A stretch of DNA of 64,000 bases from Macrostomum lignano (taxonomy: Eukaryota): contig NIVC01000330.1 in the NCBI GenBank assembly GCA_002269645.1, forward strand, positions 248,001 to 312,000, read 5' to 3'. Under the pieces are notes generated by a model, which was not told where the DNA came from, searched no databases, and worked only from the letters and a program-made list of their open reading frames with translations. This document shows positions 1 to 64,000 of this stretch, in pieces. The translations under genes were made by a program, and so were the position numbers. The stretch's first letter is position 1; each line of letters opens with the position of its first letter.

Positions 1-1281
1 GAGTAGGGGGTAGAGAGCAGGGCAGGCAGGCAGAGTAGGGAGAGTGGAGTAGGGGGTAGAGAGCAGGGCAGGCAGGCAGAGTAGAGAGAGTGGAGTAGGG
101 GGTAGAGAGCAGGGCAGGCAGGCAGAGTAGAGAGAGTGGAGTAGGGGGTAGAGAGCAGGGCAGGCAGGCAGAGTAGAGAGAGTGGAGTAGGGGGTAGAGA
201 GCAGGGCAGGCAGGCAGAGTAGGGAGAGTGGAGTAGAGAGAGTGGAGTAGGGGGTAGAGAGCAGGGCAGGCAGGCAGAGTAGAGAGAGTGGAGTAGAGAG
301 AGTGGAGTAGGGGGTAGAGAGCAGGGCAGGCAGGCAGAGTAGAGAGAGTGGAGTAGGGGTAGAGAGCAGGGCAGGCAGGCAGAGTAGAGAGAGTGGAGTA
401 GAGAGAGTGGAGTAGGGGGTAGAGAGCAGGGCAGGCAGGCAGAGTAGAGAGAGTGGAGTAGGGGGTAGAGAGCAGGGCAGGCAGGCAGAGTAGAGAGAGT
501 GGAGTAGGGGGTAGAGAGCAGGGCAGGCAGGCAGAGTAGGGAGAGTGGAGTAGGGGTAGAGAGCAGGGCAGGCAGGCAGAGTAGGGAGAGTGGAGTAGGG
601 GGTAGAGAGCAGGGCAGGCAGGCAGAGTAGGGAGAGTGGAGTAGAGAGAGTGGAGTAGGGGGTAGAGAGCAGGGCAGGCAGGCAGAGTAGAGAGAGTGGA
701 GTAGAGAGAGTGGAGTAGGGGGTAGAGAGCAGGGCAGGCAGGCAGAGTAGAGAGAGTGGAGTAGAGAGAGTGGAGTAGGGGGTAGAGAGCAGGGCAGGCA
801 GGCAGAGTAGGGAGAGTGGAGTAGGGGGTAGAGAGCAGGGCAGGCAGGCAGAGTAGGGAGAGTGGAGTAGAGAGAGTGGAGTAGGGGTAGAGAGCAGGGC
901 AGGCAGGCAGAGTAGGGAGAGTGGAGTAGGGGGTAGAGAGCAGGGCAGGCAGGCAGAGTAGGGAGAGTGGAGTAGGGGGTAGAGAGCAGGGCAGGCAGGC
1001 AGAGTAGAGAGAGTGGAGTAGGGGTAGAGAGCAGGGCAGGCAGGCAGAGTAGGGAGAGTGGAGTAGGGGTAGAGAGCAGGGCAGGCAGGCAGAGTAGGGA
1101 GAGTGGAGTAGGGGGTAGAGAGCAGGGCAGGCAGGCAGAGTAGAGAGAGTGGAGTAGGGGGTAGAGAGCAGGGCAGGCAGGCAGAGTAGGGAGAGTGGAG
1201 TAGGGGGTAGAGAGCAGGGCAGGCAGGCAGAGTAGGGAGAGTGGAGTAGGGGGTAGAGAGCAGGGCAGGCAGGCAGAGTAG
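1..1281. repeat. G-rich minisatellite, ~46-bp unit (gagtagggggtagagagcagggcaggcaggcagagtagRgagagtg)
   Basis: Head-to-tail copies read directly from position 1; the array is truncated by the window start. Confidence 0.95.
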
Positions 1282-2506
1282 ACGGCAGTTGAGTTAGAGA
1301 ACAGTGGCTAGATGCACAGACAAGACAGAGATCACACAGCCGCACAAGTTTTTAAAGCCAGTACAGCAGAACAGCAAGGCTTATTTGACCAAACAATGCT
1401 CGAGTGCAGACTGAAGCGTAACCGGACGAGAGCTTACACAAAATGGATTCGGCGAGGCTTGTGACTCAAAACTTAGCAGTGGAGGGAGTGGGAAGGGAAG
1501 AGAGGGCAGCGCAGAGCAACTGAGTCAATAGGGGAGGCGGCTGTCTATTGCAAGAAGATGGCCAATTGTTTGGCGGGCTTGTTGATGAAGCTGGCAACAC
1601 TGGCGGAGGGGACCCTGACTTGGCCTGCTTAAATAAAGATATATGCTGCAATACAGCCACAGTGAATTATTAGCATAGGGCCAGCTCTCTGAACAAACGC
1701 AAAAGCCAACAGATAAAAAACACACAAAAGCAACAAGCGTCCGGGGGGGGGGCTCTTTGTCCGAAAGCAGACTCTTGTTCGGCTTCTGTCTCTGGCTTGC
1801 TTTTTTGCCGTGTTTCGTGTCTTGCCAGAACTGCGGCTGTAGGGTCGGCTTGCGGCCTGATTAAACAATGCAAAAGCGGGATTTCTCAGTTCTCGGAGAA
1901 AGAAAAAAAACTAGAATGAGCTGCTTTCTACGGGAGCGGAAGACGACAGTGAAAGCAGAGCTTGTTGTAGCATAGAAAATATTGTAATGCCGAGTTGGTT
2001 CAGATTTGCTCGTGCATGTATTAATTGGAAAGGTTCTAAGAGGACTGAACAGCCCCTCAACAGAATGGCCCGCGTTCATTTAACACGGGTTATTGATTTT
2101 TCAAGTCGATTTTTTTCGCTTTTAAGCAAAAGAAAATTTTCTTATCTCTTCCGAGTCATAGCCGCTCAGTTGGAATGGAGCAGAATCTTCTCTCGAAGTT
2201 TTGAGTAGGATCGTAAAACCAATTCGTTGCTTTTAGGAAGAGGCAAAGAGAGGAGAGTTCTGAGGTTGACAAAAATTCCTTTGCGAAATCCTCGCTCACC
2301 TGCAATCTTCTGTCGTCTGCCTTTCGTGCAACTCGAGTTCTAAAATTTCGAACTTCGATTTCTTCCCGAAATTGGGAATTGAGAGGGTGAGAGTTGAGAT
2401 CGCAAAAATTGAGTGCATGACTCACTCCAGGGGTCGGAAATGGTTCCTGATTTAAAGCTGCATAAATCTGGTTAAATTTCTGCGCTAAATGGCTTAAGAT
2501 TTCGGC

Positions 2507-4648
2507 TAGGATAAAGACAGGAGAATCGGCACCCTTATCTCTTAGACAGGTAGATAAAGACTCAGGAGAATCGGCACCCTTATCTCTTAGACAGGTAGAT
2601 AAAGACTCAGGAGAATCGGCACCCTTATCTCTTAGACAGGTAGATAAAGACTCAGGAGAATCGGCGCCCTTATCTCTTAGGCAGGTAGATAAAGACTCTG
2701 GTGAATCGGCGCCCTTATCTCTTAGGCAGGTAGATAAAGACTCAGGAGAATCGGCACCCTTATCTCTTAGGCAGGTAGATAAAGACTCTGGTGAATCGGC
2801 GCCCTTATCTCTTAGGCAGGTAGATAAAGACTCTGGTGAATCGGCGCCCTTATCTCTTAGGCAGGTAGATAAAGACTCAGGAGAATCGGCGCCCTTATCT
2901 CTTAGGCAGGTAGATAAAGACTCAGGAGAATCGGCGCCCTTATCTCTTAGGCAGGTAGATAAAGACTCAGGAGAATCGGCGCCCTTATCTCTTAGGCAGG
3001 TAGATAAAGACTCTGGTGAATCGGCGCCCTTATCTCTTAGGCAGGTAGATAAAGACTCAGGAGAATCGGCGCCCTTATCTCTTAGGCAGGTAGATAAAGA
3101 CTCAGGAGAATCGGCGCCCTTATCTCTTAGGCAGGTAGATAAAGACTCTGGTGAATCGGCGCCCTTATCTCTTAGACAGGTAGATAAAGACTCTGGTGAA
3201 TCGGCGCCCTTATCTCTTAGGCAGGTAGATAAAGACTCTGGTGAATCGGCGCCCTTATCTCTTAGGCAGGTAGATAAAGACTCAGGAGAATCGGCGCCCT
3301 TATCTCTTAGGCAGGTAGATAAAGACTCAGGAGAATCGGCGCCCTTATCTCTTAGGCAGGTAGATAAAGACTCAGGAGAATCGGCGCCCTTATCTCTTAG
3401 GCAGGTAGATAAAGACTCAGGAGAATCGGCGCCCTTATCTCTTAGGCAGGTAGATAAAGACTCAGGAGAATCGGCGCCCTTATCTCTTAGGCAGGTAGAT
3501 AAAGACTCAGGAGAATCGGCGCCCTTATCTCTTAGGCAGGTAGATAAAGACTCAGGAGAATCGGCGCCCTTATCTCTTAGGCAGGTAGATAAAGACTCAG
3601 GAGAATCGGCGCCCTTATCTCTTAGGCAGGTAGATAAAGACTCTGGTGAATCGGCGCCCTTATCTCTTAGACAGGTAGATAAAGACTCTGGTGAATCGGC
3701 GCCCTTATCTCTTAGGCAGGTAGATAAAGACTCTGGTGAATCGGCGCCCTTATCTCTTAGGCAGGTAGATAAAGACTCAGGAGAATCGGCGCCCTTATCT
3801 CTTAGGCAGGTAGATAAAGACTCTGGTGAATCGGCGCCCTTATCTCTTAGACAGGTAGATAAAGACTCTGGTGAATCGGCGCCCTTATCTCTTAGGCAGG
3901 TAGATAAAGACTCTGGTGAATCGGCGCCCTTATCTCTTAGACAGGTAGATAAAGACTCTGGTGAATCGGCGCCCTTATCTCTTAGGCAGGTAGATAAAGA
4001 CTCTGGTGAATCGGCGCCCTTATCTCTTAGACAGGTAGATAAAGACTCTGGTGAATCGGCGCCCTTATCTCTTAGGCAGGTAGATAAAGACTCTGGTGAA
4101 TCGCCACCCTTATCTCTTAGACAGGTAGATAAAGACTCTGGTGAATCGCCACCCTTATCTCTTAGGCAGGTAGATAAAGACTCAGGAGAATCGGCGCCCT
4201 TATCTCTTAGGCAGGTAGATAAAGACTCAGGAGAATCGGCGCCCTTATCTCTCTTAGGCAGGTAGATAAAGATCCAGGTGAATCGGCGCCCTTATCTCTC
4301 TTAGGCAGGTAGATAAAGACTCAGATGAATCGCCACCCTTATCTCTCTTAGGCAGGTAGATAAAGATCCAGTTGAATCGGCACCCTTATCTCTCTTAGGC
4401 AGGTAGATAAAGATCCAGGTGAATCGGCGCCCTTATCTCTCTTAGGCAGGTAGATAAAGACTCAGGAGAATCGGCACCCTTATCTCTCTTAGGCAGGTAG
4501 ATAAAGATCCAGGTGAATCGCCACCCTTATCTCTCTTAGGCAGGTAGATAAAGATCCAGGTGAATCGCCACCCTTATCTCTCTTAGGCAGGTAGATAAAG
4601 ATCCGGGTGAATCGGCACCCTTATCTCTCTTAGGCAGGTAGATAAAGA
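2507..4648. repeat. Minisatellite, 45-bp unit (tagataaagactcaggagaatcggcgcccttatctcttaggcagg), 47-bp variants at the 3' end
   Basis: About 47 tandem copies visible; the CT-insertion variant is confined to the last ~9 units. Confidence 0.95.
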
Positions 4649-5170
4649 AAGGTGAAGAAGATAAAGAAAGATAAAGAAAGATAAAGAAAGATAAAGGTGA
4701 ATCGGCTCTCTCCTAATCATTTGGCAATAAGAAATTAAGAACCCGTCTCTAATCACCTCGTTGACATATTTCTAAGAAAACGCAAAGAAGTCCTAGTTAT
4801 TATATTCGAGCTAAACAAGGTGAAAACGCGACCAATCCTTCAAAAGCAATCATCCATAAGTGCTGCAAGAACGAAGGGAAGGATTTTCCCAGTTAGAATC
4901 CTTCGCACCTTGAAAGTCCATAGGGGTGCCGATGAGGCAGGAGGCTGAGAGTAAGAAAAGGCGTCAGCGGGAACAAACATTTGGCAAAGCGAAGTTCACC
5001 TGTTAGTTGAAAAGAAAAGCACACGCGGGATGAAAAATGCCTGACAGACGAGGTCACAAGAAAACTCCCCATTTGCTTTTACACTTCAACCGACTTTCTC
5101 CCTTATGTTCAGAAGAATTTTAACGCGGGACATTTTCTGGAATTTCTGTTCTGACAAAGTTCGAAATTAT

Positions 5171-5250
5171 GGGGCAGAGCAGCTCAGCGGTTAACGCGGC
5201 TGACTCTCGCGCCACGATCCGCGCCGCGATCCCTGGTTCGATTCCATGCG
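5171..5250 (+). mobile_element. tRNA-derived Pol III head (SINE-like or tRNA pseudogene)
   Basis: A-box-like AGCTCAGCGG at 5181-5190 and canonical B box GGTTCGATTCC at 5235-5245. No clean acceptor or anticodon stem, so it is not called a functional tRNA. Confidence 0.55.
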
Positions 5251-5371
5251 AAACACACTCGTTTAGGATGATGTCACCGAAGGCGTTGCGCCAGGCTGGC
5301 CGCAGTCCCCCAGCGAATTTTTTAAAACTCAAGTTCCAAATCAATAGAAAATGTACTAGCAGATAGCTAAC

Positions 5372-5983
5372 CTGGTGTCCCGGGTATCCCAGGTGTCCCA
5401 GGTGTCTCAGATGTCCCAGGTGTCCCAGGTTTCCCAGGTGCCTCAGGTGTCACTGCTGTCCCAGGTGTCCCAGTTGTCACAGGTGTCTTAGGTGTTCCAG
5501 GTGTCCCAGGTGTCTCAGGTGTCTAAGGTGTCACTGGTGTCCCAGGTGTCCCAGGTGTCTCAGGTGTCCCAGGTGTCTCAGGTGTCACTGGTGTCTCAGG
5601 TGTCTCAGGTGTCTCAGGTGTCTCAGGTATCTCAGGTGTCTCATGTGTCTCAGGTGTCCCATGTGTCCCAGTTGTCCCAGGTGTTCCAGTTGTCCCAGTT
5701 GTCCCAGGTGTTCCAGTTGTCCCAGGTGTTCCAGGTGTCCCAGTTGTCCCAGGTGTCCCAGTTGTCCCATGTATCCCAGGTGTCCCAGTTTTCCCAGGTG
5801 TCCCAGTTCTTCCAGGTGTCCCAGGTGTCCCAGTTCTTCCAGGTGTCCCAGGTGTCCCAGTTCTTCCAGGTGTCCCAGGTGTCCCAGGTGTCTTAGGTGT
5901 TCCAGTTGTTCCAGGTGTCACTGGTGTCCCAGGTGTCTTAGGTGTTCCAGTTGTTCCAGGTGTCACTGGTGTCCCAGGTTTCC
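5372..5983. repeat. 9-bp minisatellite (ccaggtgtc)
   Basis: Degenerate tandem copies; source of the spurious VSQ/TPG/CPR ORFs. Confidence 0.9.
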
Positions 5984-6491
5984 CCGAAGTTTTAAGCGAG
6001 CAGTGAAGCGCAGCAGCTCAGTGGGATTGGAAAATGGGATAATTAGATGAGGAAGTGGGGCGAAAGCAGACATGGATAGCCATTGCCATCTACACAGGGT
6101 AGGAAAAGAAGTTAGCTTGCTCTAGCAATATCAGGATCATTGCAGCTTCCCTTCTTCATCTGGGCTCTTACATCCTGCATCCAGCTCTAGTTCTTCTATT
6201 AAATCCTCCATACACTCCCCCCATATTTTGCTCTCCATCTCTTTTCGTCATCCCCAGACTCTTTGGGATTCTGGGGGATTCTATTATGAAAGATCCACAC
6301 CCCTATTCAGGAGAAGCTGCTCACCCACCCCAGAAATCAGAGCCAGAAGCAGCAGCCAGAGAAAGGTAAAAGTGGAGAGAAAGAAAGCTGCTGGCGACTT
6401 TAGAGAAAAAAAATGTTCTGCAATTCCGCTCGTCTCCAGTCTGCAGGCCCAGCAGTGCAGCTGCTTTCATTGCTGAATGGAGACTGGGGAA

Positions 6492-7721
6492 AAAACTGAA
6501 GCTCTTGCTGCCCCCCAGCTCAAATGCAGCAATTGCAGACTTTCATTGCATCGCCCCCCTCTCCTCAGAGCTTCTCTCTTTTAATTCGTTCCTTTTCTCT
6601 CGCAACAAATTGTGTGCGTTTTTCTGTGACTGACAGACCAGGCTTTTCAATTCTTGGCTCTGCACAATCAGTAGCGCTTGTGGAGGAGTGAAAATCTATT
6701 GATAGAATCGTGATAGATAGATGGTCCAAAAAACTAAATGAAAGAGGCAACCAAGCTCAATGAATGAATAGAGCTGAAATTCTGCCTTCTGTCTTCTACA
6801 TGGTATCCATCGGCCTAGGACAAAGAGACAGTGGCGCCAACCAAGAGACAGTGGCGCCAATAAGAGACAGTGGCGCCAATAAGAGACAGTGGCGCCAACC
6901 AAGAGACAGGGGCGCCAATAAGAGACAGTGGCGCCAATAAGAGACAGTGGCGCCAATAAGAGACAGTGGCGCCAATCAAGAGACAATGGCGCAAATAAGA
7001 GACAGGGGCGCTAACAAGAGATAGGGGCGCCAACCAAGAGACAGGGACGTCCACCAAAAGATAGGGGCGAACATCAATAGACAGAGACGCCCACTATGGC
7101 CAAAACGCAAAGGACCATAGATAGCAGCGGTCCGAACCGAAAACTGAAGCTCTTGCTGCCCCCCAGCTCAAATGCAGCAATTGCAGACTTTCATTGCATC
7201 GCCCCCCTCTCCTCAGAGCTTCTCTCTTTTAATTCGTTCCTTTTCTCTCGCAACAAATTGTGTGCGTTTTTCTGTGACTGACAGACCAGGCTTTTCAATT
7301 CTTGGCTCTGCACAATCAGTAGCGCTTGTGGAACCAAGCTCAATGAATGAATAGAGCTGAAATTCTGCCTTCTGTCTTCTACATGGTATCCATCGGCCTA
7401 GGACAAAGAGACAGTGGCGCCAACCAAGAGACAGTGGCGCCAATAAGAGACAGTGGCGCCAATAAGAGACAGTGGCGCCAACCAAGAGACAGGGGCGCCA
7501 ATAAGAGACAGTGGCGCCAATAAGAGACAGTGGCGCCAATAAGAGACAGTGGCGCCAATCAAGAGACAATGGCGCAAATAAGAGACAGGGGCGCTAACAA
7601 GAGATAGGGGCGCCAACCAAGAGACAGGGACGTCCACCAAAAGATAGGGGCGAACATCAATAGACAGAGACGCCCACTATGGCCAAAACGCAAAGGACCA
7701 TAGATAGCAGCGGTCCGAACC
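6492..7721. repeat. Local direct duplication with internal deletion (A-B-C-A-C), containing a ~19-20-bp ccaataagagacagtggcg array in each C
   Basis: 6492-6684 recurs at 7140-7332 (offset 648); 6749-7138 recurs at 7332-7721 (offset 583). Confidence 0.9.
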
Positions 7722-8458
7722 CAAAGGACCATATATAGCACAGCAGCGGCCGGGACCCAAAGGACCATAGATAGCAGCGGCCGGAACCCGAATGACCATA
7801 GATAGCAGCGGCCGGAACCCAAATGACCATAGATAGCAGCGGCCGGAACCCGAATGACCATAGATAGCAGCGGCCGGAACCCAAATGATCATAGATAGCA
7901 GCGGCCGGAACCCAAATGACCATAGATAGCAGCGGCCGGAACCCAAATGACCATAGATAGCAGCGGCCGGAACCCAAATGACCATAGATAGCAGCGGCCG
8001 GAACCCAAATGACCATAGATAGCAGCGGCCGGAACCCAAATGACCATAGATAGCAGCGGCCGGAACCCAAATGACCATAGATAGCAGCGGCCGGAACCCA
8101 AATGACCATAGATAGCAGCGGCCGGAACCCAAATGACCATAGATAGCAGCGGCCGGAACCCAAATGACCATAGATAGCAGCGGCCGGAACCCAAATGACC
8201 ATAGATAGCAGCGGCCGGAACCCAAATGACCATAGATAGCAGCGGCCGGAACCCAAATGACCATAGATAGCAGCGGCCGGAACCCAAATGACCATAGATA
8301 GCAGCGGCCGGAACCCAAATGACCATAGATAGCAGCGGCCGGAACCCAAATGACCATAGATAGCAGCGGCCGGAACCCAAAGGACCATAGATAGCAGCGG
8401 CCGGAACCCAAAGGACCATAGATAGCAGCGGCCGGAACCCAAATGACCATAGATAGCA
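7690..8458. repeat. 31-bp minisatellite (aacccaaatgaccatagatagcagcggccgg)
   Basis: About 24 tandem copies ending ~36 nt before an exon acceptor. Confidence 0.95.
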
Positions 8459-8494
8459 GTTGCTCTAGAATAATTTTAATTTTCCTCACTTCAG

Positions 8495-8597
8495 CTTCAA
8501 GCCATCAGGAGAGAACTTGCTGAAGATCCAGCGAGAAACAAACGAGCTGATCTTTGTGTGTCCGAAAGGCGGTCTGGAATTCTACGCAATTTACTGG
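8495..8597 (+). CDS. Ephrin-like gene, first identified coding exon (FKPSGENLLKIQRETNELIFVCPKGGLEFYAIYW)
   Basis: Acceptor ttttcctcacttcag and donor gtgaga; phase 2 to phase 0. Matches the ephrin-B-type pattern F-P..G-L..Q...L.I.CPK ... EYY.LY recalled from known ephrins. Confidence 0.75.
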
Positions 8598-8929
8598 GTG
8601 AGAAAATTGATAAGGACTCTTTTCGGATTATGAATTATTGCAGTTCAGCTTCTGTGGATGAATAGGAATTCAATTAATAGATTTGCAGATGATATAAACG
8701 GGTATAAACTTATCGATGAGTCAGATTTTTTCTTCCGGTGTTGACTTCGAAATGCGATATTGAGAAAATATATGAGCTGTAAAGTTTTTGATAAGGCTCA
8801 ACTGTCAGGCTAGATTTGATAATATGCTAATTTATGGAAGCCTAATATTTATGGCCTGCAGAATAGCCCTTGCTAAAATGGCTATGGTGAACTCAGATGC
8901 TAGTCTGCTCACAAGAAGTCAAAGAAAGG

Positions 8930-9955
8930 CGGTAGCGGTCAACATCAAAGGATCTGAGAGGTGGTAGCGATCAACATCAAAGTGTCTGAGAGGTGGTAGC
9001 GATCAACATCAAAGTGTCTGAGAGGTGGTAGCGGCGGTCAACATCAAAGAATCTGAGAGGTGGTAGCCGCGGTCAACATCAAAGGATCTAAAAGGTGGTA
9101 GCGGCGGTCAACATCAAAGGATCTGAGAGGTGGTAGCGGCGGTCAATATCAAAGGATCTGAGAGGTGGTAGCCGCGGTCAACATCAAAGGATCTAAAAGG
9201 TGGTAGCGGCGGTCAACATCAAAGGATCTGAGAGGTGGTAGCGGCGGTCAACATCAAAGGATCTGAGAGGTGGTAGCCGCGGTCAACATCAAAGGATCTA
9301 AAAGGTGGTAGCGGCGGTCAACATCAAAGGATCTGAGAGGTGGTAGCGGCGGTCAACATCAAATGATCTGAGAGGTGGTAGCGATCAACATAAGTGTCTG
9401 AGAGGTGGTAGCGGCGGTCAACATCAAAGGATCTGAGAGGTGGTAGCGATCAACATCAAAGTGTCTGAGAGGTGGTAGCGGCGGTCAACATCAAATGATC
9501 TGAGAGGTGGTAGCGGCGGACCCGGCGGTCAATATCAAAGTGTCTGAGAGGTGGTAGCGGCGGTCAACATCAAAGAATCTGAGAGGTGGTAGCCGCGGTC
9601 AACATCAAAGGATCTAAAAGGTGGTAGCGGCGGTCAACATCAAAGGATCTGAGAGGTGGTAGCCGCGGTCAACATCAAAGGATCTAAAAGGTGGTAGCGG
9701 CGGTCAACATCAAAGGATCTGAGAGGTGGTAGCGGCGGTCAATATCAAAGTGTCTGAGAGGTGGTAGCGGCGGTCAACATCAAAGGATCTGAGAGGTGGT
9801 AGCGGCGGTCAACATTAAAGTGTCTTAGAGGTGGTATCGGCGGTCAACATCAAAGGATCTGAGAGGTGGTAGCGGCGGTCAACATCAAAGGATCTGAGAG
9901 GTGGTAGCCGCGGTCAACATCAAAGGATCTGAGAGGTGGTAGCGGCGGTCAACAG
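8930..9955. repeat. ~35-bp minisatellite (gcggcggtcaacatcaaaggatctgagaggtggta), intronic
   Basis: About 29 tandem copies with small indels. Confidence 0.95.
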
Positions 9956-10119
9956 CCGAGTTCATAGAGTTTATGAACTCTCTATATACTACAACTGACG
10001 TGTTGTTTGTATGTATGATGCAACGTAATTCCTCCTAGGCTACTTGCAACTCTGCGTTGAAAGATTATTTTTAATAAACCGATACCACACACTGCCAACA
10101 CCATAAAATCCAACTTCAG

Positions 10120-10264
10120 ACTTATTCAGCCGCTGATTGGCGTCACTGCACCAACGGTACTTTGATGTTCAGCTGTCGTCACAGAGAGTACTTCATGCTG
10201 CCTATGCGACTCTACTCTGCCGATCCAACGGTGCCGAACTTCAATGGCCCAGTGTACTTTTACA
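10120..10264 (+). CDS. Ephrin-like gene, next exon (TYSAADWRHCTNGTLMFSCRHREYFMLPMRLYSADPTVPNFNGPVYFY)
   Basis: Acceptor caacttcag and donor gtgagt; phase 0 joins the previous exon in frame. Carries ephrin Cys2 and Cys3 and a YFY end like the ephrin YYYIS motif, with a phase-1 intron. Confidence 0.75.
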
Positions 10265-10299
10265 GTGAGTACTGGGGCTGCTTTCGATCTGTTCTGATC

Positions 10300-10625
10300 T
10301 CAATCTGTCTCTGACTCGACCTGTCTGTCTCTGTCTCGTCCTGTCTTTCTCTCTGTCTCGTCCTGTCTGTCTCTGTCTCGTCCTGTCTTTCTCTGAATCG
10401 TCCTATCTGTCTCTGACTCGTCCTGTCTGTCTCTGACTCGTCCTGTCTGTCGCTGTCTCTTTCTGTCTTTCTCTCTGTCTCGTCCTGTCTGTCTCTGTCT
10501 CGTTCTGTCTTTCTCTCTGTCTCTGTCTCGTCCTGTCTTTCTCTGTCCCGTCCTGTCTGTCTCTGTCTCGTCCTGTCTGTCTCTGACTCGTCCTGTCTTC
10601 TGGTTTTGTCTTGTCTTTCTCTCTG
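10300..10625. repeat. CT-rich degenerate ~20-bp repeat (tcgtcctgtctgtctctg)
   Basis: Visible tandem units. Confidence 0.85.
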
Positions 10626-11121
10626 CCGTATCCTGCCTCTCATCAAGAGTATGCTCTAACTGATCAATATTGCTTGTGCTCATCGCTTTGCATTCAAATA
10701 TCACGTAAAAAATTGACTCGGGAAAATTCAGCTTTAAAATTTAAAATAAATCTAATTGAAATGATAGAAAAGAAGCCGTATGCCACTCTGCAGACCCTTT
10801 TATTATTGAATTTCACTCAACATACCCAGCAGCGCAAAAGCAAGCATGGCTTTTTTTACTTTTCCTGCTGCATGACTGGCAGCTCCTAGAGATAGAGATC
10901 AGGCAGGCAGGCACAGAAAGATAGGGAGGGAATCAAGCAAACGCTTTGAAAACCCGTTCACAATTTTCTGCTGCTTCCAATAGTGCTCAGAGAAAAGCAG
11001 AGAGAGAAAGAGAGAGAAAGGACGCTGCCTGGTTCTCATTTTTCATCTCGCGAACCGAACAGTTCACGCACTAGTAGCTCAGGTGCCGCCTCTGCTGAGT
11101 TGAGTAATCATTTTTTTTCAG

Positions 11122-11235
11122 CCGAATCTGAGCATCGATTGAGCGCTGGGCTCATCAATTTCTGCGCCTCTTTCTCTGTTGCTTTACTCTTGTTGCTGTT
11201 CCTGATAGAGCCAGCTCAGGGGGGAGAAGCATCAG
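11122..11235 (+). CDS. Ephrin-like gene, exon with putative fourth Cys ([37 protein letters not shown])
   Basis: Strong acceptor ttttttttcag; phase 1-1, 114 nt, open frame. The donor gtgtct is weak. Confidence 0.55.
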
Positions 11236-11371
11236 GTGTCTGGGGACTCACCCATATCCTTGCCTACACTGTATACTGCTCTCAGTTCTCGCCTCGGTTA
11301 TTCCAGAGGGGAGGGCAACCGTGAAAGCATTGGTTTTTTCTTTGCTTTTTTCCCGGGCATCTGTCTGCCTA

Positions 11372-11598
<227 letters not shown>

Positions 11599-12149
11599 GG
11601 CCCACAGTGCGCTAAATTTAATGTGGCATTGTACAAACACGATGCATTCGTACTCGAATAGCTGATTAAGTTTCCCTACTCGCTACTCGAATCCCATTTC
11701 GAGAAGCCGCTCTCTAGATCCCCCTTCCTCCCCGAACCCATCGGAGCGGCAGTCTGGCTGACCCCAGATAGCCCCCCCCGTCGCCACGGCATTGGTTTCA
11801 ATTTGCTCCAGCTTCCCATGATGAAGCGCTACGAGGTGATGCACGGCGAAGCCGGCCTGTCAACTCAATCAATTTCCTTTGCCCAAACCGAAACCCCAGA
11901 GCGAACATTTGCAACATAGCTGACATTTGCAACGGGAGATATTCGCTCTAGTAAGTGTGGGCTGCGCAGCGTGATGGGACGGCCACGGCCATTCATCCTT
12001 GAGTGGTTCGAAAATTAATTGACCAGCAGGCAGCAGCGAAACGGAATGCGGGTGCACAAGGGATGGAGATTGGCATGCAAATTGCACTGCATTCCAGTTC
12101 AGATCCCTGCTTCGCTACTGTTGCACTGAGCTCAACTACCGGAATTGGG

Positions 12150-13258
12150 GGTGCTGTCTCTGTCTCCCTCTCCCCCTGCTTCTCTCTAATTCTCTGTCTC
12201 CCTCTCCCCCTGCTTCTCTCTAATTCTCTGTCTCCCTCTCCCCCTGCTTCTCTCTGATTCTCTGTCTCCCTCTCCCCTGCTTCTCCCTGATTCTCTGTCT
12301 CCCTCTCCCCCTGCTTCTCTCTAATTCTCTGTCTCCCTCTCCCCCTGCTTCTCTCTGATTCTCTGTCTCCCTCTCCCCTGCTTCTCCCTGATTCTCTGTC
12401 TCCCTCTCCCCTGCTTCTCTCTGATTCTCTGTCTCCCTCTCCCCCTGCTTCTCCCTGATTCTCTGTCTCCCTCTCCCCCTGCTTCTCCCTGATTCTCTGT
12501 CTCCCTCTCCCCCTACTTCTCCCAGATTCTCTGTCTCCCTCTCCCTCTGCTTCTCTCTGATTCTCTGTCTCCCTCTCCCTCTGCTTCTCTCCAATTCTCT
12601 GTCTGCCTCTCCCTCTGCTTCTCTCTGATTCTCTGTCTCCCTCTCCCCCTACTTCTCTCTGATTCTCTGTCTCCCTCTCCCTCTGCTTCTCTCTAATTCT
12701 CTGTCTGCCTCTCCCCCTGCTTCTGTCTGCCTCTCCCCCTGCTTCTGTCTGCCTCTCCCCCTGCTTCTGTCTGATTCTCTGTCTGCCTCTCCCTCTGCTT
12801 CTCTCTGATTCTCTGTCTGCCTCTCCCTCTGCTTCTCTCTGATTCTCTGTCTGCCTCTCCCCCTGCTTCTGTCTGATTCTCTGTCTGCCTCTCCCCCTGC
12901 TTCTGTCTGATTCTCTGTCTGCCTCTCCCCCTGCTTCTGTCTGATTCTCTGTCTGCCTCTCCCCCTGCTTCTGTCTGATTCTCTGTCTGCCTCTCCCCCT
13001 GCTTCTGTCTGATTCTCTGTCTGCCTCTCCCCCTGCTTCTGTCTGCCTCTCCCCCTGCTTCTGTCTGCCTCTCCCCCTGCTTCTCTCTGATTCTCTGTCT
13101 CCCTCTCCCCTGCTTCTCCCTGATTCTCTGTCTCCCTCTCCCCCTGCTTCTCTCTGATTCTCTGTCTGCCTCTCCCTCTGCTTCTCTCTGATTCTCTGTC
13201 TCCCTCTCCCTCTGCTTCTCTCTGATTCTCTGTCTGCCTCTCCCCCTGCTTCTGTCTC
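12150..13258. repeat. Pyrimidine-rich ~33-bp minisatellite (ctctccccctgcttctctctgattctctgtctc)
   Basis: Tandem degenerate units. Confidence 0.9.
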
Positions 13259-14369
13259 TTGCTTCGCGCAGTCCTTTGATATGTTTGAAAATCATAAATC
13301 AAACAGAAACTCAGCTCCAAGGGTTGCCAGGACCCTGCAAACCAGCGCCCTCATTAGCGCCATGGCCTGGTCCTTCTGCATTACCCATCTTGCTCGAGAA
13401 TCTGCTCAAATTTTCTTTCCAACTCCTCGAATCTCTGGCGCGTCAACAACATTACGGGATGCCCCTCCCCCCCCCCGAGGCCATAGCCGCATGCCCTCAT
13501 CTCTCACCACACCGGGCCTCCCTCCGCGTACACCTCATCAAGAGGCTGCATGCATTGGATAGAATGAGGCTGGCAAGAGAAACAGCTGAGTGAACGAACG
13601 GGAAGGCACAACCAAAATTAAGAGGCAAAAGCTTTTCCAAGGGACAATATATTAACACTCTGACTTGAAGAATGCTGCAGGCTGGAGTGCTTGGTCAGAT
13701 TCAGAAGTGGCCACCTCTTCCCCGTCTCCCAACTGCTCAGAAGGTGATGAAGGCAGGGGCTTGGAGAAGTAGCAGCTTCCTCAGCTTCGTGGTGTCCCCC
13801 CCCCCCCAATGTCCCAGATTTGACCTGCAGGCGCTAGGCAAAAAGATGCGCGCATGCTTCACATGTATTTGTATAATATCGCTACACACCCTCTGCCCAA
13901 CCCCGCTCATTCCAGCTCCATCAACCGGCAGTCCGCTGGGCGTAGATCAAAAGCAGGGCGGCGCGTGCCTTTCCAGGAATATGCGGCTCAAGGCGGTCGT
14001 CTCCGGTAAGGGCGGCAGCGTTGGTGTTGAATAAAAAAGAGTAACAGAGTAGAATTTTATCCTCAGCTGGCAATGAAACTGCCAATCCTCCGCTAAATCC
14101 CCTTTTTCGCTTAGCCCGGAATTAAAAATGCATCCGATTCCCTGGTTGGAGACAGCAGCACTTCCAGGTATTCTACTTGGGCTGCTCTGTGTCCCCTCTC
14201 TCTCTCTCTCCGGTTTTCGCTGAGTGCTCCCGCTTGCCAGTAAGGTCGCTCACAGCCCTGTGCATTTCATGAGAACCTAATGTTGATCCCGGGGTTTTTA
14301 GGACTGGCATACTCACTATGCCTCTCTTTCTCTATGCAATGTCAACTATCCTTTCTCCTAATTACTCTC

Positions 14370-14865
14370 CATTCTCTCCTCTCCCTCTCCCGCTTTACCC
14401 TCTCCCTCTCTACCCCTCTCCTTCTCTACCCGTCTCTCTCTCTACCCGTCTCTCCCTCTCTACCTGTCTCTCCCTCTCTACCCGTCTCTACCCCTCTCCC
14501 TCTCTACCCGTCTCTCCCTCTCTACCCGTCTCTACCCCTCTCCCTCTCTACCCCTCTCCCTCTCTACCCGTCTCTCCCTCTCTACCCGTCTCTACCCCTC
14601 TCCCTCTCTACCCCTCTCCCTCTCTACCCGTCTCTCCCTCTCTACCCCTCTCCCTCTCTACCCGTCTCTCCCTCTCTACCCCTCTCCCTCTCTACCCGTC
14701 TCTCCCTCTCCACCCTTCTCCCTCTCCACCCATCTCCCTCTCCACCCATCTCCCTCTCCACCCATCTCCCTCTCCACCCATCTCCCTCTCCACCCTTCTC
14801 CCTCTCTACCTGTCTCTCCCTCTCCACCCTTCTCCCTCTCTACCCGTCTCTCCCTCTCTACCCTC
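14370..14865. repeat. Pyrimidine-rich degenerate repeat (cccctctccctctcta / cccgtctct)
   Basis: Tandem degenerate units. Confidence 0.85.
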
Positions 14866-15536
14866 TAACTTATCGATCTCCCTCTCCCTCGCTCTCAAAT
14901 ACGGCTCAAAGCTTTCATGAGTTCACGCAGGAGCAATCTCTAAATGCCTATTTAAAAAACACGATTTTTCACTGAGTTAAAACAAAACTTCCCCAGTTTA
15001 TTTAATGAATTCGCCAACTCCCTAATAGAAAAAAAGTTCTGCAAAAACTGAAGCGGTTCGTTAAACAATGGGTGGGAAAAATAACAAAACCGAAGCGGGG
15101 TTAAGACCGATGGGGGCTGCTCAGGAAATGAACAAAAAATTGGCACTCATTTTTTTCTGACCAAGCGGCAGAAGCAGCAGCTCTGAAGCCATTATTTTCT
15201 GCTAGGAGAGTGACAGAAAAAAGGCGGGTGCCAGAAGTCTGCTTTAAAGAGCGGGCGGTCTGCCCGGCTGGAAGCGGAAACCACAACTTTTTGTTAATGA
15301 CAGGGACTGAGCTGATGACGTCGGGAAGCTGGGACCCACCCCCCCCACCTCCCATTGATTAGTGGGAGCAAATTGCTACAAGGCTTGCCCCATTGCGAAG
15401 CCTCATCAATCTCAAATATTCCCTTCTGTGTGTGTGCCTATTTTCCCTTAATAATCCATCTCAAATTACCTTTAGGCAGGTATGGCTGGTACTTGCACAT
15501 AGAGCTAGAAGCCGGCTAGGATCACCTTGCAGTGCC

Positions 15537-16195
15537 CCGAAATATCACAAACCCGAAGTATCACAAACCCGAAATATCACAAACCCGAAATATCACAAAC
15601 CCGAAATATCACAAACCCGAAGTATCACAAATCCGAAGTATCACAAACCCGAAATATCACAAACCCGAAGTATCACAAATCCGAAATATCACAAACCCGA
15701 AATATCACAAACCGAAATATCATAAACCCGAATAATCACAAACCCGAAATATCACAAGCCTGAAATATAACAAACCCGAAGTATCACAAACCGAAATATC
15801 ACAAACCCGAAATATCACAAACCCGAAGTATCACAAATCCGAAATATCACAAACCCGAAATATCACAAACCGAAATATCATAAACCCGAATAATCACAAA
15901 CCCGAAATATCACAAGCCTGAAATATAACAAACCCGAAGTATCACAAACCGAAATATCACAAACCCGAAATATCATAAACCCGAAATATAACAAACCCGA
16001 AGTATCACAAACCCGAAATATAACAAACCCGAAGTATCACAAACCCGAAATATCACAAACCGAAATATCACAAACCCGAAATATAACAAACCCGAAATAT
16101 CACAAACCCGAAATATCATAACTCCGAAAACCAAAATAGCGTTGGACATTGCTAGCATTTTTGGAGTTATGATATTTCGGGTTATGATTGGGAGT
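15537..16195. repeat. 16-bp minisatellite (tatcacaaacccgaaa) followed by inverted copies of the unit
   Basis: Forward units to ~16130, then ggagttatgatatttcgggttatgat at ~16165-16190, the reverse complement of the terminal units. Confidence 0.85.
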
Positions 16196-17305
16196 GCTTT
16201 TCGGAGTTGTAACTTTTCGAATTTCTGATGCCCCCCACCAACACTTTTACAAAGAGATCATGTTGCAGCAATGAAAATGTAGTGTATTATTTGGATAATG
16301 TCAAGATCATGAGCCTTAAAACTCAAATTCCATGAAGATCTCTCAGCACTCGCATTGCTGTCACACTCAGCGCAATGACTAAGTCTTTTTCAATAACTCT
16401 CAGCACTCCCGGGGCGGTCAAGCTCTGCCCATAAAATTTATATACAGATCCTTAATAAATCCTCAAGCCCCCTTCACCGTCTGTCTGGACTGTCTGTCTG
16501 TCATCCTGTCTGCGACTTCCGTTATTAGAATACCACGGGATGAGGGAGAGAGAGAGAGAGAGAGAGAGAAAAGGAAAGAGAAGGATCGAGTTGGGAAATC
16601 AGAGGTGACGCAATTTATACATAATTTCTCCGAATATCAGGCAGACCCCCAGACCCCAACCCGCTCGCTGACACAAAAAGCCATTCTTTGCATTCCCCAG
16701 ACCCCCCCCCAATCGGCCCTCATATATAATGCCAACCTCCCCACTACCCCTACTGATATTGATTGATTGATTTACAGTCCGTTCTCCCTACCAAGTGTGC
16801 CCATAAAGCATTTTACCTGCCTCAGTTCCGGACAAAGCCAGCTGGGATTCCATCCGGGAAGGGGGGGCTGTCTGAATGCCTCGTGCCCATCGCTTATTTC
16901 ACTTCTTGGGCTTCGTTCGGCTCTGGAGAAGATTTTTGAACCAAAAGACCGAGGGAAAAACAGAGGGAAAGAGAGAGAGAGAGAAGATAAGTCGAGTTAA
17001 GAATGCAGCCAATCTTTCCCTCCCCAGAGAGTTGGCAGTTCGAGCCAAGTCAAAAAAATCTTGTGTGCGAGTAAAACATCTTCATTGCCCACTGGAAATG
17101 GCGTCTTCATATTTTTTCGGGAAAGGTTGCTAAACAACTGGAATTCCTTTATGCCTCAACAGCTCGCCGTGTCGAAAAACAACCGGGCTTGCTTGCGAAG
17201 GCTAAAAGAGGAAAGTTAGCAGGGAAAAAATTGTTTTCCCATGCAAGAGAGCAGCTCGGAAAGCAGTTCACGGATGTTGGGGGCATTGGTTAGATTTTCC
17301 CTGGT

Positions 17306-17430
17306 GGTACCCACTGATGACTTCAGCTGGTGTACCCACTGATGACTTCAGCTGGTGTACCCACTGCTGACTCCAGCTGGTGTACCCACTGCTGACTTCA
17401 GCTGGTGTACCCACTGCTGACTTCAGCTGG
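17306..17430. repeat. 25-bp repeat x~5 (cagctggtgtacccactgMtgactt)
   Basis: Direct reading. Confidence 0.85.
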
Positions 17431-17509
17431 TTTTTATCAAAGCATTTCACCAGCACACAAAGCAAAGAGCAAGTATCAATGATAATTGGATTTCTCATTT
17501 TCTCCACAG

Positions 17510-17617
17510 CTGACGCGGCAGCCGTGGAGGAAGTTCCCGACGCGCCGGGCAAGCTTCCTTCTCAACCGTCATCAAATATTAACAATGGAATGCTGCTCAC
17601 ATCCAGACCCTCTGCCG
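17510..17617 (+). CDS. Probable linker exon of the ephrin-like gene (DAAAVEEVPDAPGKLPSQPSSNINNGMLLTSRPSA)
   Basis: Consensus acceptor tttctcattttctccacag and donor gtaagt; 108 nt, phase 1-1, open, low-complexity spacer composition. Confidence 0.65.
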
Positions 17618-18872
17618 GTAAGTTCTGCGATGACTGATACCCATACTCAGGCATCTTACACTGCGCCTTGATGAGAATCGCACATCATTAGAAACTTGCC
17701 GCATAAATATCTGCAGAGTGTTAAAAAAGCTAAAGAATGCCAGATTAAGAACTGACTGACAGGCTGGGAGAGGCAGCTACAGACTGATAATTAGACAGGT
17801 GTTGGAGACTCGCATCCGCCCAAGGATCCGTTGGGGAAGAGAGCTTTTGCTAAGTCTGCCGCCATATCCCGCGGAGAGCTCTGTCATAACAAGAATTCGC
17901 CATAGGTGGGCCGGCGGGAGCCGCTGCTTAGGGAGAGCCCGGATGGGATTTCAGCTGCCTGCCAAAATGGCTCTCCCGGGGATCCAGATCCCGGCGCAGA
18001 TTGGGATATTAATTTACCCTCGCCGTCCGTTCAAGCCTATGCCAGGGAAGAATCTCCTGGCAAAATATGGCGGACAAGATCTGAGGCGGCGCTGTTCGTG
18101 TGCTGCCACCTTTTGGTTGCCACCCAAGCAGCAGCAGAAGAAGACCCGGCAATTCAGAAAGGTGTTGGGTGCTGGGTATGACTCACTCCCCAATGTGGAT
18201 ACCCAGGATCTGTTGTTGCTGGTAATGCAACCCGTTTCTACCATGGGTCTTTCGGTCAGTGTTATCATAATTCTGCTTTGGGCAACAAAGATATTCAACA
18301 AAATTGCTGTAGCATGGATGACGCCGTTTGACTCAGACACACACACACAATCACGCACCGGGCACTTGTTGGTACGGTATACAATGGTGGGCACTTATTT
18401 TGCAATTTTTTTTGACACACGAAAACACACACATACACACAGTGCAATGACCTATTAAGTATTTTTAGCATTTAAATGATGAAAAAAAGCATACATTGAA
18501 ATAAAAAAGCACGTCCCATACTAATAGTATGATCTATTGAAAGTGAAGGAATAGCATATCATCGTGTAACTATATTGTCCTCAGTCGAGCGAATTCAGCA
18601 TTACTTGAAATACAAGTCTTCGTTGAAGCCAATCCACATGAAGGAAAAACTAGTTACAAGCAGTCTATTTACCTTTACCTTTACTAATACGCTATAATGC
18701 TGTACGCAATATGCCTGACTAATATGAATAAAAAATTCAATTACACTTGCGCTTAGGAAAAAACCTAAAATTGACAGTGAAACTGAAAAACTGAAACGCA
18801 AAGATTAGTTAAGCAGATTAAACAAAAAATTCCGGTCGAGCGAGAAAACAGGAGTCTCGTTATTTAGAGCAC

Positions 18873-20110
18873 TCTGGCATCCAGCATTACGCTTGCAGAT
18901 TATAAATTAGCTGCTCTCCTGAGTTCGAAGCTGACAGGTCCGTTGCAGTCGGCATCGATTGAGTCGACTGCCAATTTAGTCAATGGGTTTCGTTTCTTCT
19001 TTTCACTGGAACCTGTGGTGGGATTAGCAAAAGATCGATTTCGCATATCTGTTTAGTGATTTCAAGGACGACAAAATCATTCTTCTCTGCATGTCAGCTC
19101 CAGAAGATGCTAGTTTGCTTGCAGCTTTCTGTAGGAGCATTCTACTTTAGTAAAGTGTACCCATTCTAAAATAAGCTGTTTTTAATATGTCCCAACAAGT
19201 CTCTGTGCAGTGTGTCATCCGTTTGCCCATCAATTTGTTCTGGAGCCCTTTATTAATTGAGTTCTTTAGGTGACTTAACAAATGCGGAAAAAACTAGACA
19301 CACACACACAGTGGCCCAACACTTCGTGTCCCAATAATTGCTAGGAAAAATGCACTGCAGTGTTTAAGCATCTCCTCTGAGGGGCCCTTGCATGCATAGC
19401 TATAGAATCTGCTAAGACCCGATCTGAGAGTTAAAAGTACAAAAAGTTATAACGCTTCTAGACACGAAAACGAATGCAGCCACAGCATGAACTAACCTTT
19501 TATTGAAGCTTCTGCTTTAAATACTTTGATGCTGTGAAGCATTCTGGCATCTAGCATTACTCTCGTAGACTATTAGCTGCTCTCCTGAGTTCGAAGCTGA
19601 CAGGTCCGTTGCAGTCGGCATCGATTGAGTCGACTGCCAATTTAGTCAATGGGTTTCGTTTCTTCTTTTCACTGGAACCTGTGGTGGGATTAGCAAAAGA
19701 TCGATTTCGCATATCTGTTTAGTGATTTCAAGGACGACAAAATCATTCTTCTCTGCATGTCAGCTCCAGAAGATGCTAGTTTGCTTGCAGCTTTCTGTAG
19801 GAGCATTCTACTTTAGTAAAGTGTACCCATTCTAAAATAAGCTGTTTTTAATATGTCCCAACAAGTCTCTGTGCAGTGTGTCATCCGTTTGCCCATCAAT
19901 TTGTTCTGGAGCCCTTTATTAATTGAGTTCTTTAGGTGACTTAACAAATGCGGAAAAAACTAGACACACACACACAGTGGCCCAACACTTCGTGTCCCAA
20001 TAATTGCTAGGAAAAATGCACTGCAGTGTTTAAGCATCTCCTCTGAGGGGCCCTTGCATGCATAGCTATAGAATCTGCTAAGACCCGATCTGAGAGTTAA
20101 AAGTACAAAA
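18873..20110. repeat. Tandem duplication of a ~540-570-bp unique segment, period 666 bp
   Basis: 18909-19444 recurs nearly base-for-base at 19575-20110. Confidence 0.9.
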
Positions 20111-21306
20111 CTTATAATTTTTGTGGTTGGACACGTAGGCTATTGAGTGTCAATGGATTCAGACGAAATGTCAAGTTTTACTCAAAGCTTTTACAGCTTA
20201 CTGGTTAAAGTCGACGGATCCTTTGGCAATTGCGCCACATGGCAGTTGATCAAAGGTGATATACCTGAAGTAAAGGTAGGTACTGCTTAGCAGGAGCAGT
20301 ATTTTTTATAGCATTTAAATATAAATGCTTCTTGTTTCCGACAAAGTTTTTTAATACCACTTACATGTTTCTCGCTGTGCCATTCCATGCTGTTCTTTCC
20401 ATACCATGGTGACTCGGGTGCCATGGCAGAGGCAGAGTTGACCATTGATTTCAGCATAGCGAGTACATGCCAATTTAGTTTTACCGTACGTTTGCGGGGT
20501 GGCGTCAATAATAGACCAAAATAAATGTACACTTAACTAGCAAGGGGACTCTGGTAAATTGGAGCCATGTACACAGGGGGGTAGGGCTTAGTCCTAACAT
20601 GTACGGGGTAAGTCCTAATATGAGTGGGCTTTTGTAAACGACACTCTAGCACACAGTCCCAACAATTTATAGAATATCGAATGCGCGCAGCAGTCAATAG
20701 CATGAGTCCTAACAAGAGTGGGCTGTTGTATTCAACACTGCAACACTGTCCTAACAATTTAGTTCGTGTAGAGTACTGATGCCCATCACAGTCAGAAGTA
20801 CATGTAAGCCCTTGTCATTTCTTTAGGTTTATCTCCATCCAGAACCATCCTTTGACAATAAAATACCCTTAAAAGTGTTTTGCTATGCTTTGCTTTGTAT
20901 GTATTTTAATGTATGCTATGTATTTACGTCTTGTAACAAAGACTGCAGCAAATGAATGCGCTTGAAATCTACTATTAGTAAAAATATGAGAAAAAACCAA
21001 TAAAAATATGCGGGAGCAGATTAGCCATTTCAGTGTCCCAATAGTGATTTGGTCGAATTTTGTATCATTTTTCCTTATTGGGACGCCAGTTTTTGCTTAA
21101 TTATGGACTCAGAAAGTAAAATTATTAAAAATGAGTTGCACCATCAAAAAGAGGCTGTCGAGCTGAATCCATAGAGTATTTTTTTGAGCTGCTATTGTAA
21201 GTTTTTTGGAAGTGTTGGACGGACTTGATGGGACAGTCCCAACATTTTTTTTGGCCCAACAGTGCGGGTCCCGTTGTACGCGTATGGCCCAACAAATGCC
21301 CCGTGC

Positions 21307-21341
<35 letters not shown>

Positions 21342-22119
21342 GCTCATTGGGGTAACTCACTGATCATTTTCGGGTAGTTCTGCGGTAACTCAGAGGTTAC
21401 TCTCGGGTAGTTCTGCGGTAACTCAGAGGTTACTGTAGAGGTCATTCACAGTTCCTCTGTAGGTAGGTCATCCTGTGTATTATAAAATTTGTAATTTCTC
21501 TATGACCTCTGCTTTATTGACGTATCATTTTCTGCAGAAAATTCTCTGACTGGCTTATTAATTTTTACAAAAAACGTCAAACATGTCAAACAAAATTTCT
21601 TTGTGGCTAGTTCTTGTTTAAACCGCGATCAGAAACAAGACAAAGACCCACATGAGCCCAGCCCTGTCAGTTTTGGGGGGTCATAAGGGAAAAATTATGG
21701 CTAAATGCGAAACACTTGACACCATTGACGCATTGCGCGTCACGCATGAGGGGGTCGCAGGGAGTGGCCGCGTCTTCCCTGACCTCAGGACTGCGTCCTG
21801 TAGCAGATGCCGTCATTGTAATTCATGTAAACACCAGGCTTAGGCTCTCGACAGACCAGGAATTACTAAGTAAGCACCGTGTCTTAATGGCTGACCGCTC
21901 GAGACGAGACAGACCCTCCTCCACTTTGAAAATAATCTTCACCTTCAATGTTTGATCTCTTTGTGAATACTTTACTGTATATAGCTAAGGGTGGTGAGGG
22001 TTTAGTCACCAATAAGCTCGCATCCACTCAATGGGATTATCCTCAATGTTGCCGGCAAGCACTTCAAAGTGCCTATCTATTTATGCATCTATCTTGAACG
22101 TTAAACTCCTTTTTTCTTT

Positions 22120-22915
22120 CTACAGATCATTCAGACAGACTACAGACCATTCAGACAGACCGCAGACCATTCAGACTAACTACAGACCATTCAGACAGAC
22201 TACAGACCATTCAGACAGACTACAGACCACTCAGACAGACTACAGATCATTCAGACAGACTACAGATCATTCAGACAGACTCCAGATCATTCAGACAGAC
22301 TACAGACCATTCAGACAGACTACAGATCATTCAGACAGACTACAGACCATTCAGACAGACTACAGACCATTCAGACAGACTACAGATCATTCAGACAGAC
22401 TACAGATCATTCAGACAGACTACAGATCATTCAGACAGACTCCAGATCATTCAGACAGACTACAGACCATTCAGACAGACTACAGACCATTCAGACAGAC
22501 TACAGACCATTCAGACAGACTACAGATCATTCAGACAGACTACAGATCATTCAGACAGACTACAGACCATTCAGACAGACTACAGACCATTCAGACAGAC
22601 TACAGACCATTCAGACAGACTACAGATCATTCAGACAGACTACAGATCATTCAGACAGACTCCAGATCATTCAGACAGACTACAGACCATTCAGACAGAC
22701 TACAGATCATTCAGACAGACTACAGATCATTCAGACAGACTACAGATCATTCAGACAGACTACAGACCATTCAGACAGACTACAGATCATTCAGACAGAC
22801 TACAGATCATTCAGACAGACTACAGATCATTCAGACAGACTACAGATCATTCAGACAGACCACAGATCATTCAGACAGACTACAGACCATTCAGACAGAC
22901 TACAGATCATTCAGA
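22120..22915. repeat. 20-bp minisatellite (tacagaYcattcagacagac)
   Basis: About 40 tandem copies; source of the 322-aa repeat ORF. Confidence 0.95.
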
Positions 22916-24889
22916 CCGTCAGACCACAGTCAATCAGCAACAACCACTTTGAAATTGAATAAAACAGCCTCAAAAAAGCAGTGTAGCGAAATGAACTAGT
23001 TAGTTGGATAGATTTTGACATGCTGGCTGGAGCTAATTTCGTCAAGAACTCCTAGTGACTGGTTTCTGGGACAATTTTAAAGCAGATGGCTGGCTAAGAA
23101 AATGAGAGGAGGATGTTGCAGTTCGAAGACTTAACCTGCTGCAGTTCACTCTAGGACAGTCCGGACTAACAGTCTTACTCTAGATATCCCTTCTAGAGTC
23201 TAGTTTTAGGCTTCCTTGGCCCCGACAAGCCTTGATGTTGGTTTCTTATATTATCAAATTCTCAAGCTTGGCTGCTCAGAGAGAGAGAGACAGAAGCCTC
23301 AAAACCCTTGGCCCCCACAGTCTGCATGGCTTGCTGGCAATGGCAAAAGAATACCATGCATGCACAGGCAGCAGTCTGTCCTCAATCCCCAGTTGTTTCT
23401 CTGGCTAATAGGCTCCACGCCATGCGCAGTGGCGGCCAGCAGCAATGGGTTAATGGATAGATGGCTGAAGCCCTGGACTGGGTTTGCTGTTGCAGTTCCC
23501 AACAACACCCTTGGGAGTAATGAAATTGCCATATAGCCAGTCAGGCCCAAGCTGCCCAATGCACGCCTGGAAAGAGACCGGTGGTGGGGGAGGGGGGTAG
23601 AAGGGAAGAGAAAAAAACACATTTTGTTTGCCAGAGCAAACAAGGAATTACTTTGTGTCTCATTGACACGCAGTTTTCTCGCCTACACAGCAGGAGTTGG
23701 GAGAGAAGTGAAATAAGCGGGAGAAAAAAGCAATAGGAGAACTGGTGAATGCGGGTCCACGCAAGGCATGATTGACTGGGCAAGACTGACTCATTCGGAG
23801 GTCTCGGTGCTGTGCTCTCGTGCCCTTCTCAGCGTCAAACTCTCACTGCTAACACTTTGCAAGTGTGCGCAACTCGTTGTTAATTACACACCGCTCTGTG
23901 GGGATCTGGGAGAAGGCGGACTTCTATGGCCACGCCCCTCCGTCCCCTCGCCTAACCCGCTATCCTCTTGAGTTCCTCCTAACAGAAACAAAGGAGGCTG
24001 AGTCCAATTTCCAACTCCTCTCATTCATCTAACAATTCTGACGGCGGGAGCACCAGTTCAATGCCTCATACTGGCTTATTCTATTCATAAGGCTTCCTGA
24101 GTCTCTGAGCATAGCCAGTAGCTTACAGACCTGCCCGAGAAGAGAGGAAGGGGGTGGTGACTCAAGTCCCCAGCAAAAAAACCAGATGAGTAGTGTTTGG
24201 CTACGAAGCAGAGTAGGAAGCTGTGGTCGATACAAGTTAGAAAAACTGCAAGATTTTACAAAAGAGACGGAAAGAGTGGGAGAGAGAGCGAAAGCAGCAA
24301 AAAACAACTATTGGAACTGAAGAGCGACAGGGAAAGAGAAGTGAGGAAGCCGCATTGGGGAATTCATAAAATGGAAGGAGTGGAACAAGGTGCGAAGAAC
24401 TTAAGGAAAATTGTTTAACCACCTCATTGACAAGGAGAGTCGCGTTTCTGCAAAGTGTTAATCAATTTTGCATAAGCCTCCCCCTCAGCAGCAGTGAGCA
24501 GTCTTGCTCAACAAGCAATTCTCCATTATTCATACTCGCATTCATGCACCACTGAGCTGGCATTATCAGCTGGAATAACTTGCTCAATAAATGGCCTCGT
24601 CTCTCTGCAGACATGTGTAGCGAATTTCCCAGACAGGCCAATTATCTGCTTGGCAACTAAATAGTTTTGAAAAACTGGTTTATGGGAGGCATGGCGGGCA
24701 CTCACGAACAGCACCCATTCTTAGCAGTTGGTAGCCTCGGGCAATATTTCGCTATAAGTTTTAATATCATTTGTTATTGCCTCGTGTATTTGGTAGAGAC
24801 GATATAAAATTGTAATTAAAAAGCAATTACACTACGAAAATGAAGTTTCTATTGCTTTTAAAATGATAAACTCTGATAGATACTCACTC

Positions 24890-26395
24890 TGATGAACTCA
24901 CTCAGTCACTCAGTCATCAGTTCAGATCAGTTGTGAACTCCTTCATTGTGAATTCACTCACAAATGAACTCAGTCATTAATTCACTCAGTCATGAACTTT
25001 GTCATGAACTCAGTCACGAACTCAGTCGCGAACTCAGTCATGAACTCAGTAATGGACTTAATCGTGAACTCAGTCATGAACTCAGTCACGAACTTAGAAA
25101 GGGACTTACTCGTGAACTCAGTCATGAACTCAGTCATGAACTCAGTCATGAACTCAGTCATGAACTCATTCATGAACTCAGTCATGAACTCAGTCATGAA
25201 CTTAGTCATGAACTCAGTCATGAACTCACGAACGCATGAACTCAGTCATGAACTCAGTCATGAACTCAGTCATGAACTTAGTCATGAATTCAGTCATGAA
25301 CTCAGTCATGAACTCAGTCATGAACTCAGTCATGAACTCATTCATGAACTCAGTCATGAACTCAGTCATGAACTCACGAACGCATGAACTCAGTCATGAA
25401 CTCAGTCATGAACTCAGTCATAAACTCAGTCATGAACTTAGTCATGAATTCAGTCATGAACTCAGTCATGAACTCAGTCATGAACTCAGTCATGAACTCA
25501 GTCATGAACTCAATCATGAACTCAGTCATGAACTCAGTCATGAACTCAGTCATGAACTCAGTCATGAACTCAGTCATGAACTCAGTCATGAACTCAGTCA
25601 TGAACTCATTCATGAACTCAGTCATGAACTCAGTCATGAACTCAGTCATGAACTCAGTCATGAACTCAGTCATGAACTCATTCATGAACTCAGTCATGAA
25701 CTCAGTCATGAACTCAGTCATGAACTCATTCATGAACTCAGTCATGAACTCAGTCATGAACTCAGTCATGAACTCAGTCATGAACTCAGTCATGAACTCA
25801 GTCATGAACTCAGTCATGAACTCAGTCATGAACTCAGTCATGAACTCAGTCATGAACTCAGTCATGAACTCAGTCATGAACTCAGTCATGAACTCAGTCA
25901 TGAACTCAGTCATGAACTCAGTCACGAACTCACAAATGAACTCACTCTAAAATGAACTCAGTCATTAATTCCCTCAGTAATGAAATTTGTCATGAACTCA
26001 GCCATAAACTCAGTCATGAACTCACTCACAAATGAACTCAGTCACGAACCAAGGACGACTAAAGTAACGTATAACTTAAGTAGTCCTTGTCACGAACTCA
26101 GTCATGAACTCAGTCATGAACTCAGTCATGAACTCAGTCCTAAACTCAGTCATGAACTCAGTCATGAACTCAGTCATAAACTCAGTCATGAACTCAGTCA
26201 TGAACTCAGTCATAAACTCAGTCATGAACTCAGTCATGAACTCAGTCATGAACTCAGTCATGAACTCAGTCATGAACTCAGTCATGAACTCAGTCATGAA
26301 TTCAGTCATGAACTCACGAACGCATGAACTCAGTCATGAACTCAGTCATGAACTCAGTCATAAACTCAGTCATGAACTCAGTCATGAATTCAGCC
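24890..26395. repeat. 12-bp satellite (catgaactcagt) with short unique interruptions
   Basis: More than 100 copies; source of the SHEL/SVMN/TEFM ORFs. Confidence 0.95.
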
Positions 26396-27204
26396 ATGCA
26401 ACTACCTAAGATAGAACTGAAAAGTTTAGCTTACAAATACTGCTAGCAAACTAGAAAACTAGCAACTCAAATTGTGTGACGTAACTTCCCTCAAGTCGGG
26501 GCGGAACCTATATTAGAGGCCAAGGAGATTAAGAGGGTAAGCGGTAATATGTTTCTCCCTCAGTTATCACACTCCACGAGTCTCACATATCTGTTTATCT
26601 ATCCTATTTATCCAGTGCTCGCAGTCTCGCAGCCCTCGGGGCAAAAACTGGCTTCCACAGTTTGGTCATCATTTCGGCTGATCTGACCGACCGCAATGTC
26701 CCGGGGCTTCGAGCTCTGTCGCCCCAGGGCATCGAAATTCTACGGGGGGGATCGAGCTCAGAGGCTCAGGATTACCGAGCAGCTTAAATAAGGGATTATC
26801 AGTCTAAGGCATGGATTTATCAATCAATCAATCAATCAGTTCATTATCAAGGCAGATACGAATTTTGGAATTAATTTGTCATCTAGTCTTTGTTCCCCAG
26901 CTGTATCTGCTGGCTGGATACAGTCAGAATACAATTCATATTTATACCAGTGAAATTTTGCAGATAGGAACAAAGACCATATCTGAACTGTATTCTCTAT
27001 CTGGGATATGCTTTTACGCTCGTACTAGCTGATGCAGCAATTCAGCTGAATTTTATTGCCGTTTTAAATGAGTCACTCGAAGACAACTGGTGAAGCCTGT
27101 TAATGGATTATGAATTAATAACTATCGCTGACTCAATTTTAACAATGGCTTTCAAATACTAATACAACCTACTTGACTAATGGCGTTTTTAAATGAGTTG
27201 GTTC

Positions 27205-27705
27205 ATAGTCTAGCTTATCAATACAGGAATAGAATGGATTGCTAGTCTAGCTAGTCTAGCTTATCAATACAGGAATAGAATGGATTGCTAGTCTAGCTAG
27301 TCTAGCTTATCAATACAGGAATAGAATGGATTGCTAGTTTAGCTTATCAATACAGGAATAGAATGGATTGCTAGTCTGGCTTATCAATACAGGAATAGAA
27401 TGGATTGCTAGTCTGGCTTATCAATACAGGAATAGAATGGATTGCTAGTCTGGCTTATCAATACAGGAATAGAATGGATTGCTAGTCTGGCTTATCAATA
27501 CAGGAATAGAATGGATTGCTAGTCTGGCTTATCAATACAGGAATAGAATGGATTGCTAGTCTGGCTTATCAATACAGGAATAGAATGGATTGCTAGTCTA
27601 GCTTATCAATACAGGAATAGAATGGATTGCTAGTCTAGCTTATCAATACAGGAATAGAATGGATTGCTAGTCTAGCTTATCAATACAGGAATAGAATGGA
27701 CTGCT
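27205..27705. repeat. Minisatellite A, 37/46-bp unit (ctagtctagcttatcaatacaggaatagaatggattg), first array
   Basis: Tandem copies; the same family recurs at 29183-30995. Confidence 0.95.
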
Positions 27706-27744
27706 AGCCCAACACCATTCCAACCCCAACTGCTCAATCAACAG

Positions 27745-27881
27745 ACAAGGACCGCAGGCGTTACCAGCAGCAGCTCAGCCTCATCACTGGGAGCTCAGTC
27801 AGCGCAGGCAACTCAGCTTTAATAGTCAGCCTCACTGTGTGCTCAGCCCTGCTCAAAGGCCTGCTTATCGCACTAGCATGA
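27745..27881 (+). CDS. Terminal coding exon of the ephrin-like gene with GPI-anchor-type signal (KDRRRYQQQLSLITGSSVSAGNSALIVSLTVCSALLKGLLIALA*)
   Basis: Acceptor tcaacag in phase 1 matches the preceding donor. Small-residue omega-like region (GSSVSAGNS) is followed by a C-terminal hydrophobic tail and a stop at 27879-27881. Confidence 0.65.
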
Positions 27882-28084
27882 GGCGGCTCTAGCATTATTC
27901 TTCGATGCTGTCAAAAAGTCTTTCCCGCCCGTGTGGTTAACTGATATTTTGTACCTGGAATGTTTTGCCCACTTTGGATTTTTAAAACCATTTTAAAAGT
28001 TTGTTTGTTTTGCTTCTCCTGATGTTTGCCGCCGTTCATTTCCCTCCATCCTGGTTTGACTTCTTGAAGCTTATCCTCCCCTGT

Positions 28085-28755
28085 CTACCACACCTCCCTA
28101 CCACACCTCCCTACCACACCTCCCTACCACACCTCCCTACCACACCTCCCTACCACACCTCCCTACCACACCTCCCTACCACACCTCCCTACCACACCTC
28201 CCTACCACACCTCCCTACCACACCTCCCTACCACACCTCCCTACCACACCTCCCTACCACACCTCCCTACCACACCTCCCTACCACACCTCCCTACCACA
28301 CCTCCCTACCACACCTCCCTACCACACCTCCCTACCACACCTCCCTACCACACCTCCCTACCACACTTCCCTACCACATCTCCCTACCACACTTCCCTAC
28401 CACATCTCCCTACCACATCTCCCTACCACACTTCCCTACCACATCTCCCTACCACACCTCCCTACCACACTTCCCTACCACACCTCCCAACACACCTCCC
28501 TACCACACTTCCCTACCACATCTCCCTACCACACCTCCCTACCACACCTCCCTACCACACTTCCCTACCACACCTCCCTACCACACCTCCCTACCACACC
28601 TCCCTACCACACCTCCCAACACACCTCCCTACCACACCTCCCTACCACACCTCCCTACCACACCTCCCAACACACCTCCCTACCACACCTCCCTACCACA
28701 CCTCCTAACACACCTCCCTACCACACCTCTCCACCACACCTCTACCACACCTCTC
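28085..28755. repeat. Minisatellite B, 13-bp unit (ctaccacacctcc)
   Basis: About 50 copies. Confidence 0.95.
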
Positions 28756-29182
28756 TCTACGCTAGCCCTCCACTCTCTTTTCCGCTCTGCTTCAATATTT
28801 CACTGTAGAACACGCTCGGAAAGCTACGAAATGAATCTGTTTAACACTGAGACGAAACCGAAATTGCCTGTACAGCGAATTGAGCATCTTTTTAGATTTT
28901 GTTTCATTCGTTCTAGAGTAGAATTGTTGGCTCTCTACTTACCAACTATCCCTAAAATTTGTAATGTGCGCTAATTGTTGTAAATATTATTTATACGCAA
29001 AATATAAAAGATTCAAAAAATGAATTTTTTTCATCGATTAAACAAATATACATTGTATGTTTTTATATTGACTGTGCTTTCAAATCTCTTTGACTCAGTG
29101 TTCATCATCCAAAATGTACGCAATGCACACTTGCTCAACCTGGGTACCTTAGCGTTTAGATTTCCAAATTCTCCAATATCAA

Positions 29183-30995
29183 TAGCTTATCAATACAGGA
29201 ATAGAATGGATTGCTAGTCTAGCTAGTCTAGCTTATCAATACAGGAATAGAATGGATTGCTAGTCTAGCTAGTCTAGCTTATCAATACAGGAATAGAATG
29301 GATTGCTAGTCTAGCTAGTCTAGCTTATCAATACAGGAATAGAATGGATTGCTAGTCTAGCTTATCAATACAGGAATAGAATGGATTGCTAGTCTAGCTA
29401 GTCTAGCTTATCAATACAGGAATAGAATGGATTGCTAGTCTAGCTAGTCTAGCTTATCAATACAGGAATAGAATGGATTGCTAGTCTAGCTAGTCTAGCT
29501 TATCAATACAGGAATAGAATGGATTGCTAGTCTAGCTAGTCTAGCTTATCAATACAGGAATAGAATGGATTGCTAGTTTAGCTAGTCTAGCTTATCAATA
29601 CAGGAATAGAATGGATTGCTAGTCTGGCTTATCAATACAGGAATAGAATGGATTGCTAGTCTGGCTTATCAATACAGGAAAAGAATGGATTGCTAGTCTA
29701 GCTTATCAATACAGGAATAGAATGGATTGCTAGTCTGGCTTATCAATACAGGAATAGAATGGATTGCTAGTCTGGCTTATCAATACAGGAATAGAATGGA
29801 TTGCTAGTCTGGCTTATCAATACAGGAATAGAATGGATTGCTAGTCTAGCTAGTCTAGCTTATCAATACAGGAATAGAATGGATTGCTAGTCTAGCTAGT
29901 CTAGCTTATCAATACAGGAATAGAATGGATTGCTAGTCTAGCTAGTCTAGCTTATCAATACAGGAATAGAATGGATTGCTAGTCTAGCTTATCAATACAG
30001 GAATAGAATGGATTGCTAGTCTGGCTTATCAATACAGGAATAGAATGGATTGCTAGTCTGGCTTATCAATACAGGAATAGAATGGATTGCTAGTCTGGCT
30101 TATCAATACAGGAATAGAATGGATTGCTAGTCTAGCTAGTCTAGCTTATCAATACAGGAATAGAATGGATTGCTAGTCTAGCTAGTCTAGCTTATCAATA
30201 CAGGAATAGAATGGATTGCTAGTCTAGCTAGTCTAGCTTATCAATACAGGAATAGAATGGATTGCTAGTCTGGCTTATCAATACAGGAATAGAATGGATT
30301 GCTAGTCTAGCTTATCAATACAGGAATAGAATGGATTGCTAGTCTGGCTTATCAATACAGGAATAGAATGGATTGCTAGTCTAGCTAGTCTAGCTTATCA
30401 ATACAGGAATAGAATGGATTGCTAGTCTAGCTAGTCTAGCTTATCAATACAGGAATAGAATGGATTGCTAGTCTAGCTAGTCTAGCTTATCAATACAGGA
30501 ATAGAATGGATTGCTAGTCTAGCTTATCAATACAGGAATAGAATGGATTGCTAGTCTGGCTTATCAATACAGGAATAGAATGGATTGCTAGTCTGGCTTA
30601 TCAATACAGGAATAGAATGGATTGCTAGTCTGGCTTATCAATACAGGAATAGAATGGATTGCTAGTCTAGCTAGTCTAGCTTATCAATACAGGAATAGAA
30701 TGGATTGCTAGTCTAGCTAGTCTAGCTTATCAATACAGGAATAGAATGGATTGCTAGTCTAGCTAGTCTAGCTTATCAATACAGGAATGGAATGGATTGC
30801 TAGTCTAGCTAGTCTAGCTTATCAATACAGGAATAGAATGGATTGCTAGTCTAGCTTATCAATACAGGAATAGAATGGATTGCTAGTCTAGCTAGTCTAT
30901 CTTATCAATACAGGAATAGAATGGATTGCTAGTCTGGCTTATCAATACAGGAATAGAATGGATTGCTAGTCTATCTTATCAATACAGGAATAGAA
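29183..30995. repeat. Minisatellite A, second array
   Basis: About 43 copies with alternating short and long variants. Confidence 0.95.
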
Positions 30996-31024
30996 CGAAT
31001 GCTCTCTTTTCTCTCTACTCTCCT

Positions 31025-31470
31025 CTTTACCACACCTCTCTACCACACCTCTCTACCACACCTCTCTACCACACCTCTCTGCCACACCTCTCTACCACAC
31101 CTCTCTGCCACACCTCTCTACCACACCTCTCTACCACACCTCTCTACCACACCTCTCTACCACACCTCTCTACCACACCTCTCTACCACACCTCTCTACC
31201 ACACCTCTCTACCACACCTCTCTACCACACCTCTCTACCACACCTCTCTACCACATCTCTCTACCACACCTCTCTACCACACCTCTCTACCACACCTCTC
31301 TACCACACCTCTCTACCACACCTCTCTACCACATCTCTCTACCACACCTCTCTACCACACCTCTCTACCACACCTCTCTACCACACCTCTCTACCACACC
31401 TCTCTACCACACCTCTCTACCACATCTCTCTACCACACCTCTCTACCACACCTCTCTACCACACCTCTCT
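31025..31470. repeat. Minisatellite B variant, 13-bp unit (ctaccacacctct)
   Basis: About 34 copies, one base different from the 28085 array. Confidence 0.95.
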
Positions 31471-31854
31471 ATACAATCGCGCAGCACACACTTGCCGAAC
31501 CAAGTACTTATTACGTTTAAATTTGGACACTAAACCGCTCAGCTGCTCTGGTTATACGTCTAAGGCTTGCTCATAGACAAAAAATGCAAAGATCCGTTTT
31601 TAAGTTATTTCCAATCTTCACAAACTTCCTTGAAGTAAATAGATTTCTTTCTTGATCAAAAAGGCGCAATAGAAAGACGAAGAACATAGCAGCTTAAACA
31701 GTGGGCGTAAGTTCTGACTGGGAAGAGTTAAACAAATTCTGGCTGGAGTTGGAGTTGGATTTGAAATTCCAACGAAAAGCCAAATCGGATGAATTCATGA
31801 GGATCATTGCAATAAGAGCGGAGGTTGTTTCCTCTAGTAGCAGCAGCTGCAGCC

Positions 31855-33318
31855 ATGGACCAGAGCCGCGACGGCTCCAGCGAGTTCGCCTCCGAGCTGC
31901 AGCGCCTCGGCAGCCACCTGGCCGGTCTTCCGCCCGAAGCTGCCGCCGCTTTCCGTGCCGCCATCTGTCGCCTGTCAGCGGCGACCGGCGCCTCCACTGA
32001 GGCGTCCTTGGTGGCTGAACCTCTTCCGCCCGAGCCGTCGGCTCTTCAACTACCACCGCAACAGCCGCTGCCGCCTCAGCCACCAAAGCAGCAGCCGCTA
32101 CCGCCTCAGGCACCAAAGCAGCAGCCGCTATCGCCGCAGCCACCAAAGCAGCAGCCGCTATCGCCTCAGCCACCAAAGCAGCAGCCGCTGTCACCTCAGC
32201 CACCAAAGCAGCAGCCGCTGTCACCTCAGCCACCAAAGCAGCAGCCGCTGTCACCTCAGCCACCAAAGCAGCCGCTGCCACCTCAGCCAACAAAGCAGCA
32301 GCCGCTGCCACCTCAGCCACCAAAGCAGCAGCCGCTGTCACCTCAGCCACCAAAGCAGCAGCCGCTGCCACCTCAGCCACCAAAGCAGCAGCCGCTGTCA
32401 CCTCAGCCACAAAAGCAGCAGCCGCTGCCACCTCAGCCACCAAAGCAGCAGCCGCAGCCGCCGCCATCGCAAGACCAGTGGGTGCCCCTGCTGGTTATAA
32501 CAAACTCAGAGCTGTTTTGCACCGACTGGGAAAGTTCCGAGCTCCCCACCAGCTGCAGCAGCTGCGAGCCGGACCGAAGCCGCCAGCTGATCAGGCCTGT
32601 CGATTCCGCCGTCGGAGAGTCGCCGTCGGGTCAAACGGCGCCAAAGTCAGTGCCCGCCTCGATTCCGCTCGGCCCGTCCGGTCCGATCGTCCTGGCGCCG
32701 CTGAGCGTCTGCACCAGATTCTCCCTGGCCAGTGCCAGCCTGGATGCTGCATCTCCGATCCCCGAGGCATCTCAGAACGATTCGCAAATTCCAACCACGG
32801 CGTTGACTTTGTTGACTCAGTCTTCAAAAACACCGTCAGAGCTGATGCCTGCACCATCACCATCCCAGCAGCCAGCATCCGCTCTGCCTCCACCGCCTCT
32901 TCAGCCGCCCTCTCGTTCGTCCACAATGCCTCCACCGATTTCTGAATCTTTGAATGCCCAACCGCCTCCTCTTCCCCAGCCTCCAGCGCTACCCCATCGG
33001 CAGTCTGCCTCAACGACCGCATCATCCGTTGGGTCGTACAACTTCTTGGCGCTGCTGCTCGACCAGCTGACTCCGCCGATTGGCAGCGAAGAAAGTCGAA
33101 GCATCGGCAGCAGCAAACAGAGCAGAAGCCCAAGCAGCGGCAGCGGCGGCGTCCGGAGAAACCCAGTCAGCAGCGGCGGCAGCAGCGGCGGCAGGGACTC
33201 CTGCGCCGAGATCGATCGCCGATCCGCTTGGACTCTCGGCGGCGACTTGGAGGACGTCCACACCTGCGACCTGGCCGATGAGTACGACGAATTGCGGGCT
33301 GTTGTCAGACATCCCTGA
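31855..33318 (+). CDS. Orphan Pro/Gln/Ser-rich protein (~487 aa if unspliced) with ~13 QQPL(S/P)PQPPK decapeptides
   Basis: ATG in good context (gcagccATGG) and a long GC-rich non-repetitive ORF on both sides of the repeat. Variation between repeat units is largely synonymous in this frame. No family recognised. Confidence 0.6.
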   Translation: MDQSRDGSSEFASELQRLGSHLAGLPPEAAAAFRAAICRLSAATGASTEASLVAEPLPPEPSALQLPPQQPLPPQPPKQQPLPPQAPKQQPLSPQPPKQQPLSPQPPKQQPLSPQPPKQQPLSPQPPKQQPLSPQPPKQPLPPQPTKQQPLPPQPPKQQPLSPQPPKQQPLPPQPPKQQPLSPQPQKQQPLPPQPPKQQPQPPPSQDQWVPLLVITNSELFCTDWESSELPTSCSSCEPDRSRQLIRPVDSAVGESPSGQTAPKSVPASIPLGPSGPIVLAPLSVCTRFSLASASLDAASPIPEASQNDSQIPTTALTLLTQSSKTPSELMPAPSPSQQPASALPPPPLQPPSRSSTMPPPISESLNAQPPPLPQPPALPHRQSASTTASSVGSYNFLALLLDQLTPPIGSEESRSIGSSKQSRSPSSGSGGVRRNPVSSGGSSGGRDSCAEIDRRSAWTLGGDLEDVHTCDLADEYDELRAVVRHP

Positions 33319-33434
33319 CCGGAGCTGGCGAGTTTCTGGACCTCAGTTTAATGACTGACAGGTGACTAGACAGTCAGGGTGTGCTGACACTGGGTTGTTA
33401 TTGGATTGTGACTTCATGCAATTGAGCCCAAAAG

Positions 33435-34345
33435 TAATGGCTGGATGGGTGCCTAGATCATTGCTGCACTTCTCTGATGGGATGATGGCTGGATAGGTGC
33501 CTAGATCATTGCTGCACTTCTCTGATGGGATGATGGCTGGATGGGTGCCTAGATCATTGCTGCACCTCTCTGATGGGATGATGACTGGATGGGTGCCTAG
33601 ATCATTGCTGCACCTCTCTGATGGGATGATGACTGGATAGGTGCCTAGATCATTGCTGCACTTCTCTGATGGGATGATGGCTGGATAGGTGCCTAGATCA
33701 TTGCTGCACTTCTCTGATGGGATGATGGCTGGATGGGTGCCTAGATCATTGCTGCACTTCTCTGATGGGATGATGGCTGGATAGGTGCCTAGATCATTGC
33801 TGCACTTCTCTGATGGGATGATGGCTGGATAGGTGCCTAGATCATTGCTGCACTTCTCTGATGGGATGATGGCTGGATAGGTGCCTAGATCATTGCTGCA
33901 CTTCTCTGATGGGATGATGGCTGGATAGGTGCCTAGATCATTGCTGCACTTCTCTGATGGGATAATGGCTGGATAGGTGCCTAGATCATTGCTGCACTTC
34001 TCTGATGGGATGATGGCTGGATAGGTGCCTAGATCATTGCTGCACTTCTCTGATGGGATAATGGCTGGATAGGTGCCTAGATCATTGCTGCACTTCTCTG
34101 ATGGGATGATGGCTGGATAGGTGCCTGGATCATTGCTGCACTTCTCTGATGGGATGATGGCTGGATAGGTGCCTAGATCATTGCTGAACTTCTCTGATGG
34201 GATGATGGCTGAATGGGTGCCTGGATCATTGCTGCACTTCTCTGATGGAATGATGGCTGGATGGGTGCCTAGATCATTGCTGCACTTCTCTGATGGGATG
34301 ATGGCTGAATGGGTGCCTGGATCATTGCTGCACTTCTCTGATGGA
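33435..34345. repeat. 48-bp minisatellite (gtgcctagatcattgctgcacttctctgatgggatgatggctggatag)
   Basis: About 19 copies. Confidence 0.95.
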
Positions 34346-34691
34346 ATGATGGCTGTGTGGTTTTTTTCTAACACTGTTGAACGGCCAGTTTGTTCATCTT
34401 TCTGCCACTTTTCTCAATTTTCTGTCGAATTAAATTTTTTTCTCAGTCTATCAGACTCCAGTTTACTCGTAGGAGTTTTAGGGCATGTTCAGTTCTGGAC
34501 AGACAAGCATTTATAGTGCATCAGAAGAAGGAATATAAATATAAATTGCTTTTTTGGTCATGTAAATTGTACATACGAAGAAGCATTGCAATGTAGCTTG
34601 GCATGTTTCAGCTCGTAGGATGCGTTTCCTTAAACTTTTTTTTGCCTAGAGTTTAAAAAATAGGTGAAGGATAATAGTAAACATAAAACCC

Positions 34692-35835
34692 TGCATCCAT
34701 CCTTTCATCCATCCCTTCATCCATCCCTTCATCCATCCCTTTATCCATCCCTTATTCCATCCCTGCATCCATCCTTGCATCCATCCCTTCATCTATTGCC
34801 TGCATCCATCCCTTCATCCATCCCTGCATCCATCCCTGCATCCACCCCTTCATCCATCCTTGCATCCATCCTTGCATCCATCCCTTCATCCATCCCTGCA
34901 TTCATCCCTTCATCCATCCCTTCATCCATCCCTACATACATCCCTTCATCCATCCCTTCATCCATCCCTGCATCCATCCTTGCATCCATCCCTTCATCTA
35001 TTGCCTGCATCCATCCCTTCATCCATCCCTGCATCCATCCCTGCATCCATCCCTGCATCCACCCCTTCATCCATCCTTGCATCCATCCCTTCATCCATCC
35101 CTGCATTCATCCCTTCATCCATCCCTTCATCCATCCCTACATACATCCCTTCATCCATCCCTTCATCCATCCCTACATACATCCTTGCATCCACCCCTTC
35201 ATCCATCCTTGCATCCATCCTTGCATCCATCCCTTCATCCATCCCTGCATTCATCCCTTCATCCATCCCTTCATCCATCCCTACATACATCCCTTCATCC
35301 ATCCCTTCCTCCATCCCTTCATCCATCCCTTCATCCATCCCTTCATCCATCCCTTTATCCATCCCTTCATCCATCCCTGCATCCATCCTTGCATCCATCC
35401 CTTCATCTATTGCCTGCATCCATCCCTTCATCCATCCCTGCATCCATCCCTGCATCCATCCCTGCATCCACCCCTTCATCCATCCTTGCATCCATCCCTT
35501 CATCCATCCCTGCATTCATCCCTTCATCCATCCCTTCATCCATCCCTACATACATCCCTTCATCCATCCCTTCATCCATCCCTACATACATCCTTGCATC
35601 CATCCCTTCATCCATCCCTTCATCCATCCCTTCATCCATCCCTTCATCCATCTCTTCATCCATCCCTACATACATCCCTTCATCCATCCCTACATCCATC
35701 CCTACATACATCCTTGCATCCATCCCTTCATCCATCCCTTCATCCATCCCTACATCCATCCCTACATACATCCCTTCATCCATCCCTTCATCCATCCCTA
35801 CATACATCCCTACATACATCCTGCATCCATGCCTG
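34692..35835. repeat. Degenerate (catccatccct)-type low-complexity array
   Basis: Direct reading. Confidence 0.9.
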
Positions 35836-37300
35836 CATCCTAATTTGGCAACTCTAATTAACCAATAAAGCCTTTGCCGCAGAGAAAGACAAGACAGACA
35901 CAATGAACAGAGACACAAGAATACAGACAGACAGAATTTCTAGACAGCAGGCCTTGCAAAACAGCTCTGTCATTTTATCAACAATTCTCTTTGCCCAACG
36001 CGGTTCCCAGGCCTTTAGTGCCCCACTCAATACAACTTGGTTGCCTGCATGGCTTCTGCATTTTCTTTTCAAATATTGTCCCAGCAGAGCTAGTCAGGAA
36101 GAGGGTGGTAGAGGGGAGAGGAGGAACAAGTTAATTTGATCCCTAGAGGATTTCCCGAAATTAGCGGGATCTGTGAGGGGACTGAAGGTTGGAGGAGGTC
36201 GCTGATAAGCATCTTTTGTCCCAGCGGGCCTGGGGTCTCAGCGTTGCGCAACCGCGCCTGAACAGACACCCCACACACTGTGTAGACATCTGGAGCAGAT
36301 GCGGCTGTCTTTTGAGTGACTTGGCTTGGCTGTTTTGCCTCGAGTGTGTATCCGCTGCTACTACTTATAGTAGCTCATGGCAGTCAGGTATGTATACTCA
36401 AGGACCAGCACTGTAGTAATACTCAACTTTCATGGAAAAAATACACAGCGGAGATAGCCATTAAGCCATTCTTGCAGGTACAGTTCCTAGACCTGTCTAA
36501 ATAATTAAGTGCAGACAATGTTTACTAATATCATTTTTCATATTGTTGTTAAGCTAGCCTTTAGAAAGCAATCCATTTATAAGCCAAGGCCTTGCTTAAG
36601 GGTAAGAGTGTCTGCATTGCAACAATTTCATTACAAATATACTTGATTCAAAATGCAAGAAACAAATTTGGCTTCGGCTTATAAAATAAAAAGAAAACAA
36701 TATTAAATTGAAACTTTCTCTGCACAACTTTATAAAAATACAGCAGAGTAACAGATGGAGATGGCGATCTTCACTTCCCCAAATGTAATCATTGATTTGT
36801 GTTGAAAAATGATTTTTTCCTATCTCTGCGGTGTATTTTTTTTCCAGGAAATCGGCCTCCTAAAAAGTTGGACTGGCCCTCATGGGCGTCGTGGCGCGCG
36901 AGAGTCGGACGCGTTCACCGCTGAACTGCTGAAATTAATCACCGACTTCCTCGAGAGGATTCATACCACCGCAATTAAAGAGGCAGTCAGTTTCACAATT
37001 GAATAGTTTAGCAATAAATAAATAATACTATATCTATACTTGAATGCCTACTTGTAATCACAATTAGAGAGCCAATCAACTATCCCCGAACAATGGGCCA
37101 GGACTTCATATAATAAGCATGATTAAGCGGTCTGAGAGATTCATGCAGCCATAGCGACCATCAGGCTCAATTTTGTCTAATCCACAGATACTACTAGCTC
37201 GTATACAATAGCATAATAAAATAGAATAAACAGAAGCATTTTAATGTATTTGTAAAGCCAAGGTTCATTTATTGGCTCTTACTCTACACCAAAGCCCTAC

Positions 37301-38047
37301 ACCAAAGATACTATAATAACTAGATGGACCACTCAGGCGTATAAACTTAGTAAAACAGCTTTCTACTTTCAGTTCAGTAGCAAAGAAGAATGCATAAGCT
37401 ATTTTAAAGAATAAAGGCTGCTGAAATGACTTTGACAAGTTTAGAAGCCCAAGCTTACAGGCGTAAACAGCTTGCTAATTGGTTCCGCAATAATGTACAT
37501 TAGCCAATCCACTGAAATGTACATGGCAGCTTTAGACTGGAATTCCGAGAAAGGCAATAAAAATTGGGGCGGGGCGGGGTAGTGTGGAAAGGCGCGGTTG
37601 GAGGGTTTAAGCTGGGGGCAAGAGCGAATAAATGATGAGCCTTGGCTTTAAAAGTATACTTCTGTTTAACTTACTACTGAACTGAAAGTAGCTTACACGC
37701 AAATGTGCTGAGTGGCCCGTCTAATATCTGTGCCCTACACCAGCTTAAACCCTCCAACCGCACCTTTCCACACTCCCCCCGCCCCGCCCCAATTTTTATT
37801 GCCTTTCTCGGAATTCCAGCCTAAAGCTGCCATGTACATTTCAGTGGACTGGCTAATGTACATTATTGCGGAACCAATTAGCAAGCTGTTTACGTCTGTA
37901 AGCTTGGGCTTCTAAACTTATCAGTCATTTCAGCTTTTTTATAAAATAGCTTATGTATTCTTCTTTGCTACTGAACTGAAAGTAGAAAGCTGTTTTACTA
38001 AGCATATATGCCTGACTGGCCCATCTAGTTATTTTAGTATCTGTGGT
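37301..38047. mobile_element. Long inverted repeat, ~310-bp arms with ~125-bp spacer (foldback/MITE-like)
   Basis: 37301-37615 is the reverse complement of 37740-38047 with scattered mismatches (e.g. gtttagaagcccaagcttac / gtaagcttgggcttctaaac). No clear TSD and no transposase. Confidence 0.7.
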
Positions 38048-38409
38048 CAAACCTGAACTTTTCTTGACTACGTACTAAATGCTCAGAATATGCGTCGTAG
38101 ATGCTACCTACGAGCTATTTAAACTCTGTCGCAGGAATGACTGGATTAGGGAATTTCTGGCAAAAAGCTCTATTTGCCAAAGTTGAGTAAACACAGTTAG
38201 AAATGAGTGCTGACTTTGCCTACCACTCAGGCACATCGACAGAGAGGTAAAAGGAGGACAGGATGGAGTGAATTCATTCGTTTTTCCGAACCATGCGCAA
38301 ATTGTAGACCAGCCTGTAGAATACGCATGCAACCACACTGGATTAATTCACTCTGAAAGAGGGTTGGCAGTGTAGCTGGTGGTTTTAATAGCTCGAACTT
38401 TGTGTCAAT

Positions 38410-39290
38410 AGTGTCTGTCAGTAGTGTTTGTTTGCGTCAGTAGTGTCTGTCAGTAGTGTTTGCATGTGTCAGTAGTGATTGTTTGTGTCAGTTGTGATTG
38501 TTTATGTCAGTAGTGTCTGTGTCAGTAGTGTCTGTGTCAGTAGTGTCTGTGTCAGTAGTGATTGCTTGTGTCAGTTGTGGTTGTTTGTGTCAGTAGTGTC
38601 TGTGTCAGTAGTGTCTGTGTCAGTAGTGTCTGTGTCAGTAGTGATTGCTTGTGTCAGTTGTGGTTGTTTGTGTCAGTAGTGTCTGTGTCAGTAGTGTCTG
38701 TGTCAGTAGTGTTTGTTTGTGTCAGTAGTGTTTATGTCAGTAGTGTCTGTGTCAGTAGTGTCTGTGTCAGTAGTGTTTGTTTGTGTCAGTAGTGTTTATG
38801 TCAGTAGTGTCTGTGTCAGTAGTGTTTATGTCAGTAGTGTCTGTGTCAGTAGTGTCTGTGTCAGTAGTGTTTGTGTCAGTAGTGTTTATGTCAGTAGTGT
38901 CTGTGTCAGTAGTGTCTGTGTCAGTAGTGTTTATGTCAGTAGTGTCTGTGTCAGTAGTGTCTGTGTCAGTAGTGTTTGTGTCAGTAGTGTTTGTGTCAGT
39001 AGTGTTTGTGTCAGTAGTGTTTGTGTCAGTAGTGTTTGTGTCAGTAGTGATTGTTTGTGTCAGTAGTGTTTGTGTCAGTAGTGATTGTTTGTGTCAGTAG
39101 TGATTGTTTGTGTCAGTTGTGATTGTTTGTGTCAGTAGTGATTGTTTGTGTCAGTTGTGATTGTTTGTGTCAGTAGTGTCTGTGTCAGTAGTGTTTGTGT
39201 CAGTAGTGTTTTGTTAGTAGTGTCTGTGTCAGTAGTGTTTGTGTCAGTAGTGTTTGTTTGTGTCATTAGTGTTTGTGTCAGTAGTATCTG
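38410..39290. repeat. 15-bp minisatellite (gtcagtagtgtYtgt)
   Basis: More than 50 degenerate copies. Confidence 0.95.
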
Positions 39291-40157
39291 TACCGGTGCG
39301 GGTCCCATACCCGCATGTAATAACCGGTGCAGCATGGGCACTCAGTCGAACTGAAATCCTACAGCAAAATGCGCGGGTTTCTATAGGCTTAAGGCAGTGG
39401 CGGTAGCGGGTTTTTTAAGTTTGAGCAACTTGAATAGGCCACTATTTACACTCTGGTGAGCAATCTACCATAGCAATCTTGATTCCAACTTGAGACTAAA
39501 GCGTTGAAACCCGAGTCCAAGTACTCAAACTGATACGCTTTCATAATGCATAGAGAACTGAACTCATCCTAGACTTCGTGGAATGGTTAAAAAAACAAAA
39601 AAGACTGAAGGCGGCGAGCCACAATGGCCAGATACACTTTCACCTGAAGAATTGCGAAGTAACTTTAATTCTTTTGGCAGCAGAAAAGATAGGGCGGCGG
39701 AAGCGAAAGCAATGCATGACTTGAAGCAAAAATTGCTATTGGCAAATTCCGGAAAAAAGCAGACTATAAGTTAGTAGAAAGTAAGGATTGAGGCAGAGCA
39801 GTACCAGCAAATTGTTATCTACCTGGTATCTCTGAGCATTAGCGCAGATTTTTCTACCGACTCAAAGAGGAACTGTTTTACTAGAAAAACTTTAATTAAT
39901 TTTTGCTATTTGCAACTAGACATGATATGATAATAATTACGACTTAGCTGTTCTGCCCCTGATATTGTTTATATACTCCACCAGGTTTTGAATGCTATCC
40001 TTGTAACTGTACAGATTATTGGCCCCGTTCTAAAAAAAAAAAATCAAAGTATATTAGGAAAAGGACTTTTTATACAGCATCGGCTGCCACGCATTTAAAG
40101 GCGGCAAAGAAGCAGACTGAAGAAAATGGGTTCAGAAGCGAAAACTACAAAAGCGGC

Positions 40158-40448
40158 ATCAGGAGCAGCGACATCAGGAGCAGCGACATCAGGAGCAGCG
40201 ACATCAGGAGCAGCGACATCAGGAGCAGCGACATCAGGAGCAGCGACATCAGGAGCAGCGACATCAGGAGCAGCGACATCAGGAGCAGCGACATCAGGAG
40301 CAGCGACATCAGGAGCAGCGACATCAGGAGCAGCGACATCAGGAGCAGCGACATCAGGAGCAGCGACATCAGGAGCAGCGACATCAGGAGCAGCGACATC
40401 AAGAGCAGCGACATCAGGAGCAGCGACATCAGGAGCAGCGACATTAGG
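40158..40448. repeat. 15-bp repeat (catcaggagcagcga) just downstream of the IPMK stop codon
   Basis: About 19 near-perfect copies. Confidence 0.95.
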
Positions 40449-40476
40449 AGCACTTCCGGTATACAAGGACTGAAAG

Positions 40477-41574
40477 TCAAGCTGTGGTCCCGCTAAGATC
40501 GGCAGCGGCCCGCTTGAAGTAGGCGATAAGCCTGGCCAGGCCGGCACGGTAGTTCTCATCTGTGCCGCCGCCTGCATCTGTGGAAGTGGCTTCATCGCCG
40601 CTGACTTTTTCTGACGATGCATCGGCTCGGCACCGGTGCACGTGAGCGAAATCAACAGCTCGGACCACTACAGCGAAACCGGAGCAGTCAGAATCTTCCT
40701 GCGGCTGCTGCACAGGCGCCGCCTCGTAGGCGATGAGCAGCGAGCTGGCGTAGAACCGGAAGGACCGCTGCACGGCGAACCAGGCGTCCAGCTGCTCCAG
40801 TCTGGCGGCCACTGCGGAGGCCACGGCGCCGGCTCGGCCAGGAGACCCAGCCGCGGCCAGGAACGGCAGGAAGCCCTTGCTGTACACGGCCTCAGCATCC
40901 AGGGAGCGGCCGTGCAAGATGGAGTAGACTCGAGGCTCCGATCGGCCTATCAGCGGCACCCGGAAGCCCGTGATGACGAAGCCCAGCTGGCCCCGGTGCG
41001 TGTACATCGCCCGCTGCAGCAGCCGCTTGGAGGCCGGGGCGCCCGGCGGGGCTGACAGGCCGCCCATCTTGCAGTCCATCACGCACGGTCTGCGAAGGTG
41101 CTTCAAGGCGTCGCCGAGTCCCAGGTACAGCTGCCCGCCTCCCTGCCGACATCTGTACAGCCCGAGGAAGTCGGCAAGGAACGGCCGCAGTCCCTCCAAC
41201 ACTGGCGAGTCGGCATTGCTGCCGGCGGCGGCCGCCGCTCGATAGAAGGCCACCTCGCGAGGTCCCTTTGGCGGCCGCTGCACCGGCTTGTACAGATCGC
41301 CGGACTGGCCGGACAGAATCGGCGACTTCCGCCAGAACAGCAGGCCCTTGCCGCCCACCTGGTGCGAGTACTCGGTCAGGCCTGCTGGCAGGTCCTGCAC
41401 CTCCGGCTGCTGCCGCTTCTGCTGTTCGTCATCCTCTTGGACATCAAAAACTGCCGTCGTCTCCGCCAGCTCCCGCTGCTGACTGTTCTCGCAGCAGCCG
41501 CTGCTGGCGGCCTTCCACCGGGTAGCAATGGGGACGGCGCTGCTGGCGGACGCAGCCGGTTGAATGGCAACGGT
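40477..41574 (-). CDS. IPMK: Inositol polyphosphate multikinase (IPK2/Arg82 family), main exon
   Basis: Motifs SHQVGG, PPKGPREVAFY, PCVMDCKMG (PxxxDxKxG), FYASSLL, VDFAH and DENYRAGLARLI. The frame stays open to an acceptor (tttcctcaacag) at 41575, giving 1098 nt. PRE..FY and FYASSLL favour IPMK over IP6K. Confidence 0.88.
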   Translation of the reverse strand, partial: TVAIQPAASASSAVPIATRWKAASSGCCENSQQRELAETTAVFDVQEDDEQQKRQQPEVQDLPAGLTEYSHQVGGKGLLFWRKSPILSGQSGDLYKPVQRPPKGPREVAFYRAAAAAGSNADSPVLEGLRPFLADFLGLYRCRQGGGQLYLGLGDALKHLRRPCVMDCKMGGLSAPPGAPASKRLLQRAMYTHRGQLGFVITGFRVPLIGRSEPRVYSILHGRSLDAEAVYSKGFLPFLAAAGSPGRAGAVASAVAARLEQLDAWFAVQRSFRFYASSLLIAYEAAPVQQPQEDSDCSGFAVVVRAVDFAHVHRCRADASSEKVSGDEATSTDAGGGTDENYRAGLARLIAYFKRAAADLSGTTA

Positions 41575-41638
41575 CTGTTGAGGAAATCGCCTTCACAATT
41601 AAGTGTCTCTCCGGTCAGGCAGGATGCCGCGCTGTGAC

Positions 41639-41800
41639 CTTCTGCGGCTGAGGAAGTTTCTTTGTCAGTTTTTTGTTTGCCCCCCCCCCCTTAAGTTGCG
41701 CTGTCTCAGTGAATTTATGCGTCTGCGAGAGCGGCTCTTCCTGCTCCTCTTGCTGGCATTCGCTCCCGGCTTTGCTGCCTGCCTGTCCATTGCTTTGCAT
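41639..41800 (-). CDS. IPMK: Candidate first coding exon of IPMK (MQSNGQAGSK...KLPQPQK)
   Basis: ATG at 41800; a phase-0 donor (weak, gtcaca) gives a 64-nt intron with a cttaat branch site. An alternative first exon at 41838-41921 (donor gtgagg) is also in phase. Confidence 0.4.
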
Positions 41801-41913
41801 TGCTTCCGTATTGCCCCGCTCTGTCCCGCCGCCTCACCCTCCCACCCCAGCTCCACTGCCTGCCTGTCTCATACTTTCCAACAGAGCTTCTCTCTCGCCC
41901 TCCTCCAGCAGGT

Positions 41914-41927
41914 GTTGCCATGGCAAC
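41914..41927. promoter_or_regulatory. Perfect palindromic RFX X-box (GTTGCCATGGCAAC)
   Basis: Exact match to the X-box consensus, 114 nt upstream of the candidate IPMK ATG. Confidence 0.55.
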
Positions 41928-42849
41928 CCGGGGGTCCTGAGGGTAGGCTACCGTAGGAGCAGATGGGACAGAGGGAGAGGTGGGGTTGAGAGACGGGAGA
42001 ATGGGATTAGAGGTAGTCTATTGTGCTTTGGTTTTTCCCCACCACCCCCATGCCCCAGGGTTCCCCTCACTGTTGGCCCTCCAGAGCAGAACCGGAGAGG
42101 AGTGGGGGTGGCTGCTTCCTGTGGTTGGGAAATAAATCCCATTGAACGTCTGCAATGCGGTGCAATAAAAATACCAGTTGCTCTGGGAGAAATCCATAAA
42201 CTGGGGGTGGAGTGGGTGAAAAAAAGCAGACCAAAGAGAATCCTCATGCCAGTCCCGCTGACTATCAGCCAGGCTCTTGAGCACACTTGAGTAGGGAATA
42301 AAGTTAATGTTCATTTGTATCTACAGATTGTATTGGCGTTCAGATCGATTGAGCAAATTTTCTGCAAGAAGTGCTTTTTTGTTAAAACTTTGTCAGGGAT
42401 AGCGAAAAAAATCGATATAAGGCTTCCAGATAACAGCTGCAGTGCCAACTGCAGAATATGCAAATGTCAGGTAGTTTTTTAAAGCAATTCTTCCCCAATG
42501 TAGCCATCTGCTGGAGAAGCAATTGCCTATTGTAGGGTTGTTGTAGGGTTGCCACGTGATATTTTTCTGCATATGGCCTCACACTTTCCCTGCTGCCACC
42601 TCAGAGCTGCCATCATCCTGTCTCGTAGTGCACAGGTGAACTTTTGCCAGCCAAAAATTCTCAGGCGCTGGGGCTGGGGCATTGCGTGGGTTGGTATTGA
42701 ATATTAGCAACCTCAAAAATTAATTCCATTAAGTTGTTTTCAAATAATATTGCCTTTTTTCAAATGAACATCTGTTGACACTTTGCACTATAAAAATTAA
42801 CAATAGATTCAAGAGTTCACTAAATCAATTCTTTATGTTGAAGTCGGCG

Positions 42850-43990
42850 CAATTCACAAGTTTTGAAGATGGCACCATACACAAGTTTTGAGGTCAACGC
42901 CATTCACAGGTTTTGAAGATGGCACCATTCACAAGTTGTGAAAATGGCACCATTCACAAATTGTGAAAATGGCACCATTCACAAGTTTTGAAGATGGCAC
43001 CATTCACAAGTTTTGAAAATGGCACCATTCACAATTTGTGAAAATGGCACCATTCACAAGTTTTGAGGTCCACGCCATTCACAAGTTTTGAAAATGGTAC
43101 CATTCACAAGTTGTGAAAATGGCACCATTCACAAGTTTTGAGGTCAACGCCATTCACAAGTTTTGAAGATGGCACCATTCACAAGTTTTGAAGATGGCAC
43201 CATTCACAATTTTTGAAGATGGCACCATTCACAAATTTTGAAGATGGCACCATTCACAAGTTTTGAAGATGGCACCATTCACAAGTTTTGAAGATGGCAC
43301 CATTCACAAGTTTTGAAGATGGCATCATTCACAAGTTTTGAAGATGGCACCATTCACAAGTTTTGAAGATGGCACCATTCACAAGTTTTGAAGATGGCAC
43401 CATTCACAAGTTTTGAAGATGGCACCATTCACAAGTTTTGAAGATGGCACCATTCACAAGTTTTGAAGATGGCACCATTCACAAGTTTTGAAGATGGCAC
43501 CATTCACAAGTTGTGAAGATGGCACCATTCACAAGTTTTGAAGATGGCACCATTCACAAGTTGTGAAGCCGGTGCCACCCACAAGTTTTGAAGATGGCAC
43601 CATTCACAAGTTGTGAAGATGGCACCATTCACAAGTTTTGAAGATGACACCATTCACAAGTTGTGAAGATGGCACCATTCACAAGTTTTGAAGATGGCAC
43701 CATTCACAAGTTGTGAAGATGGCACCATTCACAAGTTGTGAAGATGGCACCATTCACAAGTTGTGAAGATGGCACCATTCACAAGTTTTGAAGATGGCAC
43801 CATTCACAAGTTTTGAAGATGGCACCATTCACAAGTTGTGAAGATGGCACCATTCACAAGTTTTGAAGATGGCACCATTCACAAGTTGTGAAGATGGCAC
43901 CATTCACAAGTTTTGAAGATGGCACCATTCACAAGTTTTGAAGATGGCACCATTCACAAGTTGTGAAGCCGGTGCCACCCACAAGTTTTG
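42850..43990. repeat. 25-bp minisatellite (ggcaccattcacaagttttgaagat)
   Basis: About 45 copies. Confidence 0.95.
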
Positions 43991-44649
43991 ATCTTCCTGT
44001 CTCTGAATTTGCAGTGCATTACCGCAATAAAAAAATCGATACACTCTACTAGGCAAGCAATAGCGTCAGTAGTCACTATAGAGCATAAATCTAATCTATT
44101 AGATGCCGCGTTGGGAATTCCTGGAAATCAGAAAAATAATTGGATTTGAAGCAAAAATATTGACTTCATTTCGAGAAATATGAAGAAGAGCCCCGAGGGA
44201 GATTTCTCCTGAAAAAAATTGCATTTGCGAAAATTTGGAGGAAAGCTGAGCAGACTACTCATTCGCTTTGCGACAAAGACGTCATCAATTCTAAGTGGGA
44301 AGATTCTAAACTTTGTCAAAAATTCCGAGTTTCAATTTGTACTTGTCGGCCATGGCTTTGACCGAATGGGGAACGGGGCTGATCGATGAGGCGCTGAGGC
44401 TGAGACGCTCTGCGACTCTTTTAGATTGCTGCAAAAACTTGCAGTAAGAAATATTTTTGCTTCAAGCCACCGGAACTTTTTTCACGTAAAGAGCGGAAAC
44501 TGATGATTGATGCCCGTAGCAGTTATTAATTAGGGAGAAAAACTCAAGGAGAAAACCTGCCAAAAGTGGAGAATTGACAGCTTTGCCGGCCTTCGATCTG
44601 ACAGACACCGCAATTGCAGTTTTGTGAATGCGGGAGAAGCTTTGTGCCG

Positions 44650-46017
<1,368 letters not shown>

Positions 46018-46677
46018 GTTGCAATCGCCTTTTCTGTCAAAACATCTGTTTTCATAATTTCACGTTGCCCATTGCTGTTTGTTTTTGAGCAGAAAAAACT
46101 GCCTCAGATGGTCATTTAATCCCGGAATCAGATGCCGCCCCAAACCCCTGCTTAATCAGGAAGTGAAGCCGTGGGCTCATCCGTGAAACTGAATTTTTAA
46201 GTTTTCAACAGTGGCCACACAGCTTGCCGACTTTCACATTTTTGTTCGATGATAAATTTGTTTTCAAAGTGGAATATAAATGAGAATACTCTGAAGGTCA
46301 ACTCTTCAGACTTCTGTTCTCCCGCCTGGCTTGCCGTATCCCGCAGCGGCAGTTGGGAATATCTGAGAGCCGCCGGGGCACTTTCCAGCGAATCAAATTG
46401 GTGCAGAAAGGCAACGGAGAGCCTGACATCGGGATGAAGAGAGATGGGAGGTTGGGAGAGAGCGGGGAAAGCAGCAGATCTTCGAATCCCCTGCTTTTCC
46501 TGAATGCGTGCTCATCGCCTTTCTTGCCCCGGCTCCAAGTTTCAGCAGCCAGAGATGATCGGCCTGTTTGCCTCCGGCCCGCAGCGCAGGGCAGCGCGAG
46601 CAGAGAAGGCAAACCGGAGGGATCAATTCCTCAACTTTACTCTGGGTGGTCCTGGGATGCGTGCTTATTCACTTGGA

Positions 46678-47573
<896 letters not shown>

Positions 47574-47884
47574 TATAAAATCCTCATGTATGCGACCTCC
47601 TTGACCTGAATTCCATGAGAATATCTGCTCCTGGTCCGTGCCACTCTGTGCCCAATTCGATTAGTGGTTGGCTCGAAGAGTTACTTCACTATGCGAACTT
47701 TATCTTATTTTTTTCCAGCGGAAACTTTGATGGGATTGGGAAGGAGAGAGAAGTACACCAGGGGATGCAGACGGCTCCTCTGGTGGTGGTGAATTATTTA
47801 GCATTTCGCAGCTGCAACGACTTGGACTATGCATCAAATTTTGATGCCCAGATGCTCGGTGTTTTGAGGCTGTAATTTTCCCGT

Positions 47885-48032
47885 TGCCTATAGTCCTTGC
47901 GCCCAATGATTCCCCTGTTCCCTATAGTCATCGCCCAATGATTCCCTAGTTCCCTATAGTCACCGCCCTGTGATTCCCAATTCCCTATAGTCACCGCCCT
48001 GTGATTCCCCAGTTCCCTATAGTCATCGCCCA
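47885..48032. repeat. Short ~31-bp repeat x~5 (atgattccctagttccctatagtcatcgccc)
   Basis: Direct reading. Confidence 0.75.
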
Positions 48033-48313
48033 GACCTGAGCATCCTACAGACCTGACATTTCAATTAGCGGTCTCGGCATGGCGCACACGTTCTTGACCG
48101 ACAAAAACTTTATTTTTTACAACCCCAGCCCGATATCAGCATCCAGTAAAACTTCCTGACTGCTAAATGGCAGTTGAAATTTCCTCAATTCCTCAATGCC
48201 ATATCCGGCGATTCGTCATGAAGAGTCCCTTTTTAGTCTGACAGCTTCCATTTGCCCGAATGGGCAGGCGAATCAAGATTGCACTTTAAGCGCATTGCGA
48301 GAAATGTCTGACG

Positions 48314-48828
<515 letters not shown>

Positions 48829-49371
48829 GACTGATTTGCGGCAGCCCCCAAAGGCCCCTTCAAAGCATAAAAAGACAACTGGGGGAAAAGCCGCCAGTCC
48901 AGCTTCTTGTTCAAGGCGTCCCTGCCTCATCCTGCCTGGGCTTCGGTATCTTTTTATCTTCCCTTCACCGGCTATGAACAGCAGTCACAGGCAGAATTCC
49001 TCTGACTGAGCGGCATGGGAGAATGCTGTGATGTACAAAACAAAGCCCAGGGTTATATTTAGCATTCTATTCATGAGAATTCAATAACCGCTGCCTGCTT
49101 TGCGGATGTTGCCTTTTGATTGAAGATTAAAGCCTGTATTATCATACTTTACTCCAGCTCTGAGCAGTTTTATTGTTCAAGAATTCGTTCAACTGCAGAT
49201 TATTTGTTGTCGAGTTTCATTGACTGCCTCTCGATCTTTGCCTCCTGGCGAGGTAAAATGTAGAGTAAAAGTCGCTTAAAAGGCACCGTCTTTTTGTCAG
49301 TTTTGTGAAAATGAGATACTTTTCTCTGACTTCTATGCATCTCAATCATACCTTTCCTGTGTCACTTTCTA

Positions 49372-50383
49372 CCGCTCCTCCCTCTACCACAACACTGCAC
49401 CCCTATCTACTCCTGTAGCTCCTCCCTCTACCACAACACTGCACCCCTATCTACTCCTGTAGCTCCTCCCTCTACCACAACACTGCACCCCTATCTACTC
49501 CTGTAGCTCCTCCCTCTACCACAACACTGCACCCCTATCTACTCCTGTAGCTCCTCCCTCTACCACAACACTGCACCCCTATCTACTCCTGTAGCTCCTC
49601 CCTCTACCACAACACTGCACCCCTATCTACTCCTGTAGCTCCTCACCCCTATCTACTCCTGTAGCTCCTCCCTCTACCACAACACTGCACCCTTATCTAC
49701 TCCTGTAGCTCCTCCCTCTACCACAACACTGCACCCTTATCTACTCCTGTAGCTCCTCCCTCTACCACAACACTGCACCCCTATCTACTCCTGTAGCTCC
49801 TCCCTCTACCACAACACTGCACCCTTATCTACTCCTGTAGCTCCTCCCTCTACCACAACACTGCACCCCTATCTACTCCTGTAGCTCCTCCCTCTACCAC
49901 AACACTGCACCCTTATCTACTCCTGTAGCTCCTCCCTCTACCACAACACTGCACCCTATCTACTCCTGTAGCTCCTCCCTCTACCACAACACTGCACCCC
50001 TATCTACTCCTGTAGCTCCTCCCTCTACCACAACACTGCACCCCTATCTACTCCTGTAGCTCCTCCCTCTACCACAACACTGCACCCCTATCTACTCCTG
50101 TAGCTCCTCCCTCTACCACAACACTGCACCCCTATCTACTCCTGTAGCTCCTCCCTCTACCACAACACTGCACCCCTATCTACTCCTGCAGCTCCTCCTT
50201 CTACCACTACACTTCACCCCTATCTACTCCTGCAGCTCCTCCCTCTACCACTACACTTCACCCCTATCTACTCCTGTAGCTCCTCCCTCTACAACAACAC
50301 TGCACCCCTATCTACTTCTGCAGCTCCTCCCTCTACCACAACACTGCACCCCTATCTACTCCTGCAGCTCCTCCTTCTACCAC
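49372..50383. repeat. 44-bp minisatellite (ctcctccctctaccacaacactgcacccctatctactcctgtag)
   Basis: About 23 copies. Confidence 0.95.
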
Positions 50384-50874
50384 AGTTACCTCCATTTTAA
50401 CCAATGATCTCATATCCCTGTTTTTTAATAGTTCACGCCGTGAGAACCAACCCGAAACCCTCTCAGCTACCCCCCGGTCCGCCATTGGTCAGTGAGTGGA
50501 TTGGCTTTAAAGGCAGATTTAGACGCTTGGATGAAGCATTTCGGCTTCGACACAATCAGCTGCAACGCTTCACCAAGATTCGCTTAAAGGACTCTGACAA
50601 AATCAATAAAGTCTTAGACGCGCCAGAAATGCGACGAAGCATTTTAGGATTCTGGCTCTGCGCCCAGCTGCTTCATCAGCTCTGCGGAGTCTGCTTGGTG
50701 AGGCCGCGCAGATCTGTGGTGTTGAAATCCGATTCAGTTTAGAAGAGTGATCTTTGTATTCCCAAATTTTATATTCCTGCCAACTTATCTTCTCCTAGCC
50801 ACCTCAGGTACTCAGATTTTCGATCCTTGCTGCTATCGGCGCATTTGTTTAAAACTTCTCTCCTTTAGCCTGCT

Positions 50875-51585
50875 GTCTCTCCCATCCGCTCTCTACCTCT
50901 CCCACCCGCTCCCTCCTCTCCCATCCGCTCTCTCTCTCTCCCACCCGCTCTCTCCCTCTCACATCCGCTCCCTCCTCTCCCATCCGCTCTCTCCCTCACC
51001 CTCCCGCTCCCTCCTCTCCCATCCGCTCTCTCCCTCTCACATCCGCTCCCTCCTCTCCCATCCGCTCTCTACCTCCCATTCGCTCCCTCCTCTCCCATCC
51101 GCTCCTCCTCTCCCATCCGCTCCCTCCTCTCCCATCCGCTCCCTCCTCTCCCATCCGCTCCCTCCTCTCCCATCCGCTCCCTCCTCTCCCATCCGCTCCC
51201 TCCTCTCCCATTTGCTCCCTCCTCTCCCATTTGCTCCCTCCTCTCCCATTTGCTCCCTCCCCTCCCATCCGCTCTCTCCCTCTTCCAACCGTTCCCTCCT
51301 CTCCCATCCGCTCTCTTCCTCTCCCATTTGCTCCCTCATCTCCCAGCTTCTCCCTCCTCTCCCATCCGCTCTCTCCTCTCCCATCCGCTCTCTCCTTTTC
51401 CATCCGCTCTCTCCCTCTTCCACCCGCTCCCTCCTCTCCCATCCGCTCTCTCCTCTCCCATCCGTTCTCTCCTTTCTCATCCGCTCTCTCCCTCTTCCAC
51501 CCGCTCCCTCCTCTCTCATCCGCTCCCTGCTCTCCAAATCGCCCTCTCCCTCTCCCATCCGCCCTCTCCCTCTCCCATCCTACCT
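50875..51585. repeat. Pyrimidine-rich ~19-bp degenerate repeat (ctctcccatccgctccctc)
   Basis: Direct reading. Confidence 0.9.
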
Positions 51586-51954
51586 TCTCCCTTCTACGAG
51601 CTACTACGAGCGTATAAAGCATGCAGCACCTCGCGTCTTTTACTGCAAGTTTCCTTTTCCGCCGATATTTTCCCGCTAATGTCAGCGAGCCACAGCAGTT
51701 ATCTAAGATTTTAAGCTTAGCTGGCTAGGGTTACAAAGCAGGCTGCCTGAGTTTACTGTCAGTGTTTGATTAGCCAAACTGATGAACTCAAAAAGAAATA
51801 CGGCACAGCACGAACAGAGCTACGAGCTAGTTGGGTCTTTGACTGAAATTTGAGTCAAAAATTGTTTGAGGTTCCTCAATAGCATCCTGTTTTTGTCGAG
51901 CTGTTTTTGGTTAAGTGTCTTCCTACCTTTGCCAAATAAGATACCCAAAGACTA

Positions 51955-52310
51955 ATTGATAATCCATTCTCATGGATTAACAGCATCGATAATCCATTCT
52001 CATGGATTAACAACATCGATAATCCATTCTCATGGATTAACAACATCGATAATCCATTATTCCTCATTTATTAACAACACCGACAATCCATCATTCCTCA
52101 CAGATTAATAACATCGATAATCCATTATTTCTCATAGATTAACAACATCGATAATCCATTATTTCTCATAGATTAACAACATCGACAATCCATCATTCCT
52201 CACAGATTAATAACATCGATAATCCATTATTTCTCATAGATTAACAACATCGATAATCCATTATTTCTCATAGATTAACAACATCGATAATCCATTATCC
52301 TCATAGATTA
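51955..52310. repeat. ~33-bp AT-rich repeat (catcgataatccattatttctcatagattaacaa)
   Basis: About 11 copies. Confidence 0.9.
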
Positions 52311-52804
52311 CCAGGATGTATTATTAATCATATTTACAATGCTCCCAACTTTCCATTCACCGCTCATATAGGATGCACGAAGTTGAAATGATTATCATTT
52401 TTCGTGATGAACTCTTTGTCTCTTTGCCTGCCAATATTAACTCACAATGTTAATCTGACATGTAGCCTCTCCTGGGGTCTTCGACCCCTCTCGGGCACCC
52501 CACACTGACACAGCCCTCCCCGATCCTCGCTGCTGCCTTCCCCGCCTCCACATCCTTGAAGAAGCGACGGTTATCAGTTCCACCTTAGCCGGAAGTGCGG
52601 AGTTCTTGACCGGCACGGCAGACACCTGCGGCTGTTCGCCCAATTGAGACGTTCAAGGCTACCGGGATTTTTCCGGAAAAAATTATACCTTTGCAAAATG
52701 AAAGATGTTAGTGTACCGTTGAAAGCGATAGCCTAAATTGGAGACATTTGTGTGAGAACAACGTGACAATGTGCGAGAGACAGTCAGTCTGCTTTGAGGC
52801 GTGT

Positions 52805-53348
52805 GATCAGACTGGCGCCCTATTGATTGATTGATCAGACTGGCGCCCTATTGATTGATTGATCAGACTGGCGCCCTATTGATTGATTGATCAGACTGGC
52901 GCCCTATTGATTGATTGATCAGACTGGCGCCCTATTGATTGATTGATCAGACTGGCGCCCTATTGATTGATTGATCAGACTGGCGCCCTATTGATTGATT
53001 GATCAGACTGGCGCCCTATTGATTGATTGATCAGACTGGCGCCCTATTGATTGATTGATCAGACTGGCGCCCTATTGATTGATTGATCAGACTGGCGCCC
53101 TATTGATTGATTGATCAGACTGGTGCCCTATTGATTGATTGATCAGACTGGCGCCCTATTGATTGATTGATTGATCAGACTGGCGCCCTATTGATTGATT
53201 GATCAGACTGGCGCCCTATTGATTGATTGATCAGACTGGTGCCCTATTGATTGATTGATCAGACTGGCGCCCTATTGATTGATTGATTGATCAGACTGGC
53301 GCCCTATTGATTGATTGATTGGTCAGACTGGCGCCCTATTGATTGATT
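52805..53348. repeat. 28-bp minisatellite (gatcagactggcgccctattgattgatt)
   Basis: About 19 copies. Confidence 0.95.
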
Positions 53349-54506
53349 GTTAGGTAGATTGATAAACTGATAAATTCGGTGCCCTGAAAATACTGCGAGT
53401 CTCTGCGCGCATCCCCATCTATATTTAAAACTCTTCAAATGGAGTTCAGAAAGTCCAAGCAGAGGTACAAAATTAGATCAAGAAGGGCTTAAGCAGCCGC
53501 ATCAGCTGCACACGAACATCCGGGATTCTCAAAAAGATAAATCCAATCCAGCTACTGATAGCCACCATCTGCTTGCCTCTCTCTCACCAGATGCGAGTGC
53601 CAACTCAAGATGATGGATAGAAGCTGACAGGTGATAAACAGGCTCTTGTTTCTTCAGAACAAAACTTTCTTAGAAGTTTTTGTTAGAAACAGCTCACAGA
53701 AAGTGCAAAACTGAAGGGGACATGCATACCCCCTAGCCAGAAACTTATTTTTTCACTCTCTTTATTCCATCCCTATTCCATCATTTATACGCCAAAAAGC
53801 CACCTGTCGAAAATCCCACACAGCCAGATGACGAATAAGGAGACCGGAGCCTCTCCTGTCAAATCCTGGGATAAAATCGCGGCAGAAAAGGACTTTACAC
53901 ACTGTACTTGATTCTGACTGGACTGGGATTCGCAAGCACAGATGCTGGATTGTAGGGCGGGGACAGTGATGAAGGAGGCAGCTGGAGATTTGCCGGTTGG
54001 AGAGGGATGGTAAAAGGGATTCCGTAGACTAGTGGTCCAGCGCGGCGCTTGAGAACCAACCCCCAAGGCACAGTGAAGTGTACATACCTAGCGATAAATA
54101 AAGTTAGGGCCGCTGTACACTCCTGTGTGAGTGTGTGCCTGCGCGTATGACTGCGTACGTGTCCGCGCGCTTGTGTGCCTGCTCATGGGAGTCGGCGAAA
54201 TGGGCAGCAATGCCTCTCGCCGGTAGTGCGACAATGTCGCTTAAAGTGCACCAAGGTGCCCCCTGCCTCAAAAAAGAGGGGTGGTTGAAGAGACTGAAGG
54301 GCGCTAGAAGGGAATGAAGGGCGCTAGAAGGGAATGAATGGCGCTAGAAGGGAATGAAGGGCGCTAGAAGGGAATGAATGGCGCCAGAAGGAACCAAAAG
54401 GCGAAGAAAGATAAAATAACTTTAGTAAGGAAAAGATGGGACATCAGTGAGAGATGGAGACGGATGCTGAATAGCATGAACCCCCCCCCCTTTACTCTCA
54501 TACCAG

Positions 54507-54935
54507 CTGGCTGGAGCCGTGGCCGCCTCCTCGCCAACGGAAGCGGAAGAGGAGCTCCGGCGCCAGGAGGCGGCCTGCTCAGTCCAGACTGTCCGATCGG
54601 CGGCGTTCCGCTTGCTGGCCGCGCTGGACGGCGGCTCCGCCTCGTCGTCTCGGCGGCGATTCTGCCCGGCCGCATTCGACGGATTCGCCTGCTGGCCGCG
54701 CACCCCGGCGGGAGCCGAGGCCCGCGTGCCCTGCCCGACGCCTGTCTTCGAGAGCGGCGGCTTCGCCTGGCGTCGCTGCCAGCCAGACGGCCGTTGGGAA
54801 TTCCCGGCCTCGGCTGCATCGCCGGCGGTGGCTTCGGCGTTGCGTAACTCGACAGCGTCAATGGTGATTGGCAGCTCGTATAGCAACTACAGCGCCTGCC
54901 GGTCAAAGGAATCGTTCGATTATTTGGCTAAACGG
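54507..54935 (+). CDS. Class B1 GPCR, hormone-receptor ectodomain exon A (EAAC...FCPAAFDGFACWPRTPAG...VPCP...GFAWRRCQPDGRW...SNYSAC...DYLAKR)
   Basis: All six HRM cysteines plus the FD, CWP and GxW motifs. Acceptor ctctcataccag, donor gtgcgt; 429 nt, phase 0-0. Confidence 0.88.
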
Positions 54936-54964
54936 GTGCGTCTTTCTTCCAAGTTGCGGCTTGC

Positions 54965-55940
54965 GCTTCTCGCACTCGGATTCTTTGAATTCGCACTCAG
55001 ATTCTTGGAATTCACACTCGGATTCTTTGAATTCGCACTCGGATTCTTTGAATTCGCACTCGGATTCTTGGAATTCGCACTCAGATTCTTTGAATTCGCA
55101 CTCAGATTCTTGGAATTCACACTCGGATTCTTTGAATTCGCACTCGGATTCTTTGAATTCGCACTCGGATTCTTTGAATTCGCACTCGGATTCTTTGAAT
55201 TCGCACTCAGATTCTTTGAATTCACACTCGGATTATTTGAATTCGCACTCAGATTCTTGGAATTCACACTCGGATTCTTGGAATTCGCACTCGGATTCTT
55301 TGAATTCGCACTCAGATTCTTGGAATTCGCACTCGGATTCTTGGAATTCGCACTCGGATTCTTGGAATTCGCACTCGGATTCTTTGAATTCGCACTCAGA
55401 TTCTTGGAATTCGCACTCGGATTCTTGGAATTCGCACTCGGATTCTTTGAATTCGCACTCAGATTCTTGGAATTCGCACTCGGATTCTTTGAATTCGCAC
55501 TCGGATTCTTGGAATTCGCACTCGGATTCTTTGAATTCGCACTCAGATTCTTGGAATTCGCACTCGGATTCTTTGAATTCGCACTCAGATTCTTTGAATT
55601 CGCACTCAGATTCTTGGAATTCGCACTCGGATTCTTTGAATTCGCACTCAAATTCTTGGAATTCGCACTCGGATTCTTGGAATTCGCACTCGGATTCTTG
55701 GAATTCGCACTCGGATTCTTGGAATTCGCACTCGGATTCTTTGAATTCGCACTCAGATTCTTGGAATTCGCACTCGGATTCTTGGAATTCGCACTCGGAT
55801 TCTTTGAATTCGCACTCAGATTCTTGGAATTCGCACTCGGATTCTTGGAATTCGCACTCGGATTCTTGGAATTCGCACTCGGATTCTTTGAATTCGCACT
55901 CGGATTCTTGGAATTCGCACGCGGATTCTTGGAATTCTCA
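54965..55940. repeat. 21-bp minisatellite (gaattcgcactcggattcttK), intronic
   Basis: About 46 copies, starting ~30 nt after the exon A donor. Confidence 0.95.
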
Positions 55941-55959
55941 CTTGGATTCCTAGAGTGGC

Positions 55960-56810
55960 CCACTCTGATCTCTGTGGGTTGCACTCTGATCCCTGTGAGT
56001 TGCACTCTGATCCCTATGGATTGCACTCTGATCCCTGTGGGTTGCACTCTGATCCCTATGGATTGCACTCTGATTCCTGTGGTTGCACTCTGATTCCTGT
56101 GGTTGCACTCTGATCCCTGTGGGTTGCACTCTGATCCCTGGGGGTTGCACTCTGATCCCTGGGGGTTGCACTCTGATCTCTATGGATTGCACTCTAATCC
56201 CTATGGATTGCACTCTGATCTCTATGGATTGCACTCTGATCCCTATGGATTGCACTCTAATCCCTATGGATTGCACTCTGATCTCTATGGATTGCACTCT
56301 GATCCCTATGGATTGCACTCTGATCCCTGTGGTTGCACTCTGATATCCCTATGGATTGCACTCTGATCCCTATGGGTTGCACTCTGATCAATATGAGTTG
56401 AACTCTGATCCCTGGGGGTTGCACTCTGATCCCTGTGGGTTGCACTCTGATCCCTATGAATTGCACTCTGATCCCTATGGATTGCACTCTGATTTCTATG
56501 GATTGCACTCTTATTCCTATGGGTTGCACTCTGATCCCTGGGGGTTGCACTCTGATCCCTGTGGGTTGCACTCTGATCCCTATGAATTGCACTCTGATCC
56601 CTATGAATTGCACTCTGATCCCTATGAATTGCACTCTGATCCCTATGGATTGCACTCTGATTTCTATGGATTGCACTCTTATTCCTATGGGTTGCACTCT
56701 GATCCCTGGGGGTTGCACTCTGATCAATATGGGTTGCACTCTGATCCCTGGGGGTTGCACTCTGATCCCTATGGATTGCACTCTGATCTTTATGGATTGC
56801 ACTCTGATTA
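55960..56810. repeat. ~21-bp minisatellite (gcactctgatccctatggatt), adjacent to and related to the previous array
   Basis: About 40 copies sharing the gcactc core. Confidence 0.93.
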
Positions 56811-58734
56811 ATAGAACTAGCACTGCGTAGTGTGAGGTTGCTATGAGAGTTAATTTTTTAACTAGCAGGTATGAAAAGCACTAATGAATATTGCTACTCT
56901 TGATAGGACTAGATTAGCAATCAAAGTAGTCCCAAATCCGCAACACGCAAATCCAATCCGAAAATCCCAGTGAGCCATAGTGTTCCCATAATCTCTCGAG
57001 ACTAATCGTTAGAGAATGGAACTTGGTCCCGCACTGACTGACTGCGCTGGCCACAGCCACTTGTTGACTTTGGAAAACTCCAGAGAGCTGATGAGAGTTC
57101 TCTGTCGGAGAGAGAGGAAGTTTTTTTGATTAAGAGCTCCGACCGTTGTGTTTGCATTATGCCACCTGTTTAGGCAGAGAGCCGATTTCCCCTTTCTATT
57201 CGTCTCTCCTGTTTTTAAAGCCGCTCAAAGGCAGAGCTCAGGTGAAGGTATCGAATTGATACTTCCTATCTAGTGGCTCTTTAGTTTGCAGCTATAGCCA
57301 CCCCCCTTCCCAAGGGGGTGCAATCAATAAATATTCACACGAGAGCTGCGGGCAACCCTCTAGTATCTCTGGTTTTTTAGCAGCGAGACCGCACCCCTAA
57401 CTGCAGCACCAGCTGGAGAGCAACTAGGCAGAGTGCGTCCGACCCTCGCCTGACCACGATCAGAAAGTCAGGACAAGCTGTACACCTCTCGATAGCCAGA
57501 ACTTTCTCCTGCAGAAACTACTGACCTTTCCTGCTGTCTGCATCGTGAAAGAAAGCTCAGCCTCCCTGCCCTGTTCTCTGAGCGGCTGTTTCTGTACGCT
57601 CGTCTACTATATGCCTACGGCGAGAATCGCGATAATTTTGCCTTTGATCTTCTCCAACTGCTAATATCAGAATTCTCTTCCCCATCCTCAATCTGTTTCT
57701 ATGCGAGTTCCTTCATAAACGACTTCTTTTCCTTTGCAAGTGTTTGGCACATGCGAGTGCCCGGGCGAACAGAATCCTGATGAAGCAGCGATGGCCGAAG
57801 CCCCCTACCCCAGGCAGACACCCGCTGCACCTCTTCAGCACACCGAATTTAAGCCAGGCCAAACAGAGCCTTGTCAAGAAATTGATGCAGCGAAAGAATT
57901 TCTGCTTCCCATCTTCCAGTCCGCACCGTTTCCTTCTACGCAATTCAAATTTCTTCCCAAAAGACCTTTCTTGCTCTTCGTTGCGGCTTAGCATTTGCCT
58001 GACCAGTTTGCCGAGCAAATACCTGATGGGCCTCTGGTGGGCCTCTCTCGCTTCCCTCTGCTTCACGTCAATCGACAAATAGCCCTCCCCCAGCCTCCCC
58101 GCCTCTCCATCATCCTAGTCTCTCCTACCTCTACACCGCACGGTTTAGGCTGGTTGCTCCGGTCTCTTCTTCTCAACTGAGTCTCCGCACCCGTCAGACA
58201 GGCAAAAACCTGAGGCAGATGGGTAGGCTTGTGCCAACCTGTCTGCTCCAAAGGATTGCTGCTTCTTTGCAAGGATGGATGGCTGATAGACAGAGCTTTC
58301 CCCTAGAGTGGAAAAGGAAGCAAAACATTTGGACGCTGAGCAGAATTTGAGTGCCAGTCGGGTAGGGAAGGGCAATGCAAGCAGACAGATGACAAATGGG
58401 CCACCTGGTTACTTAATATTCTTCGCTCAGAGAAGCCTAGAAAAAGTTCATCTTAACGGAATTTTGCAGAGTCAAGCTATGATATTGTTTTTTAATTATA
58501 CAGCTGCGAACGTGTAGGTGTCCGTGGATAAATACTCGTATTGGCCACGAGAGTCAAGGCCGCTGTGTGAGCGTGTGTCGTTGTATCCATATGCGTTTGC
58601 CCAGATTTCTTGCTCCATTGCAAACACACTGACTGACTGCTAAAGATAATTAATCCCATGCTGTTTAAAATAAATGAACACTTTCAAGGCTTCTATGACG
58701 GATTTTTTCACCAGCTGAACCTCCCAAATTCCAG

Positions 58735-59070
58735 CTGCAAGTGACCAAGGTGTCCAAGATGCTGCAGTACAAGCGCTTGGAGCTGGAGAACCGCACCTGT
58801 CAGGCCCTGATTGAAGACGCCATGGCCGCCAATGCCACCGGCTGTCTGCCAACCTTCGACAACGCCATCTGTTGGCCTGGAGTTCCCGCTGGCACTCGAG
58901 TGTACATGTCCTGTCCCGACTATGTCAACGAGCTCAACAGGCGGGGCTTCGCCTGGCGGCGTTGCCTTGGCAATGGCAGCTGGCACCGACCGGCTGGCAA
59001 GCCCGGCCGCGGAGAGGGCTGGACCAATTTCACCGCCTGCTCAGTGAGCGACCCGCCCAGCACTGCACTG
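58735..59070 (+). CDS. Class B1 GPCR, hormone-receptor ectodomain exon B (ENRTC...GCLPTFDNAICWPGVPAG...SCPDYVNELNRRGFAWRRCLGNGSW...WTNFTAC...STAL)
   Basis: Six HRM cysteines; the CPDY...G.A.RRC..NGSW...W.N...C pattern recalls PTH-receptor-like ectodomains. Phase-0 acceptor at 58735 (an in-frame phase-1 acceptor also exists at 58715); donor gtgagc. Confidence 0.9.
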
Positions 59071-59089
59071 GTGAGCGGCTGGGCCGGGC

Positions 59090-59500
59090 TTGGGGCTGCT
59101 AATTACCGTGCCCGACTCTGGTGTAGGCTGAGGTGGGGCTGCTAATTACCGTGCCCGACTCTGGTGTAGGCTGAGGTGGGGCTGCTAATTACCGTGCCCG
59201 ACTCTGGTGTAGGCTGAGGTGGGGCTGCTAATTACCGTGCCCGAATCAGGTGCAGGCTGAGATGGGGCTGCTAATTACCGTGCCCGAATCAGGTGTAGGC
59301 TGGGGTGGGGCTGCTAATTATCGTGCCTGAATCAGGTGTAGGCTGGGGTGGGGCTGCTAATTATCGTGCCCGAATCAGGTGTAGGCTGAGGTGGGGCTGC
59401 TAATTATCGTGCCGAAATCAGATGAGGGCTGAGGTGGGGCTGCTAATTACCGTGCCTGAATCAGATGCAGGCTGAGGTGGGGCTTCTAATTACCGTGCCC
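59090..59500. repeat. 43-bp minisatellite, intronic
   Basis: About 9-10 copies of gctgctaattaccgtgcccg...aggctgaggtggg. Confidence 0.93.
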
Positions 59501-59596
59501 AACCTGAAGCATACTTTTGTGCCTCAGGTAGGCAAGCCCTGTTCAACTTTAATCAATTTTGTTCAACTTCTTCATTCCTACACTGCCATCGAGTAG

Positions 59597-59685
59597 CTCA
59601 GGGTGATTCACAGCATCGGTCACATTGGCTACGGCATCTCCCTAGTGTTTCTGCTATTGGCAATCAGCATCTTGGCCTGTTTCAG
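59597..59685 (+). CDS. Class B1 GPCR, TM1 exon (LRVIHSIGHIGYGISLVFLLLAISILACF)
   Basis: GYxxSL TM1 motif; phase 0 to 2; donor gtgagc. Confidence 0.9.
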
Positions 59686-59799
59686 GTGAGCTGGCAACTA
59701 TAAACTGTACCCTTTTTAATCCTTTCTGACGCCGGTGCCCAGGGACGCGTCCTGTGGCGCTGTTTCTATAAGACCTGACAGCGTACTTTTTGACAGCGC

Positions 59800-60346
59800 A
59801 GTCTAAATCATACAGCCAGTGTGACTCACGCAGTCTAAATCATACAGCCAGTGTGACTCACGCAGTCTAAATCATACAGCCAGTGTGACTCACGCAGTCT
59901 AAATCATACAGCCAGTGTGACTCACACAGTCTAAATCATACAGCCAGTGTGACTCACACAGTCTAAATCATACAGCCAGTGTGACTCATGAAGTCTAAAT
60001 CATACAGCCAGTGTGACTCACGCAGTCTAAATCATACAGCCAGTGTGACTCATGCAGTCTCACTCATACAGCCAGTGTGACTCACGCAGTCCCACTCATA
60101 CAGCCAGTGTGACTCACGCAGTCTGACTCATACAGCCAGTGTGACTCACGCAGTCTCACTCATACAGCCAGTGTGACTCACGCAGTCCCACTCATACAGC
60201 CAGTGTGACTCACGCAGTCTGACTCATACAGCCAGTGTGACTCACGCAGTCTCACTCATACAGCCAGTGTGACTCACGCAGTCTCACTCATACAGCCAGT
60301 GTGACTCACGCAGTCTCATTCATACAGCCAGTGTGACTCACGCAGT
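59800..60346. repeat. 32-bp minisatellite (gtgtgactcacgcagtctMaMtcatacagcca), intronic
   Basis: About 17 copies ending ~18 nt before the TM2 exon. Confidence 0.95.
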
Positions 60347-60364
60347 CGGCTTCACAATTTTCAG

Positions 60365-60470
60365 ACGCCTGCACTGCCAAAAGAACTTCATTCACATCAA
60401 TCTGTTTCTGGCATTCTCGCTCAAGGCGGTCAGCCATTTCTTAAATTATTTCGCTTCAGTTGAGAACATG
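60365..60470 (+). CDS. Class B1 GPCR, ICL1-TM2 exon (RLHCQKNFIHINLFLAFSLKAVSHFLNYFASVENM)
   Basis: Family signature RRLHCxxNxIHxNLF; phase 2 to 0; donor gtgagt. Confidence 0.93.
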
Positions 60471-60548
60471 GTGAGTAGTGTGTGAGTTTAAACAAAGCTT
60501 AGTTTATTGGTGAAGAAGTCGTTAACCTGTCAAACCTTACACTGACAG

Positions 60549-60708
60549 GTTGTCATCTGCCGCTCTCATCAGACCCTGCTAACCTACAGTGTCATCGCAA
60601 GCTTCACCTGGGTATTCGTGGAGGCCCTGCACCTGTACATGCTGATCTTTGTGAACACCATGTCCGGGTCGAAGATGTCCACGCCTTTTTACATGCTGAT
60701 TGGATGGG
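60549..60708 (+). CDS. Class B1 GPCR, TM3-ICL2-TM4 exon (VVICRSHQTLLTYSVIASFTWVFVEALHLYMLIFV...FYMLIGW)
   Basis: ECL1/TM3 Cys, W..VE.L.LY and IGWG motifs; follows a 78-nt intron; phase 0 to 1. Confidence 0.93.
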
Positions 60709-60767
60709 GTGAGCTTCAGGACCGATTGGCTTAACTGGAACTTTTGCCAGCAATTTTCATTGAGATT

Positions 60768-61217
<450 letters not shown>

Positions 61218-61519
61218 CTTTGTTTGACAAAGCTTGAAAGCAACAAATTTTTGATCAGCAGATGGGCTCTGCCTGATGAAAGCTGTTCCATTTGAACGTT
61301 TGAAATATTCAAAAGGGCTCAACAAATTCATAAGCTGGTTGTCAAAGTCTTGATGCCGGGCTGGAAGCTGTGTAAAATCAGGGAGATGCTCAGTGGAGAA
61401 AAGGGGCGGAGAGAGGGAGACACAAAGACACAGACTGAGGATAAGACGACCTGAACGATAAGATCATCTACAGAACGTCTCTCTAGCTAGGACATCTGAA
61501 TATTGAATTTTTGCTGTCA

Positions 61520-62095
61520 GTCAGAGGGAGACAGAGGGGGACACAGACAGACAGAGACAGACAGAGACAGACAGAGACAGTCAGAGGGAGACAGACACAG
61601 ACAGAGGGAGACAGACACAGACAGAGGGAGACAGACACAGACAGAGGGAGACAGACACAGACAGAGGGAGACAGACACAGACAGAGGGAGACAGACACAG
61701 ACAGAGGGAGACAGACACAGACAGAGGGAGACAGACACAGACAGAGGGAGACAGACACAGACAGAGGGAGACAGACACAGACAGAGGGAGACAGACACAG
61801 ACAGAGGGAGACAGACACAGACAGAGGGAGACAGACACAGACAGAGGGAGACAGACACAGACAGAGGGAGACAGACACAGACAGAGGGAGACAGACACAG
61901 ACAGAGGGAGACAGACACAGACAGAGGGAGACAGACACAGACAGGGGGAGACAGACACAGACAGAGGGAGACAGACACAGACAGAGGGAGACAGACACAG
62001 ACAGAGGGAGACAGACACAGACAGAGGGAGACAGACACAGACAGTGGGAGACAGACACAGACAGAGGGAGACAGACACATACAGAGGGAGACAGA
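61520..62095. repeat. 20-bp repeat (gacagagggagacagacaca)
   Basis: About 28 copies. Confidence 0.95.
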
Positions 62096-62497
62096 AAGTG
62101 AGCAGGAGCAGAGGTGGTGAGTGGGAGAGGAACAGGAGAGCTCGTTAAGAACGCAGGATGAGAGGAGAGAGGTTACCTTGTATAGTGGTCAATTACGAGG
62201 TCAAATTAGGTGAGTAATTTCGATACACTCAGAGAGTAGCACATTACACCCAAGCTACAAATTCCCTCTGCAGCAAGATACGAGCTGAGTGAATTTATTG
62301 ACTCCGCTAAAACGCTCGGACAGAAACACTTTGAACCCTCAATAAAAGCCTGTTCCATGCAGTGTCTCCTGTGTGCCAGTCAATCTGGTTAGAAACTGAC
62401 GCATCTCCGATGCTACGAGCTAAATTATTGATTTCCTGAAACATTTAGCAGATTGCAAGATTAGAAAGTTTCCTTTCGACAGAATTTTATTACAGTT

Positions 62498-62528
<31 letters not shown>

Positions 62529-62719
62529 TCTGTCTTTAATTCCTTGGAGACAAGCGAAATTAAGCAGCTTTTATTGCGATGTCCATTAGGCCGAAGCTCG
62601 AATGAATTTTGACTGGGAGAAAAAGAAGTGACAGTCTAAAATCTAGAAATAAAATTCGTACCTTAAGCCAACTAAAATAGAACTGAGTTCAATAGCATTC
62701 AACCTGCCCGCCGCCTCAG

Positions 62720-62853
62720 GCGCTCCATGCCTCTTCACCGGCATCTGGGTGGCGCTGCGGCTCCGGCTGGACAATCGGGAGTGCTGGCGCAAGTACATGC
62801 CGATGGGCGCTGACATCTGGCTGGTGAACGTCTACCTCTGCCTGCTCGTGTTC
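62720..62853 (+). CDS. Class B1 GPCR, TM4-ECL2-TM5 exon (GAPCLFTGIWVALRLRLDNRECWRKYMPMGADIWLVNVYLCLLVF)
   Basis: Completes the GWGxP motif across the junction; ECL2 CW; phase 1 to 0; donor gtgagt. Confidence 0.92.
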
Positions 62854-62879
62854 GTGAGTGCCCGGCTGCTGATGAGGGT

Positions 62880-62881
62880 CG

Positions 62882-62925
<44 letters not shown>

Positions 62926-62968
62926 GGCAGACAGACAGACAGACAGGCAGACAGACAGACAGACAGAC

Positions 62969-63009
<41 letters not shown>

Positions 63010-63010
63010 C
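62880..63010. repeat. (GACA)n microsatellite
   Basis: Direct reading. Confidence 0.95.
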
Positions 63011-63331
63011 ATTGATAGAAAATGGTAAACTGTAATAAAGTACTAAAGTTCCCATGTACTAACGGTTCGCTTAGGTGAGGTGAGCACTAATTAATTAGAA
63101 AATCTGATTAAATAAATCTACTAATCTGATAGAGATTGACAAGCTCAAAACCTTCCTTACACTGACATTTTCGAATTACTTTTCAACAGAAAAAGATCTG
63201 ACAACTTTTAAAAAAATCGCAACTTGCCTCAGCAAAGTGTAATCCTTCGCGCGAGATGTTTCTACCTGTTTAGCTCGTGCAGCGCCCCGGACACCATCTG
63301 CAGATTCAATTCAATGTTCAATCTCCCGCAG

Positions 63332-63423
63332 GTGAACGCCGGCCTGTTCGCCCGAATAGTTCGCGAGCTGTTTGTTAAAATGAGGAACCAACCGCTGAGC
63401 AGCGCTGCGACGCAGAATTATCG
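63332..63423 (+). CDS. Class B1 GPCR, TM5-ICL3 exon (VNAGLFARIVRELFVKMRNQPLSSAATQNY); TM6-7 lie beyond the window
   Basis: N...F.RIVR.L..K.R motif; acceptor tctcccgcag, donor gtgaga; phase 0 to 2. Confidence 0.92.
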
Positions 63424-63594
63424 GTGAGAAGCCCAGCCTCTGCGTTTGCGACATCATTCAATTCTTAGAATTTGATTGAAAATTCCCCATCACTTTGCAC
63501 TTTCGATGACAATTTGAAGTCAGTTTGTGTTTATTTTCTTTTCAAGATGTTCTCACAAGTTTTTCGATTTTCGATCTTGAAAAATACTGCTGTA

Positions 63595-63985
63595 CAGAGT
63601 GACAGAGTCACGGAGTGACAAAGTGACGGAGAGACAGAGTGACGGAGTGACGGAGTGACGGAGAGACAGAGTGACGGAGTGACGGGGTGACAAAGTGATG
63701 GAGAGACAGAGTGACGGAGTGACGGAGTGACGAAGTGACGGAGTGATCGAGTGACAGGGAGACAAAGTGATGGAGAGACAGAGTGAGAGTGACAGAGTGA
63801 CAGAGGGACAGAGTGATAGAGTGATGGAGTGACAAAGTGATGGAGAGACAGAATGAGAGTGACAGAGTGACAGAGTGACAGAGTGATGGAGTGACAAAGT
63901 GATGGAGAGACAGAGTGACAGTGACAGAGGGACAAAAAGATAGAGTGACAGTAATGGAGTGACAGAGCAACATAGTGACGGAGTC
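63595..63985. repeat. Degenerate (gtgacgga/gtgacaga) repeat
   Basis: Direct reading. Confidence 0.85.
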
Positions 63986-64000
63986 CTTCGAACTGTCTCA

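What the first reader, a model, noticed from the sequence alone, without database searches (positions are those of the whole stretch)
54507..59685. Class B1 GPCR with two complete, divergent hormone-binding ectodomain exons feeding one 7TM core
Seen: two separate exons (54507-54935 and 58735-59070) each encode a full six-Cys HRM domain with intact FD, CWP, CP and GxW motifs. Both end in phase 0 about 10-12 residues after the last Cys, and the TM1 exon starts in phase 0. No TM exons were found between them. They share GFAWRRC but otherwise differ strongly; B looks PTHR-like (CPDY...NGSW...WTNF.AC) and A has the FDG..CWP.TPAG pattern common in CRF/calcitonin-type receptors. Known: secretin-family receptors normally have one ECD, which captures the peptide C-terminus and sets much of the ligand selectivity. 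Inference: exon duplication created swappable ectodomains (A-TM or B-TM) or a tandem A-B-TM receptor. A-B splicing is in frame via 58735, and B has a second in-frame phase-1 acceptor at 58715 that could take its own leader exon. One signalling core could thus read two different neuropeptides.
Basis: partly seen in the sequence, partly recalled or inferred. Interest (0 to 1): 0.88.

Follow-up and report, generated by a model that had tools for sequence, protein, structure and literature searches.

The report
Flatworm hormone receptor with two ectodomains
The window holds a Macrostomum lignano parathyroid-hormone-receptor-like GPCR gene with two hormone-binding-domain exons before a single seven-helix core, most likely joined in series, a layout already seen in other animals' receptors and already in a public gene model.

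Summary
Exon A (54507-54935) and exon B (58735-59070) each encode a complete six-cysteine HRM domain (Pfam 49.7 and 61.2 bits). Both are phase 0 at both ends, and only one set of 7TM exons follows them.

The locus is Macrostomum lignano. UniProt A0A1I8IK20 contains A+B exactly and already joins 54935>58735, but it mis-models TM1 and TM4.

The 7TM core and exon B are PTH-receptor-like. The nearest full relatives (annelid, mollusc, tick) have a single HRM. B is the canonical membrane-proximal domain. A is a more derived distal domain with longer loops.

HRM-HRM-7tm_2 proteins exist elsewhere: arthropod calcitonin-receptor-like proteins, a fly PDF-receptor-like protein, and a teleost calcitonin receptor with four HRMs. 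The best reading is therefore a tandem A-B-7TM receptor, a new member of a known kind.

The "swappable ectodomain" reading is in frame and not excluded, but it has no positive support. I found no transcript evidence. Junction reads from public M. lignano RNA-seq would settle the question.

A candidate signal-peptide exon lies at 50629-50697.

The parts
50629..50697 (+). Candidate first coding exon (inferred): MRRSILGFWLCAQLLHQLCGVCL, signal-peptide-like, donor TTG|GTGAGG, phase 0
   Evidence: This is the only ATG-led, strongly hydrophobic candidate with a consensus GTGAG donor in phase 0 between 41.7 and 54.5 kb (sequence). It reads in frame into A, or into B. It has no homology or RNA support.
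54476..54490 (+). ATG followed by a C10 homopolymer just upstream of exon A; with 9 Cs this ATG would be in frame with A
   Evidence: Read from the sequence. It matters only if the homopolymer length is an assembly error.
54507..54935 (+). Exon A: distal HRM domain (HRM1) with its own N-terminal helix and a 12-residue tail; 143 codons, phase 0 at both ends
   Evidence: Pfam HRM 49.7 bits. It is identical to residues 1-143 of UniProt A0A1I8IK20. GC3 is 0.78. Its loops are longer than in B or the relatives: C1-C2 is 29 aa and C5-C6 is 40 aa.
54936..58734 (+). Intron A-B (3.8 kb): two 21-nt minisatellite arrays (54970-55949, 55961-56808) followed by about 1.9 kb of unique sequence
   Evidence: TRF. 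No class B exon is found there. The ORFs there have no Pfam hit. No signal-peptide leader candidate with a consensus donor is found.
58715..58734 (+). Alternative phase-1 acceptor extension of exon B
   Evidence: caccag|CTGAACCTCCCAAATTCCAG|CTG, open in frame. No evidence of use.
58735..59070 (+). Exon B: membrane-proximal, canonical HRM domain (HRM2); 112 codons, phase 0 at both ends
   Evidence: Pfam HRM 61.2 bits. The best solved relative is PTH1R ECD at 62.5 bits. C1-C2 spacing is 15 aa, as in the single-HRM relatives. The acceptor TTCCAG fits the M. lignano [T/C]TNCAG motif (PMC8629364).
59597..59685 (+). TM1 exon (LRVIHSIGHIGYGISLVFLLLAISILACF-R), starts in phase 0
   Evidence: Pfam 7tm_2 fragment; splice sites. 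This exon is skipped in the public model P0023.
60365..60470 (+). TM2 exon (RLHCQKNFIHINLF...)
60549..60708 (+). TM3 exon up to GWG
62720..62853 (+). TM4/ECL2/TM5 exon
   Evidence: The public model reads this exon in the wrong frame.
63332..63423 (+). TM5-end/ICL3 exon; the gene continues past the window end
   Evidence: With these exons plus the C-terminus from P0023, 7tm_2 scores 183.2 bits in one stretch covering 5-250 of 250, against 83.9 bits in two pieces for the public model.

Best explanation
This is the 5' two-thirds of a Macrostomum lignano class B1 GPCR gene of the PTH-receptor-like group. Its extracellular part is built from two consecutive HRM exons. The most likely main product is a tandem receptor: signal peptide (candidate exon 50629-50697), then distal HRM (A), then a helical linker formed by A's tail and B's N-terminal helix, then the canonical membrane-proximal HRM (B), then the 7TM core.

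B does the usual class B1 job of capturing the peptide's C-terminal part next to the 7TM core. A is an extra, more derived HRM that could add a second contact, bind an accessory partner, or tune or mask access. The functions of A and B are inferred. The architecture rests on exon geometry, an existing gene model and precedent in other lineages, not on transcripts.
For: 1. Both exons are intact HRMs with symmetric phase 0 and lengths divisible by 3, so A-B-TM1 is in frame.
2. UniProt A0A1I8IK20 (M. lignano, n=2) contains A+B exactly, with the 54935>58735 junction. Pfam sees HRM x2 + 7tm_2 in it.
3. The tandem architecture is real elsewhere. RefSeq and GenBank calcitonin-receptor-like proteins of Penaeus, Nymphon, Ischnura, Centruroides and Cloeon are HRM x2 + 7tm_2. 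A Condylostylus PDF-receptor-like protein is HRM x2. The Stegastes calcitonin receptor is HRM x4.
4. The division of labour matches those receptors. Their HRM1 matches A much better than B (for example 32.1 vs 10.4, 38.5 vs 14.4 and 33.9 vs 12.5 bits). In most of them HRM2 matches B at least as well as A. B has canonical cysteine spacing and adds about 94 bits to a profile of PTHR-like relatives; A adds about 72 bits.
5. A keeps all conserved HRM positions and the gene's GC3 bias (0.78) despite only about 47% identity to B. This argues for long-term selection on A as coding sequence.
6. If A's donor is unused, its frame runs 385 more codons through a minisatellite. No other coding exon lies between A and B, so A must splice to B or to TM1.
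7. No signal-peptide leader exon is found between A and B. One good candidate lies upstream of A.
Against: - No transcript evidence could be obtained.
- The public model with the A>B junction is an automatic prediction that is demonstrably wrong at TM1 and TM4, so its A>B join may be ab initio.
- A second public model (P0001) starts exactly at 58735, without A.
- The closest full-length relatives (Owenia, Mactra, Haliotis, ticks; about 36% identity) have a single HRM, so the second HRM has no orthologous precedent in this subfamily.
- A's donor GTGCGT departs from the GTGAG used by every other exon of the gene.
- A's tail fits the relatives' pre-TM1 stalk motif slightly better than B's tail, by 2-3 bits.
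Confidence: 0.55

Rival explanations
1. Alternative ectodomain use. A and B are chosen alternatively, or B (or A) is a cassette exon. One 7TM core would then be made as A-TM, B-TM and/or A-B-TM isoforms with different ligand selectivity.
For: All three combinations are in frame, and the candidate leader is phase 0 and fits both acceptors. Each exon carries a full ECD unit of N-terminal helix with C1, HRM and a 10-12-residue tail. A's tail ...ESFDYLAKR followed by LRVIHS... resembles the relatives' stalk ([DE][HY][LFIM]x[KR] before the TM1 exon) and scores 2-3 bits better than B's tail. One public model starts at B without A.
Against: Joint inclusion does not break the frame, so nothing enforces exclusivity. 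The exon lengths differ (429 vs 336 nt). The only inverted repeat flanking B (58208-58230 / 59507-59529, 23 nt, 78%) is at chance level. The tail effect is only 2-3 bits. I know of no class B1 receptor that swaps whole HRM exons. The known multi-HRM receptors carry their HRMs in series within single predicted proteins.
Confidence: 0.2
2. The receptor is B-7TM only. Exon B would be reached by SL trans-splicing, or from an unseen leader. Exon A would belong to a separate upstream transcript, for example a soluble HRM protein, possibly in an operon-like arrangement.
For: [quoted passage not shown] That ATG would be in frame at 58735, whose acceptor TTCCAG fits the trans-splice motif. P0001 starts exactly at 58735. 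AATAAA lies at 58669, 46-66 nt upstream of B's acceptors. HRM-only and non-GPCR HRM proteins exist, for example reeler+HRM P0040 and P0045, and they are among A's best core matches.
Against: SL-AUG + B gives no signal peptide. The acceptor motif is also common at cis sites, for example the TM2 acceptor TTTCAG. Two AATAAA/ATTAAA hexamers in 3.8 kb is what chance gives. No terminal exon or stop for an A-only protein is visible: A's frame stays open for 385 codons of minisatellite, and the ORFs in the intron have no family match.
Confidence: 0.13
3. Exon A is a non-functional relic of an old duplication and is not spliced into any mRNA.
For: A has no close homologue in the protein databases apart from the M. 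lignano model itself. It has longer low-complexity loops, a higher CpG o/e (1.19 vs 0.69) and an off-consensus donor. Open frames are cheap in 69% GC DNA; several other frames across A are also open.
Against: All six Cys and the D, W, P, G, W positions are intact. The Pfam score is nearly twice the gathering threshold, even though A is only about 47% identical to B. GC3 of 0.78 in the correct frame equals that of the other exons, and GC has sharp exon-like boundaries. Neutral decay over that divergence would be expected to have removed these features (inference).
Confidence: 0.08
4. Assembly artefact: A and B belong to two haplotypes or paralogues that were collapsed in series across the minisatellites.
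For: The 3.8 kb between the exons includes 1.8 kb of 21-nt minisatellites. M. lignano is a hidden polyploid (PMC10468722 abstract).
Against: A and B are far too different (47% in the core) to be alleles or homeologues. The UniProt model, which carries an intron read-through and frame errors at TM1/TM4 that the window's own exon sequence does not force, also has A upstream of B in one gene. This is suggestive only, because I could not retrieve that model's source scaffold and cannot show that it comes from an independent assembly. No second set of 7TM exons is present.
Confidence: 0.03

Closest known systems
Protostome PTH-receptor-like class B1 GPCRs (e.g. Haliotis rubra XP_046553576, Dermacentor PTH/PTHrP receptor-like, Owenia fusiformis P0166, Mactra P0167; Schistosoma Smp_170560 in PMC3261222)
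   Same: The 7TM core is most similar to PTH1R among solved structures (167.5 bits). B is most similar to the PTH1R ECD (62.5 bits). These proteins are the best full-length relatives at about 36% identity, and they share the IGYG(I/V)SL TM1 motif and the RRLHC...HINLF TM2 motif.
   Different: All the relatives examined have one HRM. The M. lignano gene has an additional HRM exon 3.8 kb upstream. I made no formal tree, so the subfamily assignment rests on similarity ranks only.
Arthropod calcitonin-receptor-like receptors with two HRMs (Penaeus indicus XP_063595561, Ischnura elegans XP_046396658, Centruroides vittatus XP_067131642, Cloeon dipterum CAB3372772, Nymphon striatum KAG1650523)
   Same: They have the HRM-HRM-7tm_2 architecture, a divergent distal HRM1 and a canonical proximal HRM2. 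Their HRM1 matches exon A better than exon B.
   Different: Their 7TM is calcitonin/CGRP-receptor type (FRSLxCxRIxLHKNLF). The window's 7TM matches them at 72-100 bits, against 133-181 bits for PTHR-like relatives, and CTR/CLR are not among the 60 best solved-structure hits shown. The second HRM therefore probably arose independently.
Teleost calcitonin receptor with multiple HRMs (Stegastes partitus XP_008287491, 4 HRMs)
   Same: Several HRM domains in series before one 7tm_2 core. From memory, Nag et al. 2007, Gen Comp Endocrinol 154:48, described this; only its title was checked, in the reference list seen.
   Different: It is a vertebrate calcitonin receptor, and its repeats are much more alike.
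N-terminal splice variants of class B1 receptors (CRF2 alpha/beta/gamma alternative first exons; PAC1 ECD cassette) - from my own knowledge, not tested here
   Same: One 7TM core with alternative extracellular sequence. This is the nearest known analogue of the 'swappable' reading.
   Different: Those variants change leader segments or short inserts, not a whole six-cysteine HRM domain. Nothing here shows that A and B are alternatives.

Membership tests
Class B1 (secretin-family) GPCR | 7tm_2 seven-helix core | tested here: met
   My exon model plus the C-terminus from P0023 gives PF00002 at 183.2 bits, in one stretch covering 5-250 of 250. Only TM1 to ICL3 lie inside the window.
Class B1 (secretin-family) GPCR | N-terminal HRM domain with six conserved cysteines | tested here: met
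   Present twice: PF02793 at 49.7 bits (A) and 61.2 bits (B).
PTH-receptor-like subfamily | Closer to PTH receptors than to other class B1 subfamilies | tested here: inconclusive
   PTH1R is the top solved-structure hit for the 7TM (167.5 bits, vs GIPR 154 and VIPR1 147) and for B. PTH2R is the top hit for A. The nearest database relatives are annotated PTH/PTHrP receptor-like or secretin receptor-like. The margins are modest and I built no phylogeny.
Multi-HRM (tandem ectodomain) class B1 receptors | Two or more HRM domains in one polypeptide ahead of one 7tm_2 | not testable with these tools
   The genomic order, phases and the public prediction A0A1I8IK20 fit. The A>B junction needs RNA evidence, and none was retrievable.
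Multi-HRM (tandem ectodomain) class B1 receptors | Canonical proximal HRM and divergent distal HRM | tested here: met
   B has canonical spacing and the higher scores. A has longer C1-C2 and C5-C6 loops. HRM1 of the arthropod receptors matches A much better than B.
Mutually exclusive exon pair | Homologous neighbouring exons with the same phases | tested here: met
   Both are HRM exons and both are phase 0 at each end.
Mutually exclusive exon pair | A mechanism that prevents joint inclusion (frame break, steric limit, competing RNA pairing) | tested here: not met
   Joint inclusion is in frame. The introns are 3.8 kb and 526 nt. Only one chance-level inverted repeat was found.
Mutually exclusive exon pair | Transcripts that carry one exon or the other | not testable with these tools
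SL trans-spliced gene of M. lignano | SL-containing reads at an acceptor with the [T/C]TNCAG motif | not testable with these tools
   The motif is present at 58735 (TTCCAG) and absent at 54507 (TACCAG). There are no read data.

The most novel reading that the evidence does not exclude
One PTH-receptor-like 7TM core is expressed with alternative whole ectodomains (A-TM, B-TM, A-B-TM), through exon skipping and/or spliced-leader trans-splicing at exon B. A single gene would then give receptors with different peptide selectivity. This would be the first case of whole-HRM swapping in a class B1 GPCR.
Probability: 0.2. Interest if true: 0.7.

Novelty: new member of a known kind. Interest (0 to 1): 0.3.

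Why it matters
If the tandem reading holds, this adds a flatworm PTH-receptor-like receptor to the lineages that have placed a second HRM in front of a class B1 core, alongside arthropod calcitonin-type, a fly PDF-type and teleost calcitonin receptors. That would suggest repeated, independent gain of a distal hormone-binding domain. M. lignano is a transgenic model, so the role of the distal domain could be tested there.

Practically, the public gene models for this locus are wrong: TM1 is skipped, TM4 is out of frame and the 5' end is missing. They can be corrected with the exon coordinates given here.

The more exciting idea of swappable ectodomains is cheap to test with existing RNA-seq.

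Tried and rejected
1. Word-indexed protein search with exon A alone gave nothing, even at E<=10. The full-length search scored only the 8000 candidates that shared most words. It missed P0001 and P0022, which one search had found. These negatives are therefore weak.
2. I looked for transcripts or congeners' orthologues spanning A>B in the protein collections. None was found. P0023 has no contig on record.
3. I looked for other class B exons, a third HRM or a second 7TM set in the window. There are none.
4. A strict scan for leader exons between A and B found none. A relaxed scan found only a minisatellite-encoded candidate (56456) with a poor donor, which I rejected.
5. A search for RNA pairing that could loop out exon B found one 23-nt, 78% inverted repeat, about what chance gives.
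6. The poly(A) hexamer count in the A-B intron is at chance level.
7. The idea that A is a recent local duplicate of B is not supported. A and B rank about 11th-12th among each other's matches, and AWRRC also occurs in a shrimp receptor.
8. Literature searches for a published description of two-HRM calcitonin or PTH receptors found nothing explicit in the held library. The architecture claim therefore rests on Pfam scans of database proteins.
9. The bacterial-type promoter scan is irrelevant for a eukaryote and I ignored it.
10. I did not run structure prediction. Exon A would have had no usable alignment depth, and a model would not bear on the splicing.

Full report
**Observation.**
54507-54935 (143 codons) and 58735-59070 (112 codons) translate without stops. 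Each matches Pfam HRM (PF02793) over positions 2-64 of 66, at 49.7 and 61.2 bits against a gathering score of 26.2. Each has six cysteines and the FD, CWP, CP and GxW motifs.

Both exons start after a pyrimidine tract plus CAG and end at a GT. Both lengths are multiples of three. The TM1 exon starts in phase 0 at 59597. The extra acceptor at 58715 is real and is phase 1. tblastn with 182 class B and HRM proteins finds only these two HRM loci and one set of 7TM exons in the whole window.

**Gene model.**
I place the 7TM exons at 59597-59685 (TM1), 60365-60470 (TM2), 60549-60708 (TM3), 62720-62853 (TM4 to TM5) and 63332-63423 (TM5 end and ICL3). All five have GTGAG donors. The gene runs off the 3' end of the window.

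With these exons plus the C-terminal part from the public protein, Pfam 7tm_2 scores 183.2 bits in one stretch covering 5-250 of 250. Every intron holds a minisatellite, and TRF covers 46% of the window.

**Source and existing annotation.**
The B+7TM query found a frameshift-ridden Macrostomum lignano UniRef protein (P0001) that starts exactly at LQVTKVSK, which is position 58735.

An exhaustive HMMER search with exon A found one near-identical protein, P0023 (E 2.5e-94). This is UniRef100_A0A1I8IK20 from M. lignano. It contains A+B exactly from its first residue, so it uses the 54935>58735 junction. Pfam sees HRM x2 + 7tm_2 in it.

That model is otherwise faulty. It reads from B into the intron, skips TM1 and reads the TM4 exon out of frame. 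The tandem architecture is therefore already in a public database, but only as an automatic, partly wrong prediction with no 5' end.

**Which receptor.**
- Among solved structures, the 7TM core is closest to PTH1R (167.5 bits). GIPR scores 154 and VIPR1 147. CTR and CLR are not among the 60 best hits shown.
- B is closest to the PTH1R ECD (62.5 bits).
- A is closest to PTH2R (37.4 bits) and PTH1R (30.9 bits), against CLR 21.8 and CTR 18.3. A is therefore not calcitonin- or CRF-type.
- The best full-length relatives are Owenia, Mactra, a Logan transcript, Haliotis, Bradybaena, Watersipora and ticks. They are about 36% identical, and those with an informative name are called PTH/PTHrP receptor-like or secretin receptor-like. 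Every one I inspected has a single HRM.
- A PTH-receptor-like secretin-family GPCR was reported in Schistosoma (Smp_170560; PMC3261222).

**Tandem HRMs elsewhere.**
Many of the next-best hits to exon A carry two or more HRMs. Pfam confirms these architectures:
- HRM x2 + 7tm_2 in calcitonin-receptor-like proteins of Penaeus, Nymphon, Ischnura, Centruroides and Cloeon.
- HRM x2 + 7tm_2 in a Condylostylus PDF-receptor-like protein.
- HRM x4 + 7tm_2 in the Stegastes calcitonin receptor.

In the arthropod receptors HRM1 matches A far better than B. In most of them HRM2 matches B at least as well as A.

In the window, B is the conservative copy. Its C1-C2 spacing is 15 residues, as in the relatives, and it adds about 94 bits to a profile of nine PTHR-like relatives. 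A is the derived copy. Its C1-C2 spacing is 29 residues, its C5-C6 spacing is 40 residues, and it adds about 72 bits. This is the pattern of a canonical membrane-proximal HRM with an added distal one.

**Is A a live exon?**
A is only about 47% identical to B in the core, yet it keeps every conserved HRM position. GC by codon position is 0.62/0.67/0.78 in A, and GC3 is 0.77 in both B and the TM exons. GC falls to 0.53 and 0.43 in A's flanks. I infer long-term selection on A as coding sequence.

If its donor is not used, its frame runs on for 385 codons of minisatellite. Nothing else that looks coding lies between A and B. A therefore most likely splices to B or to TM1.

**5' end.**
No signal-peptide-like ATG exon with a usable donor lies between A and B. 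Upstream of A there is one good candidate at 50629-50697: MRRSILGFWLCAQLLHQLCGVCL, donor GTGAGG, phase 0. It has no independent support.

An ATG at 54476 is followed by a C10 run and would be in frame with A only if the run were 9 Cs. The upstream neighbour is an inositol polyphosphate kinase gene on the other strand (40480-41592).

**Alternatives.**
A-TM1 and B-TM1 are also in frame.

Points that keep alternative usage alive:
- A's tail (ESFDYLAKR before LRVIHS...) fits the relatives' pre-TM1 motif 2-3 bits better than B's tail.
- P0001 starts at B.
- The M. lignano spliced leader ends in ATG, which would be in frame at 58735, and the acceptor there (TTCCAG) fits the reported trans-splice motif (PMC8629364).

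Points against:
- Joint inclusion keeps the frame.
- The acceptor motif also occurs at cis sites.
- SL-AUG + B has no signal peptide.
- The inverted repeat around B and the poly(A) hexamers are at chance level.

A local duplication origin of A from B cannot be shown. Each ranks about 11th-12th among the other's matches.

**Verdict.**
The finding is real, but it is best read as a tandem two-HRM PTH-receptor-like GPCR. That makes it a new member of a known kind of architecture, already present as a flawed public model. My confidence in the tandem reading is about 0.55. Alternative ectodomain use is about 0.2. The remainder is split between a B-only receptor with A in a separate transcript, a relic exon, and misassembly.

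No transcript evidence was obtainable with these tools. Public M. lignano RNA-seq would decide the question at once.

Noticed in passing
window 40480-41592 (-): A single 371-codon open frame encodes an inositol polyphosphate kinase (Pfam IPK, 99.5 bits). It is oriented divergently from the GPCR gene and bounds the GPCR's 5' region at about 41.7 kb.
   Followed up: partly
whole window; e.g. 54970-56808, 59091-59500, 59797-60347, 60769-61024, 61549-62095, 44534-46116, 46640-47600: 46% of the window is tandem repeat by TRF. Every intron of the GPCR gene contains a minisatellite (units of 20-43 nt) or a TCTA/GACA-type microsatellite. Several arrays stay open in all frames and produce long spurious ORFs.
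   Followed up: partly
window 54476-54490: An ATG is followed by a C10 homopolymer immediately upstream of exon A. With 9 Cs it would give MNPPPLLSYQLAGAVAASSP... in frame with A, so a homopolymer-length error in the assembly would change the predicted start.
   Followed up: no
window 50629-50697 (+): A signal-peptide-like ATG exon (MRRSILGFWLCAQLLHQLCGVCL) with a consensus GTGAGG donor in phase 0 is a candidate first coding exon of the receptor. Neither public model includes it.
   Followed up: partly
window 59071-59133, 59597-59685, 62720-62853: The public M. lignano models are wrong here. A0A1I8IK20 reads 21 codons into the B-TM1 intron, skips the TM1 exon and reads the TM4 exon out of frame. 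The other model (P0001) is full of frameshifts.
   Followed up: yes
P0022 (M. lignano UniRef fragment), matches window 60552-60686: A divergent M. lignano paralogue fragment (69% identity over TM3, similar C-terminal half) exists. I could not determine whether it also has two HRM exons.
   Followed up: no
window 58208-58230 and 59507-59529: An inverted repeat of 23 nt (78% complementary) brackets exon B. It could loop the exon out, but the number found is about what chance gives.
   Followed up: partly
window 58669: An AATAAA hexamer lies 46-66 nt upstream of the two exon B acceptors, a spacing reminiscent of operon-type poly(A)/trans-splice junctions. The hexamer count in the intron is at chance level.
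   Followed up: partly
P0024 (ENA, 1116 aa) and P0040 (Branchiostoma 'defense protein 3'): HRM domains also occur outside GPCRs: one protein has 20 HRM repeats and no 7TM, and another is a reeler+HRM secreted-type protein. Both are among exon A's better matches.
   Followed up: partly
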